The notes under the pieces: model-generated
Told to the model about the DNA's origin: nothing
What the model saw: only the letters and a program-made list of their open reading frames with translations
The model's database searches: none
Assembly: GCA_963663225.1 (NCBI GenBank)
Contig: OY760142.1
Coordinates: 2,528,001 to 2,592,000 of the forward strand
DNA: 64,000 bases
DNA from: Nitrospirota bacterium
GTDB taxonomy: Bacteria > Nitrospirota > UBA9217
Direction: 5' to 3'
Part shown: positions 1 through 64,000 of the stretch, in pieces
Position numbering within the stretch: position 1 is the first letter of the stretch
Layout: each line of letters starts with the position of its first letter
Position numbers and translations under genes: made by a program

Positions 1-114
1 CGAGTCTCGATTGACCCAGAGTGTGGGAATTGCGTCTTCTGTTTCCTGCACGGCCAGCAGGGACTGGCTGAAGGCAGATTTCAAATCGTGGATAATGGAG
101 GAATTTGCAGGCAT
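1..114 (-). CDS. nuoC: NADH-quinone oxidoreductase subunit C or fused C/D, N-terminal 38 aa only (runs off the window)
   Basis: Not in ORF track. Manual translation from ATG at 114 gives MPANSSIIHDLKSAFSQSLLAVQETEDAIPTLWVNRDS, resembling the E. coli-type NuoCD N-terminus; directly downstream of nuoA-nuoB. Confidence 0.7.
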   Translation of the reverse strand, partial: MPANSSIIHDLKSAFSQSLLAVQETEDAIPTLWVNRDS

Positions 115-250
115 AAGAATTTCAGAAAACGCCGCAGAAATTATAGTAAAGGCTGCTGCTCTTTTCAACGGAAATCAGGAAAGCCTTCGGTTCCGGGCAT
201 TTCTGTTCTTAATAGCTATTACGTCCTTTGCATGGCAGTAATCGTCTTTG

Positions 251-874
251 TTATACTTCATCCATCGGTCGGAGTATTGCTGCTTTTTCCCGTTCTTCGC
301 GCTTTCTATCCCGCATGGACGGCATTTCCGGCCGCAACACATCCTGTGAACCGGCGACCCAGCTTAAAGGACGCCGCTCCCTGCCGACCTTTTGGTTCAG
401 CAGCAGCAGGCCTTCCATGAACGCGTCAGGACGGGGAGGGCAACCCGGCACATATACGTCCACCGGCAGGAACTTGTCCACACCCTGAACGACGCTGTAG
501 ATATCGTACATTCCTCCGGAATTGGCGCACGAGCCCATGGAGATGACCCAGCGTGGTTCCATCATCTGCTCATACAGCCGCTTGATGACCGGCGCCATCT
601 TGATAAATACCGTTCCGGCAACGATCATCATATCGGCCTCACGCGGCGTGGCACGGATCACTTCCGCGCCGAACCGCGCGACATCATATTTGCTGGTGAG
701 GCTCGTCGCCATCTCAACATAACAACAAGAGAGTCCGAAGTTGAACGGCCAGATGGAGTTCTTTCTTCCCCACGCCACCATGTCGCGAAGTCGCGTGAAA
801 AGCAGATTTTTACGGACGGCATCTTCCAGCATGCCGTCTGCGGTTGCTGTCGGTCCTGCAGGTTGCAACTGCAT
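251..874 (-). CDS. nuoB: NADH-quinone oxidoreductase subunit B
   Basis: [20 protein letters not shown] and YVPGCPPRP motifs (N2 cluster ligands). Confidence 0.97.
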
Positions 875-907
875 ATCTGTACAGTCCTTTCATGACCGGG
901 AACAACC

Positions 908-1294
908 TTAGTTCACGGGTTTTCCCCATTCCAGTGCTTTGAGACGCCAAAGATAGACGAGGGCAGCGGCAAGAACGCTGATGAAGATGAGCATCTCTAT
1001 ATAGCCGGGCCATCCTGCTTCCCGGATTGATACTGCCCAGGCAAAGATGAAGACTGCTTCCAGATCGAAAACGACGAAGAACATTGCAAGCAGGTAAAAT
1101 TTGATATCGAAGCGAATGCGTGCGGTTCCGGTGGAACGAATGCCGGATTCGTATGGCTCCGCCGTTTGCTTTTCGCGATGCCGTTCCCCCAGAATGAACG
1201 AGAGCGCAATCATGCCGGTGACCAGAATGATGACCGCTGCGAAATAGACGGCCAGAGGCCATAAGGATGTGTCTGCTTCGGGGCCGTGCAACAT
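908..1294 (-). CDS. nuoA: NADH-quinone oxidoreductase subunit A
   Basis: PYESG, KFYLLAMFFVVFDLE, three TM helices, C-terminal ALEW. Confidence 0.96.
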   Translation of the reverse strand: MLHGPEADTSLWPLAVYFAAVIILVTGMIALSFILGERHREKQTAEPYESGIRSTGTARIRFDIKFYLLAMFFVVFDLEAVFIFAWAVSIREAGWPGYIEMLIFISVLAAALVYLWRLKALEWGKPVN

Positions 1295-1300
1295 GGTAAG

Positions 1301-1328
1301 AGAATATCACAGTAGGAAAGAAAGTCAA
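1301..1328 (-). promoter_or_regulatory. sigma70-type promoter of the nuo operon
   Basis: Minus strand TTGACT-16 nt-TATTCT with TGn extended -10, 6 nt before the nuoA ATG. Confidence 0.55.
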
Positions 1329-1364
1329 GCGTGCAGCAGAGGAAACAGTCCTGAACACAATTGA

Positions 1365-1401
1365 GAAAAAACAAAAAAGCGGGGCAGAGATGCCCCGCTT
1401 T
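1365..1401 (-). terminator. Intrinsic terminator after the octaheme nitrite reductase gene
   Basis: AAAGCGGGGCA-gaga-TGCCCCGCTTT hairpin (1376-1401) followed by T-runs on the minus strand. Confidence 0.8.
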
Positions 1402-1433
1402 GAAAAACTGCTTCGAGATGGTTTTTTTATGGA

Positions 1434-3095
1434 TTATTTTGGCGCCATTGCATCGGCGAGAATTTTGATGCCCTTTTGTGCTTCGTCCACGGATCTGGTG
1501 AGCGACTCCCTGGCCATTTCGGGGTTATGGAAACCGTCGGAATTTTCCGCTGTCCAGTATTCCCAGAGGACGTGTGCCTTCAGATGCTGGTCCTGTGCCT
1601 GCTTGATGGCCTCGGGATTGAGTCCCATTCTTTTAGCTTCCACAATTTTGTCGATGAGGGCAGCAATCCAGAATTCTGCTTTGCGCAATTTGCCTTTTGT
1701 AAAAGCTTTGATCGAGTCGATTGAGTATGCTGCTTGTTCCGGTGTCCAGTTTGCGTGGCACCTGGCCGAGAGGCACGTATCTTTCAACTGTACCCTCGGA
1801 GTGACTGCAAAATGTGAGGTAGAAACCTTGCCTGTCTTCCGGTCCTTTATTTTCGGGGTGTGGCAGTTGTCGCAACTTGCTCCATACCGCGCATGCTTTG
1901 AGTTGTAATACGTTTCCGATTCCGGGTGCTGGGCCTTCCAGAGAAGCCCTCCCGTGAGTGCGTGCTTGAAATCCAGAAAATTGATCTGATTCACATAGTG
2001 ATCATAGAGACCGAAAACGTCCTTGTACGGAATATGGTTTGCCCTGCCGTCTGTCATTTTGACCGTGAATGCCGAGAGATCGGGATTTTTCGTATCATAG
2101 CCCGGATTACAGTTGTATTCAACATGGCACTGACCGCACAGAAGCCGTGAATCGTACGAGTCAAGCAAGGCTATTTTTCTGGTGAAACCTCTCATGCCCA
2201 TATCTATCACGGTAAATCCTGTTCTCTTCGGGTCTTTGTGCCAAAGCGTGTCCGCCTCGGGTCTGGTCAGGGCCTGAATCAGCGCGTCCCGCACAATTCT
2301 CGGCTTTGCCGCGTGCGGATCATGGCAGGTGAAGCAATTCAGTCCGTGCTGTACATCCTTGACCAGTTCGATGACGTTGGATGTCCTCGACCATGTTGCT
2401 CCGGCGCCTGGTTCACCGAGATACGACCATTTCAAAATATGATCCTGGGTCTTGCACTGGAGGCATACGGGATTTGCAGCGACAGCGGTCTGGGGAAGAA
2501 ATGTTTTCTGTTCTTTAATTTCCGGATGCGTGTCTTTGAGAATGTCCCATGCTTTGCCTGTTTCCAGGATATAGTTCCAGCCGTTCTTTCCCTGGAAGCG
2601 GCCGCCGAAGGCTCGATCGACGGCAAAATTATCTATAAGCATATTGACATGGCTTCTGGTTAGGGCATGTTCTTTGGTAAACCCGTGTCCTGCCATCAGT
2701 TTATCCCAGAACGGGTTGGGGGCTCTGTTGGTAAGCTGTGATTTTTCATCACGTGCCGGGCGGTGATACGCTTGCTTCAGGAATGTAGCATACTGGCTGG
2801 TGTGGCACTGACCGCATGCCTTCCAGGACGTATCGGTTACGGGTCTTGTTTCCGGACCGGGGTTTTCCACATGTTTGGCCAGACCTGTGTGGCAGTTTAC
2901 GCAGTTAATCTTTGCATGCGCTCCCATGCTGCGCAACTGTTTTATAGTATCATGGCAGTTATAGCACGTTTCAACTGCGGCAGGTTTTTCCTGTCCCGGT
3001 TTCGCTGCTGAAACAGCCGCCAAGAAAAAAACGGTGCTTAAAACGAGGCCGATGGACATAACCACCACGACGGTTTTTCTTATCATTAGCGTCAT
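1434..3095 (-). CDS. Octaheme cytochrome c nitrite reductase (ONR/TvNiR type, ammonia-forming, NrfA superfamily)
   Basis: Signal peptide; eight heme motifs CYNCH, CVNCH, CGQCH, CLQCK (Lys-ligated active site), CFTCH, CGQCH, CDNCH, CLSARCH; also HVEYNC, KAQHPE and AENSDGFHNP; AGGAGG RBS. Confidence 0.9.
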   Translation of the reverse strand: MTLMIRKTVVVVMSIGLVLSTVFFLAAVSAAKPGQEKPAAVETCYNCHDTIKQLRSMGAHAKINCVNCHTGLAKHVENPGPETRPVTDTSWKACGQCHTSQYATFLKQAYHRPARDEKSQLTNRAPNPFWDKLMAGHGFTKEHALTRSHVNMLIDNFAVDRAFGGRFQGKNGWNYILETGKAWDILKDTHPEIKEQKTFLPQTAVAANPVCLQCKTQDHILKWSYLGEPGAGATWSRTSNVIELVKDVQHGLNCFTCHDPHAAKPRIVRDALIQALTRPEADTLWHKDPKRTGFTVIDMGMRGFTRKIALLDSYDSRLLCGQCHVEYNCNPGYDTKNPDLSAFTVKMTDGRANHIPYKDVFGLYDHYVNQINFLDFKHALTGGLLWKAQHPESETYYNSKHARYGASCDNCHTPKIKDRKTGKVSTSHFAVTPRVQLKDTCLSARCHANWTPEQAAYSIDSIKAFTKGKLRKAEFWIAALIDKIVEAKRMGLNPEAIKQAQDQHLKAHVLWEYWTAENSDGFHNPEMARESLTRSVDEAQKGIKILADAMAPK

Positions 3096-3368
3096 TCCTC
3101 CTTATTATCCAGAGTCGCAGCAGCCGTGAGTGCTGCTGAATTTATCTTGATTTCAAGAGGTGTTTTTGTTCCGAATGCGTGTGTTTATGGCCGTATGCTT
3201 TTTTTTACGTTTATTTGCTACTATAGCATAAATTCATGTTTTTTTTGCGATCGCAAAACGAAAAGACCGCAGATTTTATAATAGAGAGTATTAGTGCCGC
3301 AGAGGAGAAAGGGTTGTGCAGATGCTTTTCGGATATGATGTAATCTTATTTAAAAAGACAATTTTGCC

Positions 3369-3397
3369 TTGACTTTTAAGAGGTTGTACACTATATT
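3369..3397 (+). promoter_or_regulatory. sigma70-type promoter of ihfA
   Basis: TTGACT-17 nt-TATATT upstream of a GAGGAGG RBS. Confidence 0.6.
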
Positions 3398-3419
3398 ATG
3401 CTGCGTAGAGGAGGGGACT

Positions 3420-3710
3420 ATGACCAAGGCAGATATCATCTCGGAAGTATTTGATAAAGTCGGGTTGCCAAAACAGGATGCTGAAGAACTGGTTGAGATG
3501 ATTCTGGATTTGGTCAAGCAGGTCTTAAAAGAAGGGGAGACCGTGAAGCTTTCCGGATTTGGAAACTTCGTGGTCCGGAGCAAAAAATCTCGAAAAGGCC
3601 GCAATCCGAAGACGGGCCAGGAGATCGAGATTACGCCGAGGAAGGTTGTCAGTTTCAGACCGAGCATGATATTCAAAGAGCATGTCATCGAAGCCCCAAC
3701 AGCCGAGTAG
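3420..3710 (+). CDS. ihfA: Integration host factor subunit alpha
   Basis: MTKADI...VKLSGFGNF...GRNPKTGQEIEITPRKVVSFRPS; start moved to ATG 3420 after the RBS. Confidence 0.93.
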   Translation: MTKADIISEVFDKVGLPKQDAEELVEMILDLVKQVLKEGETVKLSGFGNFVVRSKKSRKGRNPKTGQEIEITPRKVVSFRPSMIFKEHVIEAPTAE

Positions 3711-4008
3711 CAAGCTTTTTTATCGAATCGGTGAAGTGAGCCGCATTACCGGTCTCGAACCTCATGTGCTCCGCTACTGGGAGTCTGAATTCCCTCAAAT
3801 CAAGCCGGACAAGCAAAAATCAGGTCAGCGTCTTTACGATCAAAAAGATCTGGATACGATTCTGCGTGTCAAACAGCTGCTTTATAAAGAAGGCTACACC
3901 ATCTCCGGTGCCAGAAAGAAGTTACACAGCAAGGGAGAGCAGGATCTTGGTGCTGTTATCGAAACGGCAAAGAAAGAATTGCGGGAAATACTGGAACTTT
4001 TGAAATAA
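3682..4008 (+). CDS. MerR-family HTH transcriptional regulator (ihfA-associated type)
   Basis: YRIGEVSRITGLEPHVLRYWESEF and GYTISGAR; conserved ihfA-merR-tRNA-Pro context. Confidence 0.9.
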   Translation: MSSKPQQPSSKLFYRIGEVSRITGLEPHVLRYWESEFPQIKPDKQKSGQRLYDQKDLDTILRVKQLLYKEGYTISGARKKLHSKGEQDLGAVIETAKKELREILELLK

Positions 4009-4080
4009 ATAGAGAACAGGCATCAACAGATTCTTTTGCCGTGAATTGATTCTTCATACTAGTGCAATTATTAAAAGATT

Positions 4081-4157
4081 CGGGGCGTGGCGCAGCCTGG
4101 TAGCGCACTCGTTTGGGGTGCGAGTGGTCGGCCGTTCAAATCGGCTCGCCCCGACCA
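4081..4157 (+). tRNA. tRNA-Pro (anticodon GGG)
   Basis: CGGGGCG acceptor stem, D-loop AGCCTGGTA, anticodon arm CTCGT-TTGGGGT-GCGAG, T-loop TTCAAAT, encoded CCA. Confidence 0.97.
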
Positions 4158-4164
4158 TTTTGTT

Positions 4165-4198
4165 AAGTCCGTGAATAACGTATTCACGGACTTTTTTT
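4165..4198 (+). terminator. Intrinsic terminator after tRNA-Pro
   Basis: AAGTCCGTGAATA-acg-TATTCACGGACTT followed by a T-run. Confidence 0.85.
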
Positions 4199-4230
4199 AT
4201 TTGGTTCTTCGTCATATCCGATCTAATCAC

Positions 4231-4259
4231 TTGACTGCTGATTATAAGTTTTATAAACT
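4231..4259 (+). promoter_or_regulatory. Putative sigma70 promoter of the hemerythrin gene
   Basis: TTGACT-17 nt-TAAACT. Confidence 0.4.
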
Positions 4260-4366
4260 TACCGCATATCATTTCGCGTCAACCCCGTACAGATGTTCCG
4301 GCATATTACCGCTCTGTGAGCAACATGCACAAAAATACGGGGGCTCCTGACGAAAGGAGAGTTGAT

Positions 4367-4774
4367 ATGGATTTCATTCGGTGGAAGGACGACTATTCCG
4401 TTCAGGTGAAGGAAATTGATGAGCAACACAAAAAACTCATCAGCCTCATCAACCGCCTGGCTGATGCCATGAAAGTCGGAAAGGGCCGTGACGTTCTGGA
4501 AACCGTGCTGGCGGAAATGGTTGACTATACGGTGTATCATTTTGAAATGGAAGAAAAGCTTTTTCAACAGCACGGCTATCCGGACTACGAAAAGCACAAA
4601 CAGATACATACCGCGTTTGCCGGCAAGGCGCAGGAACTCAAGTCAGCCTTTGACGCTGGAAATACAAAAATCAGCGTTGACGTGATGCTGATTCTCAGCA
4701 ACTGGCTGAACAATCATATTCTGGAAGAAGACAAACGATACGGGCCGTATCTGAACAGTAAGGGGGTACGGTAA
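4367..4774 (+). CDS. Bacteriohemerythrin (single domain)
   Basis: W..DYSV..KEIDEQHKKL, HFEMEE, HKQIH and WLNNHILEED di-iron ligands; AAGGAG RBS before ATG 4367. Confidence 0.93.
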   Translation: MDFIRWKDDYSVQVKEIDEQHKKLISLINRLADAMKVGKGRDVLETVLAEMVDYTVYHFEMEEKLFQQHGYPDYEKHKQIHTAFAGKAQELKSAFDAGNTKISVDVMLILSNWLNNHILEEDKRYGPYLNSKGVR

Positions 4775-4844
4775 GAAGGATGTTTCGGAGAAAAAAGAAG
4801 ACTGAATCAACTGGCAGATCATCCCTCGTCCATTCCTGAATCGA

Positions 4845-7085
4845 TCATATCGCAGTTCCCATTTCTTTCAGCTCTTTAATCCGTTCCTTTGCATAGAGGT
4901 AGCCCGCTTCAACGATCTTATCGATTGCCTCGAATTCCAATAATCCGAACCCTCCGACCGGAGGACAAAAGTTGAAATCCGCGGCCTTTTTGGCGTAAAT
5001 TTCCTTGTTGGCGCTGCCGACCATTATGGTGCGCATCATGATATCGAGAATTCCGGGCAGGATGATCTTCTTTTTAAACGGACTCAGGCGGCTCCAGAGA
5101 ATTTCCGCCTCCGAGGGGATCTCTTTGTAGCAGTCGGGGACTTTCAGATCTTCATCCGGGCTGACATCCACCATGATAACGCGGCCGCCGCAAAGTTCCT
5201 TCATGATGTCGGCGGGGACATTGTTGAAGAGGGCACCGTCGACCAGAAGATTGTTTTTGTCCAGCACCGGTTTTGTAATGCCCGGTAACGCGCCGCTTGC
5301 GCGTACGGATTTTCCGAGAGGGCCGTACCGGTGCACGACCATTTCTGCGGTCGTCAGGTTGCTGGATACGCAGAAATAATTCAGCCACATGTCTTCAATC
5401 TGCGTGTCTCCGCACATGGTGCGTATTACGGAATCCAGTCGTTTGCTTTTTATCAAGGCAATCAAGGGAATCGTAAACTCGCGGAATGGTTTGAGCGCGA
5501 TCGCTTTTTTTTGCTGGTCGATCATGGATCGCCAGTCCAGTCCCATTGCGTATTGAGCGGCGATCATGGAGCCCATACTGGTCCCTCCGATCATGTCGAT
5601 CGGAATGTTAGCTTCGGCGAGAGCGCGGATTACGCCTATATGAGCAAAACCACGCGCACCCCCCCCACCCAGGACGAGCCCGATTGCGTTCCCCGTAAAC
5701 AGGCGCGCCAACCGGTCCATGTCGGCATCGGTATTCCACCGGATATGGTAGTGGGTGTCAACGCATCTTTTGTCCAGCCATGCGCACGTTTTTGAAGGGA
5801 TTCTGCGGCCGTCCGGATGGAGCAGGATCAACGTTCGATGGACACTGCCTCCTGCCGTGTCATGCAAAAGCCATTCTGCTTCTATTTCTCCCGGATTTGG
5901 AGAGTCTGTCGCCTGCCCCAGCGTTATGACGCGGTCCGCATGCTGAAGGCAACGTTTTGTCCAGGGTGTCGGTGTCATATCTGCTTCGTAGATGATGTTC
6001 ATATACTTCGCTTCCTGTTCGTCCAACCAGGCGGCAAGCCTGATGTTGTTGGGAGCCGTCTCCGTTGTCTGCGCCATGCCCTCGATGCCCCAGAGGCGGT
6101 CCAGCCGGTCGCTGCTGATATGGAGCGTTGAACCGAAGTTCGACAGTGCGTCCGAAAATCGGCTTGTAAACGAGGAGAGGGGCACAGTAGGTCCGGCCGG
6201 AATCACGGCGATGTTCAGAGGCTTGTTTCTCTGCTGGGTTACCGCGCTGATTTCCTGCATGCGTTTTATGATGAACTGAATAAAATGCATCATCATCCCC
6301 GGATGTGATGCAATAATCCGTTCAAAGGCATCCCGGGAAAATCTGACCAGATCGCTGTCCCGCACGGCAAAAATACTCGCGGTGCGCTTTTCTCCGGTAA
6401 ACATGGCCATTTCCCCCACGATGGTGCCCCGTCTGATTTCGGCCACTGTCCGTTCAATGCCTGTTTTATCTTTGATGCACACGGACAATCGTCCGCTGAT
6501 AAGAATAAAAAAATCATTGCCATGATCACCCTGATAAAAAAGAGCTTTGCCGCGAGGAAGATGGACCCATTCAATTGCCGATTCTATGGTATTCAGCATT
6601 GTTAAATCGAGCGGTCCGCAAAAAACAGGAAGTATCGCAACCAGTTGATAGCGCCTCAGCCGTCCGCGTATGATTTCCGCGAATTTCTGCAAAACCTCAG
6701 GTCCCTGGTCTGCCAAACGGTCAAAAACAGCTTTGGAGAATTTCATCAGGAGGGAGTTCTGGATGGCGTCCACGGTAGCGGTCCGTACCCCGCCGCTCAA
6801 AAACTGGATTTCGCCGGCGGGCATTCCCGGCTCGATGGTTGCCACCATGACTTCTGATCCTTTTTTATCGACCAGGGTGACGCGCAGTCGACCGGTATAG
6901 ACAAGACAGAAGAACCCCCCCGGATCTCCCATGCGAAACAGATTCTCTCCTTCTTGGAGGTTTATCCATTCGATATCAGGCAGTAAATCTTTTAAAAGGG
7001 AGACACTGAATTGTCCGAAAATATCATGTGATTGCAGAAATGAAAGAACATCATTATCCGATGGGCGGGAAAAACTCTCTTGCAT
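4845..7085 (-). CDS. Tandem cyclic-nucleotide-binding domains plus patatin phospholipase (NTE/RssA-like)
   Basis: Two cNMP domains (GEI...RTATV; GEMA...RTASI); patatin GGGARG, GTSMG and DGA motifs; start at ATG 7085 after GGAGG. Confidence 0.88.
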   Translation of the reverse strand: MQESFSRPSDNDVLSFLQSHDIFGQFSVSLLKDLLPDIEWINLQEGENLFRMGDPGGFFCLVYTGRLRVTLVDKKGSEVMVATIEPGMPAGEIQFLSGGVRTATVDAIQNSLLMKFSKAVFDRLADQGPEVLQKFAEIIRGRLRRYQLVAILPVFCGPLDLTMLNTIESAIEWVHLPRGKALFYQGDHGNDFFILISGRLSVCIKDKTGIERTVAEIRRGTIVGEMAMFTGEKRTASIFAVRDSDLVRFSRDAFERIIASHPGMMMHFIQFIIKRMQEISAVTQQRNKPLNIAVIPAGPTVPLSSFTSRFSDALSNFGSTLHISSDRLDRLWGIEGMAQTTETAPNNIRLAAWLDEQEAKYMNIIYEADMTPTPWTKRCLQHADRVITLGQATDSPNPGEIEAEWLLHDTAGGSVHRTLILLHPDGRRIPSKTCAWLDKRCVDTHYHIRWNTDADMDRLARLFTGNAIGLVLGGGGARGFAHIGVIRALAEANIPIDMIGGTSMGSMIAAQYAMGLDWRSMIDQQKKAIALKPFREFTIPLIALIKSKRLDSVIRTMCGDTQIEDMWLNYFCVSSNLTTAEMVVHRYGPLGKSVRASGALPGITKPVLDKNNLLVDGALFNNVPADIMKELCGGRVIMVDVSPDEDLKVPDCYKEIPSEAEILWSRLSPFKKKIILPGILDIMMRTIMVGSANKEIYAKKAADFNFCPPVGGFGLLEFEAIDKIVEAGYLYAKERIKELKEMGTAI

Positions 7086-7334
7086 GGTACTCGCCTCCTG
7101 AAAGGTTTCTGCGGAAAGTCGCAAGAGCGTACATTAGTGCAGAATTATTCCAATTATAACATACAAGGCTCGGATCACAAACATCTTTTCAGGAAGGTTC
7201 CATACCGTTTGACTATTACCTGCTCTTTTGATAAGCTTCTCAGCATATCGATGTATTTCTGCAGGTGAGAACGCTTTAAGACATAAGAACAGACTCACAT
7301 ATCAGTGTGCACCGGACAAGCAAAAGGAGAGGTC

Positions 7335-7922
7335 ATGCCGAAAAAGATTATTTTTATTCAGGGGAGTCCTCGCAAAAACGGCAATACACGAAGTATGGCA
7401 TCAATTGCCATGGATGCGGCACGGGAACGAGGAGCAGAGGTCACCGAAATTGATGCCTTGACACTGGAGCTTAAAACGCCGGGTTGTACCGGCTGCCAGA
7501 AATGCCAGCAATCGGACAAATTTGAATGCATCATCAAGGATGGAGTGACCAAGGCCGTTGCATCGCTTCCTGAACACGATGTGATCGTATTCGCGACCCC
7601 CCTGTATTGGTGGAGTTATACAGCGCAGATCAAAATACTGGTTGACAGATTATATTCATTGATCAAATTTTCTTCTTCAGGAGAAATGCGGACACCGCTT
7701 ACCGGAAAGATGCTGGCACTTCTTGCCACCGGAGGAGGGCCGGTCGAAAATAATCTTGACGTTTTGGAAAGCCAGTTGAAGAATCCGGCGGATATGCTGG
7801 GTTGCACGTTTGCCTCCTGTATTTTCCCAAATGTACCTCCTGAAGCCGGAACGCTCAAACAGGACGAGTCAGCGGTGAAAAAAGCAAAAGAATTCGGACG
7901 GTCGCTTGCTGCTGCAAAGTAG
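7335..7922 (+). CDS. Flavodoxin-like / iron-sulfur flavoprotein family NAD(P)H-dependent FMN reductase
   Basis: GSPRKNGNT, CTGCQKC...C..KD, ATPLYW; AAGGAGAGG RBS. Confidence 0.85.
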   Translation: MPKKIIFIQGSPRKNGNTRSMASIAMDAARERGAEVTEIDALTLELKTPGCTGCQKCQQSDKFECIIKDGVTKAVASLPEHDVIVFATPLYWWSYTAQIKILVDRLYSLIKFSSSGEMRTPLTGKMLALLATGGGPVENNLDVLESQLKNPADMLGCTFASCIFPNVPPEAGTLKQDESAVKKAKEFGRSLAAAK

Positions 7923-7995
7923 CAGCTGGAGCTTTTTGAACTGTTTTGACTCGTGCATCCGGTTTGCATGAGAGAAACAGTTGCTGCGGTGAAAT

Positions 7996-8316
7996 ATGGA
8001 CAAAGAACAGAATAAAACCGGAAAACAGATTGAAACGGGGAGCAGTGCGTTCGATACCAGAATCAAATGGTCGAAGTTCTGTCTAATGTGGATATCGACC
8101 TCTTCAATATTCATGTTTTATCTCTTTTCCAATATCGTTACCGCCTGTATTGTAGGAGCCTTTACCTGCTGGCTTATTTCGTTTACTTTTATGGGCCCCT
8201 GGCTGGTGCATGGACTCCATTTATTAACGATAGATATCGCAACTGACGATCTGTACAAACTTGGAGCAGCAGCCGGTTTTTTTGCCGGGTTTCTGAAATT
8301 TAAGATTGAAAAATAG
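7996..8316 (+). CDS. Hypothetical small membrane protein
   Basis: 106 aa hydrophobic ORF filling the gap in a co-oriented run; no recognisable motif. Confidence 0.45.
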   Translation: MDKEQNKTGKQIETGSSAFDTRIKWSKFCLMWISTSSIFMFYLFSNIVTACIVGAFTCWLISFTFMGPWLVHGLHLLTIDIATDDLYKLGAAAGFFAGFLKFKIEK

Positions 8317-8341
8317 CATCTCCAATTGGTCTCGCCGACGA

Positions 8342-8818
8342 ATGAAAAGAACTATTATAATCATTCTTCTTTGTGCTTTTGCCGTGTACGCAGCTTCCTG
8401 TCATCGGGAAATCCCTCAGGACAAAATCAGAAAAACAGTAACGACCATTCAGCAGGCAGTGGAACAGAAAGATGTTAAAACAATCATAGGTTTTATCGCA
8501 AAAAATTATAGCGATCCTCGCGGAAATTCCTACGAAACCATAAAAGGTCTGTTGCTTGCATATTTTTACCGCTATCCGAAGATATCCGTATACATACCCA
8601 CTCTCGATGTGATTGCAGATGAAGCTTCTGCAAAAGCAGTTTTTCAGGCCGTATTGACGGGCAGGGGAGGAAGTGATTCCGCGGCAGCCATTCTGCCGGA
8701 ATCGCTCGGCGTATATGCTTTTGAGGTTGCGTTCAGAAAAGAATCAGGAGAATGGATTATATATTCAGCAACGTGGGAGAGGCTGGGAGATGCTCCGGAG
8801 TCTCCCGGCAGGCAGTAA
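8342..8818 (+). CDS. Putative lipoprotein, NTF2-like fold
   Basis: MKRTIIIILLCAFAVYAASC lipobox-like signal; AVEQKDV..I...I...YSD and FRKESGEWII patterns. Confidence 0.65.
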   Translation: MKRTIIIILLCAFAVYAASCHREIPQDKIRKTVTTIQQAVEQKDVKTIIGFIAKNYSDPRGNSYETIKGLLLAYFYRYPKISVYIPTLDVIADEASAKAVFQAVLTGRGGSDSAAAILPESLGVYAFEVAFRKESGEWIIYSATWERLGDAPESPGRQ

Positions 8819-8891
8819 AATGGTTGAAGGTATCATTGCTGCAATTGCATATTCCCGCCAGGTCCTCTGTAAAGCAAAAGGAGAAATTCTT

Positions 8892-9878
8892 ATGAAACGT
8901 ATCATAATGTCCTTGAAAGCTGTATCGCTCCGTTTGCTGCTTGCGTTCACACTCCTGTTCGGCGCAGTTTCTTCTGCCTGTGCAGAGGCTCCCATGAAGA
9001 AAGTCCAAACACCGGGTTTTTACCGCATGCTGCTCGGACAATTCGAAGTTACGGCCCTTTTTGACGGCTCTATTACGTTGAATGCTGAGTTGCTGAAGAA
9101 TATTCCCGATTCGGAAGTGCGGAACCTGCTCGAACGGGGATTCGTCTCCTATCCGGGAATGCCGACATCAGTGGTGGCGTTTCTGATTAATACCGGTTCA
9201 AAGCTTGTGCTGGTGGATGCGGGGACGGCCGGGGCATTGGGACCGGCACTCGGCCATCTGCCTGAAAACCTGAAAGCAGCCGGCTACAATCCGGCGCAGG
9301 TAGATGCTGTTTTGATTACCCACATGCACCGCGATCATATCGGGGGCCTTGTAGATGCCGATGGAAAGCCGGCTTTTCCGAACGCGGTTGTTTACGTCTC
9401 CAAGGCGGAAAGCGACTTCTGGTTGTCTGCTGCAATTGCAGCAAAGGCGCCGCTGAAATATCAACCATACTTTAAAATGCTCCGTGATATTGCTGCTCCT
9501 CTGGTGGCTCTTGGAAAATGGAAGGCATTTGAGGGAAGTGACCTGCAGATACCCGGCATCACTGCGATTGCCATCCCGGGTCATACGCCGGGTCATACCG
9601 CATTTGAGGTCTGCTCCGGCGGACAAACCTTTCTTATCATCGGCGATACGGTGCATAGTATGGCTGTTCAGTTTCCGAAGCCTGAGGCAGCCATTGAATT
9701 TGATGCCGATTTAAAGCAGGCGATTGCTTCCAGGCTTGCATTATTCAAAATTGCGGCTGAGTCCAAAGTTCTTGTCGGCGGTATGCATCTTCCTTTTCCC
9801 GGCATCGGACATGTGCGGAGAGAAGGGCGTGACTCTTATGCGTGGGTGCCGATCGATTTTTCTCCGTTTTTTGAATAA
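8892..9878 (+). CDS. Secreted metallo-beta-lactamase-fold hydrolase (methyl-parathion hydrolase/lactonase-like)
   Basis: Signal peptide; PGFYRMLLGQFEVTALFDG, THMHRDHIGG, GHTPGH, GDTVH, HLPFPGIG. Confidence 0.88.
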   Translation: MKRIIMSLKAVSLRLLLAFTLLFGAVSSACAEAPMKKVQTPGFYRMLLGQFEVTALFDGSITLNAELLKNIPDSEVRNLLERGFVSYPGMPTSVVAFLINTGSKLVLVDAGTAGALGPALGHLPENLKAAGYNPAQVDAVLITHMHRDHIGGLVDADGKPAFPNAVVYVSKAESDFWLSAAIAAKAPLKYQPYFKMLRDIAAPLVALGKWKAFEGSDLQIPGITAIAIPGHTPGHTAFEVCSGGQTFLIIGDTVHSMAVQFPKPEAAIEFDADLKQAIASRLALFKIAAESKVLVGGMHLPFPGIGHVRREGRDSYAWVPIDFSPFFE

Positions 9879-9910
9879 AATGATTATTGTGCACAGAGAG
9901 GAAACAAAAC

Positions 9911-11035
9911 ATGGCCGGTTGCAAAGAAAGTAAACGGTATCTTGCCAATTTAGCAGATGAGCGAAGCAGTGCGGCGCTCTACCGGGTCATGGCAGAGTAC
10001 GAGCAAAATGCCCAGATTGCAGAAGTTTATAGGAAACTCGCAGAAACCGAGGATACACATGCTGCGGTATGGGCTCAGAGGCTGACGAAGGCAGGAGTTG
10101 AAGTCCCGGTTTTTCGGCTCCCGATGCGTACGCGTGTTCTTATTTGGCTGATCCGTCGTTTCGGCGTCAATATGGTTCTTCCAAGCCTGTCTGCAATGGA
10201 GCAAAACGGGACGAAATCCTACAAAAGCCAACCGGATGCTCAGGACATGGTTCCGGAGGAGCAATCGCATGCGCGGCTGCTTCAGCAGATCGGAAAGACA
10301 TCCGGCATCGGCGTGGAAGGAAGCGCGTTGGCGCGCTTTGAGGGCCGCCACCGTTCCGCGGGCGGTAATGCACTACGGGCTGCCGTGCTCGGGGCAAGCG
10401 ACGGCTTGCTCTCCAATTTTAATCTTATTATGGGAGTGGCAGGAGCGGCCCTATCCAACAGCACTATTCTGCTTACCGGATTTGCAGGTCTGCTTGCCGG
10501 AGCCATATCCATGGCGCTTGGTGAATGGATATCGGTCCGGAGTTCGCAGGAATTATATGAAAACCAGATAAGCACCGAAAAGGAAGAAATTGCTGAAGCT
10601 CCTGAAGAGGAGGTCGAGGAACTGGTTTTGATTTACCAGGCCCGGGGAATGGACGGGGAAACCGCGCGTCAGATTGCCGTCAGACTTATGAGCGATCCGG
10701 ACACCGCTCTTGACGCGCTTGCGCGTGATGAACTTGGTGTTGATCCCGAAGAGCTTGGTGGATCGGCGTGGGAGGCTGCGATTACCTCATTCTTTCTTTT
10801 TGCCGCAGGCGCCATTATCCCCATTGTTCCATTTCTGTTCCTGAACGGAACAATGGCCGTTGTGACGAGTGCCGGATTAAGTGCTGCCGGGCTCTTTGTC
10901 ATCGGCGCCGCTATTACGTTATTTACCGGCAGGTCTATCCTGTATTCCGGACTGAGGCAAGTCATCTTCGGTCTCGCCGCAGCAGGGGCGGTATTCCTGA
11001 TCGGACATCTGATCGGCGTGAGTATTGCAGGATGA
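9911..11035 (+). CDS. VIT1/CCC1 family Fe/Mn transporter with N-terminal rubrerythrin/ferritin-like domain
   Basis: N-terminal E..H motifs (ETEDTH, EEQSH); LRAAVLGASDGL and AGAISMALGEW VIT motifs. Confidence 0.88.
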   Translation: MAGCKESKRYLANLADERSSAALYRVMAEYEQNAQIAEVYRKLAETEDTHAAVWAQRLTKAGVEVPVFRLPMRTRVLIWLIRRFGVNMVLPSLSAMEQNGTKSYKSQPDAQDMVPEEQSHARLLQQIGKTSGIGVEGSALARFEGRHRSAGGNALRAAVLGASDGLLSNFNLIMGVAGAALSNSTILLTGFAGLLAGAISMALGEWISVRSSQELYENQISTEKEEIAEAPEEEVEELVLIYQARGMDGETARQIAVRLMSDPDTALDALARDELGVDPEELGGSAWEAAITSFFLFAAGAIIPIVPFLFLNGTMAVVTSAGLSAAGLFVIGAAITLFTGRSILYSGLRQVIFGLAAAGAVFLIGHLIGVSIAG

Positions 11036-11073
11036 AAAAATGAATATCCGTAATTCAGCAGATGAAAAATCCC

Positions 11074-11094
11074 AAAGCAGGCCACGCCTGCTTT
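11074..11094. terminator. Hairpin between convergent genes, likely bidirectional terminator
   Basis: AAAGCAGGC-cac-GCCTGCTTT. Confidence 0.6.
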
Positions 11095-11111
11095 CTTCGC
11101 GTAGCCGCTGC

Positions 11112-11534
11112 TTATAGGGACACGTACTCTTTCGGTGTAAAATTATTCGCCATTGTCCAGACGGTGGCCTTGCCGTTTTTCATCCGGTAAACAGCCAGAG
11201 GATCATACCCGGCCTTATCGATCCAAGGTTTCAGAAAATCACGCTTTTGTACGATCTCTTTTTTTAATGCCAGGTCTTCGACAAGCTCAAGCGTGCCGCT
11301 GATCCGTATCTGGATAAGTCCTTCAAACTTACCGTTGTTAAAACAAAGTTCAACCTGGGAATTCTTCGTCAATTGTTTATGCAAATCCTTCATTTTCCCC
11401 GTATGAAATATGATTCCGTTCTCGTCCGCGCGATACATCATCATTCCGCGGACACGCGGAACATTGCCCTCAACGGTCGCAAGATGGCAAAGCGGATTAT
11501 CATTCAAGAATTTCAGTACTTCCTGTTTGTTCAT
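11112..11534 (-). CDS. Pyridoxamine 5'-phosphate oxidase-like FMN-binding protein
   Basis: LATVEGNVPRVR, FHTGKMK...QL..N..VELCF, QIRISG. Confidence 0.82.
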   Translation of the reverse strand: MNKQEVLKFLNDNPLCHLATVEGNVPRVRGMMMYRADENGIIFHTGKMKDLHKQLTKNSQVELCFNNGKFEGLIQIRISGTLELVEDLALKKEIVQKRDFLKPWIDKAGYDPLAVYRMKNGKATVWTMANNFTPKEYVSL

Positions 11535-11565
11535 GGCAATTGCTCCCGCTAGGTTTAGAAAAAGA

Positions 11566-12774
11566 TCATATGGTATCAAGCGCCTGCTTCAAATCTGCAA
11601 GCAGATCGTCAATATCTTCCAATCCGAGCGCAATCCGTACAAGATTGTCCACAATTCCTATGTTTTGACGGAAATCCTCCGGATAGTCGAAGAATGACAT
11701 CATGGACATCTGCGTTACGAGACTTTCACTGCCGCCAAGGCTCGGTGTGATCAGAAAAAGTTCCAGTGAATCGATGAATTTTCTTGTTTTTGCATCATCT
11801 CCGCGGATCAAAAAAGTTACCATGCTGCCGAAACCCTTCATGAGCCGTACTGCAATATCGTGGTCTGGGTGGGATTTCAGACCTGGATACCACACCTTTT
11901 CTATTTTTGGGTGGGATTCGAGCATCTCCGCTACCGCCAAACCTATTTTATTGTGGTGTTCCATGCGAAGGCCGAATGTTTTCAGACCTCGTTCCAGCAA
12001 AAAACAGGTAAGCGGTCCTGGCATTGCGCCGATCATTCTCTGCATTCGGTAAAGATCGTTTAATAGCTCGTATTTGCCGAGAGCGACGCCGGCCATCAGG
12101 TCGTTATGACCTCCGTGGTACTTGGTGGCAGAATGGATTACGATATCAATGCCGAGTTCAAGCGGTTTTATATTATAGGGAGTTGCCAGTGTCGCATCGA
12201 TAATAGTCATGATCTTGTTCTTTTGAGCGACTTTGACGATTGCGGGAAGATCAAGCACGCGCAAATATGGGTTTGTCGGCGACTCCGTAAAAATGATATT
12301 GGTGTTTGGTTTTATAGCTTTTTCAATAGCTTCTGCAGTTGGGTCGACCATGGAAACCTGGATGCCGAACCTGGAAAGGGTGTTCGTGGCAAAATCACGC
12401 GTCTGGCGGTAACAATCATTCGTGAAAATGATGTGGCCGTCAGGGCGCATATAAGTCAGCAGCGTCAGGATCACGGCACTCATCCCTGTGGAGAATAGTA
12501 TGGCCCGCTCAGCGTTTTCTATTGCAGCCAGCTTGCGTTCACATGCTTGCTGGGTCGGATTGCCGTACCGGCCGTATTCGTGCTCCCGGATCACTTTGCC
12601 TTCTTTTTTCGCTTTCATGAATTCGTAAACTTTGTCCGTGCTTTCAAAATAGTAGTTTGACGTCTGGACAATAGGGGTGGAAACAGAATAGTGGGCATGA
12701 TGCATCCGGTCTTTCCCATGAACACCGAGGGTTGCCGGTTTCCAGTTTTTTGAATTCAGTGGTTTTTTAGACAT
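11566..12774 (-). CDS. metB: Cystathionine gamma-synthase (Cys/Met PLP enzyme), plant-like
   Basis: [48 protein letters not shown]. Confidence 0.82.
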
Positions 12775-14116
12775 CAGAAGTTCTCCTCTGTTTTTTTAAC
12801 GCCTGCTGCAGGGCTTCTTTGACCGCATCAATGCGGGCAGGCACTTCGATCGGTTTATTTGCGTAACGACTTGGGAACCCCAATGTTTCCTCGTGATAAG
12901 ACACTTTGAAATCTGCGAACTTGAGACCGTGCGCCGTGGAAATGACAATCACATGTTCTGCCTTGTCTATTTTGCCTGATTTGACCAGCTTTATCAACGC
13001 CGCGAGAGCTACGCCCGTGTGCGGGCAGTTGAACATTCCCGTGGTATCTCCAAGGGCTGCGGCATCCGTCAATTCCTGCTCTGTGGCGTCCATGACAATC
13101 CCGTCAAACTGTTTCAGCGTGCGGATCGCTTTTTCGATGCTTACCGGATTACCGATCTGGATGGCGCTTGCGAGCGTTTTTTGTGCCTGCATGGGTTCGA
13201 ATGATTCGAAGTTCTTGAGATAGGAGCGGTAAAGCGGATTGGCGCGTTCCGCCTGTGCCACCACGATGCGCGGCAGTTTGGAAATCAGCCCCAGATCACG
13301 CATCATCAGCAGGCCGCTGCCGAGAGCAGACACGTTGCCCAGATTGCCGCCCGGAATGATGATGACATCCGGGACCTTCCAGTCGAACTGCTGCACGATT
13401 TCTATTCCCACGGTTTTCTGGCCTTCAATACGAAGCGAATTCATGGAATTTGCCAGATACAGTGTTTCGTCTTTTGTGATCTCCTGCACCAGTCGCATGC
13501 ATCCGTCGAAGTCAGTATCAAGGGACAGTACCAGGGAGCCATTGGCAATCGGCTGAACAAGCTGGGCAATGGATATCTTGCCCTTCGGCAGAAGCACGAT
13601 CGAGGGGATACCTGCCGCCGCGCAATAGACCGCCAGCGCGGCAGAGGTGTCGCCGGTGGATGCACAGGCCACGGCCTGGATCGGGGCTCCTTCGCTGATC
13701 ATCTGTTTAACCTGCGATACCAGAACCGTCATGCCGAGATCCTTGAATGATCCGCTGTGGGAATTGCCGCACAGTTTCACCCAGACGTTGTCGAGTCCGA
13801 CGATTTTCCCGAACCGCTCCGCCCAGAAGAGATTGGTCCCGCCTTCATACAATGAGACAATATTGTCGTCTGCTATCTGCGGAAGTATCCATTCTTTTTT
13901 GCCCCACACGCCGGAACCATAGGGCCATTGCGTGGACTTGTAACGGTCATCGAACAGCTTTTTCCATTCATCGGCGCTGCGCTTGGACAGTGCGTTCATA
14001 TCGTGCCGGACTTCCAGGAGTGAGCCGCACTTTTCGCAACGGTAGATGATTTTATTGAGCGGATACTTTGTTTTGCATTGCTGATTGATGCATTGAAACC
14101 AGGCATTATAGTGCAT
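12767..14116 (-). CDS. thrC: Threonine synthase, plant-like subfamily
   Basis: [11 protein letters not shown] lysine, [35 protein letters not shown]; ATG 14116 after AGAGGG. Confidence 0.92.
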
Positions 14117-14312
14117 AGTATTCACCCTCTCTGCAGCTGTTTTGAATTAGTATGGTTTTCCGCGGAAGCAGAATAGCGTGGGACCGTGATGTATGCGGAT
14201 GTCTTCTGAATTGCTTCACGCGTGGAATAATCACATGGCATAACCGCAATGTTGCTGCAGCGTTCGAATAGAATGAAATATACCACATCATCCCGATATA
14301 TGCACGCACTGA

Positions 14313-15788
14313 TTACGACACTCTCTTAAAATCTATATATCCGCGCTCCACATCCGTGCTGATAAGCTCAACCCGCAAACGGTGCCCCACATCAAGTCCT
14401 TCAAAACCGCTTGCCAACCTGCCTTCAATAGGAGGATGCAGCAAACGAACCCAGGTCCCTTTGTCTGCCGCGCCGGTGACGAAGGCGTCAAAGCGTTCTC
14501 CAATTCTATGCTCAAGCAGCAGCGCCGCAGCGGATTTTCTGACCTGGCGTTCGACTTTTTTTGCTGCATTTTCCTGTTCGGTGCAGTGCTTTACGAGGTC
14601 GTCGAGTTCGTCATGGCCGTACGGCAGCGGCGATCCAAAAAAAACAGACTTCAGAAGGCGTTGTGTAATGACGTCGGGATAACGACGGTTCGGGGCAGTG
14701 GAATGTCCATAATCCCTGACTGCAAGGCCAAAATGACCGTTTGGTTTTTCACTGGGAAGGTTGACTGCATATTCGCCAGGGCCCATAAGCTTTATGATCG
14801 AGAGGGAAAGATCCGGGAACCTTAACGGGTCCGCGTTTCTGGCCTCCATCAGGAAAGCTTCCAATGCTTGAGAGTCCGGTTGGACCGGCAGGGTACATTG
14901 CCGCTCAGCCGCCAGCTCTCTGATGCGGTCCCATCGCTTCGGTGTTTTTACCACCCGTCTGATGGAGGGTAATTTTTGGGAAGCAAGAAAACGCACGGTT
15001 ATTCCGTTTGCGGTGATCATGAAATCTTCAATAATATCTTTGGCGCGGTTTTTTTTCTCAGCCTCCACGTCCCGCAGCATGCCGTCATCGAACACAATGC
15101 GCGCTTCGATGGTCTCGAGGGTCAAAGCTCCGTGAGCGTGCCTGAGGGTTTTCAGCTGCTGCGCCGTATGGTCCTGGAGCCGGATGTTCTCCGCAAGACC
15201 GGGGATGTCAGAGACGGATTGCGGAACAGGGCCGGTGCCGTCAAGCCAGGCGGCGACGCTGTTATAGGCGAGCTTTGCTTTGTTGCGGACCAGAGCAGGG
15301 TAGACGGCAGAGTCTTTGAGGGCCCCCTCTTTGTCCAGTGTCATTTCAATGACCACTGCGAAGCGGTCTGCAGAATAATTGAGGGAGGTAAGGTCCGTTG
15401 ACAGTTTTTCAGGCAGCATGGGAAAGATTTTTGCCTCAGTGTATATTGACGTGGTATTCCTGCGTGCATGCTCGTCCAGAGCAGAGCCTTTTTTGACCAG
15501 GATGTCAACATCTGCAACGGCAACACGTATTTTCACGCTGTCAGGAGAAATCGATTCTGCAACCGTGAGTTGGTCGAGGTCGCGTGAATCGTCATTGTCT
15601 ATAGAACACCAGAGAAGAGCCCGCAAATCGCGGACGGTTCCATCTGTCTTCAGCTCAGGTGGATGAATGGCATCTAATTCTGCAAGCGCCTGCTGGGAGA
15701 AATCCGGCAGCAGCCCGCGCTCAATCATAGCGCGGCGGGCAATTCTTTGCAGCAAGGAACGGTGATGTCTGTTATTTGCATCAGTCAT
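14313..15788 (-). CDS. RNB-domain exoribonuclease (short RNase II/R family protein)
   Basis: SIDNDDSRDLDQ, VAVADV, IIEDFMI, HFGLA...YGHSTAPNRRYPD; C-terminal S1-like domain. Confidence 0.88.
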   Translation of the reverse strand: MTDANNRHHRSLLQRIARRAMIERGLLPDFSQQALAELDAIHPPELKTDGTVRDLRALLWCSIDNDDSRDLDQLTVAESISPDSVKIRVAVADVDILVKKGSALDEHARRNTTSIYTEAKIFPMLPEKLSTDLTSLNYSADRFAVVIEMTLDKEGALKDSAVYPALVRNKAKLAYNSVAAWLDGTGPVPQSVSDIPGLAENIRLQDHTAQQLKTLRHAHGALTLETIEARIVFDDGMLRDVEAEKKNRAKDIIEDFMITANGITVRFLASQKLPSIRRVVKTPKRWDRIRELAAERQCTLPVQPDSQALEAFLMEARNADPLRFPDLSLSIIKLMGPGEYAVNLPSEKPNGHFGLAVRDYGHSTAPNRRYPDVITQRLLKSVFFGSPLPYGHDELDDLVKHCTEQENAAKKVERQVRKSAAALLLEHRIGERFDAFVTGAADKGTWVRLLHPPIEGRLASGFEGLDVGHRLRVELISTDVERGYIDFKRVS

Positions 15789-15812
15789 ACGGTAGCACTC
15801 CGAAAAAATTAA

Positions 15813-16727
15813 TTACGCGTGTTCCCAAGCCTGCAGGAACGTCCGTTTAGCATTGGCAATGACCAACTCACTCGTTTCATCCGGCATCGGTTTAACTTCA
15901 AAGCTGAGAATTCGCGGAGTTTCCTTGTTCAGATAGCCGATTTCGAGCAGCACCCGCAGAAACTCCGTCAGTTCGGCCACATCCGTTTCGCCGCCGGGAA
16001 ATCCGAAACGGGGATGCAGGTCGCCGTATCCCGGATTGTTTTTATCTTTAACCACGCAGTTGCCCATGTGTGCATGGATGATGTGCTCTTTGACGGTCAA
16101 AAGCGCTTCGCGAATTGATTCAAACTGAAGAGGAAAATGGCTTAAATCCACCATCAGACCAAAGTTTGCATGTTTTTTTCGCAGGCGGGCGGACAGCACG
16201 ACAGCTTCCTTATGCGGTCCGATGACGACTTTTTTATCAATTTCCCGGTCAAAGGTTTCGAGCGCAACCCGCATAGTGCCTTTTGCTGCAGCATACGAAC
16301 AGAGTTGGTCCAGTGAATCAAACAACAGCTCTGTTGCCTCGCCGCGTTTATCCGGTCCGGGATCCGCGCCGCTCAAAACGCCGATTCCCACTGCAGACAA
16401 CTCATATGCCTCGTCCACGGCGGCTTTGCAGCGATCCAACGCTTTTTGGCGCTCTTCCTGATCAAAGCTGTTCAGGTTGAGTTTGTTTCTCAGTAAGACA
16501 GGCTGTCCGCCGTATGCTACGGTCAGCTTGCCGGCTGCCAGCAATTTCCCTGCCTTCTCGCGTACCGATGAGTCCTTGATATGAGTGATTTCAACGGCAT
16601 CGAAAAATTCGTCATAAACTATTTTTTCAAGCGTTTCCAAGATTGGCCCTTCTCCCCGGATTACCTGTGGATACGCCATAAAGTGTAGCAATCCTATTTT
16701 CATATACTTCTTCCATGATTCGTTCAT
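15813..16727 (-). CDS. Sugar-phosphate isomerase/epimerase (xylose-isomerase-like TIM barrel)
   Basis: ALETFD, VDLSH, HAHMGN, GDLHPRFG and SFEVKP metal ligands; AGGAGG RBS. Confidence 0.8.
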   Translation of the reverse strand: MNESWKKYMKIGLLHFMAYPQVIRGEGPILETLEKIVYDEFFDAVEITHIKDSSVREKAGKLLAAGKLTVAYGGQPVLLRNKLNLNSFDQEERQKALDRCKAAVDEAYELSAVGIGVLSGADPGPDKRGEATELLFDSLDQLCSYAAAKGTMRVALETFDREIDKKVVIGPHKEAVVLSARLRKKHANFGLMVDLSHFPLQFESIREALLTVKEHIIHAHMGNCVVKDKNNPGYGDLHPRFGFPGGETDVAELTEFLRVLLEIGYLNKETPRILSFEVKPMPDETSELVIANAKRTFLQAWEHA

Positions 16728-16815
16728 GAATCCTCCTGTACATATATTCGCCTCGGTTATATAGGTCGGCAGACAGGATTTGTCGGTGCAAATTGTATTA
16801 TGTTGCGGGCGTTTC

Positions 16816-17562
16816 TCAGCCGATTCTTCTCTTTACCTTCTCCCATGAATGAGTGATAAGGAAGCTTTCGTCCATATTGCCGGCCATGCGGACAAATTTG
16901 CTCATCGGCACGGCAAAGGACAGGGTGTCCTTGGGAATATACGGTCGTGCAGATATGTCCATCATGCCTAGTACAGCCCGCGGGCGGGACGATTTGTTTT
17001 CCAGATACGGATACTGGACGATGGAACCGCATCCCGCACAAAAGGGACAAATAACCCCGTTGAGTTCCGCTTCGTCATAGTTTGCCAGCGTGAACAGTCC
17101 CGAAAGGACATCAGGGGTGGCGAAGAAAATGACCACTTCCGGGTTGTCAGATTCAGTTACCTGATCTAATCGTTTAAAAACAATGTATTTTGCAGGTGCG
17201 TCGGATGTTTTGGCGTTTTTTAAAAACTCTTTAACCAGTTCGGGGCTTTTTTTATACCGTTCACCTTCCAATTTGCCGGGGATGCCGCAGGAAAGGAAAT
17301 ATTCAAAATTCGGCATTAAATCGTGTGAAAAACCGAGATATTTTTTTCCGCCGATACAGCCGATGGAGCCTGCCTCAAAACAGAGAGCAACTCCTTTTCG
17401 CACTTTCGCCAGAGCCCCGATGATACACTGGTGCGCCGTCGGTGCGGGAACATGCTCGGCGAAATCTTCCTGGTCGGTGTAATAAAAAATAAAAGGCAGC
17501 TCCGCACCGGCAAAATAGGTGTTCCATGATTTGAGAAAGAGTTCTTTCAACGTCATGTCCAT
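16816..17562 (-). CDS. DUF169 family protein
   Basis: C.GGKKYLG, PEVVIFFATPDVLSGLFTLANY, AGCGSIV, GMMDISAR. Confidence 0.75.
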   Translation of the reverse strand: MDMTLKELFLKSWNTYFAGAELPFIFYYTDQEDFAEHVPAPTAHQCIIGALAKVRKGVALCFEAGSIGCIGGKKYLGFSHDLMPNFEYFLSCGIPGKLEGERYKKSPELVKEFLKNAKTSDAPAKYIVFKRLDQVTESDNPEVVIFFATPDVLSGLFTLANYDEAELNGVICPFCAGCGSIVQYPYLENKSSRPRAVLGMMDISARPYIPKDTLSFAVPMSKFVRMAGNMDESFLITHSWEKVKRRIG

Positions 17563-17700
17563 GCGCTGCCTCCCGGTGCATTTTAGACGTATAAAATTTG
17601 CAGTTTAGTATAGCTGATTTTTATCCGGAGATAAAGCACAAAAGGGTATCAGTAAGGGTATCATGGAAAGAATTGGCCTGCGGATCGGCATTTTTTCCAG

Positions 17701-17729
17701 TTGACAGGAAAATGTATAAGGCGTAAGAT
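17701..17729 (+). promoter_or_regulatory. sigma70-type promoter of tatA
   Basis: TTGACA-17 nt-TAAGAT followed by an AAGGAGGG RBS. Confidence 0.65.
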
Positions 17730-17756
17730 TCGCCTTTCGCAAGGAGGGTGAAAGCA

Positions 17757-17945
17757 ATGTTTGAAGGACTGATGCAACCGATGCATTTGATTGTCATTCT
17801 GTTGATTGTGCTGATCATCTTCGGCCCGGGGAAATTGCCTGAGCTGGGTGAAGGCCTTGGGAAGAGCATTCGGGCGTTCAAAAAAGCCATTAAAGATGAT
17901 AATTCAGCCACTGCCATAGAGCACGAGGCTGATAAAAAGGCATAA
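17757..17945 (+). CDS. tatA: Twin-arginine translocase TatA/E subunit
   Basis: LIVLIIFGPGKLPELGEGLGKSIRAFKKA. Confidence 0.92.
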   Translation: MFEGLMQPMHLIVILLIVLIIFGPGKLPELGEGLGKSIRAFKKAIKDDNSATAIEHEADKKA

Positions 17946-18018
17946 CCCCGTCTGACATTCCGCCTGATCCATTGTGGGTGGGATATCATCTTTCGGGGCC
18001 TCGAAGGTTCCTCCTTCC

Positions 18019-19842
18019 ATGTCTGTCCATAAGCAATCTTCCATACGGGGAATATTCCATTCACTCGGCCTGGTGTTTGGCGACATCGGCACCAGCCCGA
18101 TCTATACGCTCACCGTTATTTTTCTTTTGCCGACGATCGTGCGGACTGAGGACAATGTTATCGGCGTTTTGTCGCTTATTATCTGGACCCTTATTTTCCT
18201 TGTTACCATTCAGTATGCCTGGCTCGCCATGAGCCTCGGCAAGCGCGGCGAAGGAGGGACAATTGTGCTCCGTGAAATCCTTGTCCCACTCCTCCAATCC
18301 GGTCACTCTGCCGCTTTTTTTACGCTTCTTTCCTTTATCGGAGTTTCTCTCCTTATTGGCGATGGGGTTATTACGCCGGCCATCAGTATCCTCTCCGCTG
18401 TAGAAGGTATCTTACTGATCAAAGGGTTTGAAGGAATGGGCCAAACGTCCCTCATCGTGATTGCAGGAAGCATTGCAATCCTGCTGTTTGCTTTTCAAAA
18501 AAAAGGAACAGAGCGTATTGCCGGCGCCTTTGGCCCTCTGATGATTCTGTGGTTCCTTACCCTGACGGCGTCCGGGATTGCCTCAATTCTCAGTGTACCT
18601 GCAGTGATGAAAGCAGTAAATCCATACTATGCCCTCAGTTTTTTATTTTCTCACGGCGTCCTCGGATTCCTTGTACTTTCAGAGGTCATCCTTTGCGCCA
18701 CAGGAGGAGAAGCGCTCTATGCGGACATGGGGCATTTGGGTCGCGTTCCCATTGTCAGGGCATGGTATTTTGTTTTTTTTGCGCTTGTATTCAATTATCT
18801 CGGCCAGGGAGCTTATCTTATCGGCCATCCAGAAGCCAAAAATATTCTGTTCGAAATGGTTTTTTATCAGGCGCCGCTGTTCTACATACCCTTTCTGATC
18901 CTGAGCATCATCGCAACGGTTATTGCGTCCCAGGCCATGATCAGCGGGATGTTTTCGATCGTCTATCAGGGGATTACCACGCGCATCATGCCCATATTCA
19001 GAGTTGACTATACGTCCCGCGACCGTCATTCCCAGATATACATCGGCGTGGTGAACTGGTTTTTGCTGCTTGCCGTACTGTACATTATTATGGAGTTCAA
19101 AGAATCCAGCAAACTGGCGTACGCTTATGGCCTTGCAGTTTCGGGCACCATGACATTGACCGGCATCTTTATGGTTTGGATATTCTATCTGAGAAAAAAC
19201 CATTTCCGGTTTGCCGTTTCAATATTTGTGGCCATAATTTCCCTGACATTTTTCTTGTCTAATATGTTAAAAATCCCGCACGGTGGATATTGGTCGCTTA
19301 TTATCGCAGCCATTCCGTTTTTACTCATTATGCTTTACCGGGCAGGACAACGAAAACTCTATGACGCGCTGCGGCCGCTCCCGCTTGACGTTTTTCTGCT
19401 GAGCTATAACCAGATTTACTGGACCATGAGCAAAATCACCGGCACGGCGCTTTTCTTCTCCAAGGACGTCAAAGAAATGCCTCCGTACATCATCCATACG
19501 ATGTTCAAGAACAACATTATTTATGAAGAAAACATCATCGTTTCAATCATAAAGCTGGACGAGCCGTTCGGGATCAGCGCATCATTCAAGGAGGACCTTG
19601 CCCCCGGGCTTCGTTTGTTTGAGATCCATCTGGGGTATATGGAAGTTCCGGACGTGGAGGAAATTCTGCGCCAGCAGGGGATACAGGAAAAGACCATCTT
19701 TTACGGATTGGAAGACATTCTGCCGAGTAAATTCACCTGGGCGGTATTTTCTTTTATCAAACGGGTCACCCCGAATATTGTGCAATTCTATAAACTTCCT
19801 TACAACAAATTACATGGCGTGGTCACGCGCGTAGAATTGTAA
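18019..19842 (+). CDS. kup: KUP/HAK/KT potassium transporter, copy 1
   Basis: GDIGTSPIY, GEGG, DGVITPAISILSAVEG, TGGEALYADMGH, YGLAV; start set at 18019 by alignment with copy 2 (both 607 aa). Confidence 0.93.
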   Translation: MSVHKQSSIRGIFHSLGLVFGDIGTSPIYTLTVIFLLPTIVRTEDNVIGVLSLIIWTLIFLVTIQYAWLAMSLGKRGEGGTIVLREILVPLLQSGHSAAFFTLLSFIGVSLLIGDGVITPAISILSAVEGILLIKGFEGMGQTSLIVIAGSIAILLFAFQKKGTERIAGAFGPLMILWFLTLTASGIASILSVPAVMKAVNPYYALSFLFSHGVLGFLVLSEVILCATGGEALYADMGHLGRVPIVRAWYFVFFALVFNYLGQGAYLIGHPEAKNILFEMVFYQAPLFYIPFLILSIIATVIASQAMISGMFSIVYQGITTRIMPIFRVDYTSRDRHSQIYIGVVNWFLLLAVLYIIMEFKESSKLAYAYGLAVSGTMTLTGIFMVWIFYLRKNHFRFAVSIFVAIISLTFFLSNMLKIPHGGYWSLIIAAIPFLLIMLYRAGQRKLYDALRPLPLDVFLLSYNQIYWTMSKITGTALFFSKDVKEMPPYIIHTMFKNNIIYEENIIVSIIKLDEPFGISASFKEDLAPGLRLFEIHLGYMEVPDVEEILRQQGIQEKTIFYGLEDILPSKFTWAVFSFIKRVTPNIVQFYKLPYNKLHGVVTRVEL

Positions 19843-19903
19843 GCAGTGCTTGTTTTTGTCTGAATAATGCAGTGTTCTATTCTGTTTTTTCTAAAGAAAA
19901 GTG

Positions 19904-19932
19904 TTGCCCATAAACGAATAATTTACTACAAT
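19904..19932 (+). promoter_or_regulatory. Putative separate promoter for kup copy 2
   Basis: TTGCCC-17 nt-TACAAT in the AT-rich spacer. Confidence 0.45.
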
Positions 19933-19957
19933 TCTCACAGAAAGAATCTTTATCATT

Positions 19958-21781
19958 ATGTCCGACCGCAAGGTATCCTCCATACGAAGCGTAGTCCATT
20001 CACTCGGCCTGGTGTTTGGCGACATCGGCACCAGCCCGATCTATACGCTTACGGTCATATTTCTTCTGCCGACGATCGTGCGGACAGAGGACAATGTCGT
20101 CGGTGTCTTGTCCCTGATATTTTGGACGCTTGTTCTTCTGGTGACGGTGAAATACGCCTGGCTTGCCATGAGCCTCGGCAAACGTGGAGAAGGGGGCATC
20201 GTCGTTCTTACCGAACTGCTCCGGCCCTTGCTTAAATCAGGCCGGAAAGTCACGTTTGTTCTGCTCCTTTCCTTTGTCGGAATTTCGCTGTTTGTCGGCG
20301 ACGGCGTCATCACGCCGGCCATCAGTATCCTCTCCGCGGTGGAAGGTATGCTGCTGATCAAGGGTTTCGAGGGACTGGGGCAGACCTATCTTATTATTAT
20401 TGCCGGCAGCATTGCCATCCTGCTCTTTTCATTCCAGAAGAAAGGCAGCGAGCGCGTTGCGGACGCCTTTGGCCCCCTGATGCTGCTGTGGTTTTTTGCC
20501 CTTACCGCCTCCGGCATCGTATCGATTCTGCAGGTGCCTTCCGTGCTCAAGGCGGCGAATCCTTACTACGCTCTGATGTTTCTGCTTCATCACGGAATCA
20601 TCGGATTTTTCGTGCTTTCAGAAGTCATTCTTTGCGTCACCGGTGGAGAAGCTCTGTACGCTGATATGGGGCATCTGGGCCGCGTTCCCATTCTGCGTGC
20701 ATGGCATTTTGTTTTTCTCGCCTTGGTGCTGAACTACTTCGGCCAGGGGGCTTATCTTATCGGTCATCCGGAAGCAAAAAATATTCTGTTCGAAATGGTT
20801 TTCTATCAGGCACCGTTGTTCTACATACCCTTTTTGATCCTGAGCATCATCGCAACGGTCATTGCGTCCCAGGCCATGATCAGCGGGATGTTTTCGATCG
20901 TCTATCAGGGGATCGCAACGCGGATCATTCCGATGTTTAAAGTGGATTACACGTCCCAGGAACGGCATTCTCAGATTTATATCGGGACGGTGAACTGGTT
21001 TCTTCTGCTGGCAGTGCTTTTTGTGATGATTCAGTTCCAGCAGTCGAGCAATCTGGCCGTTGCCTACGGACTTGCCGTTACCGGGACCATGACGATCACC
21101 GGGATTTTTATGACCTGGATTTTTTTCCGTCGCCGCAACCTGATAAAAGGGGCGCTGTCTGCGCTGGTCACCCTGATAGCCGCGGTTTATCTTCTTTCAA
21201 CCACAACCAAGATTCCTCACGGCGGCTACTGGTCACTCATTATCGCCGCCATCCCATTTTCACTCATCATGCTTTACCGTGCAGGACAACGAAAACTTTA
21301 TGATGCGCTTCAGCCTCTTCCCATTGACGTTTTTCTGCTGAGCTACAACCAGATTTACTGGACCATGAACAAAATCACCGGCACGGCGCTTTTCTTTTCC
21401 AAGGACGTCAAAGAAATGCCTCCGTACATCATCCATACGATGTTCAAGAACAACATTATTTACGAAGAGAATATTATTGTATCGATTATAAGACAGGATG
21501 AACCGTTTGGGATCCGGGCATTTTTCATGGAGGACCTTGCGCCAGGGCTCCGTTCATTTGAGATCCATCTGGGGTATATGGAAGTTCCGGACGTGGAGGA
21601 AATTCTGCGCCAGCAGGGGATACAGGAAAAGACCATCTTTTACGGCGTGGAGGACATACTGCCGAGTAAGTTCATCTGGGCGGTGTTCTCAGTCATCAAA
21701 CGGCTTACGCCGAACATTGTTCAATTCTACAAACTTCCGTACAACAAGCTACACGGCGTCGTCACCCGTGTCGAACTGTAA
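19958..21781 (+). CDS. kup: KUP/HAK/KT potassium transporter, copy 2
   Basis: Same motifs as copy 1; collinear paralogue at offset 1939 bp. Confidence 0.93.
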   Translation: MSDRKVSSIRSVVHSLGLVFGDIGTSPIYTLTVIFLLPTIVRTEDNVVGVLSLIFWTLVLLVTVKYAWLAMSLGKRGEGGIVVLTELLRPLLKSGRKVTFVLLLSFVGISLFVGDGVITPAISILSAVEGMLLIKGFEGLGQTYLIIIAGSIAILLFSFQKKGSERVADAFGPLMLLWFFALTASGIVSILQVPSVLKAANPYYALMFLLHHGIIGFFVLSEVILCVTGGEALYADMGHLGRVPILRAWHFVFLALVLNYFGQGAYLIGHPEAKNILFEMVFYQAPLFYIPFLILSIIATVIASQAMISGMFSIVYQGIATRIIPMFKVDYTSQERHSQIYIGTVNWFLLLAVLFVMIQFQQSSNLAVAYGLAVTGTMTITGIFMTWIFFRRRNLIKGALSALVTLIAAVYLLSTTTKIPHGGYWSLIIAAIPFSLIMLYRAGQRKLYDALQPLPIDVFLLSYNQIYWTMNKITGTALFFSKDVKEMPPYIIHTMFKNNIIYEENIIVSIIRQDEPFGIRAFFMEDLAPGLRSFEIHLGYMEVPDVEEILRQQGIQEKTIFYGVEDILPSKFIWAVFSVIKRLTPNIVQFYKLPYNKLHGVVTRVEL

Positions 21782-21830
21782 CGATCTGCACCCACCCGGA
21801 TGGTTTTGGATGACCGGCGTGCTATACGTG

Positions 21831-22931
21831 CTAGAGCGGTAATTTTTTTGTTTCTTCAACTACCTCATCGGACACGCTGTCGCTCAGCGACTGCAAACGG
21901 TCACCGAATCTTTCCAGACGCCTGTCCGCTTCTTCATACTTTGTCTTCATATTGGTCAAATGCTTGCCCACCAGTTCGAAATCAGCTTTAAACCGGTCGA
22001 AATCACCGGCAAGTCTTGCCAGATTGTTCAGAATTTGCTGGGCTTGCTTCTCCACATGCATTCCCTTGAGTCCGAGGAGTATGGTCTGGAGGTAGGCATA
22101 AAAACTGTTTGGAGAGACCGGGATTACGCGCTTTGTAAAAGAGTAGTTTAAAAGCCCTTTTTCCGTGTCCAGGGATTCATCTTTGATGATGAGTTCGTAG
22201 TACACATTTTCGGCCGGGATATACATAAGCGCAAAATCGAATGTGCCTTCATCCGGCAGAATGTACTTGGCGGCGATGGCATCAATGTGCTTTTTGACAT
22301 CTGCGATGAATTTCCGCCTTGCTGTTTTTCGTTCATCCTCGGTTGTTGTTTCAAGGACACGCCTGAAGTTCTCAAGGGGAAACTTGGCATCCACCGGGAC
22401 GATATTATGGCCGAGCTTTATGACTGCATCAACGGTTTCGCCGCTCTTAAAGCGGTATTGAAGATCAAAGTAGGAGGGTGGGAAAATTTGGGACAAGAGG
22501 TCGCCGAGAAAAAGCTCTCCGAGTCCGCCGCGCAGTTTCGGTGAGCGGAGAATTTCCTGCAGGCTGGCGATGTCTTTGCCGACTTCAAATACCTGTTTCG
22601 TTGACTCATTCAGGCTGCCGAGGCCCTTGCTGACCTCTTGTACCACGCGCGCCGCATTGTCCAGTCTTGTGTTCAGGTCGCCGGTTGACTTCTGAAGCTG
22701 CTGGGCTACCTGGTTGAGCTGGCCGTTGACCTGGAGCGTGATCTGGGAAAGCTGGGTGTTCACCGAATCCTGATTTTTGATCATTGCTTCAGAGAGTTGA
22801 CCGCGGAGCGACTGCACTTCCTGTTGCATCAGTGCTATTGCTGGGTCCACGCTTCTCTTCTGGGATTGAATAATCAGCCAGATCAGTATGAACAGGACTG
22901 CTGCAAGAAGTATGAGGATGGCCGTCTGCAT
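21831..22931 (-). CDS. rmuC: DNA recombination protein RmuC
   Basis: N-terminal TM and coiled coil; RGGLGE, PVDAKFP, KYI...TFDFALMYIPAE. Confidence 0.92.
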   Translation of the reverse strand: MQTAILILLAAVLFILIWLIIQSQKRSVDPAIALMQQEVQSLRGQLSEAMIKNQDSVNTQLSQITLQVNGQLNQVAQQLQKSTGDLNTRLDNAARVVQEVSKGLGSLNESTKQVFEVGKDIASLQEILRSPKLRGGLGELFLGDLLSQIFPPSYFDLQYRFKSGETVDAVIKLGHNIVPVDAKFPLENFRRVLETTTEDERKTARRKFIADVKKHIDAIAAKYILPDEGTFDFALMYIPAENVYYELIIKDESLDTEKGLLNYSFTKRVIPVSPNSFYAYLQTILLGLKGMHVEKQAQQILNNLARLAGDFDRFKADFELVGKHLTNMKTKYEEADRRLERFGDRLQSLSDSVSDEVVEETKKLPL

Positions 22932-22988
22932 ATGCGTATACTCAGGTAATGAAACCCGCGGGGAATCAGAAATCTTTCTATGCCCTCG

Positions 22989-23987
22989 TCAGGGTATTTC
23001 CAGCATTCTGTCCAGCGCCCGTTTTGCGGGAATGCGGATATCTTCGGGCACTTTGATGCTATGCTCCATCTTTTCCATGGCGCGTATTATGCTCGTGAGT
23101 TTCGTCTTTTTCATATTGGAACAGTGCATCTTCTGGGAAGCAACATAGAAGTGTTTGTCTGGGTTGTCTTTTTTCAGACGATGTAGTATTCCTTCTTCGG
23201 TTGCAATAATAAATTCTCTCTGTTGCGATTCTTTGCAAAAGCGCAGCATGCCGGATGTACTGGTGATATGGTCCGCCATGTCCTGGATTTCCGGGGAGCA
23301 TTCGGGATGAACGATGAGAAGAGCATCGGGATGCTCTTCTTTGGCATGTCGTGCGGCTGTAACGTCCAAAAATGCATAGTGCACGTTGCAGAACCCGTCC
23401 CAGGAAATTATTTTTTTGTTCGTCCTTCTGGCGGCATAGGCGGAAAGGTTCCGGTCCGGAATGCAGATGACGGTGTCTTCTTTGAGCGACTCAACGACTT
23501 TTACAACATTCGAAGATGTGCAGCAGACGTCGCTTTCCGCCTTGACTGCTGCCGATGTATTTATGTAAGCGACAACCGGCACGCCTGGGTGCTGCTTCTT
23601 CATGTCCAGAAGGGTGAACTCGTCTGCAAATTCGAAGGCAATGCCGAAAACATCGGTGTACAGTTCGCGAAGCGTCTTGCGCGGCTCTTGTGTGCTGACC
23701 ATGTCCGCCATCGGGCAGCCGGCATTGATTTCCGGCAGTAATACGGTCTTGTCGGGTGAAAGAATAAAGGCGCTTTCCGCCATGAAATGAACGCCGCAAA
23801 ACACAATGACGTCGTAATCCGTTTTTGCCGCAGCACGTGCAAGCTCAAAAGAGTCGCCAGTAATATCCGCAATATCCTGCACTTCGGGACGCTGATAATT
23901 GTGGGCGAGTATTACTGCGTTCAGCTTCTTTTTTAATGAGATTATTTTTTCGCGAAGGTCGTTGATATCCGGATTCTGTGCGGTCAT
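22989..23987 (-). CDS. nadA: Quinolinate synthase
   Basis: LAHNYQ, GDS, FCGVHFMAE, AGCPMADM, YINT, GFCNVH, HPEC; start placed at ATG 23987 just after a predicted promoter. Confidence 0.94.
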   Translation of the reverse strand: MTAQNPDINDLREKIISLKKKLNAVILAHNYQRPEVQDIADITGDSFELARAAAKTDYDVIVFCGVHFMAESAFILSPDKTVLLPEINAGCPMADMVSTQEPRKTLRELYTDVFGIAFEFADEFTLLDMKKQHPGVPVVAYINTSAAVKAESDVCCTSSNVVKVVESLKEDTVICIPDRNLSAYAARRTNKKIISWDGFCNVHYAFLDVTAARHAKEEHPDALLIVHPECSPEIQDMADHITSTSGMLRFCKESQQREFIIATEEGILHRLKKDNPDKHFYVASQKMHCSNMKKTKLTSIIRAMEKMEHSIKVPEDIRIPAKRALDRMLEIP

Positions 23988-23996
23988 AGGTGACTG

Positions 23997-24026
23997 ATAA
24001 TACCGATAAGGCCGTTCCATTGTCAA
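23997..24026 (-). promoter_or_regulatory. sigma70-type promoter of nadA-rmuC
   Basis: Minus strand TTGACA-18 nt-TATTAT, 9 nt before ATG 23987. Confidence 0.5.
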
Positions 24027-24128
24027 GTCAATTTGTTTCACGCCGCCGCTTTATGCTCGTGCTGGCCTTTCTAAAATGGCGTATCCGATAAAAACTTCCC
24101 TCTGCCGGACTGTTTCGCGATAATACGG

Positions 24129-24157
24129 TTGACTGTCATCGCCGGTTGGATTATGAT
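24129..24157 (+). promoter_or_regulatory. sigma70-type promoter of the GT9 gene
   Basis: TTGACT-17 nt-TATGAT. Confidence 0.55.
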
Positions 24158-24174
24158 TATTGCTGCGTGCTATC

Positions 24175-25197
24175 ATGAAAATTCTTATTGTCAAGCTCTC
24201 CGCGATCGGCGATGTTGTTCAAACGCTGCCTGCACTCGAAGCAATCAAAAAAACCTACCCTGCCAGCAGCATTACCTGGCTTGTCGAAGAGGCCGCCTCG
24301 GGAATCCTTGAAGGCCATCCGCTCATTGATACGCTGCTGATTTCTCGCAGGAAAACCTGGTTGAACATGCTGAAAAATCCTCTTACTTTTTACGGCGGCA
24401 TTGCACGGATCATCCGTTTTATCCGCGAGTTGCGCAGCGTGCATTACGATATTGCCATTGATTTTCAGGGACTTCTGAAAAGCGGGATGCTCATGTTCCT
24501 GGCACGGGCTGAACGAAAAATCGGATTTGACCGCACCCGCGAGCTGTCTTATCTGTTTTTGAATGAACGGCTGCCTGCTTATGATTTGGAAAAGCATGCG
24601 CTTGAGCGGTATCTGGATGTGGCCCGGTATCTGGGGGCGAGGGAACCTTCTACAACGTGTTTATTGCCGATTCAGGAAGAACTGAAAAAAATGAAGCTAA
24701 AAATCGCTTCTTTGAACCCGGAGAACCGGCCTCTCGTAATTATCAACCCTGTCGCTCGCTGGAAAACAAAGCTCTGGCCGCAAAGAAACTTCGCCGAACT
24801 CGCGGACAGGCTGGTGCGGGAAAAGAATGCAATGGTTCTCTTTACCGGCAGCAGGGACGACCGTACGTTCAATGAGAGCATTCTTTCCATGATGAAGGCA
24901 CAGGGACAGAACTGCACAGGAGATACTACATTAAAGGAGCTTGCGGCATTGGCATCTCTTGCAGATTTATTTATTACGACCGATACGGGCCCCATGCATC
25001 TTGCCGCGGCTGCAGGGGCAAAAGTAGTTGCCCTGTTCGGTCCGACGGCACCCTGGAGGACCGGTCCGTATGGTGCAGGGAACATTGTTCTTCGCGCGGG
25101 AGCAGCATGTTCACCATGCTTTAAACGAACGTGCGAGAATGTCCGATGTATGGAGGATATAACCGTGGATGCAGTGATGGGGAAAATATCATTGTAA
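24175..25197 (+). CDS. LPS heptosyltransferase (GT9, WaaC/WaaF-like)
   Basis: MKILIVKLSAIGDVV, DFQGLLKS, DTGPMHLAAA, ALFGPT. Confidence 0.9.
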   Translation: MKILIVKLSAIGDVVQTLPALEAIKKTYPASSITWLVEEAASGILEGHPLIDTLLISRRKTWLNMLKNPLTFYGGIARIIRFIRELRSVHYDIAIDFQGLLKSGMLMFLARAERKIGFDRTRELSYLFLNERLPAYDLEKHALERYLDVARYLGAREPSTTCLLPIQEELKKMKLKIASLNPENRPLVIINPVARWKTKLWPQRNFAELADRLVREKNAMVLFTGSRDDRTFNESILSMMKAQGQNCTGDTTLKELAALASLADLFITTDTGPMHLAAAAGAKVVALFGPTAPWRTGPYGAGNIVLRAGAACSPCFKRTCENVRCMEDITVDAVMGKISL

Positions 25198-25294
25198 CGG
25201 AACAAAACGTTTTTTTGATATGCTGCTTGAAAAAGAGCTTTAAATCAGCTATTCTTTGACAAGCTTTAGAAAAGAAAACCAGACACAGCTTGCC

Positions 25295-26524
25295 ATGAAC
25301 GAGATAAAATCATCCCCGTCCGGATGGCGCAAAGGCCTCTCCCGAAATGTTATTGTCCTCGGATTCGTAAGCCTGCTCAATGACGGCGCTTCTGAAATGA
25401 TCTATCCGCTCCTGCCGATTTTTCTTTCAGTTGTGCTGGGAGCGGGACCCGCGGCCATCGGCGTCATCGAAGGAATTGCAGAAGCCACTGCTTCCCTGAT
25501 CAAGCTTTATTCAGGATATCTTTCCGACCGGATTAAGCGGCGAAAGAGCTGGATTGTTGCTGGCTATGCGATTGCGAACGTTGTTCGCCCCTTGATTGCA
25601 TTTTCAACATCATGGCTGCAAGTCCTTGTGCTTCGGTTCATGGACCGGGTAGGAAAGGGCATCCGCACTTCACCGCGGGACGCGATAATTGCCGACTCCA
25701 CAGACCCCGCCTACCGCGGCGTTGCTTTCAGCTTTCACCGCGCAATGGACCATGGCGGCGCTATTCTCGGTCCGCTCATGGCGACGGGACTGCTTCTCGT
25801 ACTTACCGGTACGAAAGAAGAAAATCTTTCGACCATATTTTTGCTTTCTTTTATTCCCGGGTTATTCGCGGTTTTTTTGCTCATCTTCGGACTTCGGGAA
25901 CATCAGACAGACGGTGTTCATGCAGTTTCTCCGAGTGCGCTGAATTTCAAGTCCGCCTGGGCGGAAATGTCGACGAACTATCGGAAATACCTGCTGATTC
26001 TTTTTGTTTTCACTCTGGGGAATTCTTCCGACGTTTTTCTTTTGCTGCGCGCCCAGCATCTCGGAGTTCCCGTTGCTCTGCTGCCGACGATTTGGGTGGC
26101 GCTCCATATTGTGAAAATGGGTTTCTCAGTTCCGGGAGGCATCATATCCGACCGAATCGGCAGAAAAAAAGTTATAATTGCGGGCTGGATTGTATATGCG
26201 ACGGTGTATATCGGATTTGCCGTTGCGGACGTCCAGTGGCACGCGTGGGTTCTGTTCGCCATATACGGCATCTATTTCGGCTTGACCGAAGGCGTTGAAA
26301 AAGCGCTTGTCGCAGATTTTGCGCCTGCGCATCTGCGGGGATCGGCTTTTGGGCTCTATAATCTTGTTATTGGCGTTGGGGCGCTTCCCGCATCGCTTCT
26401 CTTCGGCGTGGTCTGGCAGAACTGCGGCACAGCGGCGGCTTTTGGCATGGGAGCCGGTTTTGCCGTCCTGGCAAGCGTGATGATCGCCCTGTTAACGGTT
26501 AAAAAACCGGAATCTGCAATCTGA
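25295..26524 (+). CDS. MFS transporter
   Basis: About 12 TM segments; SGYLSDRIKRRK, DRVGKGIRTSPRDA, GIISDRIGRKK. Confidence 0.9.
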   Translation: MNEIKSSPSGWRKGLSRNVIVLGFVSLLNDGASEMIYPLLPIFLSVVLGAGPAAIGVIEGIAEATASLIKLYSGYLSDRIKRRKSWIVAGYAIANVVRPLIAFSTSWLQVLVLRFMDRVGKGIRTSPRDAIIADSTDPAYRGVAFSFHRAMDHGGAILGPLMATGLLLVLTGTKEENLSTIFLLSFIPGLFAVFLLIFGLREHQTDGVHAVSPSALNFKSAWAEMSTNYRKYLLILFVFTLGNSSDVFLLLRAQHLGVPVALLPTIWVALHIVKMGFSVPGGIISDRIGRKKVIIAGWIVYATVYIGFAVADVQWHAWVLFAIYGIYFGLTEGVEKALVADFAPAHLRGSAFGLYNLVIGVGALPASLLFGVVWQNCGTAAAFGMGAGFAVLASVMIALLTVKKPESAI

Positions 26525-26554
26525 TTCATACAAAATTAATACTGACTATAACCT

Positions 26555-27148
26555 ATGAGTAAATCATTGCATCGCATATGTGTTTACTGCGGATCGAACA
26601 ACGGATCGAAAATTGCGTACCGGAAGGCTGCCGTTCAATTGGCTGCAGCGATGGTGCAAGAGGGTATTACCCTTGTGTACGGCGGCGGGAATGTCGGGCT
26701 TATGGGCATTCTTGCGGATTCGGTGCTTGCAGCCGGAGGTACCGTGGTCGGGGTGATCCCGCAGGCTTTGGTTGACAAGGAGGTTGCGCACAGAGGGGTG
26801 ACCGATCTTCGCATTGTAGGCTCGATGCACGAACGCAAGGCCCTCATGGCGGATCTTTCCGATGCCGTCATAGCGTTGCCGGGAGGATTGGGAACACTCG
26901 AAGAATTCTGCGAGGCTGCCACATGGACGCAATTGGGATTCCACGACAAACCGTGCGGAATTCTGAACATCGAAGGATATTATGACGGCCTGCTTGCCAT
27001 GCTGGACCATGCCGTAAAAGAAAATTTTGTTCGGCCAGAACACCGGCGTATCATTATATCCGAGACTGATCCGGTAACATTGATCAAAAAACTTGCCGAG
27101 TTCAGGCTGCCGAAAATTCAAAAGTGGATCGGCAGAAATGAACAATAG
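26555..27148 (+). CDS. LOG family nucleotide phosphoribohydrolase
   Basis: VYCGS, YGGGNVGLMG, MHERK, PGGLGTLEE. Confidence 0.92.
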   Translation: MSKSLHRICVYCGSNNGSKIAYRKAAVQLAAAMVQEGITLVYGGGNVGLMGILADSVLAAGGTVVGVIPQALVDKEVAHRGVTDLRIVGSMHERKALMADLSDAVIALPGGLGTLEEFCEAATWTQLGFHDKPCGILNIEGYYDGLLAMLDHAVKENFVRPEHRRIIISETDPVTLIKKLAEFRLPKIQKWIGRNEQ

Positions 27149-27193
27149 AGCATTGAGAAGGGAAGCTATTCATCATTTTTAAGGGAGGTTCCA

Positions 27194-27739
27194 ATGATTG
27201 ATTTCTTGCGGAAACGACGCAGCATTCGAAAATACACCGGAAAGCGCATCGAGAGCGACTCTGTTGATCTCCTCGTGGAAGCATTGCTTCGGGCTCCATC
27301 ATCACGGAACGTTAAGCCGTGCGAATTTGTGGTGGTCGACGATCAGGAGTTGTTGAAAAAACTGTCGCATGCCAAGGAGCATGGGGCGCATTTTCTGCAA
27401 AATGCGGCCCTGGGGATTGTGGTCTGCGCAGACAGCGAGAAATCAGACGTCTGGATAGAAGATTCTTCCATCGCGTCTATCCTCGTTCAAATGGTCGCGC
27501 AGTCGCTGGGACTGGGAAACTGCTGGGTGCAGATCAGAAATCGAACCCGTATGGCCGGTGAAATGGCGGAACCCTATATTCAAAAATTGCTGGGAATACC
27601 GGAACATCTCAAGATTTTGTCTATTATAAGCATCGGTTATCCCGACGAAATAAAAAAACCGGTTGAAAAGAGCGAGCTTGATTACGGCAAAATCAGGTAC
27701 AACAGGTATTCTGAACAGTATATCTCCCGTGCGAAGTAG
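27194..27739 (+). CDS. Nitroreductase family protein
   Basis: RRSIRKY, APSSRN, LGLGNCWV, IGYP. Confidence 0.9.
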   Translation: MIDFLRKRRSIRKYTGKRIESDSVDLLVEALLRAPSSRNVKPCEFVVVDDQELLKKLSHAKEHGAHFLQNAALGIVVCADSEKSDVWIEDSSIASILVQMVAQSLGLGNCWVQIRNRTRMAGEMAEPYIQKLLGIPEHLKILSIISIGYPDEIKKPVEKSELDYGKIRYNRYSEQYISRAK

Positions 27740-27764
27740 TCCGTTTTCTGAAATGAGGTAAAGC

Positions 27765-28364
27765 ATGTCAACATATACGGTAGCGGTAACAGGCGCTTCA
27801 GGCGCTCCCTATGCTTACCGGCTTCTTCAGGTATTGGTTCAAGCCGGGCATTCTGTTTATGTCTCCATTTCTGCAACGGGAGTATCAATTCTTGCTGCGG
27901 AGGCGAATCTGCATCTCAGAGGATCGGAGAACGATATCCAGCAACAACTCCGAAATCATTTTGGTGCAAAGGAAGGCCAAATCACGTATTTTGATGAAGA
28001 TAACCTGTATGTCCCGATTGCAAGCGGTTCTATTCCGGTGGACGCCATGGTTGTCATTCCCTGCTCCATGAAAACACTGGCATCCGTTGCGAACGGTTTT
28101 TCGTCAAATCTTATCGAACGTGCTGCGGATGTGATGTTGAAGGAGCGTAGAAGGCTTATTCTTGTGCCGCGGGAAGCACCGCTTTCAGCAATCCATCTGA
28201 AGAACATGTTGACGCTTGCCGAGGCCGGTTGCCACATTATTCCGGCAATGCCTGCGTTCTATCATCATCCGAAGGCAATTTCCGACTTGATCGATTTTAT
28301 TGTTGGAAGAGTGCTGAACAGCATGGGGATTGAAAACGAGTTGGCGCCGCGATGGACGGAGTAG
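27765..28364 (+). CDS. ubiX: Flavin prenyltransferase UbiX
   Basis: VTGASGA, ASGS, PCSMKT, RAADV.LKE, PRE, PAFY. Confidence 0.93.
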   Translation: MSTYTVAVTGASGAPYAYRLLQVLVQAGHSVYVSISATGVSILAAEANLHLRGSENDIQQQLRNHFGAKEGQITYFDEDNLYVPIASGSIPVDAMVVIPCSMKTLASVANGFSSNLIERAADVMLKERRRLILVPREAPLSAIHLKNMLTLAEAGCHIIPAMPAFYHHPKAISDLIDFIVGRVLNSMGIENELAPRWTE

Positions 28365-28412
28365 TTGTTCTTACGCTGCCGGTGTGTCACCGGTATTTTT
28401 TGCAGGTGTCAG

Positions 28413-28874
28413 TCAGGCGTTATACTCGGTGCCGCCTCCCTCGCTTTCGCCCAGATTTTTCATCCAGCTGTCGACAATTGAGGCGTCCTGCTTGGATATC
28501 ACGTCCTCCTCAACGAAAACCGGCGCTCCGATACGAATTGCAACGGCAATGGCATCGCTGGGTCGGGAGTCAATGTGATACTCCTTGTTATTTTGGAGAA
28601 GGTAGAGAGAAGCATAGAATGTATTATCGATAAGATCGCTGATGACGACCCGGGCAACTTCAATCTCCAGCCGGTCGAACATGTTGACGATCAGGTCATG
28701 CGTAAAGGGGCGGGACGCCTTAACGTTGCTCATGGCCATTGCGATGGAATTGCCTTCGGAAGCCCCTATCCAGATTGGTAGTATCTTCTTTCCGCTTTCA
28801 TCCTTGAGAACAATAATATAACTGCTGTTCTTGCTGTCAAAGAGAATAGTATTTACGCTCATTTGTATCCACAT
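28413..28874 (-). CDS. Bifunctional nuclease family protein (DUF151)
   Basis: LPIWIG..E..SIA, RPFTHDL, DSRPSDAIAVA. Confidence 0.9.
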   Translation of the reverse strand: MWIQMSVNTILFDSKNSSYIIVLKDESGKKILPIWIGASEGNSIAMAMSNVKASRPFTHDLIVNMFDRLEIEVARVVISDLIDNTFYASLYLLQNNKEYHIDSRPSDAIAVAIRIGAPVFVEEDVISKQDASIVDSWMKNLGESEGGGTEYNA

Positions 28875-28936
28875 GTTTGTTGAGCCCTTTAATTAAAGAT
28901 AGCACACCGAATCTGGCAAGTAAAGGGATTATTTTA

Positions 28937-28964
28937 TTGACTTTTTTTGAAGATAGGCTATACT
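28937..28964 (+). promoter_or_regulatory. sigma70-type promoter of argS
   Basis: TTGACT-16 nt-TATACT. Confidence 0.55.
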
Positions 28965-29000
28965 TTTTACCCTGAAACCGCTAGAAAATACCGATCAAGA

Positions 29001-30665
29001 ATGAAACAAACCATACACGAAATTCTGCATCTCGCACTTACCCGGGCACAAAAAAAGGGCGAGTTAAAGCTTGAAACACCGCCGACGATTATACTTGATA
29101 CCCCGAGAGAGAAAAATCATGGCGACCTTGCTACTACGCTTGCCCTGACGCTGGCGAAACCGGAATCAAAATCCCCGAGGAAGATTGCGGAGATCATCAT
29201 CGCCAATATCCAGGATGATGCCGGCATTATCGAAAAGACCGAAATAGCCGGACCGGGTTTTATTAATTTTTTCTTGAAGCAAGACCGTTGGAAAAAGACG
29301 CTCTTTGAAATAGAGTCGGAAGGGGCTTCGTACGGACTCAAAAACATCGGGAAAGGCGAGCGGGTGCTCGTGGAGTTCGTGAGCGCCAATCCCACGGGTC
29401 CGTTGCATGTCGGCCATGGCCGCGGCGCCGCGGTGGGGGACGCCCTCGCGAATTTGCTAGCAGCGGTCGGCTACGATGTCACGCGCGAATTTTATATCAA
29501 CGATGCAGGCCGCCAGATAAAGCTTCTCAGCGAGTCGATTTATTCGAGGTATCAGCAAGCCTGCGGAAATGCGGTCCAGTTTCCGGAAGACGGTTACCAC
29601 GGCGATTATGTGGAAGAGCTTGCCCGCGACTTTATTCAACAGCACGGGAACAAATATCTGAACGTTCCTTTTGAAGAATGCAGAGATGTATTCGGAATTT
29701 TCGGCAAAGAGATGATGCTTGCCGATATCAGGACCGATCTCGAAGCATTCGGGGTCCGCTTTGATACGTGGTTCAGTGAAGCAAACCTTCTTCAGGATCA
29801 GTCAGTCCAGACCTCTGTCGAAGAATTGCGGGAAAGCAGAAACCTGTATGAGCAGGACGGGGCGCTGTGGTTCCGTTCCACGGCGTTCGGCGACGACAAG
29901 GACCGCGTTGTAAAAAAGCAGGACGGGGCATGGACGTATCTTGCCACGGATATTGCCTATCATCGCCAAAAACTCGGCCGCGGATATAAAACACTTGTGA
30001 ATATTTGGGGAGCCGATCATCATGGTTACATCCCCCGTATGCAGGCGGTCATTCAGGCTTTCGGCCATCCCAAAGATTCACTGCACGTCCTTCTTGTCCA
30101 ATTGGTGGCCATTTTGCGGCATGGACAGCCGGTTCCCATGTCCAAACGTGCCGGAACGTTTGTGACGCTCAGAGATGTTGTGCAGGACGTCGGTGCCGAT
30201 GTGGCGCGCTATATTTTCCTGACACGCCGCTCCGACAGCCATCTGGATTTCGACCTGGATGTTGCAAAAGAACAGTCCAGGGAAAACCCGGTGTATTATG
30301 TTCAATATGCTCATGCGCGGCTGGCAAGCCTGTTTCGTGAAGCTGAGTCGAGAAAAATTTCAATACCCAAAAGCAGCACTGCGGATTTAAACCTCCTGGA
30401 CCAGTCGGAGGAACAACACCTTATAAAAGCCCTTGCAAAATATCCCGAACTGGTTGAAGAAGCGGCACAGGCTTATGAACCTCACCGGCTGACGTATTAT
30501 TTGCAGGACCTTGCCGGTCTGCTCCATAATTACTATTTTAAACATCGGGTCATTACCGATGATGTGGATCGTACCGGAGCAAAACTCTTTCTTTTGAAAC
30601 AGGTAAAGACCGTTATACAGAGTGCACTCGGGATTCTGGGGGTCAGTGCTCCGGACAGGATGTGA
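29001..30665 (+). CDS. argS: Arginine--tRNA ligase
   Basis: EFVSANPTGPLHVGH, WGADHHGY, MSKRAG, YVQYAHAR, C-terminal PDRM. Confidence 0.97.
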   Translation: MKQTIHEILHLALTRAQKKGELKLETPPTIILDTPREKNHGDLATTLALTLAKPESKSPRKIAEIIIANIQDDAGIIEKTEIAGPGFINFFLKQDRWKKTLFEIESEGASYGLKNIGKGERVLVEFVSANPTGPLHVGHGRGAAVGDALANLLAAVGYDVTREFYINDAGRQIKLLSESIYSRYQQACGNAVQFPEDGYHGDYVEELARDFIQQHGNKYLNVPFEECRDVFGIFGKEMMLADIRTDLEAFGVRFDTWFSEANLLQDQSVQTSVEELRESRNLYEQDGALWFRSTAFGDDKDRVVKKQDGAWTYLATDIAYHRQKLGRGYKTLVNIWGADHHGYIPRMQAVIQAFGHPKDSLHVLLVQLVAILRHGQPVPMSKRAGTFVTLRDVVQDVGADVARYIFLTRRSDSHLDFDLDVAKEQSRENPVYYVQYAHARLASLFREAESRKISIPKSSTADLNLLDQSEEQHLIKALAKYPELVEEAAQAYEPHRLTYYLQDLAGLLHNYYFKHRVITDDVDRTGAKLFLLKQVKTVIQSALGILGVSAPDRM

Positions 30666-30740
30666 TCTGACTGATTGTCAATGTACAGATCCGGCATTAA
30701 AATTTTTTATTATGCCCCTCATTCCTCAACACAAAAATAA

Positions 30741-31865
<1,125 letters not shown>

Positions 31866-31961
31866 CCTGCTGTCGTAAAAAGTTGCAAATCTGCAAAATA
31901 ATATAGTATCCTGCTTGGCATACAGGCACTCATATTCGAAATCCAAAAAGGAGGGATTACA

Positions 31962-32300
31962 ATGTTTGTAGAAACCGCATATGCAATGGGAGCGTCCGGA
32001 GGAGATCAGGCAGCGCAAGGAGCCGGAGGACAATTTTCTAGTCTTATTTTGATGCTTTTCATTTTCGGTATTTTTTATTTTCTTATGATACGGCCCCAGC
32101 AGAAAAGAATGAAAGAACATAAGAAGATGGTAAATGAACTTAAAAAAGGTGATCGTATTGTTACGGCAGGCGGTATGTACGGTACCGTGGAAAACATTAT
32201 GGAAAATACACTGACCGTAAAAATAGCCGAAGGGGTGAAAGTGAAGATTACCAGGGGGTCAATCGGTTCCGTAATAAAGGATGAGGATGAGAAAGAATAA
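31962..32300 (+). CDS. yajC: Preprotein translocase subunit YajC
   Basis: YFLMIRPQQKR, LKKGD.IVTAGG. Confidence 0.96.
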   Translation: MFVETAYAMGASGGDQAAQGAGGQFSSLILMLFIFGIFYFLMIRPQQKRMKEHKKMVNELKKGDRIVTAGGMYGTVENIMENTLTVKIAEGVKVKITRGSIGSVIKDEDEKE

Positions 32301-32369
32301 GCAACAGGTTGTGGAAAAAAAGTTCGTACAGCATATTTTAGGGTTGCAGCACGCGGGAGGCGTATAGTT

Positions 32370-33941
32370 ATGAAAAAGAGTATTCAATGGAGGCTGGCGC
32401 TTATTGCCCTTTCGGTGTTAATTGCGCTGTTTCTGTTCCTGCCGTCTACACCGCTTTGGGATAGTTTGCCGGAGTGGTGGCACAAGAGTGTGCCCAAGAT
32501 AGCACTCGGACTCGATCTCAGGGGAGGCAGCCACCTGGTCATGCAGGTAGAAACAGACAAGGCCGTGGAATCCTCTGTGGATAATATCGTTGCAGACCTT
32601 CAAACGACGGCGGCGACGCAGCCGCTTGCGGTGACCTTTGCCAGAGCAGGTCAGGGAATAACGGCAACTTTTGCGGAGCCGCTCCGCGAAAAAGTCGAAA
32701 AACTTCTCGGCACCTATGCTATTCTGGACCTTAAAACCCAGGCCAAAGGGGAACTGACGTACGCGCTTAAACCTGCGGAAGTCAGACGCATCAAGGAGTC
32801 AGCCGTAAACCAGGCCCTTGAGCGGACCCGAAGACGTGTGGACAAATACGGTGTGGCAGAGCCTGCCATTTACAAACAGGAGCAGGATCAGATCGCTCTT
32901 CAGTTGCCTGGAGTAAAAAACCCTCAGGAGGCAATCAGCTTCATTAAAACAGCAGGCCGGCTTGAGTTCAGGCTGGTTGATACCGATCCGAACAATCTTC
33001 AGAAAGCGCTTGCTGGAAAACCCCCGGCGGGAACAGAAATCCTGTATGAAGAACGGGAAAATGATGCCGGCAAGATTGTCAAACAGCCGATTCTCGTTTA
33101 TACAAAGACGCTGCTGACTGGTGACCGCCTGAAAGAAGCAAAAGTCGGTATTGACCAATTTAATAAACCGGCGGTATCCATTACGTTTGACAGTGAAGGC
33201 GCACGGATTTTTGACCGTATTACCGCAGACAATATCGGCAGACTTCTGGCCATCATTCTTGACGGAGTCGTGCATTCTGCGCCGAGGATTCAAGACCGGA
33301 TTGGCGGGGGGACTGCCCAGATTACCGGCCATTTTACTCATGATGAAGCATCAAAACTTGCCATTGTGCTGCGTGAGTCGCTTCCCGCACCGGTAAAAAT
33401 CGTGCAGAATGTAACGGTGGGACCGTCACTTGGCCAGGATTCCATTCTCATGGGAACGCGGGCAGCCTTGATAGGCGGCCTGGTCGTTATTATTTTTATG
33501 GTGGTTTATTACCGGATGTCGGGATTGATTGCCGACTATGCCATTGTATTAAATCTTGTATTGCTTCTTGGGGCCATGGCACTTTTGAGCGCAACTCTTA
33601 CCTTGCCGGGCATAGCGGGCATTATTCTGACCATCGGTATGGGCGTTGACTCGAACGTGCTTATGTTTGAACGCATACGCGAAGAAATTCGCTTGGGCAA
33701 ACAGCCTCGTCCGGCAGTGGATGCCGGATATGACAAGGCATTTCTCACAATTCTCGACTCACATGTGACCACTCTTATTACCGCGGTCGTTCTCTTCATG
33801 TTTGGTACGGGCCCTATAAAAGGGTTTGCGGTGACCCTGAGTCTCGGTATTATGATCAATCTGTACTCTGCGCTTGTTGGTACGAAAGTAATATTCGACA
33901 TCATTAATAGCCGCTGGAAACTGGAAAAACTGAGCATATAA
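32370..33941 (+). CDS. secD: Protein translocase subunit SecD
   Basis: LGLDLRGG, VGPSLG, TLPGIAG, VDSNVLMFERIREE. Confidence 0.97.
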   Translation: MKKSIQWRLALIALSVLIALFLFLPSTPLWDSLPEWWHKSVPKIALGLDLRGGSHLVMQVETDKAVESSVDNIVADLQTTAATQPLAVTFARAGQGITATFAEPLREKVEKLLGTYAILDLKTQAKGELTYALKPAEVRRIKESAVNQALERTRRRVDKYGVAEPAIYKQEQDQIALQLPGVKNPQEAISFIKTAGRLEFRLVDTDPNNLQKALAGKPPAGTEILYEERENDAGKIVKQPILVYTKTLLTGDRLKEAKVGIDQFNKPAVSITFDSEGARIFDRITADNIGRLLAIILDGVVHSAPRIQDRIGGGTAQITGHFTHDEASKLAIVLRESLPAPVKIVQNVTVGPSLGQDSILMGTRAALIGGLVVIIFMVVYYRMSGLIADYAIVLNLVLLLGAMALLSATLTLPGIAGIILTIGMGVDSNVLMFERIREEIRLGKQPRPAVDAGYDKAFLTILDSHVTTLITAVVLFMFGTGPIKGFAVTLSLGIMINLYSALVGTKVIFDIINSRWKLEKLSI

Positions 33942-34011
33942 CTTTTGAAGGTCGGTAGGGTTCATATCGCTTTGAGTTTTTGCGTTGTCTGGATCACTTT
34001 TGGAGGAAATC

Positions 34012-34920
34012 ATGTTCCAAATTTTACATAAGACCAATATAGACTTCATGGGATGGAAAAACATTTCTTTTGCTGTTTCCGGGCTTCTGATATTGCTCGG
34101 TATTCTCTGCCTGGTCCAGATCAGCAGAGGAAAAGCGAACCTCGGCATCGATTTTGTGGGGGGGACGACGGTACAGCTTGCTTTCAAGGAAAAGATACCG
34201 ATCGACAAGGCGCGTACCGCTTTGGAAAAAAATGGCTTCGAAGGCGCGACAATTCAGGAAGTTGGGGAAGGAGAAAACAAGATTCTGATCAGAGTCAGAG
34301 AATCAGAGGGAACGTCCGACAAGATCCAGAACTTGTTTAAGAAGGAGTTCGGCAGCAATCCTTTCGAAGTGGTGAGCATTGAGGAAATCGGTCCGGTGAT
34401 AGGAAAGGCATTGCAGCGCGACGCAGTCATTGCCATTACCGTTTCGATCATAGCGATTATTTTTTACATCGCTCTCCGATTTGAATTTAAATTCGGCGTT
34501 GCTGCTGCCATAGCCACGATGCACGATGTGCTCGGGGTGCTGGGGATATTTTATATATTGAATCTGGAAATAAACCTGCTTATTGTAACGGCACTGCTTA
34601 CGCTTGCCGGCTATTCCCTGACTGATACCGTCGTGGTTTTTGATCGAATTCGTGAAAATCTCAAACGGAGTAAACGCGATCCCTTGCCCAAACTGGTAAA
34701 CAACAGTATTAATGAAGTTTTATCAAGAACGGTCATTACATCGCTTACGGTGGTGCTTGTGCTTGTTCCGCTGGTTTTTTTCGGTGGAGATGTGCTTCAC
34801 ACCTTTTCCGTTGCTCTGCTCATGGGTGTCATTATCGGGACTTATTCGTCAATATTTGTCGCCAGTCCGATTCTTGTCGTATGGCAGGCTAAATCGGGCG
34901 GCAGACTGATTTCAAAATAA
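34012..34920 (+). CDS. secF: Protein translocase subunit SecF
   Basis: GIDFVGG, HDV, GYSLTDTVVVFDRIRE, GTYSSIF; GGAGG RBS before ATG 34012. Confidence 0.96.
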   Translation: MFQILHKTNIDFMGWKNISFAVSGLLILLGILCLVQISRGKANLGIDFVGGTTVQLAFKEKIPIDKARTALEKNGFEGATIQEVGEGENKILIRVRESEGTSDKIQNLFKKEFGSNPFEVVSIEEIGPVIGKALQRDAVIAITVSIIAIIFYIALRFEFKFGVAAAIATMHDVLGVLGIFYILNLEINLLIVTALLTLAGYSLTDTVVVFDRIRENLKRSKRDPLPKLVNNSINEVLSRTVITSLTVVLVLVPLVFFGGDVLHTFSVALLMGVIIGTYSSIFVASPILVVWQAKSGGRLISK

Positions 34921-34943
34921 ATCAATATGACCAGGTGAGGCGA

Positions 34944-35005
34944 AGGTGCAGGTGCTAGCGCATCAAGGACGTTATTCGATGTGCTTCTATCTGCACCTCT
35001 TTTTT
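34944..35005 (+). terminator. Long imperfect hairpin plus T-run after secF
   Basis: Outer stem AGGTGCAG/CTGCACCT, inner stem AGCGCATC/GATGTGCT, then CTTTTTT. Confidence 0.65.
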
Positions 35006-35127
35006 GTCCATTTGAGTCAAAAAAACTTTAATTCCTTTAAAATCATACACTTATAAAATATGTGGTACGTATATACATCAATTTCCCTTTCACCTACGCG
35101 TTTTCTCCAAAGCCTGGGTGAGTTCTA

Positions 35128-35156
35128 TTGACACAGAAGGCAGGTGACTATATTAT
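35128..35156 (+). promoter_or_regulatory. sigma70-type promoter of the lytic transglycosylase gene
   Basis: TTGACA-17 nt-TATTAT. Confidence 0.55.
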
Positions 35157-35208
35157 TATAGATAAATATCGGTTTTTGTATCTAAATCCTGTTCGATACT
35201 GGTCATTC

Positions 35209-37584
35209 ATGTCAACCTTAAAGACAGTTTTCCTGCTGTTCACGCTCCTTGTCCTCTCTTCCTGTGGAGGACTGAACCTTTCTCAGGACCCATCTGACCC
35301 GCTTTCTCGACGTGCTTCCCGTTTGCCCGAAACGGCTGAGCCGCTTCCTGCGAAGTATTTGCGAGAAGCTGCTGAACTCATTAAATCAGGAGATACCACT
35401 GCCGCACAAATAATCTTATGGCGTGTTAAGGAACAATACCCCGGTACGCCATGGTATGGGCGGGCTCTTTTTTTGACGGAGCGTGTTTTTATTCAACTGG
35501 ATCAGGCCGAAGATGCTGATGCGGTGATGCTCCGCATTCAGAGTGAATATCCCGAACTTGCTGATTATGCGATATTTATCCTCGCTGAATATTACTATGC
35601 TCGGGAACGCTATACGAAGGCGGCTACGCTTTACCAGCTTATCCTTGACCGTTATACAAAAAGTTTATTAACGGTGCGGTCATTATTTCTGCGGTCCCAG
35701 GCTCTTCTGAAGGCAGAAGCGTATCTTTATGCGCAGGACTCTTTCGAAAAATTTTTAAACGATAATCCCCGCTCTGAGTTTGCTCCTGCGGCGGCCTTAG
35801 GACTAGGAAGAGCATTACGAGGACAATCGCGTATTCCTGAAGCGACGAAGACATATTTGGATGTATTGATTAAATATCCAGGCGCTCCTCTTGAACAGGA
35901 TATTGAAGATGAGCTTGCGGAGTTAAGAAAAACCAACAGCGTTCCCGGCTTTTCTCCCGAGGATATATATGACCGGGGGAAAAACCTGTACCGTTCCAAA
36001 CAATACAGCAGGGCATTTGATACATTCTCACAGTTGGATCTGTCTGAATTGAATCCTCAGTACCAACCGGATGTCCTGTTTATGAACGGAATTGCCGCTT
36101 TTAATTCAGGAAGACGAAATGAAGCAACCGGCAGTCTTCAGAAACTGATTCGACAATATCCCGACGATCCACGCATACCGGAGGCATTAAACTGGCTTGG
36201 AAAATCCTATAGCAGATTGGGAGACTGGGAGAAAGGCAGCGAGGCGTTCCAAAAAATTCTTGATCGATTCTCAGAAAGTGAATGGGCGGATGATGCGCTG
36301 TTTCTTCTCGGAAATATCAATCGGGAAACCGGCGACGTCGACAAATCCTTGTCCTATTACGAAACGCTGGTAAAAAAATATCCACAAAGCAAGTTTGCCG
36401 ACAGCGCGCTTTGGTGGCAGGCATGGTTGTGGTATGCCGTCGGTGATTATCAAAAAGCCACGCGCAGTCTTCAAAGACTGACGGTACGATATCCGCGTTC
36501 ATTCCTGGTGCATCAGGCCCGGTACTGGCAGGGGAAAATGGCTGAAAAAATCGGAGATTTCCCCCGTGCGCGTACCTATTATCGGTTGGTGCTTAATAAA
36601 GGATTATATACCTTTTACGGTTACCGCGCTGCAGAGCGGATCGCTTTTTTAGAAGATTTCACCTCGGCACAACAAAGACCTGTACCGGATGAAGAGCTCG
36701 TTGCATGTAAAAAAAATGAATGTCCTGATGAACCTGTGTATTCCTATGCGGGAGATGAAACGCCGCCGGTCTGGACGGAGGAAACGCGTTCGCTTCTGAC
36801 AGCTGATCCCTCTTTCAAAAAAACACTCGATCTGCTTTATGTAGATATGAAAACAGAGGCCTCCGCCGAATTGTGGTCATTGCAGGAAAAATTCCCGCCA
36901 AAACGCGGTGCGCTGATAGGTCTGAGTAAGGCCTTTTTTGAACTTGGTGATTTCTACCGGTCGCATATTCTCGTGATCAAAAAATACGAGCGGTATCTGG
37001 AAACACCCGATACCAGTACTCCGGAAGACCTCTGGCGTCTTGCATATCCTCTGGCATATTGGAACAGCATTCTTTCGTATGCACGCAAATACGGTCAGGA
37101 TCCGTATTTCATCGCCGCGATAATCAAAGAGGAAAGTCAATTTAAAACAGATGCATTATCTCCGGCAGGCGCGCGGGGTCTCATGCAGGTAATGCCGGCG
37201 ACAGGCGTGCGTGTCGCGCAGCAGATCAAATTGCGGAAGTTTAACCGCGAAAAACTCTATGAAGTAGATACCATCATCAATATAGGAACATGGTATATCA
37301 GCCATCTCATGAAACGATACAAGGGCGATCCTTTTTTTGTTGCGGCTGCATATAATGCCGGCCCTGACGCCGTTTCTCAATGGATCAAAAAAAACATAAA
37401 TGGCAATGACCGAGACGCATTTGTGGAATCGATACCGTATATGGAAACAAGAGGGTATGTAAAAAAAGTTATGAGAAATTATTTCGAATATAAAAGAATT
37501 TACGGAAAAACCTCAGAGGTTCCACCGCTGGTACCTGTATTGCCTGCGGATTCCATTCGGGCGGTTATTGTGGAAAAAAGATAA
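35209..37584 (+). CDS. TPR-repeat lytic murein transglycosylase lipoprotein (Slt-like)
   Basis: LVLSSC lipobox; several YP.S/T TPR repeats; C-terminal SLT motifs IKEES, GLMQ, AYNAG, ETRGYV. Confidence 0.9.
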   Translation: MSTLKTVFLLFTLLVLSSCGGLNLSQDPSDPLSRRASRLPETAEPLPAKYLREAAELIKSGDTTAAQIILWRVKEQYPGTPWYGRALFLTERVFIQLDQAEDADAVMLRIQSEYPELADYAIFILAEYYYARERYTKAATLYQLILDRYTKSLLTVRSLFLRSQALLKAEAYLYAQDSFEKFLNDNPRSEFAPAAALGLGRALRGQSRIPEATKTYLDVLIKYPGAPLEQDIEDELAELRKTNSVPGFSPEDIYDRGKNLYRSKQYSRAFDTFSQLDLSELNPQYQPDVLFMNGIAAFNSGRRNEATGSLQKLIRQYPDDPRIPEALNWLGKSYSRLGDWEKGSEAFQKILDRFSESEWADDALFLLGNINRETGDVDKSLSYYETLVKKYPQSKFADSALWWQAWLWYAVGDYQKATRSLQRLTVRYPRSFLVHQARYWQGKMAEKIGDFPRARTYYRLVLNKGLYTFYGYRAAERIAFLEDFTSAQQRPVPDEELVACKKNECPDEPVYSYAGDETPPVWTEETRSLLTADPSFKKTLDLLYVDMKTEASAELWSLQEKFPPKRGALIGLSKAFFELGDFYRSHILVIKKYERYLETPDTSTPEDLWRLAYPLAYWNSILSYARKYGQDPYFIAAIIKEESQFKTDALSPAGARGLMQVMPATGVRVAQQIKLRKFNREKLYEVDTIINIGTWYISHLMKRYKGDPFFVAAAYNAGPDAVSQWIKKNINGNDRDAFVESIPYMETRGYVKKVMRNYFEYKRIYGKTSEVPPLVPVLPADSIRAVIVEKR

Positions 37585-37659
37585 AAAAACAATAATTTTA
37601 ATGAGAAAGCGACGAATTTTTTCTGTTTTTTGCATGACTACGGAAAGAAGGCGGAAACA

Positions 37660-37884
37660 GTGAATAAACATGAAGAGGCGTTCTCGGAAATAGAAATGCG
37701 GGTAACACTGCTTCTAGCTCAGAACGCTCGTCTTAAAAACCGGATCGATGACCTCGATAAAGAACTGCTCCGTATCCGCAACGATGCGCAGCACGTCGAG
37801 CATTTGTATGGAGAAAAACTACATATTAAGAAAAAAATCGAGCAGATTCTCCAGTCGCTTGAAGACGCTACCGGCAAAGATTAG
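37660..37884 (+). CDS. Small coiled-coil protein, ZapB-like
   Basis: FSEIEMRV..LL..N..LK...IKKKIEQILQSLE heptad pattern; GTG start at 37660 is tentative. Confidence 0.55.
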   Translation: MNKHEEAFSEIEMRVTLLLAQNARLKNRIDDLDKELLRIRNDAQHVEHLYGEKLHIKKKIEQILQSLEDATGKD

Positions 37885-37909
37885 CTGCCGCCGTTCATCA
37901 TTAACGCTT

Positions 37910-38809
37910 ATGAAACCGGAACTGGATATTAATAAAACGCTTCTTGACAACCTGTACGAAGGCGTGTATTTCGTAGACCGCGAGAGAAAAATAACATACT
38001 GGAACAAGGGCGCGGAACGAATTACCGGATATACCGCACAGGAAGTCCTCGGCAAGTCCTGCTCGGATGATATTCTCATGCATGTGGACATGAGTGGAAA
38101 CGCTCTCTGTGAAGAAAACTGTCCGGTGCTGATAGCCCTTCAAAACGGTCATGAACAGAACGCGGAAATGTTTTTGCAGCATAAGAACGGCCACCGGATA
38201 CCGGTAAATATGCGCCTTGTTCCTTTACGGGATGCAGATAATGAAATCATCGGTGGCATTGAAATCTTTACCATCAGCACCCCGGCCGCAACGGCGATCG
38301 ACCGGCTTGCCGAACTTGAAAGAATTGCTTTCCTTGACGGACTTACCGGCCTCGCAAACAGACGATATGCAGAAATCACCTTGAATGCGCGCTTGGAGGA
38401 ACTGGAACGTTATGGCTGGAAATTCGGCGTTCTGTTCATTGACATCGACTTTTTTAAGACAATCAATGACGTGTATGGACATGACGTAGGCGACGATGTA
38501 CTTATTATGGTAGGGAACACATTGAGGAACAGTGTCCGGCCATTTGATATCGTAAGTCGGTGGGGAGGCGAGGAATACCTTGCCGTGATTATTCACGTTA
38601 CGAAAGAGGAGCTAGCGCTGACGGCAAACCGTTGCCGTTTCCTCGTGCAGCAATCCAATCTGCCGTCAGTGCCGCATCTTCGTGTTACCGTTTCTCTTGG
38701 AGGCACGCTTGCCCGTCCTGAAGATACCGTATCAACGCTTTTCAAAAGAGTGGACAGGCTTATGTACCGCAGTAAAGAAACCGGCAGAAACCGTGTGACG
38801 ATAGAGTGA
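37910..38809 (+). CDS. PAS-domain diguanylate cyclase
   Basis: PAS (ITYWNKGAERITGY); DGLTGLANRR, DIDFFK.IND.YGH, RPFD I-site, GGEEY. Confidence 0.92.
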   Translation: MKPELDINKTLLDNLYEGVYFVDRERKITYWNKGAERITGYTAQEVLGKSCSDDILMHVDMSGNALCEENCPVLIALQNGHEQNAEMFLQHKNGHRIPVNMRLVPLRDADNEIIGGIEIFTISTPAATAIDRLAELERIAFLDGLTGLANRRYAEITLNARLEELERYGWKFGVLFIDIDFFKTINDVYGHDVGDDVLIMVGNTLRNSVRPFDIVSRWGGEEYLAVIIHVTKEELALTANRCRFLVQQSNLPSVPHLRVTVSLGGTLARPEDTVSTLFKRVDRLMYRSKETGRNRVTIE

Positions 38810-38921
38810 TTGTGTGTGATGTCAATTTGTCTGTCGCCTGCGGCAGTCAGTCAACATGAATGTTTCTGAACCGTTTCGCGTGCCGTTCACAGCGAGTCGC
38901 TCCATTCACCAGAATGCCAGC

Positions 38922-40103
38922 TCAAGAGGTGCAAAGCCTATTCCGTCCGCCCTGCTTTGCTTTATAGAGCGCGGCATCTGCGCGGTTTAATACTGTTTCT
39001 ATTTGCTGGTCCTGCGGTTGGAGCGTGGAAACGCCGAGAGAAATTGTGATGCGCAGCGTTGCGGCTGCAATTTGAAAATCAATTTGTTCAACGGATGGCC
39101 GTAAACGCTCGGCAATGTTTAATCCGCTGTCCAGGCCGGTTTCGGGCAATAACGCAGCGAATTCATCGCCCCCCAGTCTGCCAAAACTGTCCATGCTGCG
39201 CAAGTTTTTGCGGCAGACCGAAGCTACCGTAGTCAGAATCTGGTCACCGGTTGCATGACCATGAAGATCGTTAATTTGCTTGAAATTATCGACATCGATC
39301 ATACATACGGTCAGGGGGTGATTCAGGCGTCGCGCGCGTTGAAATTCGCTCTCGCAAACTTCGGAAAAATGACGATTATTGGACACGCCGGTCAGAAAAT
39401 CCGTGCGGGCCAAGTGCTGTAATTCAACTTGTGCCTTTCTTAATTCCAGTTCCATTCTCTCGCTGTTGAGCAAAACGAAGCTCAACGTCCATGTTAATCC
39501 AAGAAGAAGCGAAGACAGATAAAAAACTGTCTGGAGTTCGTTGGTCATAAAAATACTATGTATTTCCGGGGTTACATGGCTGATCAGGGCACGAGCAGTC
39601 AAAATAAGAGCGTAAAGCGTGAGCAAGGTACTCGTAAACCATGAGGTAGACCTTAGTTCTTCGGAAGTGCCCAGAAGCAATTCAAAAGCGCACCGAAAAT
39701 ACATTGCCGCAGCAAATATCGAATAGATAATAATACGGGTTTCAAGCCGATTGTTCACATAGGTAAAATAGGCCAGGATTGCCATTATGACGGCAAGAGC
39801 GGCAATATTGAACGTCCACTGGGCATGATCTCCGTGAAAACGACGGATGCCTTCAAAAATGCATACAGTGGCTCCGAGAAGAAGCAGGTTCGAAAGCAGA
39901 ATGGTTACGTAGTCCGGGAGTATGTCGCGCAAAGAGAATAAAAAAAACCCCGTCGTATGCAGTGCAGTGCTTGCAGCCCATAAACCGAACCCGGAATAGG
40001 TTTTGCGTGTTCGCCAAAGCAGGAGCATGAGCAGGCTGATTAGTACAGAAACAGCTATCAGGACGACCGCTAGGGTGCGAGTGTCAAGTGTGAATGTCTG
40101 CAT
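38922..40103 (-). CDS. Membrane-bound diguanylate cyclase
   Basis: About 7 N-terminal TM helices; TDFLTG, DVDNFKQIND.HGH, RSMD I-site, GGDEF. Confidence 0.92.
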   Translation of the reverse strand: MQTFTLDTRTLAVVLIAVSVLISLLMLLLWRTRKTYSGFGLWAASTALHTTGFFLFSLRDILPDYVTILLSNLLLLGATVCIFEGIRRFHGDHAQWTFNIAALAVIMAILAYFTYVNNRLETRIIIYSIFAAAMYFRCAFELLLGTSEELRSTSWFTSTLLTLYALILTARALISHVTPEIHSIFMTNELQTVFYLSSLLLGLTWTLSFVLLNSERMELELRKAQVELQHLARTDFLTGVSNNRHFSEVCESEFQRARRLNHPLTVCMIDVDNFKQINDLHGHATGDQILTTVASVCRKNLRSMDSFGRLGGDEFAALLPETGLDSGLNIAERLRPSVEQIDFQIAAATLRITISLGVSTLQPQDQQIETVLNRADAALYKAKQGGRNRLCTS

Positions 40104-40141
40104 AGTGAGGTCAATTGAAACTTTATAGCTACTGTTTTTTT

Positions 40142-40170
40142 ATTTTATAGAAACAGGCTTTTATTGTCAA
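40142..40170 (-). promoter_or_regulatory. sigma70-type promoter of the membrane DGC gene
   Basis: Minus strand TTGACA-17 nt-TAAAAT. Confidence 0.65.
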
Positions 40171-40251
40171 TAAATAAAGTTATTGTACGCAGGATGGATA
40201 AATGTACGACCGATGCGCAGTGGTTCACAAAGCTTGACAGTGGAGGCTTTT

Positions 40252-41778
40252 ATGAAACAAAGCACCGTATCACTTCATTATTCTGACACAAAAAGGTTTT
40301 TGTATCAAAATATTCATCCGAATGGTTGGAAGAATCCGGAACCTGCGCCACGATATAACCTGGTTGTTATCGGCGCCGGTACGGCAGGCCTTGTTACGGC
40401 AGCGGGTGCAGCCGGGCTCGGCGCCAAAGTGGCGCTCATTGAACGGCGTTTTATCGGTGGCGATTGCTTGAACAGCGGATGCGTTCCTTCAAAAGCTTTT
40501 TTAAAAAGTGCATATGCCGCCTATGAAGTGAGAACGAGTGGGAAATTCGGCATCTTTGGCACTAAAAACAGCGCTGTTCATTTCGGCAGGATCATGAACA
40601 GAGTCGACAGTATAAAAGCAAAAATCAGTATTCATGATTCTGCAGAGCGCTTCAGTAAAAACTTTGGAGTGGATGTCTTTTTCGGAGAGGGGAAATTTAC
40701 CGCTGCAGATTCCATTCTTGTAGATAGGAAGCTGCTTCGCTTTAAAAAAGCCGCGATCTGTACTGGTGCCCGCGCTGCAGTGCCATCGATTCCCGGAATT
40801 GAGACATCGGGGTATCATACAAACGAAACAGTGTTTCAACTCAAAGAAAAACCCAGAAGATTGGTAGTGATTGGAGGCGGACCGTTAGGATGTGAGCTCG
40901 CACAAGGGTTCGCTCGCATAGGAAGTCAGGTGACAATCATCCAACATGGCGAACACCTCCTTCCGCGGGAAGATACCGACGCCTCGCATTTCATCCATCG
41001 ATCTTTAACGCGGGATGGCATAAAAATACACCTGCTGGCACAGATTGAAAGAATCACAACAAAAGGAAAGATTAAAACACTCACCATTCTTAAGAGCGGC
41101 AAAAGAAGCGAGTTATTTGCGGATGAACTATTGGTCGGCGTCGGCAGAATCCCGAATGTGGAAGGGCTCAATCTTGAAGCAGCGAATATAGTATATGACC
41201 TGCAAGCAGGCGTACAGGTGAGTGATTATCTGCAGACATCGAATCAGAATGTTTATGCGGCGGGTGATGTCTGCTCGGACTATAAATTCACTCACGCTGC
41301 GGAAGAAATGGCTCGAATTGTGATTTCAAATTCATTGTTTATGACTCGGCGGAAAAGAAATCCTTTAATCATCCCACGGTGCACTTACACGGATCCGGAA
41401 ATAGCCCATATCGGAATGTCAGCAGAAGAAGCGAGAGGGAAGGGTTTCGATGTTTCCACGTTGACCGTGCCTTTTGCGGATGTTGATCGGACTATAATTG
41501 AGGGAGATACTGAAGGATTCGTACGGGTTCACCTGAAGAGCAGGAGTGATACGTTGCTCGGTGGAACGATTGTTGCGCGTCATGCGGGCGAAATGATTAA
41601 TGAACTTTCCTTTGCAATGGCTAATCGGCTGGGGTTGGCCGCAATTGGGAAAACGGTTCACCCGTATCCGACGCGCTCAGAAGTGCTTAAAAAAGTAGCT
41701 GATGCATATTACAAAACCCGACTCACGCCCGGCATCAAAAAACTTTTTGCCGTCTGGCTTAAATGGCAGCGTGCATAA
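40252..41778 (+). CDS. FAD-dependent pyridine nucleotide-disulfide oxidoreductase (MerA/LpdA-like, not a true MerA)
   Basis: GAGTAG, GGDCLNSGCVPSK redox disulfide, GGGPLG, AAGD, HPYPT; no C-terminal Cys-Cys; GGAGG RBS before ATG 40252. Confidence 0.85.
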   Translation: MKQSTVSLHYSDTKRFLYQNIHPNGWKNPEPAPRYNLVVIGAGTAGLVTAAGAAGLGAKVALIERRFIGGDCLNSGCVPSKAFLKSAYAAYEVRTSGKFGIFGTKNSAVHFGRIMNRVDSIKAKISIHDSAERFSKNFGVDVFFGEGKFTAADSILVDRKLLRFKKAAICTGARAAVPSIPGIETSGYHTNETVFQLKEKPRRLVVIGGGPLGCELAQGFARIGSQVTIIQHGEHLLPREDTDASHFIHRSLTRDGIKIHLLAQIERITTKGKIKTLTILKSGKRSELFADELLVGVGRIPNVEGLNLEAANIVYDLQAGVQVSDYLQTSNQNVYAAGDVCSDYKFTHAAEEMARIVISNSLFMTRRKRNPLIIPRCTYTDPEIAHIGMSAEEARGKGFDVSTLTVPFADVDRTIIEGDTEGFVRVHLKSRSDTLLGGTIVARHAGEMINELSFAMANRLGLAAIGKTVHPYPTRSEVLKKVADAYYKTRLTPGIKKLFAVWLKWQRA

Positions 41779-41884
41779 ATATTCTCGTCCGAACGGCACT
41801 TTTACTCTGGATTGGACGTTATAGATTCATTGGCAAGGCTTTGTTAAACTGCTTGCATTCGATAAATAAGCATGCTGTCTATAG

Positions 41885-41920
41885 CAATACAATACAATAC
41901 AATACAAGACAAGACAAGAC
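41885..41920. repeat. Compound pentanucleotide tandem repeat (CAATA)4(CAAGA)3
   Basis: caatacaatacaatacaatacaagacaagacaagac read directly. Confidence 0.9.
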
Positions 41921-42147
41921 GAACGCTACGATGAGCAACAGCTAAAATAAAAAGACAACAAGAAAATCAAACAAGAGACCTAAACCGGTATTTTCTGGAA
42001 CACGGTCCTTTCTTGCCGAATGCAGATGACCGATACGCGATTACATCGCGTATCATTGCGTTGATCCTCCGGATGATGTCGTCAAACCAGAAAAAAGCGA
42101 CACCATTGTGCGTACACGGTTTTTTGTTTCAAGAAAGGTTAATAATA

Positions 42148-42336
42148 ATGTGTGACTTAAATGCATTTGTGATAAAGTGCGGCCGTGAAGAACTTCTTTT
42201 TGAATCAGTGAATAGTGTTGTTGTGAAAGACGGCGTAGTGGCAATGCGGAACCTTTTTGGAGAAGAGATAAAGGTTTGCGGGGAAATACGTGAGGTTTCA
42301 CTTTTAAAAAATCGGATTATTATCGGACAGAATTAA
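42148..42336 (+). CDS. CooT family small nickel-binding protein
   Basis: 62 aa, MC..NAF.....EEL..E.V.......NLFGE......I..VSL..N.III; AAGG RBS before ATG 42148. Confidence 0.72.
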   Translation: MCDLNAFVIKCGREELLFESVNSVVVKDGVVAMRNLFGEEIKVCGEIREVSLLKNRIIIGQN

Positions 42337-43412
42337 TCGGGCGCTGAGCAATTTTTTTCCAGTTTGAGAATGAAATGCGCTTGGTTCTTTTTTTCTGCAT
42401 TGATTTCGCCACCGTGAAACATAGTTTCATCTTGGTTTCTGCACTTGATTATCTGCTTAATTTGAACCGTGCGGAGAGCGAACTCTTTTTTTAATGTTGC
42501 GATATTGGAACGATGCTGTCCGATTGCTGCGGATACGTGATGAGATTCCACCCAAAATACTGCTGTATCGCTGTTTTCTCTCGTTTCCTGCAAGGCCGAT
42601 CGCATCTTATCTAAAAAAATTGAAGACTCAACAAGCTGTCTGAACGCGGGATGATACGGACCTGCGACGATCGTGCCGGGTTCCTCCAACTCCTCGGTAG
42701 GTTGTATTCCCACCCGAGATACGTTGATTTCTGCCCGTTGAAATCTAATCAAAGCTGTTTTACACATGCGAACTGCATCCACAAGGGAGGCGGGTCGGTA
42801 TTTCCCGTCATTATAAAGTTGTTCGAGAATGGTGTCTTTTATCACAAGAAGAGGGTACAGACGAACAAAATCGGGTTTTAGCGCGATGATCAAATCTATT
42901 GTCTTTAAAAAACGCTCAGGAGAATCGCCCGGCAGGCCAAGCATCACCTGAAGGCCAATGCTCATGTTAAGCTCTTTTAGAATTTTTACAGAATCTATTG
43001 TGTCAACGGCAGTGTGACCACGTCCTGCAAGGAGAAGAACGCTGTCATCCATGGATTGCACACCCAGCTCAATTGTGCAAACATGGTGCTGCTGCAGAAA
43101 CCTGACCCCAGATCGGGTTATACAATCCGGCCTGGTAGACAGTGAAATTCCCTGCACCGCACCGGCATGGATAAATGGCTGGACAGCCTTCAAATATGCA
43201 TCTTGATCTTCACAAGGCAGAGCCGTAAAACTTCCTCCATAAAATGCGACATATACAGGGCCGTTCTTTTTTCGTGTGCTGAGATATTTTTTTATTGTAT
43301 CGGGTATGGATGTTTGGCCGCTTGACTTTGCCTGGCCAATGATTCTATTCTGGTTGCAGAAAATGCATTGATGGCGGCAGCCTGAGTGAGGTATGAAAAA
43401 AGGGATGATCAT
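42333..43412 (-). CDS. Radical SAM protein (Elp3/YhcC-like, rnc-associated)
   Basis: GCRHQCIFCNQ, AFYGGSFT, STRPD, IELGVQS, GPYHPAF. Confidence 0.88.
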   Translation of the reverse strand: MIIPFFIPHSGCRHQCIFCNQNRIIGQAKSSGQTSIPDTIKKYLSTRKKNGPVYVAFYGGSFTALPCEDQDAYLKAVQPFIHAGAVQGISLSTRPDCITRSGVRFLQQHHVCTIELGVQSMDDSVLLLAGRGHTAVDTIDSVKILKELNMSIGLQVMLGLPGDSPERFLKTIDLIIALKPDFVRLYPLLVIKDTILEQLYNDGKYRPASLVDAVRMCKTALIRFQRAEINVSRVGIQPTEELEEPGTIVAGPYHPAFRQLVESSIFLDKMRSALQETRENSDTAVFWVESHHVSAAIGQHRSNIATLKKEFALRTVQIKQIIKCRNQDETMFHGGEINAEKKNQAHFILKLEKNCSAPD

Positions 43413-43437
43413 GTAGCCGAAAAGAATGCTTCATGCT

Positions 43438-44166
43438 TTAAGAGTTTTTGTTGCCTGTTTCTGCTGATTTATCAGAACGGACAGCGCCGGAAAAACTGAT
43501 AAAGGCTTCTTTGGCCGCGCACTGTTCAGCTTCTTTTTTGCTTTTTCCCGATCCCCGGCCAAAAAAAACATTTTGAATAAAAATTTCCACTTCAAAACGT
43601 TTCCGGTGCTCCGGACCTATTTCAGAAACGATACGGTATTCGGGCAGTTGCTTCAACCGTATTTGGCAGAGTTCCTGGAGTGCCGTTTTATAGTCAAGAA
43701 TGGTTGAAGTGACGGATATTTTTTTTATTATATCACTGAAGGCCCGGAGAAAGAACGGTTTGCAAGCTTCCATGCCTGCGTCAAGATAGACGGCTGCGGT
43801 AAGGGCTTCAAGGCTGTTTGCGAGGAGTGAACCTTTTTCCCGGCCACCGGTCAGCTCTTCTCCTCTGCCGAGCAGAAGAAAGTCTCCGAGATTAAGTTTC
43901 CGTGCGACTGCTGCAAGTGACTGTTCGTTTACAACAGCTGCTCGAAATTTAGAAAGATCGCCTTCCTGTGCAGCGGGGCAGAGTATCATGAGGTATTCGC
44001 TCACGATGAGATTGAGAACGGCATCACCAAGAAACTCCATCCGTTCGTTGTGGGTGGAAGCTTTATTTTCGTTAGCGTAGGATTTATGCGTGAGAGCTCG
44101 CTTGAGAAGATCAATATCTTTGAAAAAATACGATATCTCTTGCTGGATACCCTCGCAACCGCGCAT
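43438..44166 (-). CDS. rnc: Ribonuclease III
   Basis: ALTHKS, NERMEFLGDAVL, DYKTALQE dsRBD, GKSKKEAEQ; ATG 44166 abuts the fabF stop. Confidence 0.95.
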   Translation of the reverse strand: MRGCEGIQQEISYFFKDIDLLKRALTHKSYANENKASTHNERMEFLGDAVLNLIVSEYLMILCPAAQEGDLSKFRAAVVNEQSLAAVARKLNLGDFLLLGRGEELTGGREKGSLLANSLEALTAAVYLDAGMEACKPFFLRAFSDIIKKISVTSTILDYKTALQELCQIRLKQLPEYRIVSEIGPEHRKRFEVEIFIQNVFFGRGSGKSKKEAEQCAAKEAFISFSGAVRSDKSAETGNKNS

Positions 44167-44167
44167 T

Positions 44168-45406
44168 TTAAGGCCTGAATTTCTTGAACACCACGCAGGC
44201 ATTCGTGCCGCCGAATCCGAAGGAGTTGGACATGGCGACATGTACTTGCGCTTCCCGTGCTTTTCCGGGAATATAATCAAGGTCGCACTCGGGATCCGGG
44301 TTTTCAAGGTTAATGGTCGGCGGAAGTATTCCACGATTGAGGGCCAAGACGGAAATTACTGCCTCCACACCTCCGGCTGCGCCGAGCAAATGACCTGTCA
44401 TGGATTTTGTGGAACTTACCGCTATTTTATAGGCATGATCGCCAAATACCGTTTTTATAGCGGCCGTTTCATTTTCGTCGTTAAATTTTGTGGAAGTACC
44501 ATGGGCATTAATGTATTCCATTTCACCGGGCGTAACACGGGCGTCATGAATTGCCATTTTCATGCATCGGGCAGCGCCTTCCCCGTTCGGGGCGGGTGAT
44601 GTCATATGATATGCATCTCCGGTCATACCATAGCCAACAATTTCTGCCAAAATGACGGCGCCGCGTTTCCGGGCATGTTCCAAATCTTCAAGGATCATAA
44701 CTCCCGACCCTTCACCCATGACAAAACCATCGCGTTCAGCGTCGAAGGGGCGGCTGGCTCGTTGTGGTTCGTTGTTTCTGGTTGAGAGGGCCTTCATGGC
44801 GTTGAAACCGCCGACTCCGAGAGGGCAGATGCAGGATTCCGTGCCACCGGCCATCATGGCAAGAGCATCACCGCGTTGGATGATTTTAAACGCATCTCCG
44901 ATGGAGTGAGTCCCTGTTGCGCATGCGGTGACCACACAAGAGTTTGGTCCTTTCATGCCATAGCGGATGGAAATCTGGCCGGACGCCAGATTAACAATCA
45001 GCATGGGAATGAAAAAAGGGGATATTTTGCGATGGCCGCTCGCAAGATATATTTTGTGGTATTTTTCTATGGCGGGCAGTCCACCCATTCCGGAACTCAC
45101 CAGGACGCCTATATGTTCGGCATTTTCTTGCGTGACGGTAAGACCGGATTGATCCATAGCCATTTGACTCGCCGCAATTGCAAGATGTATAAAACGGTCC
45201 ATTTTTTTGATTTCTTTTGCATCAATGTACGCGTTTGGATCGAAGCCGTGTATTTCTCCTGCAATCTGTGTCGGGATGGTTTTGTCGTCGAATTGAGTAA
45301 TCGGGCCGATTCCCGATTTGCCTGAAATCAGACCTTCCCAAGACTTTTCGGTGTCCAAGCCAACAGGGGTTACCATCCCAACGCCGGTGACCACAACTCT
45401 TCTCAT
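44168..45406 (-). CDS. fabF: 3-oxoacyl-ACP synthase II
   Basis: [40 protein letters not shown]. Confidence 0.97.
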
Positions 45407-45499
45407 CAAATGAATGTACCTCCTGCCTCATCCTATGTAAAGCCAGAAGCATTATCACTTCACAGCGGTATTGAAGGATTCTTCTGGGTTTTGATTTTC

Positions 45500-45540
45500 A
45501 AAAAGAGATGCGGCATATAACTGCAACCGCATCTCTTTTT
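45500..45540 (-). terminator. Hairpin/terminator after acpP
   Basis: 14-bp stem AAAAAGAGATGCGG / CCGCATCTCTTTTT. Confidence 0.75.
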
Positions 45541-45552
45541 CAGAAAGGAAAC

Positions 45553-45855
<303 letters not shown>

Positions 45856-45859
45856 TTAA

Positions 45860-46600
45860 TTACATATACATTCCGCCGTTAACATGAATTACCTGGCCTG
45901 TAATGTAGGAAGCCAACGGTGACGCAAGGAAGCGAACAGCATTTGCGACATCCTCTGGTGTGCCGAGCTTGCCCATGGGAATTTGCTTTGCCAGCTCTTC
46001 TTTTACGGTGTCGGAAAGCGATTGGGTCATGGCTGTATCAATAAATCCGGGTGCAACAGCGTTTGCCGTGATTCCACGATTGGCGTATTCCCTTGCAATG
46101 GTTTTGGTAAGACCGATAAGACCTGCCTTAGAGGCCACATAATTAGCCTGTCCTGCATTGCCCATAGCCCCCACAATTGAAGCGATATTGATAATGGTGC
46201 CGCTTCGTTGTTTCGTCATATGTTTCAGGGCTGCTTTGGAGCACAGAAAAGCACCTTTCAAGTTGATGCTGAGTACAAGATCCCAATCTTCATCTTTCAT
46301 GCGCAGAATCAGCCCGTCTCTGGTAATTCCTGCGTTATTGATGAGCAGATCAATCTTGCCGAACTCCTTAATGACTTGATCGATCATGGCTGCAACTTCA
46401 TCTGCAGCAGCTACATTTGCCTTGAGCGCAAGGGATTTTCTGCCTGTAGTTTGAATATCCCCAGCGGTTTTTTGTGCCATTTCCAGATTCACGTCACAGA
46501 CTGCCACATCAGCTCCATCGGCAGCCAGTGCAAGTGCAATTTGTTTTCCGATGCCCTGCGCTGCGCCGGTCACGAGAGCAGCTTTACCGGTGAGATTCAT
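45860..46600 (-). CDS. fabG: 3-oxoacyl-ACP reductase
   Basis: TGAAQGIG, NNAGITRD, GNAGQANYVASK, VNGGMYM. Confidence 0.97.
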   Translation of the reverse strand: MNLTGKAALVTGAAQGIGKQIALALAADGADVAVCDVNLEMAQKTAGDIQTTGRKSLALKANVAAADEVAAMIDQVIKEFGKIDLLINNAGITRDGLILRMKDEDWDLVLSINLKGAFLCSKAALKHMTKQRSGTIINIASIVGAMGNAGQANYVASKAGLIGLTKTIAREYANRGITANAVAPGFIDTAMTQSLSDTVKEELAKQIPMGKLGTPEDVANAVRFLASPLASYITGQVIHVNGGMYM

Positions 46601-46695
46601 TGTTTCTCCTTAAAGTGATACTTTCCTGCCGTGTTAAAAGAAGCACCCGAGAGAGCAGAGGGGTAAAATGGATACTCCCGATCTGCCTTCCGCGT

Positions 46696-47628
46696 TTAAA
46701 CACCGATAACGTTGAGCGTATCGCTCATGCTTTTTTGGTCTTCAACGTTCAGTACTTTTGCCGTTTTGGCAATACGTTTCACGAGCCCGGAAAGGACCTT
46801 GCCCGGTCCGATTTCAACAAAAGTATCATACCCATCCGCAACCATAGCGGTGATCGAGTCTTCCCAGTAAAGAGGGAAACTGATCTGTTTGACAAGAGAA
46901 TGTTTGAGTTCTGCAGCTGTACGGAGAAATAGTGCATCCGCGTTGTTTACAATAGGGATACGGAGGTCGTTGATCTTAACTCTTTCAAGCTCCTGTGCCA
47001 AACGTTCGCCCGCCTGCTTCATTAATGCGCAGTGCGAAGGAACACTTACGGCAAGAGGCATTACTTTTTTTGCCCCTCCTGCCTTGGCAAGCTCCATAGC
47101 TTTTTCCACGGCTTTTTTTTCGCCGGCGATAACAATCTGGCCTGGAGAGTTGTAATTTGCAGGGGCAACTATACCATTTTTGGCCGCTTCAAGGCAAGTT
47201 TTTTCTAGATCCTGCCGTTCCATGCCCAGAATGGCGGCCATTAATCCAGTGCCTGCCGGGACGGCCTCCTGCATAAAACGGCCGCGTTTTTGCACCAGTG
47301 AAATTGCATCGGCCAATTCAAATCCTTCAGCAGCAGTTATGGCGGTATATTCTCCCAAGCTGTGACCTGCTGCTGCAGTCGCTTGCAGTCCGCGCCGCTC
47401 GATCGGTCGTAACAGAGCAATGCTTGCCGCGAGCAATGCAGGCTGGGTATTTTCCGTGAGGTTTAATTTTTCAACCGGACCATGAAAACAAAGTTGTTCA
47501 AGATCATATCCGAGCACTGTACTTGCAATCTCAAAGACTTCTTTTGCTTCTTTGAAATTCTCGACGAACTCTTTTGCCATGCCGAGATACTGTGATCCCT
47601 GGCCGGGAAACATAATTGCAATTTTCAT
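46696..47628 (-). CDS. fabD: Malonyl-CoA:ACP transacylase
   Basis: FPGQGSQ, TQPA, GHSLGEY, VSVPSH, EIGPG. Confidence 0.97.
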   Translation of the reverse strand: MKIAIMFPGQGSQYLGMAKEFVENFKEAKEVFEIASTVLGYDLEQLCFHGPVEKLNLTENTQPALLAASIALLRPIERRGLQATAAAGHSLGEYTAITAAEGFELADAISLVQKRGRFMQEAVPAGTGLMAAILGMERQDLEKTCLEAAKNGIVAPANYNSPGQIVIAGEKKAVEKAMELAKAGGAKKVMPLAVSVPSHCALMKQAGERLAQELERVKINDLRIPIVNNADALFLRTAAELKHSLVKQISFPLYWEDSITAMVADGYDTFVEIGPGKVLSGLVKRIAKTAKVLNVEDQKSMSDTLNVIGV

Positions 47629-47694
47629 TGCTGACCCCTCTAAAAACCGATTACTGTGGTTGCAGAATATTTCAGATGCAAAAAAAAGAAGAAT

Positions 47695-48888
47695 TTATCC
47701 CCTCAGCTCCTTAAATTTCCTGATCATAATCGGCACGACTTCCATGACATCGCCTACAATACCATACGTTGCCACGTTAAAGATAGGGGCATGCGGGTCT
47801 TTGTTGATTGCGACGATTACATCGGATGATTGCATGCCGGCAAGGTGTTGAATGGCTCCGGATATACCGCATGCGATATACAGCTTGGGGCAAACGGTTT
47901 TACCGGTCTGGCCGACTTGGTGCGAGTAGGGTATCCATCCCTCATCTACCGCTGCTCGTGAAGCGCCCACAGCGCCGCCTATCGTTTTTGCCAGTTCTTC
48001 GAGAAGGGCAAAATTCTTCGGATCAGAAAGACCGCGGCCGCCTGATACGATAATATCGGCTTCACAGATATTCACCGTTTGTGTTATGTCTTCAATGGTT
48101 TTGGTAACCCTTGTCCGGAGGCATTGTTGTTCTTTGAAGGAAACAGGGATGATTTCTCCTTTACGCGACGAATCGGGGTCTGCTTTTTTCATTACTTTAT
48201 GCCGGACGGTTGCCACTTGCGGCCGATGATGCGGAGTGACGATGGTGGCCATGATATTTCCCCCGAACGCGGGCCGGGTCTGCAGCAGATTTCCATTTTC
48301 AGGATCAATATCGAGCGAAGTGCAGTCAGCCGTGAGTCCGGTATGCAGAGCACAGGCTACTTTGGGAATAAAGGAACGACCGATTGCGGTGGCTCCCGCG
48401 AGAATAATTTCAGGCTTGTGGAGCTTGGCCAATGTCGTGAGTATTGCGCTGTATGGATCATCGTTGAAATCTTGCAGTGCGGGATCGTCAGCGACGTATA
48501 CGGTATCAGCGCCATAAGCGATAAGATCTTTTGCCTTCTCGCCGATGTTATGGCCGATAAATACCGCGGTAAGCTTGGCGTTTCTTTTGTCAGCAAGTTT
48601 TCTGCCTTCGCCCAGAAGTTCGAGCGTCACGCTGGAGATAGAGGATTTATGCTGCTCGGCAAATACCCAAACCCCCTTGTAAGCAGAAATATCTGCTGCT
48701 ACAGCCGCCGGTTCTTCTTCAGTTCGTTCGATGGCTTTGAGCTCACAAGCGTCGACGCAGGCACCGCAAATTGTACAATTATCATTGATGAATGCTTTTC
48801 CGTCACGCATCTCGATTGCGCTGAACGGACAGCTGGATATGCAGACTTCGCAGCCCGTACATTTATCGAGAATGATTTTTATACCCAC
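47695..48888 (-). CDS. etfA: Electron transfer flavoprotein alpha with N-terminal 2x[4Fe-4S] ferredoxin domain (CarE-like)
   Basis: CTGCEVCISSCP and CTICGACVDACE; GLTADCT, RPAFGGN, GASRAAVD, QVGQTG, GISGAIQH. Confidence 0.94.
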   Translation of the reverse strand: MGIKIILDKCTGCEVCISSCPFSAIEMRDGKAFINDNCTICGACVDACELKAIERTEEEPAAVAADISAYKGVWVFAEQHKSSISSVTLELLGEGRKLADKRNAKLTAVFIGHNIGEKAKDLIAYGADTVYVADDPALQDFNDDPYSAILTTLAKLHKPEIILAGATAIGRSFIPKVACALHTGLTADCTSLDIDPENGNLLQTRPAFGGNIMATIVTPHHRPQVATVRHKVMKKADPDSSRKGEIIPVSFKEQQCLRTRVTKTIEDITQTVNICEADIIVSGGRGLSDPKNFALLEELAKTIGGAVGASRAAVDEGWIPYSHQVGQTGKTVCPKLYIACGISGAIQHLAGMQSSDVIVAINKDPHAPIFNVATYGIVGDVMEVVPIMIRKFKELRG

Positions 48889-48948
48889 TGTTGACTCCTT
48901 TTACATGCAGAACCGTGGCAGCATATTACGGCGCTGTCATCCTTAATA

Positions 48949-49734
48949 TTATATCAGCGATTGTTCTTTTAATTTAGTTGCGACCTGTTCGACCTGCTGT
49001 TCAATGGTGCCGCTCAGAACCTCCCGTTGGCCACGAGGGGTAGGAGGGAAGATTTTTACGACTTTCGTCGGAGAACCTTTAAGTCCGCACAGATTTTCAT
49101 CAGCACTAATATCCTTAGCCGTCCAGACGGTAACCTTGAAATTTTTTGCTTTCATTTTACCTTTTAGCGACGGCAGGCGGGGTTCGTTGATTTCTTTGAC
49201 GACGCTGATTACGGCCGGGAGCGATGTCTCCACGACATCGTAGCCTTCATCCATCATGCGCTCGGCCAGCATTTTGCCGTTTTCGATCGACTCAATCTTC
49301 TTGATGAAGGCGACAAAGGGAACGCCGAGGACATCAGCAGTTTCAGGCCCCACCTGTGCGGTATCTCCGTCGATGGCTTGTTTGCCGGATATGACCAGGT
49401 CAAAGGCACCGATTTTTTTAATGCCTTTCGACAGCGTATACGAGGTCGCCCAGGTGTCTGAACCAGCAAAGGCCCTGTCTGAAAGGAGCACTGCGTCATC
49501 AACGCCGAGAGAAACGGCTTCTTTCAGCGCTTCGGCAGCCTGGGGCGGCCCCATGGAAAGGACAATTACTTTTCCGCCATGTTTTTCGCGCAGTCGAAGA
49601 GCCTCTTCAATGGCATACATATCATAGGGGTTGATGATGCTCGGCACACCGTCCCGAATAAGAGTATTCGTTTCGCGATTGATTTTTACTTCTGACGTAT
49701 CGGGGACTTGTTTGATTAATACGATTATATTCAT
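48949..49734 (-). CDS. etfB: Electron transfer flavoprotein beta (group-2/bifurcating-type motifs)
   Basis: KQVPDT, INPYD, DRAFAGSDTWATS, GKQAIDGDTAQVGP, GLKGSPT. Confidence 0.94.
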   Translation of the reverse strand: MNIIVLIKQVPDTSEVKINRETNTLIRDGVPSIINPYDMYAIEEALRLREKHGGKVIVLSMGPPQAAEALKEAVSLGVDDAVLLSDRAFAGSDTWATSYTLSKGIKKIGAFDLVISGKQAIDGDTAQVGPETADVLGVPFVAFIKKIESIENGKMLAERMMDEGYDVVETSLPAVISVVKEINEPRLPSLKGKMKAKNFKVTVWTAKDISADENLCGLKGSPTKVVKIFPPTPRGQREVLSGTIEQQVEQVATKLKEQSLI

Positions 49735-49833
49735 TTACTTTCTCCGAACTTCAAAAAACATCTTTATATCTCAGCAGCAACCAGGATATCTGTTATTCAT
49801 AAAAAGTCATCGGATCAGCTGTTACTGCCGGAA

Positions 49834-50991
49834 TTATTTTTGCTTCATAGCCGCCTTGATCATATCCAATGCAATGACATTTCTTTGGATCTGATTGGTG
49901 CCTTCATAAATTTGAAGGATTTTTGCATCCCGCATCATTTTTTCGACCGGATATTCTTTCATATACCCCGAACCGCCCATGACCTGTACAGCATCGGTGG
50001 TCACCCGCATGGCAGTGTCCGTTGCGAAAAGTTTTGCCATTGCTGATGCGCGAGAGATATCTTTTGCGCCGCTGTCTATGAAGCGTGCCACGGAATATAT
50101 AAGTGCACGAGCAGCTTCAGTCTGTGTTTGCATATCTGCAAGCATATGCTGGACGGCCTGGAAAGAAGCAACCGGTTGTCCGAACTGTACCCGTTGTTTC
50201 GCAAACTTGAGGGCTTCATTGATGGCGCCTTGTGCCACACCCACTCCCTGGGCGCCCACACCGGTCCTGGAACTGTCAAGCGTTTTCATGGTAACGATGA
50301 AACCCATTCCTTCCTTTGCGATCAGGTTTTCCTTCGGGATGCGGCAGTTGTTGAAAATCAGCTCAGTGGTGGATGAAGCGCGGATGCCCATCTTGTTTTC
50401 TTTTTTTCCAAAAGAAAATCCCGGTGTGCCTTTTTCCACGATGAACGCCGCCGCGCCGCGGTGCCCTTTTGACCGATCGGTAATGGCAATAACCGAGTAG
50501 ATTTCTGCTTCCCCGCCGTTTGTGATCCATTGCTTTGTGCCGTTCAGGACATATTCATTGCCATCAAGTTTTGCGGTTGTCTGTATGCCGCCGGCATCGC
50601 TTCCTGCATTGGCTTCAGTCAGTCCGAATCCAACGAGCCGTTTCCCTGCCGCGATGTCAGGAAGATACTTCTTTTTCTGGGCATCAGAACCGAACAGAAG
50701 AATAGGGTAGGTGCCCAGTGCATTGGCGGCATAACTTGTCGCAACCCCAACGCATGCTTTTGACAATTCTTCAACTGCGATGCAGAGCTCGAGGGTGTTT
50801 TTTCCGAGACCGCCATATTCCTCCGGAATAAACAAACCAAAAAGATCCGACTGCGCAAGTGCTTTCATGATGTCCCAAGGGAACTTGTTTTGCTCATCCA
50901 ATTCCGCGCGAACAGGCACAATTTTTTCTTCAGCGATCTGGCGTGCAAGGTCGCGAATCATTATCTGTTCTTCTGTCAGCAAGTAGTCCAT
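49834..50991 (-). CDS. Acyl-CoA dehydrogenase family protein (Bcd/CarC-like)
   Basis: PEEYGG, GLTEANAGSD, NGTKQWITNG, KMGIRAS, R.QFG, IYEGTNQIQR (catalytic Glu); GGAGG RBS before ATG 50991. Confidence 0.93.
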   Translation of the reverse strand: MDYLLTEEQIMIRDLARQIAEEKIVPVRAELDEQNKFPWDIMKALAQSDLFGLFIPEEYGGLGKNTLELCIAVEELSKACVGVATSYAANALGTYPILLFGSDAQKKKYLPDIAAGKRLVGFGLTEANAGSDAGGIQTTAKLDGNEYVLNGTKQWITNGGEAEIYSVIAITDRSKGHRGAAAFIVEKGTPGFSFGKKENKMGIRASSTTELIFNNCRIPKENLIAKEGMGFIVTMKTLDSSRTGVGAQGVGVAQGAINEALKFAKQRVQFGQPVASFQAVQHMLADMQTQTEAARALIYSVARFIDSGAKDISRASAMAKLFATDTAMRVTTDAVQVMGGSGYMKEYPVEKMMRDAKILQIYEGTNQIQRNVIALDMIKAAMKQK

Positions 50992-51056
50992 GTGGCGTCC
51001 TCCAGTAAGTTTCAAATTAAGAAAAAAGGCGGGAAATTAGTGTTGGTATGGCGATA

Positions 51057-52037
51057 TCACCATCGTATCAAGGCCGATCCCCACGTAAGCCCTCCACCAA
51101 ACGCTTCAAGCAAGACAAGATGATTGTCTTTTATTCTGCCGTCTCTGACCGCTTCATCAAGCGCCATGGGAATTGAAGCAGCAGACGTATTGCCGTATTT
51201 CGGGAGGGTGAGTACTACTTTTTCCATAGGCATCTTAAGTCGTTGGGCCATTGCCTGGATAATCCTCAGATTTGCCTGATGGGGGACAAGGAAATCAATA
51301 TCCTCATGTTTTAATTTATTATGCTCCAATGTTTCTTGCGCGACTTCTCCGAGTGCCCGGACCGCGGCCTTGAAGGTCTCATTTCCCTTCATTTTAATGA
51401 AGTGCAAACGCTTGTCTACGGTATCGTGAGATGCCGGATGAAGGGTCCCGCCGCCGGGGATGGAAAGCAAATGACCGAGAGCACCGTCCGAATGTAAATG
51501 GGTAGAGAGTACGCCATGCTTTCCAGCGAATCGCTGCAACACAACAGCACCCGCGCCGTCTCCAAAAAGCACGCAGGTAGTCCGGTCTTCCCAATCGGTG
51601 ATCCGGGACAGTATCTCAGAGCCGACCAAAAGAATATTTTTGCATGCTTCTGATTTGATATGTGCGCTTGCTATCGATAGGCCGTAAATGAAACCTGAAC
51701 AGGCGGCATAAATATCAAAGGCGGCAGCTTTTTTCGCACCGAGTTTATGCTGAAGCAGACATCCGCAGCTCGGCATGGCCATGTCCGGCGAGGTTGTCGC
51801 AATGATGATCATGTCCAGTTCCTGCGGAGATAATTTCGCCATTTTGAGTGCTTTCAGGGAGGCCTCGTAGGCGAGATCAGATGTGTTTTCGCTTTTATCC
51901 GCGATATGGCGCTGCTTGATGCCGGTGCGTTCAGTTATCCAGTCATCTGAAGTATCCAGCATCTTTTCCAGGTCATAGTTGGTGACGACCTTCCTGGGTG
52001 CATAGGATCCAATTCCGGTTATGCGTGCTTTTATCAT
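51057..52037 (-). CDS. fabH: 3-oxoacyl-ACP synthase III
   Basis: AACSGF, FGDGAGA, PHQAN, GNTSAAS, FGGGLTWG. Confidence 0.97.
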   Translation of the reverse strand: MIKARITGIGSYAPRKVVTNYDLEKMLDTSDDWITERTGIKQRHIADKSENTSDLAYEASLKALKMAKLSPQELDMIIIATTSPDMAMPSCGCLLQHKLGAKKAAAFDIYAACSGFIYGLSIASAHIKSEACKNILLVGSEILSRITDWEDRTTCVLFGDGAGAVVLQRFAGKHGVLSTHLHSDGALGHLLSIPGGGTLHPASHDTVDKRLHFIKMKGNETFKAAVRALGEVAQETLEHNKLKHEDIDFLVPHQANLRIIQAMAQRLKMPMEKVVLTLPKYGNTSAASIPMALDEAVRDGRIKDNHLVLLEAFGGGLTWGSALIRW

Positions 52038-53047
52038 TTTGGTTTCACCAAGCTCATGTTTTTTTCAATGTCTGCCTTGATATGCTTGTTTATTTCGCTG
52101 TTGGCAAAGTCGGTAGCGACACGGATGGCGTTCTTAATGGCCCGGTCTGAAGAACGTCCGTGGCTGATGATGCTGATGCCGTTGATGCCCAGAAGCGGCG
52201 CTCCGCCGTATTCTGCGTAATCGAGGCGGCGTTTGAGGATGTTGAAAGCCGGTTTCATCATCAAATAGCCGAGTTTCCGGACCAGGTTGTTTCCGATATT
52301 TTCCCTGATGATTGATGTGATGGTTTCCGCCACCGCTTCTGATACCTTGAGAACAACATTGCCGATGAAACCGTCGCAGACGACCACGTCCGCTTTGCCG
52401 GTCAAGACATCACGCCCTTCTACGTTCCCGATGAAGTTGAGAGATGTCTCTGTCAGAAGTTTGAAAGCTTCTTTTGTCAGTTCGTTGCCTTTGGTTTCTT
52501 CTTCGCCGATCGAAAGGATCCCGACCCGGGGGTTCAGATTCTTTAATGAGTATTTGGCAAAAACTTCCCCCATGACGGCAAATTGAAGCAGATGGTTCGG
52601 TTTGCAGTCAACGTTAGCACCCACGTCCAGCACGATGGATGTGCCCTTGATGGTCGGCATGTAGGTGGCGATTGCCGGCCGCTCAACTCCTTCCAGGGGA
52701 CCAAGCACAAAGAGTGAGGTGGCCATCGCCGCACCGGTATGTCCCGCGCTGATGACTGCCACCGCCTCTCCACTTTTAACAAGCTGATTTGCCACGCGGA
52801 TGGAAGAGTCTTTTTTCCTGCGAAAAACCGTTGACGGAGAATCAAGCATGTCCACAACTTCCGTGGCATTCCGTATCTCAATGGGCAGCGATTGCGCATC
52901 AGGATATTTTTTGAGCTCTGCACAGATTAGTTGTTCAATGCCCACCAGAATGATGCCGACGCCGAATGCTCGCGCTGCCTGCACTGCACCTGCGACGATG
53001 GCGTGAGGTGCATTATCTCCTCCCATGGCATCAACAGCGATTTTCAT
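52034..53047 (-). CDS. plsX: Phosphate acyltransferase PlsX
   Basis: AVDAMGGD, DVGAN, GNVEGRD, CDGFIGN, HGRS. Confidence 0.97.
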   Translation of the reverse strand: MKIAVDAMGGDNAPHAIVAGAVQAARAFGVGIILVGIEQLICAELKKYPDAQSLPIEIRNATEVVDMLDSPSTVFRRKKDSSIRVANQLVKSGEAVAVISAGHTGAAMATSLFVLGPLEGVERPAIATYMPTIKGTSIVLDVGANVDCKPNHLLQFAVMGEVFAKYSLKNLNPRVGILSIGEEETKGNELTKEAFKLLTETSLNFIGNVEGRDVLTGKADVVVCDGFIGNVVLKVSEAVAETITSIIRENIGNNLVRKLGYLMMKPAFNILKRRLDYAEYGGAPLLGINGISIISHGRSSDRAIKNAIRVATDFANSEINKHIKADIEKNMSLVKPK

Positions 53048-53062
53048 ACAGGCCCTTTCAAT

Positions 53063-53110
53063 ATAAAAGGCAAAGAACCATACTGCGGAAAAGGATGGTC
53101 ACTTTGCCTT
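53063..53110 (-). terminator. Hairpin after rpmF (partial terminator or processing site)
   Basis: AAGGCAAAG/CTTTGCCTT outer stem, ACCAT/ATGGT inner stem, then T-rich on the minus strand. Confidence 0.55.
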
Positions 53111-53127
53111 GTGAATGTGCAGACTAT

Positions 53128-53310
53128 TTATATCTGTTGAATTGTAATGACTTCTCGACCGTTGTACGTGCCGCATGAAACACATGCGTGGTGAGGCTTC
53201 TTCACTTCTTGGCATTGTGGGCAGATTGAAAGACCCGGCGCCTTGAGATATTTATGGGTCCGCCGTTTATCTCTGCGGGATTTGGATGTTCTGTGTTTTG
53301 GATTGGCCAT
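53128..53310 (-). CDS. rpmF: 50S ribosomal protein L32 (zinc-ribbon type)
   Basis: [28 protein letters not shown]. Confidence 0.97.
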
Positions 53311-53329
53311 GAGTAGTACGATGCTCCTT

Positions 53330-53845
53330 CTATTTTTTTAGTAAATCTTTTAAAACGGAAAACGCGCCAGACGTTTCCGGTGAATCATTGCTGCATTTGC
53401 AGCCTTTTTCATTACGGTCCGCCCCGCACCGGCTACAGAGTCCTTTGCACTCCGGATGATGAAGCGGTACCATCGGCAGGGCGATAAGCAATTGCTCCCG
53501 CAGGAATTCAACAGGCTCTATTTCATTGCCCTCATAAAATTCCATGTCAAGCTCTCCCTTTCCGAGCTCATGTTCATGAACGGTTCCGAGAGAGTTTGCT
53601 GGTGCAATCTCAAAGTTTACATCGGCATCGATAGAGTATGTAAAACTTTTTAAACAACGGCTGCATTGAAGCAACGGTGCCGCCGTTACATGTCCGGTCA
53701 CCCTGAAAATTCCGGTCCCACCGGACTTAAACACGAGAACCGCTGTAACGGCTACAGATGCTGTTCCCGTGTCAAAAAGATCAATTTTTTGATCAAAGCT
53801 CAGTGTAAGCCCTTCGGGCGGTATATCGCTGATTTTGATGGCCAT
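53330..53845 (-). CDS. YceD/DUF177 family protein
   Basis: [24 protein letters not shown]; canonical position before rpmF. Confidence 0.92.
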
Positions 53846-53877
53846 TTCATTCAGCCCCTAAGGCTACAGAGTTTTGA

Positions 53878-53906
53878 ATTATATAGAGGAGCACCGATTT
53901 TGTCAA
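53878..53906 (-). promoter_or_regulatory. Perfect-consensus sigma70 promoter heading the yceD-rpmF-plsX-fab operon
   Basis: Minus strand TTGACA-17 nt-TATAAT. Confidence 0.85.
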
Positions 53907-54314
53907 GATAAATATACTTTTTTACCGCAAACCACAAAAAACGTTGCTCACGATGTATTGAAGAAAAATGAAGTGAACCTTATCGATATTTTTGTTTCAC
54001 AGCAGTTTAGGACCGGCATTTTTGCTTGGAAACTCACGGATTATGATCGTTAAGATTGTAACTTGTTTGATTATGACTATAAGAAAATATAGTGGGAAAT
54101 GGTCAGTCGTACAATGCTTAAACTAAACGCATTTGATGATATTTAAACATGACTCAATCTTAAATATGTATTGTATTTCATATGTTTACGGTAAAATATA
54201 CGAAAAAAATTAAATACTACGGTGTGAGTATGAATAATATATTCATATTTTTATGTTGACTTCTAATATTTGATAAGTTATTTTTACGGAATCTAGATGA
54301 GGGAATTACTTGCT

Positions 54315-54944
54315 ATGAACCTAAAAGTATTGTTCGTTTTTGTTCTTCTTGTCGTTTTTAGTATTTCTTTGCCTCCAAATGGATTGGCGGCAATCTATAA
54401 ATATACTGATAAGGATGACTTGATCCATTTTGTTGATGATTTGCAGTCTGTTCCAGAGCAATATAGGTCTTCGGCAAAAATAGTCAATGGAGAGGATAAA
54501 GAAGAAATCAAGAAGCCGTCAAGCCAACCACCTGCTCAGACAGAGACAAAAAAGGCAGAAATATCGACCAGCAACATTGCAGAAAAAGTAGAAGCGGCTC
54601 CTTTTGGCAAGCGGGCAATAATCTCTGCCATTATTATCGTAAGCGCACTCTTTGCATTTGTAATTCTGAAGAGGCTCGACATGGACAACAAAAAAGTAAT
54701 TTCTATTACCAGAATCGTTATTCTTTGGGGAATATCGATTTTTTTGCTGTATGCCCATGCAGGGGACGTTGTCTCAGTCTTCAGCTCAATAGGAAATAAA
54801 ATAGAAAATACGCAACAGAAAGCTGAAGAAAAAGGGAAAAAGGCTGCCAAAGCAATTAAAGCAATGGACGTTTTAATAGAACGAGCAGAAAACCACTCAG
54901 CTAATGACATGCAATCGACGGAATCGGAGAATAGCAAACAATAA
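54315..54944 (+). CDS. DUF4124-like exported/membrane protein
   Basis: Signal peptide, IYKYTDKDDLIHFVD..SVPEQY, two further TM helices and a coiled-coil tail; start 54315 after GAGGG (54297 possible). Confidence 0.7.
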   Translation: MNLKVLFVFVLLVVFSISLPPNGLAAIYKYTDKDDLIHFVDDLQSVPEQYRSSAKIVNGEDKEEIKKPSSQPPAQTETKKAEISTSNIAEKVEAAPFGKRAIISAIIIVSALFAFVILKRLDMDNKKVISITRIVILWGISIFLLYAHAGDVVSVFSSIGNKIENTQQKAEEKGKKAAKAIKAMDVLIERAENHSANDMQSTESENSKQ

Positions 54945-54946
54945 TT

Positions 54947-56332
54947 TCAGCTGTGTTTGGTAATTTGAGTAATTGAAGAATATACGACGTCTATCAAGGA
55001 GCCGAGTTCTTTCAGCGTTATTGAGAGCGGTGGCATAAGCACGATAACGTTTCCCAGGGGCCTTATGATAAGGCCTTTCTTGCGGCATTCAAGGCAAACG
55101 CGAATGCCAATTTTTTCTTCCAGAGGGTAAGGTTTTTTCGTTTTTTTGTTCTGAACAAGCTCAATCCCGACCATGAACCCTTTCTGCCGGACCTCGCCTA
55201 CATGACTCAGCTTTTCAAACTGCTTTAACTTCTCGGTCAAATAGACGATTTTCTTTTGCAGCTTCTTGAGCGTATTGTCTTTTCGGAAAAGGTCGATGCT
55301 GGCTATTGCAGCAGCGCACGCGATTGGATTTCCGGTATAGGTATGGCCGTGAAAGAATGTCTTAAGTTCGCGGTAATCTCCGAGAAATTTGTTGTATATT
55401 TCTTCTGTTGTAAGTGTTGCCGCAAGCGGAAGATATCCACCGGTGATGCCTTTGGCTACGCACATAATGTCAGGTACGACCTTCTCGTGGTCACAGGCAA
55501 ACATGGTGCCGGTCCTGCCGAAGCCGGTTGCAACTTCATCAGCAATCAGAAGTATGTTGTATCGTGAGCAGATTTTTTTTATCGCAGACAGGTATCCGGG
55601 CGGTTGCATCAGCATGCCTGCAGCGCCCTGCACCAGCGGTTCCAAAATGAGAGCGGCGGTTTCGCGGCTGTGGCGACGGATTACCGCTTCTGCCGCTGAA
55701 ACGCATTTCATGCCGCAAACAGGATATTTCCCGCCAAATGGACATCGGTAACAATACGGTGAATCGATTTTATATGATTCGAAAAGAAGCGGTTTGTATA
55801 TTTGGTGGAATAGGTCGATTCCTCCCACGCTTACGGATCCGAGTGTGTCCCCGTGATATGCTTCTTTGAGCGAAATAAATTTTGTTTTTGTTCGGAATTT
55901 TCGATCATGCTGCTGCCAGTACTGGAATGCGATTTTAAGTGCAATTTCCACGGAGGTTGAGCCGCTATCCGAGTAAAAGACCCTGGAAAGGCCCGATGGG
56001 GCGTTCGTTATGATTTTTTTGGCAAGGAGTGCCGCGGGGACGTTGGATAAGCCAAGCAATGTTGAGTGAGCGATTTTTCCAAGCTGTTTGGATATGGCTT
56101 GATCAATTTCATTTTTTCTGTGGCCATGGACGGTGACCCAAAGTGATGATACTCCGTCGATATATTTTTTGCCATTGATGTCGGTCAGCATGCTTCCTTT
56201 GCCGCTTTCGATGATAATTTGCGGTTCTTTCTGCCAATCCTGCATCTGCGTAAAAGGGTGCCAGACATATTTTTTGTCGCAGTATTCTATGTGGCGAAGG
56301 AACGATTGTTTTGAAGGCCGTTTTGCGGACAA
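54947..56332 (-). CDS. bioA: 7,8-diaminopelargonic acid aminotransferase
   Basis: WHPFTQM, DGVSSLW, YHGDT, DEVATGFGRTG, AKGITGG, HGHTY, IRPLG. Confidence 0.93.
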   Translation of the reverse strand: MSAKRPSKQSFLRHIEYCDKKYVWHPFTQMQDWQKEPQIIIESGKGSMLTDINGKKYIDGVSSLWVTVHGHRKNEIDQAISKQLGKIAHSTLLGLSNVPAALLAKKIITNAPSGLSRVFYSDSGSTSVEIALKIAFQYWQQHDRKFRTKTKFISLKEAYHGDTLGSVSVGGIDLFHQIYKPLLFESYKIDSPYCYRCPFGGKYPVCGMKCVSAAEAVIRRHSRETAALILEPLVQGAAGMLMQPPGYLSAIKKICSRYNILLIADEVATGFGRTGTMFACDHEKVVPDIMCVAKGITGGYLPLAATLTTEEIYNKFLGDYRELKTFFHGHTYTGNPIACAAAIASIDLFRKDNTLKKLQKKIVYLTEKLKQFEKLSHVGEVRQKGFMVGIELVQNKKTKKPYPLEEKIGIRVCLECRKKGLIIRPLGNVIVLMPPLSITLKELGSLIDVVYSSITQITKHS

Positions 56333-56380
56333 AATTCAAGCTCACTTTCTGGGGTATTTTCTCGTTTTTGGTAATTTTGT

Positions 56381-56408
56381 ATTATAGAATCCACGTTCAT
56401 TTTGTCAA
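56381..56408 (-). promoter_or_regulatory. sigma70 promoter of bioA
   Basis: Minus strand TTGACA-16 nt-TATAAT. Confidence 0.75.
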
Positions 56409-56419
56409 TAATAAAAAGC

Positions 56420-56449
56420 TTGAAAAGGCTCTCTTATTTCTGGTACAAT
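56420..56449 (+). promoter_or_regulatory. Putative promoter of degP (back-to-back with the bioA promoter)
   Basis: TTGAAA-18 nt-TACAAT with TGn extension. Confidence 0.5.
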
Positions 56450-56541
56450 AAAAAATTATAAAAAAATACCGGGGCTTAATTTACCGTTTATCATGCATCT
56501 GGTCATAGAGAACGATTTGCATCCGGAGGCTGTTTGTTTCC

Positions 56542-58044
56542 ATGCGCAATAAAAAGAAATTTTACATAGCGGTTGTCTTTGTTCTTCTCCTCGGGATCAT
56601 TATCGGACTTGTTTTATCATCCCGTATGGGCATCATGACCACGCTTCCTGCCAAAAGTCAGATATCATCTAAATCCGTAGAAATTCTGACCCAGCTGAGC
56701 GAGGCCCAATCCGAGGTTGCAGCAGTGGCTACTCCGTCAGTCGTAAACATATCCACGACACGGCTGGTAAAGTCGCGTGAAGAAGCCCCGTTCGATTTGT
56801 TTGACGATCCTTTTTTCCGAAGATTTTTCGGCGATCAGGCACCTCGTTCCAATGCACCCAAAGAGCATAAAGAACAAAGTCTGGGTTCGGGTGTCATTGT
56901 CTCAGAGGACGGCTACATAGTGACAAACAACCATGTTATTGCAAAAGCCCAGGAAATAAAGGTTCTTCTTTCAAATAAAAAAAGCTATAAGGCAACACTG
57001 ATTGGCGCTGATCCCAAAACGGATATTTCTGTCATAAAAATTGACGCGAAAGGGCTCTCTCCGCTGCCATGGGGTGATTCCAACAAACTCAAGGTAGGAG
57101 AGGTTGTATTTGCAATCGGGAACCCCTTTGGCTTAAACCAAACGGTAACCATGGGCATCATCAGCGCAGTGGGCCGAGCAAACGTGGGCATTGCCGACTA
57201 TGAAGACTTTATACAGACTGACGCTGCGATTAATCCCGGCAATTCCGGCGGCGCACTGGTAAACGTTCGTGGTGAGCTAATAGGAATCAACACCGCTATT
57301 TTGTCAAGAACAGGAGGATATCAAGGAATCGGCTTTGCTGTACCGAGCAGTATGGCACGCCAGGTAATGGACAGTCTGATACAATTTAAGAAAGTTGTTC
57401 GCGGCTGGCTGGGTGTAAGTATACAAGACGTAACATCGGATCTTGCGGATGAATTCGGCGTCAAAGACTTGAAAGGTGCTCTGGTAAGCAGTGTTATGAA
57501 GAAGAGCCCGGCAGATAAGGCCGGCATCAGGCAGGGGGATGTAATTCTGCAATATAACGGCAAAGTTGTTGAAGATACGGGACATTTACGAAATATGGTA
57601 TCGCAGACACCGCTGAATACGACGGTGAAAATGAAACTGTTGCGTTCAAAAAAAGAATTCGATGTTGATGTGCTCATTGCAGAACTGCCTAAAAAACTTG
57701 GCGATGCGGCATCCCGCGATGACGGAACAGGCAATTCGAATGATGAAACAGCGAACAGCATGTTCTCGGGGATTACCGTCCGCGAACTCACCTCGGAGCT
57801 TGCCCGCCGCTACGGAGTCTCTGGTAATGATAAAGGGGTCATCGTCGTAAAAATCGACCCTAGCAGCAGGATATTTGAGGCCGGGATAAAACAGGGTGAT
57901 ATAATACTCCAGATAAACCAGAAGAATATCGCAAGCCTGGAAGATTACAAAAAAGTAACAGCCACGATAACAAAAAAGGAAAGAGTTCTTTTTCTCGTTC
58001 GTCGAAACGGACAGGATCTGTTTATTCCCGTCAAACAGGAATAA
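56542..58044 (+). CDS. degP: DegP/DegQ (HtrA) serine endoprotease with two PDZ domains
   Basis: GSGVI, TNNHV, TDISVIKI, QTDAAINPGNSGG, two PDZ domains. Confidence 0.93.
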   Translation: MRNKKKFYIAVVFVLLLGIIIGLVLSSRMGIMTTLPAKSQISSKSVEILTQLSEAQSEVAAVATPSVVNISTTRLVKSREEAPFDLFDDPFFRRFFGDQAPRSNAPKEHKEQSLGSGVIVSEDGYIVTNNHVIAKAQEIKVLLSNKKSYKATLIGADPKTDISVIKIDAKGLSPLPWGDSNKLKVGEVVFAIGNPFGLNQTVTMGIISAVGRANVGIADYEDFIQTDAAINPGNSGGALVNVRGELIGINTAILSRTGGYQGIGFAVPSSMARQVMDSLIQFKKVVRGWLGVSIQDVTSDLADEFGVKDLKGALVSSVMKKSPADKAGIRQGDVILQYNGKVVEDTGHLRNMVSQTPLNTTVKMKLLRSKKEFDVDVLIAELPKKLGDAASRDDGTGNSNDETANSMFSGITVRELTSELARRYGVSGNDKGVIVVKIDPSSRIFEAGIKQGDIILQINQKNIASLEDYKKVTATITKKERVLFLVRRNGQDLFIPVKQE

Positions 58045-58105
58045 ATTTTCATCATTTTTTTTGATCGCAATTTGACTGCTTTTATAGTAAGGGAGGTGAG
58101 CAGGA

Positions 58106-59125
58106 ATGGGACTTGTCTTTATACGGGTAATATTTCTTTTTCTCGGTACACTGCTGGGCTATTATGTGTCCACACAGCTTTACGATCAGGTCAGCAAAGT
58201 AGAAGGGATGATAATCGGGTTTGGCGTCGCTGTTCTGATTATTCTTACGGAATTTCTGTTTCGCAGAGTTTCATTAAAAGTTATTATCGGTGGCATCTTG
58301 GGTTTTATTCTTGGTTTAATGTCCGCGAATATTATCGCTGCTCCGCTCAAACTGGTACCGCTTGAAAGAAGCATCGTAAATTTCATTCTTCTTCTCATGA
58401 ACAGCTTCTTCGGATACATCGGTATTACGATCGGCATCCGTGAAGGGGAGCGATTTAACCCATCAAATATTAAAAAGCTCTTCAGAAGTGGTTCTGAAGA
58501 AAATATCAAAATCATGGACACAAGCGTCATCATCGACGGCAGGATCGCCGATGTATGTGAAACAGAATTTCTGGATGGGACCATAATCATACCCCAGTTT
58601 ATTCTGCATGAACTCCAGCATATCGCCGACTCCTCGGATCCCCTCAAACGGGCCCGCGGCAGGCGCGGCCTCGACATTCTGCATCGAATTCAGAAAATGA
58701 CGCATATGGAAGTCCGTATTGTCGAAGAAGACTTCCCGAAAATACGCGAAGTTGATGCAAAGCTCATTGCTCTTGCAAAGAAAATTGGCGCTAAGGTTAT
58801 TACGAATGATTTTAACCTGAACAAAGTTGCTGAATTACAAGGCGTGAAAGTGCTGAATATCAACGATCTTTCGAATGCGGTGAAGCCGGTAGCCCTCCCG
58901 GGTGAAAGCATGCGCGTGTTTGTGCTGAAGGAAGGCAAAGAAACCGGACAGGGTGTCGCCTACCTGGATGACGGGACTATGATCGTTGTTGAGAATGGAA
59001 GAAAATATATCAACAAGAACATTGATGTGGCGGTGACGAGCGTCCTTCAGACCGCGGCAGGAAGAATGATTTTTACCAAGCTTAAAGAAGATATGGAACA
59101 CGAACTGCAAGCGACTGAACGTTAA
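58106..59125 (+). CDS. PIN/TRAM domain membrane protein (YacL-like)
   Basis: Four TM helices, [45 protein letters not shown]. Confidence 0.92.
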
Positions 59126-59201
59126 GGCTGTCTGCAATGAGTATGCGTTCATCCATCTTTATTTACTACTATCACTGCATAATATTTTTTCAGGAGGTTC
59201 G

Positions 59202-59945
59202 ATGTCAGGTCATTCGAAATGGGCTACAACAAAGCACAAAAAAGCCGCGATAGACGCAAAACGCGGCAAAATATTCACCAAGATTACAAAAGAAATAACC
59301 GTTGCTGCGAAACTCGGCGGAGGGGATCCGAATGGAAATCCGCGGCTGAGAACGGCTGTGGCCAAGGCAAAAGCGGTGAGCATGCCCGCAGACAATATCA
59401 AGCGCGCGATTCAAAAAGGCACCGGAGAGTTGCCCGGCGTGTCATATGAAGAAATCACTTTTGAAGGATATGGGCCGGGAGGGGTGGCGGTCTTGGTAGA
59501 ATCAATGACCGATAACCGAAACAGAACCGTCTCCGAAATCCGGCATATTTTCGGAAAGTCCGGCGGCAATATGGGGGAAGCCGGCTGCGTCTCATGGATG
59601 TTTCAAAAGAAAGGTTATATTGTGGTGGGACGTACAAAAGTTGATGAAGATAATCTGATGTCGTTGGCACTTGATGCCGGTGCAGAAGACATGCAGACTG
59701 AGGATGCAAATTTTGTAATCACGACGCCACCTGCAGATTTGGAAAAAGTGAAAAAAGCGATTGAAGATGCGGGTATTGCCCTGGAAGTGGCAGAGGTCAC
59801 TATGGTTCCTCAGACATACGTTAAACTAGATGGCAAGGAAGCCCAGCAAATGCTGCGTCTTATGGAATCACTCGAAGATAACGATGATGTCCAAAACGTC
59901 TACGCGAATTTTGATATACCGGATGAAATCATGAACGCCGAATAG
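59202..59945 (+). CDS. yebC: YebC/PmpR family protein
   Basis: MSGHSKW, NPRLR, EGYGPGG, TDNRNRT, DDVQNVY. Confidence 0.96.
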
Positions 59946-60077
59946 CGCATCATCTGTAATAATCGTTCTTGCTATCGGATAACATTCTAAAACTTCAAAG
60001 ATAAAGACCGCAGTTTCATTGCGGCAGGGCCGCTTTTCTTAAATTTTCCTTGTTTGGTGTTTCATTACGGGGGATGT

Positions 60078-60629
60078 ATGAAAGTTCTGGGGATTGATCC
60101 AGGTACGCTCACGAGCGGATACGGGGTTGTTGCGGAAGAAGATCATAAGCTGTTTCATGTTGCGTCCGGTGGAATCAGCCCCTCTGCGAAACAGCCGTTT
60201 CCTAAACGGCTCAAAAAAATTTACGATGAACTCACGAAGGTCATCGATCAGTATCGTCCCCACGTGATTGTTGTCGAAGATTTGTTTGTTTCCAAAAATA
60301 TAAAATCAGCCCTCAAACTTGGCCATTCGAGAGGCATTGCGCTTCTCGCAGCCGTGAACATGGGACTGCCCGTGTACGAGTATTCACCCCTGGAGGTTAA
60401 ACAGGCGGTGGTCGGGAATGGAAAAGCAGAAAAAAAACAAGTCCAGCTTATGGTGAAAACTTTGCTGGATCTCCCCAAAATCCCTTATCCTGCGGATGCC
60501 GCAGACGCATTGGCTGCGGCAATCTGCCATATCCACGCGTCCCGGCTTAAAGAAATGCTGAAAAACCCATCAGCATTGCGTCAGTCGAACAGGCCGGGTG
60601 CTTTTAGAACCACAGGCAGGATTAGATGA
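60078..60629 (+). CDS. ruvC: Holliday junction resolvase RuvC
   Basis: VLGIDPG, VEDLF, VKQAVVGNGKAEK, DAADALA. Confidence 0.96.
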   Translation: MKVLGIDPGTLTSGYGVVAEEDHKLFHVASGGISPSAKQPFPKRLKKIYDELTKVIDQYRPHVIVVEDLFVSKNIKSALKLGHSRGIALLAAVNMGLPVYEYSPLEVKQAVVGNGKAEKKQVQLMVKTLLDLPKIPYPADAADALAAAICHIHASRLKEMLKNPSALRQSNRPGAFRTTGRIR

Positions 60630-61225
60630 TTGCTTTGCTTACAGGCACGTTAAAACGCAAAGCCAAGGATTATCTGATTATAGATGTCGCTGGAGTCGGC
60701 TATCAGGTTTCTCTGCCGCTTTCAACCTTTTCATCCCTTCCTGAAGCCGGCGAGGAAATTACTCTCCATATTCATACCCACCTCCGTGAAGATTCACTGT
60801 CACTTTTCGGTTTTTTGACGGAAGCCGAAAAAGACATGTTTCTCTGTCTCCTGGAAGTGTCAGGTATCGGGCCCAAACTCGCATTGTCTGTTCTCTCCGG
60901 TTTTTCAGTCCACGACATTGCGCATGCGATAAAAAATTCAGATGATTCAAGACTCTGTACTATCTCAGGAATCGGCAAAAAAACAGCCGCCCGTATTGTC
61001 CTGGAATTGAAAGACAAGATAAAATTGCATGAGACACGGCCCGCTTCTCAGTCGGATGATTTGACCCGGTCGGGCGATATGGAAGATGCGGTGTCAGCAC
61101 TCGTAAATCTCGGATATAAAAAACAGGTTGCGGAAGACGCTCTCAGGCAAGTCAGCGATAAATATTCTCCTCTTACGCTGGAAGAACTCCTCAAAGAAGG
61201 TCTGAATATTTTAAAGCAAAGGTGA
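60626..61225 (+). CDS. ruvA: Holliday junction branch migration protein RuvA
   Basis: GVGY, REDSLSLFGF, SGIGPKLA, GIGKKTAARIVLELK, ALVNLGY. Confidence 0.96.
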   Translation: MIALLTGTLKRKAKDYLIIDVAGVGYQVSLPLSTFSSLPEAGEEITLHIHTHLREDSLSLFGFLTEAEKDMFLCLLEVSGIGPKLALSVLSGFSVHDIAHAIKNSDDSRLCTISGIGKKTAARIVLELKDKIKLHETRPASQSDDLTRSGDMEDAVSALVNLGYKKQVAEDALRQVSDKYSPLTLEELLKEGLNILKQR

Positions 61226-61298
61226 GGAAAACCCACAATCCGATAATTTGTGAGTTACTGAGACAACGCACTACTCTGCAAAAGGTTGATTTTATTCT

Positions 61299-62321
61299 AT
61301 GACAGAACGACTTGTAACACCTGAACAAAGCAATGATGATGACGGCCGTTTTGATAAAAGTCTCAGACCGGTGCGTTTTGAAGACTTCATCGGTCAGGAC
61401 AGAATCAAAGAAAATTTAAAGATATATATCGATGCGGCGAGAGGAAGAGGGGAGGCTCTTGATCATGTTTTGTTCTGCGGTCCTCCCGGTCTTGGCAAGA
61501 CCACGCTTGCAATAATAATCGCACATGAACTCGGTGTCGGCATAAAAACCACGTCCGGTCCTGTGCTGGAGCGTGCAGGAGATCTTGCCGCCATTTTGAC
61601 CAACCTTCAGGAAAGAGATGTTCTTTTTATTGATGAAATTCACAGGCTGAATCGGGTTGTCGAAGAAATTTTATACCCGGCCATGGAAGATTTTCAACTC
61701 GATATTATTATCGGTCAAGGACCGGGTGCGCGCTCGATCAAACTTGATTTGCCTCATTTTACCCTTGTCGGGGCCACGACAAGGACAGGCCTTCTTACCT
61801 CCCCGCTGAGAGACCGTTTTGGCGTTCTCGACAGGCTGAATTTTTATAATCACGAAGAATTGAGTGTTATCGTGCAGCGTTCCGCAGCATTATTGCAGGT
61901 TCCCATTGAACCGGGTGCCGCGCTGGAAATAGCCGGCCGATCGCGCGGTACGCCGCGCATTGCCAACAGGTTGCTGAGACGGGTTAGAGATTTTGCGCAA
62001 GTACAAAATGATGGCACGATCACGACTGAGCTTGTGGCACGAGCGATGGACCGCCTTGAAGTGGATGCACAAGGACTTGACCACATGGACCGCCGCTTGC
62101 TGCTTACTATTATTGACAAATATGAAGGAGGTCCGGTTGGGCTTGAAACTCTTGCAGCCGCCTTGAACGAGGAAAAAGACACCCTGGAAGATGTGTACGA
62201 ACCTTTTTTGATTCAAGAAGGATTTCTGGACCGCACTCCCCGTGGGAGGCAGGCAACACGCCGTGCCTACGAGTATTTAAAAAAAACAAAATCGACGACT
62301 ACCCAGGAAAGACTGCTGTAA
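61299..62321 (+). CDS. ruvB: Holliday junction DNA helicase RuvB
   Basis: [29 protein letters not shown]. Confidence 0.98.
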
Positions 62322-62331
62322 CAGCAGATAG

Positions 62332-62376
62332 CGGACGGCGTTCGGTTTCTATTTCAGAATGATCGTCCGGTTTTTC
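62332..62376 (+). terminator. Possible hairpin/terminator after ruvB
   Basis: CGGACGG..GTTC / GAAT..TCGTCCG imperfect stem followed by TTTTT. Confidence 0.4.
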
Positions 62377-62404
62377 ATTGTTCCCGAAGGTTCTCCGCAA
62401 TTTT

Positions 62405-62941
62405 ATGAAAATATTATTCCACATGTGCTGCGCTCCTTGCGCAATCTATCCATATTCCCGACTGAAAGAAGAAGGTTTTGATGTTGCCGGTTTTTTTTAT
62501 AATCCAAATATACACCCTTATCAGGAGTATAGAAAACGGTTCGAAGCAATTAAGGAATTTGCCGTCCGCTTCGGGCTGGAGATGATATATCAGGATGAAT
62601 ATAACCTTGATTTCTTTTTACTTCAGATTACGGGTAAGGGGCCGCACCGATGCGAACACTGTTATCGATTAAGGCTTGCAGAAGCTGCGCGTGCCGCTAA
62701 AAAGTCAAATGTCACAGCTTTTACAACATCGCTTTTGTACAGCAAGTATCAGAAACACGATTTAATTGCCTCGCTCGGAAAAGAAATGGCAGCGGAACAC
62801 GGTGTCGAATTTTATTATGAGGATTTTCGGAGTGGTTGGCGAGAAGGAATTCTAGAATCCAAGGCCATGGGGCTTTACCGCCAGCAGTATTGCGGATGCA
62901 TATACAGCGAGCGAGACCGTTATGCTCCAAAGCCGCGTTAG
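62405..62941 (+). CDS. queH: Epoxyqueuosine reductase QueH
   Basis: HMCCAPC, FYNPNIHP..EY, RC..CY..RL, YRQQYCGC. Confidence 0.92.
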   Translation: MKILFHMCCAPCAIYPYSRLKEEGFDVAGFFYNPNIHPYQEYRKRFEAIKEFAVRFGLEMIYQDEYNLDFFLLQITGKGPHRCEHCYRLRLAEAARAAKKSNVTAFTTSLLYSKYQKHDLIASLGKEMAAEHGVEFYYEDFRSGWREGILESKAMGLYRQQYCGCIYSERDRYAPKPR

Positions 62942-62998
62942 GCGTAAAGATATTGTTACAAGATAAATTTTGTTAAACTAAATTTACTCCGTTCAACT

Positions 62999-64000
62999 AT
63001 GATACTTATACCCTTTTTGGTAAGAAACAAACTGCTGGTTCTCTCATGTGTTCTTTTTTTTGCAACATCGTCCGTTTCATCTGCCGAAAATATACGCATT
63101 GCGATTGCGGACAATCAAAAGTCAGTTACCCTTATCTCCGGCACCGGTTTCAAGGCTGATGGAGAACATTCGGAAATACGACAAAAAAAAATAACATTTT
63201 CTGTGAATTCATTAAACCACGCAGGGATACGCCTCTGTTCCCTGGATGGTTTTGTAAAAATAAATGGCAAGAACTATCGCGGTTGGATAGAGGTCAGGAA
63301 AAAGAAAAACGGGCGATTTCTTGTTGTCAATGAACTTGATATCGAAGACTACCTCAAGGGGGTTATTTCTGCCGAAGTGCCTTCCCACTGGCAGTTTGAA
63401 GCCCTCAAAGCCCAGGCCGTTGCCTCCCGGAGTTATGCACTCTATCAAAAAAGAGAATCAGGCAATCGTCCTTATCATATGCTTGCTTCTGAGATGAGCC
63501 AGGTATACAACGGTAGTTCTCATGAGCGGAAAAATGCAGTAAGAGCAGTGCAGGAAACTGACGGCCTTGTTCTTATGTACCGCGGACAGATTATACCGGC
63601 ATTTTATCACTCCAGCTGCGGCGGGCATACTGAAAATGCTGCTGAACTTTGGGGCATTGATGAACCCTATCTCAGAGGAGTCGACTGTGAATGCCAAAGG
63701 ATTTCACCCTATGGCTTATGGGAAAAACGCGTGGAAATGTCTAAACTGCTCACTGCCTTGAAGCGGCTTGGATACGGACTGCAGAGCATTACCAGCTTAC
63801 ATATTGGAGATATTACGCCGGCTGGCCGGGTAAAAGCAATTGCAGTACGTTCAGCAAATCACTCCGTTCTGGTCCCCGGAGAATCATTGCGAGGTGCACT
63901 GGGCAATACAGTCATCCCGAGTGTTTTTTTCGAGCTGGAAATAGCCGGTTATGAAATAATTTTTTCAGGCAGAGGCAGAGGACACGGCGTCGGTCTGTGC
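62999..64000 (+). CDS. SpoIID/LytB domain protein (3' end outside the window)
   Basis: Not in ORF track. Manual translation gives YRGWIEV, NELDIEDYLKGVISAE, EALKAQAVASRSYA, FYHSSCGGHTE, GHGVGLC; start codon uncertain. Confidence 0.88.
   Translation, partial: MILIPFLVRNKLLVLSCVLFFATSSVSSAENIRIAIADNQKSVTLISGTGFKADGEHSEIRQKKITFSVNSLNHAGIRLCSLDGFVKINGKNYRGWIEVRKKKNGRFLVVNELDIEDYLKGVISAEVPSHWQFEALKAQAVASRSYALYQKRESGNRPYHMLASEMSQVYNGSSHERKNAVRAVQETDGLVLMYRGQIIPAFYHSSCGGHTENAAELWGIDEPYLRGVDCECQRISPYGLWEKRVEMSKLLTALKRLGYGLQSITSLHIGDITPAGRVKAIAVRSANHSVLVPGESLRGALGNTVIPSVFFELEIAGYEIIFSGRGRGHGVGLC

What the first reader, a model, noticed from the sequence alone, without database searches (positions are those of the whole stretch)
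47695..50991. Acyl-CoA dehydrogenase-EtfB-EtfA module inside the fatty-acid synthesis operon: candidate electron-bifurcating enoyl-ACP reductase
Seen: the minus-strand order is yceD-rpmF-plsX-fabH-[ACAD-etfB-etfA]-fabD-fabG-acpP-fabF-rnc, with 60-99 bp gaps around the three genes, no terminator hairpin that I could see among them, and a perfect promoter at 53878-53906. No fabI, fabK, fabV or fabL occurs in the window. There is also no thiolase, crotonase, hydroxybutyryl-CoA dehydrogenase or CoA-transferase, which normally accompany bcd-etfAB. Established: in many anaerobic Firmicutes the slot between fabH and fabD holds the enoyl-ACP reductase fabK; Bcd-EtfAB and CarCDE reduce 2-enoyl thioesters with NADH while bifurcating electrons to ferredoxin. 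Inference: this module replaces FabI/FabK, reducing trans-2-enoyl-ACP and recovering energy as reduced ferredoxin at each elongation cycle. I know of no characterised ACAD/ETF-type enoyl-ACP reductase in FAS-II. An alternative is that it makes short or branched acyl-CoA primers for FabH.
Basis: partly seen in the sequence, partly recalled or inferred. Interest (0 to 1): 0.9.

Follow-up and report, generated by a model that had tools for sequence, protein, structure and literature searches.

The report
Flavoprotein reductase module inside fatty-acid operon
An anaerobic bacterium that lacks every known enzyme for the last reduction step of fatty-acid synthesis carries, in the middle of its fatty-acid operon, a three-gene flavoprotein module of the energy-conserving butyryl-CoA dehydrogenase type, which most likely does that step in a way not described before.

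Summary
On the minus strand lie yceD-rpmF-plsX-fabH-[ACAD-etfB-etfA]-fabD-fabG-acpP-fabF-rnc, behind a perfect sigma-70 promoter and with no terminator-like site in the gaps.

The complete 3.26 Mb genome (class Thermodesulfovibrionia, phylum Nitrospirota) has exactly one ACAD and one EtfAB pair, these ones. I found no FabI, FabK, FabL or FabV, and no crotonase, thiolase or 3-hydroxyacyl-CoA dehydrogenase.

In 301 Nitrospirota genomes the ACAD ortholog occurs in 157, all in 18 families with FabI in 0 of 162. FabI or FabK fills most of the other families. One ACAD-less family has a FabL-like reductase in the same fabH-fabD slot.

Orthologs 67-73% identical are linked to fab genes, in several gene orders, in MAGs labelled as at least eight other phyla.

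ACAD is Bcd-like, about 57% identical by eye. EtfBA is closest to bifurcating CarDE, including the two-[4Fe-4S] domain.

Best reading (0.6): an ACAD/ETF-type enoyl-ACP reductase, probably electron-bifurcating. This is untested biochemically, and ten literature searches found no description.

The parts
53878..53906 (-). sigma-70-type promoter TTGACA-17-TATAAT upstream of yceD
   Evidence: 12 of 12 consensus positions. It is a consensus match only; transcription was not shown.
53330..53845 (-). yceD
   Evidence: Pfam YceD, 92 bits
53128..53310 (-). rpmF (ribosomal protein L32)
   Evidence: Ribosomal_L32p, 88 bits
52034..53047 (-). plsX phosphate acyltransferase
   Evidence: TIGR00182, 395 bits, over cut-off
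51057..52037 (-). fabH beta-ketoacyl-ACP synthase III
   Evidence: TIGR00747, 446 bits, over cut-off
49834..50991 (-). Acyl-CoA dehydrogenase family protein (385 aa), Bcd-like; proposed catalytic subunit of the enoyl-ACP reductase
   Evidence: Three ACAD domains. Best PDB match is C. difficile Bcd 5ol2_C, 424 bits. It is the only ACAD in the genome. The catalytic Glu363 is invariant in 44 fab-linked orthologs. The start is ATG 50991 with GGAGG upstream.
48949..49734 (-). etfB, small subunit of a bifurcating-type electron-transfer flavoprotein
   Evidence: Pfam ETF. Best PDB match is CarD 6fah_B, 266 bits. The five best hits are all chains of ETFs that I recall as bifurcating; non-bifurcating human ETF scores 97 bits.
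47695..48888 (-). etfA, large ETF subunit with an N-terminal two-[4Fe-4S] ferredoxin domain (about residues 1-65, nt 48694-48888)
   Evidence: Fer4 + ETF + ETF_alpha domains. Full-length match to CarE 6fah_A, 441 bits. The Fd domain is present in 41 of 43 complete orthologs, with 8 or 9 Cys.
46696..47628 (-). fabD malonyl-CoA:ACP transacylase
   Evidence: TIGR00128, 347 bits, over cut-off
45860..46600 (-). fabG 3-oxoacyl-ACP reductase
   Evidence: TIGR01830, 339 bits, over cut-off
45553..45789 (-). acpP acyl carrier protein (DSLD motif, Ser37)
   Evidence: NF002149, 139 bits; alignment
44168..45409 (-). fabF beta-ketoacyl-ACP synthase II
   Evidence: TIGR03150, 671 bits, over cut-off
43438..44334 (-). 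rnc (RNase III); the listed ORF overlaps the end of fabF, so the true start is probably further downstream
   Evidence: Ribonucleas_3_3, 137 bits, and dsrm, 66 bits

Best explanation
The three genes encode an ACAD-EtfB-EtfA complex of the Bcd/EtfAB-CarCDE type. It serves as the enoyl-thioester reductase of type II fatty-acid synthesis in this organism, in place of FabI, FabK, FabL or FabV.

Proposed mechanism (inferred by analogy with Bcd-EtfAB and CarCDE, not shown here):
- NADH reduces the bifurcating FAD on EtfB.
- One electron goes through the FAD of EtfA domain II to the FAD of the ACAD, which reduces trans-2-enoyl-ACP to acyl-ACP.
- The other electron leaves through the two [4Fe-4S] clusters of the EtfA N-terminal domain to ferredoxin or flavodoxin.
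- The net reaction is 2 NADH + Fd(ox) + enoyl-ACP -> 2 NAD+ + Fd(red) + acyl-ACP, so each elongation cycle would return one reduced ferredoxin.

Shown: gene identities, operon position, uniqueness in the genome, absence of recognisable alternatives, conservation and complementary distribution.

Inferred: the ACP (not CoA) substrate, the reductive direction, bifurcation and co-transcription.
For: 1. Position. The module sits between fabH and fabD in one promoter-to-rnc gene string, with 60-99 nt gaps and no terminator-like site in the gaps.

2. Uniqueness. There is one ACAD and one EtfAB pair in a 99%-complete single-contig genome.

3. No other job is visible.
- ECH_1 gives 0 matches.
- 3HCDH gives only a 27.8-bit fragment.
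- Thiolase_N hits only FabH and a ketoacyl synthase.
- E. coli PaaF, PaaH, AtoB, PaaJ and AtoDA find nothing by tblastn beyond one 38.5-bit AtoB fragment.

4. No known reductase.
- The FabK model's best hit is 102 bits against a cut-off of 453.
- All 6 SDRs score best as FabG or ketoreductase types, and all have Y-x3-K by my reading of the translations.
- FabV gives no match with two models.
- FabZ is present twice, and fabH/D/G/F and acpP are present, so the pathway is otherwise complete.

5. Conservation.
- fabH is next to ACAD in 26 of 30 loci from 41 related genomes.
- ACAD is 85-91% identical across the family, more than FabH (72-79%) or EtfA (69-80%).

6. Complementarity in 301 Nitrospirota genomes.
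- The ACAD ortholog is in 157, confined to 18 families. It is in 156 of their 162 sampled genomes, plus the window's own genome.
- FabI is in 0 of those 162 and in 94 of the other 138.
- FabK over cut-off is found only in ACAD-less families.

7. Same slot, different enzyme. ACAD-less family f16 has plsX-fabH-[FabL-like SDR with Y-x6-K]-fabD-fabG.

8. Linkage survives rearrangement.
- In families f4 and f11, ACAD has moved away but etfB-etfA-fabD stay together.
- In one genome they lie directly behind acpS.
- In MAGs labelled Omnitrophota, Planctomycetia, Thermodesulfobacteriota, Actinomycetota, Rokubacteria, Margulis-/Saganbacteria and others, the module is joined to fab genes in at least four different orders (42 of 80 loci).
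- Of 22 such genomes, none has a FabI hit of 200 bits or more and none has FabK over cut-off.

9. Enzyme type.
- ACAD is closest to bifurcating Bcd.
- EtfA and EtfB are closest to CarE and CarD; non-bifurcating ETFs score far lower.
- Glu198, which forms the salt bridge to EtfA in C. difficile Bcd (PMC5691135, passages read), is invariant.

10. Precedent within the fold. Prolyl-carrier-protein and acyl-ACP dehydrogenases appear among the weaker family and PDB hits.
Against: - There is no biochemical, genetic or transcript evidence of any kind.
- The ACAD is about 57% identical to a true crotonyl-CoA enzyme. I found nothing in the sequence that marks ACP rather than CoA use.
- Two arginines are specific to the fab-linked group: R17 and R28, in 62 and 61 of 65 sequences, against 1 and 0 of 8 in a Bacillota clade. 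R17 falls in the helix that contacts EtfB in the C. difficile structure, so the pair does not argue for ACP docking.
- A clade of Bacillota ACAD-etfBA units, 69-73% identical and not fab-linked, nests among the fab-linked ones. It co-occurs with FabI in 5 of 8 genomes, so high similarity does not guarantee the same role.
- The complementarity is imperfect outside the phylum. 4 of 22 fab-linked genomes have FabK-like proteins of 260-358 bits, and one has a 157-bit FabI-like hit.
- One genome of the window's own family has a 258-bit FabK-like gene beside ACAD.
- The 18 ACAD-positive families are probably one clade, so within the phylum the pattern may rest on few evolutionary events.
- The FabV searches had no positive control.
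- An unrecognised reductase cannot be excluded.
Confidence: 0.6

Rival explanations
1. The complex is the enoyl-ACP reductase but does not bifurcate. It would pass electrons from NADH, or from reduced ferredoxin through the [4Fe-4S] domain, to enoyl-ACP without making reduced ferredoxin, as I recall is reported for the acryloyl-CoA reductase-ETF complex.
For: The best NCBIfam models for all three proteins are the AcrC/AcrB/AcrA set, each below its cut-off. The sequences do not fix the direction of electron flow through the ferredoxin domain.
Against: EtfA and EtfB score highest against CarDE, A. fermentans, C. difficile, T. maritima and LctBC ETFs, all bifurcating by my recollection. The CarE-type ferredoxin domain is conserved in 41 of 43 orthologs.
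Confidence: 0.15
2. An unrecognised enoyl-ACP reductase exists elsewhere in these genomes. The ACAD-ETF module does another lipid-linked job, for example oxidising acyl-ACP to enoyl-ACP for anaerobic unsaturated fatty-acid synthesis or lipid modification.
For: ACADs normally oxidise. New reductase types are still being found, and family f16 shows a divergent FabL-like enzyme that standard cut-offs miss. The genome has a second lipid cluster with an amine-oxidase/CrtI-like flavoprotein.
Against: A FabX homolog already covers the dehydrogenase/isomerase role. The ETF is of the type that works with reductive partners. None of the 6 SDRs resembles the f16 enzyme; the one with the nearest FabL score is 26% identical to it and has Y-x3-K. 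An extra unknown reductase would have to be present in exactly the families that carry the ACAD.
Confidence: 0.13
3. It is an ordinary crotonyl-CoA/butyryl-CoA enzyme that makes short acyl-CoA primers for FabH.
For: About 57% identity to C. difficile Bcd. Its position is directly behind fabH.
Against: The genome has no crotonase, thiolase, 3-hydroxyacyl-CoA dehydrogenase or CoA-transferase to make crotonyl-CoA. None of these lies beside the module in any of 80 related loci. This reading would still leave fatty-acid synthesis without a reductase.
Confidence: 0.05
4. The FabX-like FMN/[4Fe-4S] protein (genome C1:1593497-1594618) runs in reverse as the enoyl-ACP reductase, and the ACAD-ETF module only exchanges electrons with it.
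For: FabX is a relative of FabK. A homolog is present in 23 of 24 genomes of the window's family and in families f3, f4 and f11.
Against: FabX-like genes also occur together with FabI (f5, 2 of 2) and with FabK (G025 in f2), so they have their own role. The gene is monocistronic next to ribF, not with fab genes. It is missing from many of the fab-linked genomes of other phyla at E <= 1e-15 (13 of 22).
Confidence: 0.05

Closest known systems
Bcd-EtfAB, electron-bifurcating butyryl-CoA dehydrogenase/ETF complex (C. difficile, PDB 5ol2; A. fermentans 4l1f/4kpu)
   Same: The subunit set is the same three proteins. ACAD matches at 424 and 396 bits, about 57% identity by eye. The catalytic Glu and the Glu198 contact to EtfA are conserved. 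The ETF is of the same two-FAD type by sequence ranking.
   Different: - The module is encoded inside the fab operon instead of with crt, hbd and thl.
- The genome cannot make crotonyl-CoA by known routes.
- EtfA has an extra ferredoxin domain.
- The proposed substrate is enoyl-ACP of all chain lengths.
CarCDE, caffeyl-CoA reductase-ETF complex of Acetobacterium woodii (PDB 6fah)
   Same: EtfA matches CarE over its full length, including the N-terminal two-[4Fe-4S] domain (441 bits). EtfB matches CarD best (266 bits).
   Different: The dehydrogenase subunit is closer to Bcd (424 bits) than to CarC (317 bits). There are no caffeate-activation genes. The context is fatty-acid synthesis.
Known enoyl-ACP reductases FabI, FabL, FabV (SDR superfamily) and FabK (FMN TIM-barrel)
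   Same: It has the same operon slot between fabH and fabD: a FabL-like gene sits there in family f16. Its distribution is mutually exclusive with FabI and FabK in 301 genomes.
   Different: The fold and cofactors are unrelated (three FADs and two Fe-S clusters in three subunits). Electron bifurcation to ferredoxin is possible. There is no homology to any of the four.
ACAD-fold enzymes acting on carrier-protein thioesters (MbtN acyl-ACP dehydrogenase, prolyl-PCP dehydrogenases PigA/RedW, PDB 4irn)
   Same: It shares the ACAD fold, with substrates tethered to a carrier protein. These families appear as weaker hits: 87, 245-262 and 213 bits.
   Different: Those enzymes oxidise, belong to secondary metabolism and are not ETF-bifurcating. 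The similarity is far below that to Bcd.

Membership tests
Bcd/EtfAB-type ACAD-ETF complexes | ACAD with three domains and the catalytic glutamate | tested here: met
   Pfam N, M and C domains. Glu363 in YEGTNQ is invariant in 44 sequences. The identification of this Glu as the catalytic base is recalled from the ACAD literature.
Bcd/EtfAB-type ACAD-ETF complexes | ETF of the two-FAD, NADH-using (bifurcating) group | tested here: inconclusive
   The sequence ranking favours bifurcating ETFs strongly: 441-289 bits against 170 for EtfA, and 266-208 against 97 for EtfB. I did not check the second FAD or the NADH site residue by residue.
Bcd/EtfAB-type ACAD-ETF complexes | Acts on crotonyl-CoA within a butyrate or crotonate pathway (crt, hbd, thl nearby or in the genome) | tested here: not met
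   The genome has no crotonase, thiolase or 3-hydroxyacyl-CoA dehydrogenase, and none lies beside the module in 80 loci.
Acryloyl-CoA reductase AcrABC (NCBIfam equivalogs NF042972/NF042971/NF042970) | Score over the curated cut-off | tested here: not met
   474 against 640, 235 against 475 and 373 against 600 bits.
CarCDE-type complexes | EtfA (CarE) with an N-terminal two-[4Fe-4S] ferredoxin domain | tested here: met
   Fer4 hits on residues 3-60. Residues 1-392 align with CarE 1-391. Orthologs have 8 or 9 Cys in the first 62 residues.
Enoyl-ACP reductase of FAS-II (functional class) | Encoded with fab genes and distributed complementarily to the other reductases | tested here: met
Enoyl-ACP reductase of FAS-II (functional class) | Reduces trans-2-enoyl-ACP | not testable with these tools
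   This needs enzyme assays or complementation. A complex prediction with AcpP gave no verdict and is not counted either way.
FabI / FabL / FabK / FabV | Homology to one of these families anywhere in the genome | tested here: not met
   - FabK: 102 bits against a cut-off of 453.
- No FabI model appears among the 25 best listed hits of any of the 6 SDRs, and FabL is at most 145 bits against a cut-off of 328.
- E. coli FabI finds at most 55 bits by tblastn.
- FabV gives no hit, but no control rang.
FabX (H. pylori decanoyl-ACP dehydrogenase/isomerase), for the NMO-like gene elsewhere in the genome | Full-length similarity to FabX, above that to FabK, with a C-terminal Cys cluster | tested here: met
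   205 bits over residues 6-365 of 7e1q, against 65-69 bits to FabK structures. Four Cys lie in the C-terminal insert. Function was not tested.

The most novel reading that the evidence does not exclude
A fifth, structurally unrelated class of FAS-II enoyl-ACP reductase. It would be a three-subunit ACAD/ETF flavin-based electron-bifurcating complex that returns one reduced ferredoxin per elongation cycle. It would be the housekeeping enzyme of Thermodesulfovibrionia and of anaerobes in many little-studied phyla (Omnitrophota, Planctomycetota, Thermodesulfobacteriota, Rokubacteria, Margulisbacteria and others), and would be insensitive to FabI-directed inhibitors.
Probability: 0.42. Interest if true: 0.95.

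Novelty: new variant of a known kind. Interest (0 to 1): 0.86.

Why it matters
Four enoyl-ACP reductase families are known, and genomes that lack all of them are a standing gap in pathway reconstruction for many anaerobes and uncultured phyla.

If the ACAD-EtfBA module fills that gap, three things follow:
- It closes the fatty-acid pathway in at least 18 families of Nitrospirota and in MAGs of many other phyla.
- It would be the first case of flavin-based electron bifurcation built into a core anabolic pathway, recovering low-potential electrons from the very exergonic enoyl reduction.
- It extends the ACAD/ETF partnership to acyl carrier protein substrates.

It also gives a directly testable system. 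The three genes can be expressed and assayed with enoyl-ACP, NADH and ferredoxin, and cultured Thermodesulfovibrio relatives carry the orthologs.

Tried and rejected
- Transcripts: the look-up of sequencing runs listed no holder on record as RNA. Laying four runs gave only contigs that are probably DNA, or the likely source assembly. This says nothing on co-transcription or expression.
- Complex prediction: two ACAD copies with AcpP, both given as alignments, scored 0.00 and gave no verdict. It is not used as evidence either way.
- ACP-docking signature: I contrasted 65 fab-linked ACADs with 8 Bacillota ones.
  - R17 and R28 differ, and mean net charge is -0.1 against -5.9.
  - R17 lies in the helix that contacts EtfB in C. 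difficile Bcd, and I had no coordinates to map the rest.
  - I rejected this as evidence for ACP binding.
- Broken ACAD in G009: the apparent break beside a FabK-like gene looked like a natural replacement, but the 'break' is a run of 10 N, a scaffold gap. Rejected.
- Own-genome SDR at C1:419550-420383: it scores 145 bits on the FabL model, but matches ketoreductases best, has Y-x3-K and is 26% identical to the f16 slot enzyme. Rejected as a FabL.
- Bacillota ACAD-etfBA context: one locus showed unrelated neighbours, an MFS transporter and folate enzymes. It did not reveal their role.
- FabV searches: searches found nothing, but no control genome rang at the thresholds used, so the absence is weakly supported.
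- Literature: ten full-text searches and passages of four papers gave no description of an ACAD/ETF enoyl-ACP reductase. Papers outside the held library and all supplementary files were not seen.
- Not attempted: structure prediction, fold search, the large protein-database searches and the protein atlas. I judged that they would not separate ACP from CoA use.

Full report
**What is there**

The window is part of a single-contig genome of 3,255,001 bases, 49.4% G+C and 99% estimated completeness. Record titles of its closest relatives place it in the class Thermodesulfovibrionia of the phylum Nitrospirota.

On the minus strand, Pfam and NCBIfam identify this gene string:

| Gene | Coordinates | Note |
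|---|---|---|
| yceD | 53330-53845 | |
| rpmF | 53128-53310 | |
| plsX | 52034-53047 | |
| fabH | 51057-52037 | |
| ACAD | 49834-50991 | acyl-CoA dehydrogenase family |
| etfB | 48949-49734 | |
| etfA | 47695-48888 | |
| fabD | 46696-47628 | |
| fabG | 45860-46600 | |
| acpP | 45553-45789 | |
| fabF | 44168-45409 | |
| rnc | within 43438-44334 | listed ORF overlaps the end of fabF |

- The ACAD starts at the ATG at 50991, 8 nt behind GGAGG.
- The gaps flanking the three inserted genes are 65, 99, 60 and 66 nt.
- A 12-of-12 sigma-70 consensus lies at 53906-53878.
- None of the three minus-strand terminator-like sites in 42000-54600 falls in an intergenic gap of the string.
- These are pattern matches. 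Co-transcription itself is not shown.

**What the three proteins are**

ACAD:
- It has the three ACAD domains.
- Its best solved relative is the Bcd subunit of the C. difficile Bcd-EtfAB complex (5ol2_C, 424 bits; about 57% identity by eye from the printed alignment). A. fermentans Bcd follows at 396 bits, and CarC scores 317.
- The glutamate in YEGTNQ is invariant in 44 fab-linked orthologs. It is the catalytic base by my recollection of the family.
- Glu198 is also invariant. In C. difficile Bcd it forms a salt bridge to EtfA (PMC5691135, passages read).

EtfA and EtfB:
- EtfA aligns over its full length with CarE of the caffeyl-CoA reductase complex (441 bits, residues 1-392 on 1-391). This includes an N-terminal domain with Fer4 signatures.
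- EtfB is closest to CarD (266 bits).
- For both subunits the five best PDB hits are ETFs that I recall as electron-bifurcating: CarDE, A. fermentans, C. difficile, T. maritima and LctBC.
- The human, Paracoccus and Methylophilus ETFs score 170 and 97 bits or less.
- None of the three proteins reaches the cut-off of its best NCBIfam equivalog, the acryloyl-CoA reductase set.

**The rest of the genome**

- The Acyl-CoA_dh_1 model finds one gene, and the ETF model finds two, the ones in this operon.
- The crotonase model finds nothing. 3HCDH_N finds a 27.8-bit fragment in a 514-residue frame. Thiolase_N finds only FabH and a ketoacyl synthase.
- E. coli PaaF, PaaH, PaaJ, AtoB and AtoDA give no tblastn hit at E <= 1e-3 apart from a 38.5-bit AtoB fragment.
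- So there is no recognisable beta-oxidation or butyrate route that could feed or use a CoA-specific ACAD.

Known enoyl-ACP reductases:
- FabK: the model's best hit is 102 bits against a cut-off of 453.
- SDRs: six adh_short_C2 proteins exist.
  - No FabI model appears among the 25 best listed hits of any of them.
  - FabL appears for only one, at 145 bits against a cut-off of 328.
  - That protein matches ketoreductases best in the PDB.
  - All six carry the classical Y-x3-K by my reading of the translations.
  - E. coli FabI finds at most 55 bits.
- FabV: two models find nothing, but no control genome rang for them.
- FabZ is present twice.

**The 102-bit FabK-like gene**

- It is a full-length homolog of H. 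pylori FabX (7e1q, 205 bits, against 65-69 bits to FabK structures). FabX is the decanoyl-ACP dehydrogenase/isomerase of unsaturated fatty-acid synthesis (abstract of PMC8626469, seen in the listing).
- It stands alone next to ribF.
- Homologs co-occur with FabI in family f5 and with FabK in G025 of f2. That argues for a role of its own rather than as the missing reductase.

**Conservation among relatives**

- I searched 41 genomes: the window's own, 24 of the same family and 16 of ten other families of the phylum. An ACAD ortholog of 72% identity or more is present in 28.
- fabH lies next to it in 26 of the 30 loci returned. The four exceptions are two orthologs in families f4 and f11 and two 45-46% paralogs.
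- Within the family the ACAD is 85-91% identical. FabH is 72-79% and EtfA 69-80%.
- In f4 and f11 the ACAD has moved to a housekeeping neighbourhood, but etfB-etfA-fabD remain adjacent. In the complete genome G036 they follow pdxJ and acpS.

**Complementary distribution in the phylum**

I sampled 301 Nitrospirota genomes of at least 80% completeness.

| Query | Threshold | Genomes with a hit | Where |
|---|---|---|---|
| ACAD ortholog | E <= 1e-150 | 157 | All in 18 families (156 of their 162 sampled genomes, plus the window's genome); 0 of 138 in the other families |
| FabI | E <= 1e-55 | 94 | All in ACAD-less families; 0 of 162 in ACAD families |
| FabK | E <= 1e-60 | 5 | Four over cut-off in ACAD-less families f2 and f7; one 258-bit protein in G009 of the window's family |
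| FabV | E <= 1e-20 | 0 | No control genome rang |

- G009's ACAD looked broken, but it is interrupted only by a run of 10 N.
- Family f16 (27 genomes) has none of the above. All 7 of its genomes that I examined have a roughly 270-residue SDR, and in 4 of 4 loci checked the order is plsX-fabH-[SDR]-fabD-fabG.
  - That SDR's best family is FabL (158 bits, below cut-off) and its best structure is B. subtilis FabL.
  - Its active-site spacing is Y-x6-K.
- So within one phylum the fabH-fabD slot holds either a FabL-like reductase or ACAD-etfBA.
- Unresolved: about 14 genomes in small or incomplete groups (f28, six of the 'five more' families, two of f8, four of f9), plus the single f20 genome, which has only a 93-bit SDR.
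- The 18 ACAD families are probably one clade, so these counts are not independent events.

**Other phyla**

- A scan of one genome per species found 592 relatives. The best 80 were kept, at 67-91% identity.
- 42 of the 80 loci have at least one fab gene within the flank. 13 have only etfBA, and 25 have the ACAD alone, mostly Thermodesulfovibrionales of the f4/f11 type.
- Fab-linked loci come from MAGs labelled Thermodesulfobacteriota/Deltaproteobacteria, Omnitrophota, Planctomycetia, Actinomycetota, Rokubacteria, Margulisbacteria, Saganbacteria and Pseudomonadota, and from unlabelled ones.
- At least four gene orders occur:
  - fabH-ACAD-etfBA-fabD
  - plsX-ACAD-etfBA-fabG
  - fabG-acpP-fabF-ACAD-etfBA
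  - the whole fab string followed by ACAD-etfBA
- Linkage that survives such rearrangement is the usual sign of a shared pathway.
- In the 22 fab-linked genomes searched:
  - No FabI hit reaches 200 bits (one of 157 bits).
  - No FabK hit passes the cut-off.
  - Four have FabK-like proteins of 260-358 bits, and four more have 164-196 bits.
  - Completeness of these MAGs is unknown.
- A clade of eight Bacillota ACAD-etfBA units without fab neighbours (support 95, FastTree) nests among the fab-linked sequences. Five of those eight genomes have FabI at 273-299 bits. High similarity therefore does not by itself fix the role.

**Interpretation**

The simplest account is that ACAD-EtfBA is the enoyl reductase of fatty-acid synthesis here. 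It explains:
- a sole ACAD/ETF set, with no CoA pathway to serve, placed in the reductase slot of the fab operon;
- conservation stronger than that of its neighbours;
- presence exactly where FabI, FabK and the FabL-like enzyme are absent.

ACP rather than CoA as the carrier follows from the pathway: FabH, FabG, FabZ and FabF all act on ACP, and no transacylase route is evident. It does not follow from any feature of the ACAD sequence. The ACAD fold can act on carrier-protein thioesters, since prolyl-PCP and acyl-ACP dehydrogenases are among the weaker hits.

Bifurcation is inferred from the ETF type and the CarE-like Fe-S domain, which is conserved in 41 of 43 complete orthologs. It is also inferred from the large driving force of enoyl reduction by NADH, a value I recall for crotonyl-CoA and did not compute here.

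I put 0.6 on the reductase role and about 0.42 on the full bifurcating version.

**Novelty**

Ten full-text searches and passages of four papers turned up no description of an ACAD/ETF enoyl-ACP reductase. Subscription-only papers and supplementary files were not visible. The complex is a member of a known kind by sequence. The proposed pathway role and substrate are new.

Noticed in passing
own genome C1:1593497-1594618 (-), locus L019:7498-8601: A 367-residue FMN/NMO-family protein is a full-length homolog of H. pylori FabX (205 bits) with four Cys in a C-terminal insert. It is monocistronic beside ribF. This suggests the FabX route to unsaturated fatty acids exists in Nitrospirota; homologs are found in most Thermodesulfovibrionia searched.
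   Followed up: partly
own genome C1:1393000-1399700, locus L155:5053-11662 (-): A second lipid-type cluster: methyltransferase, FabG-like SDR, ketoacyl synthase, FabZ-like dehydratase, second ketoacyl synthase, and an amine-oxidase/CrtI-like flavoprotein. The product is unknown.
   Followed up: partly
loci L157-L160 (genomes G165, G137, G117, G152 of family f16): A divergent FabL-like SDR (about 270 aa, Y-x6-K) sits between fabH and fabD. It scores 158 bits on the FabL model against a cut-off of 328, so standard annotation would not call it an enoyl-ACP reductase.
   Followed up: partly
locus L149:7367-11531 (genome G036): The gene order is pdxJ-acpS-etfB-etfA-fabD, with the ACAD 380 kb away. 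The ETF genes stay with ACP-related genes even when the dehydrogenase gene has moved.
   Followed up: yes
window 42333-43412 (-): A radical SAM protein lies directly downstream of rnc. It is most like tRNA-modification MnmL/YtqA (104 bits, below the cut-off of 180).
   Followed up: no
genome G048 (holds locus L117): There are ten FabK/NMO-like matches of 63-358 bits in one 2.8 Mb MAG that also has a fab-linked ACAD. They may be trans-acting enoyl reductases of polyketide or polyunsaturated fatty-acid clusters.
   Followed up: no
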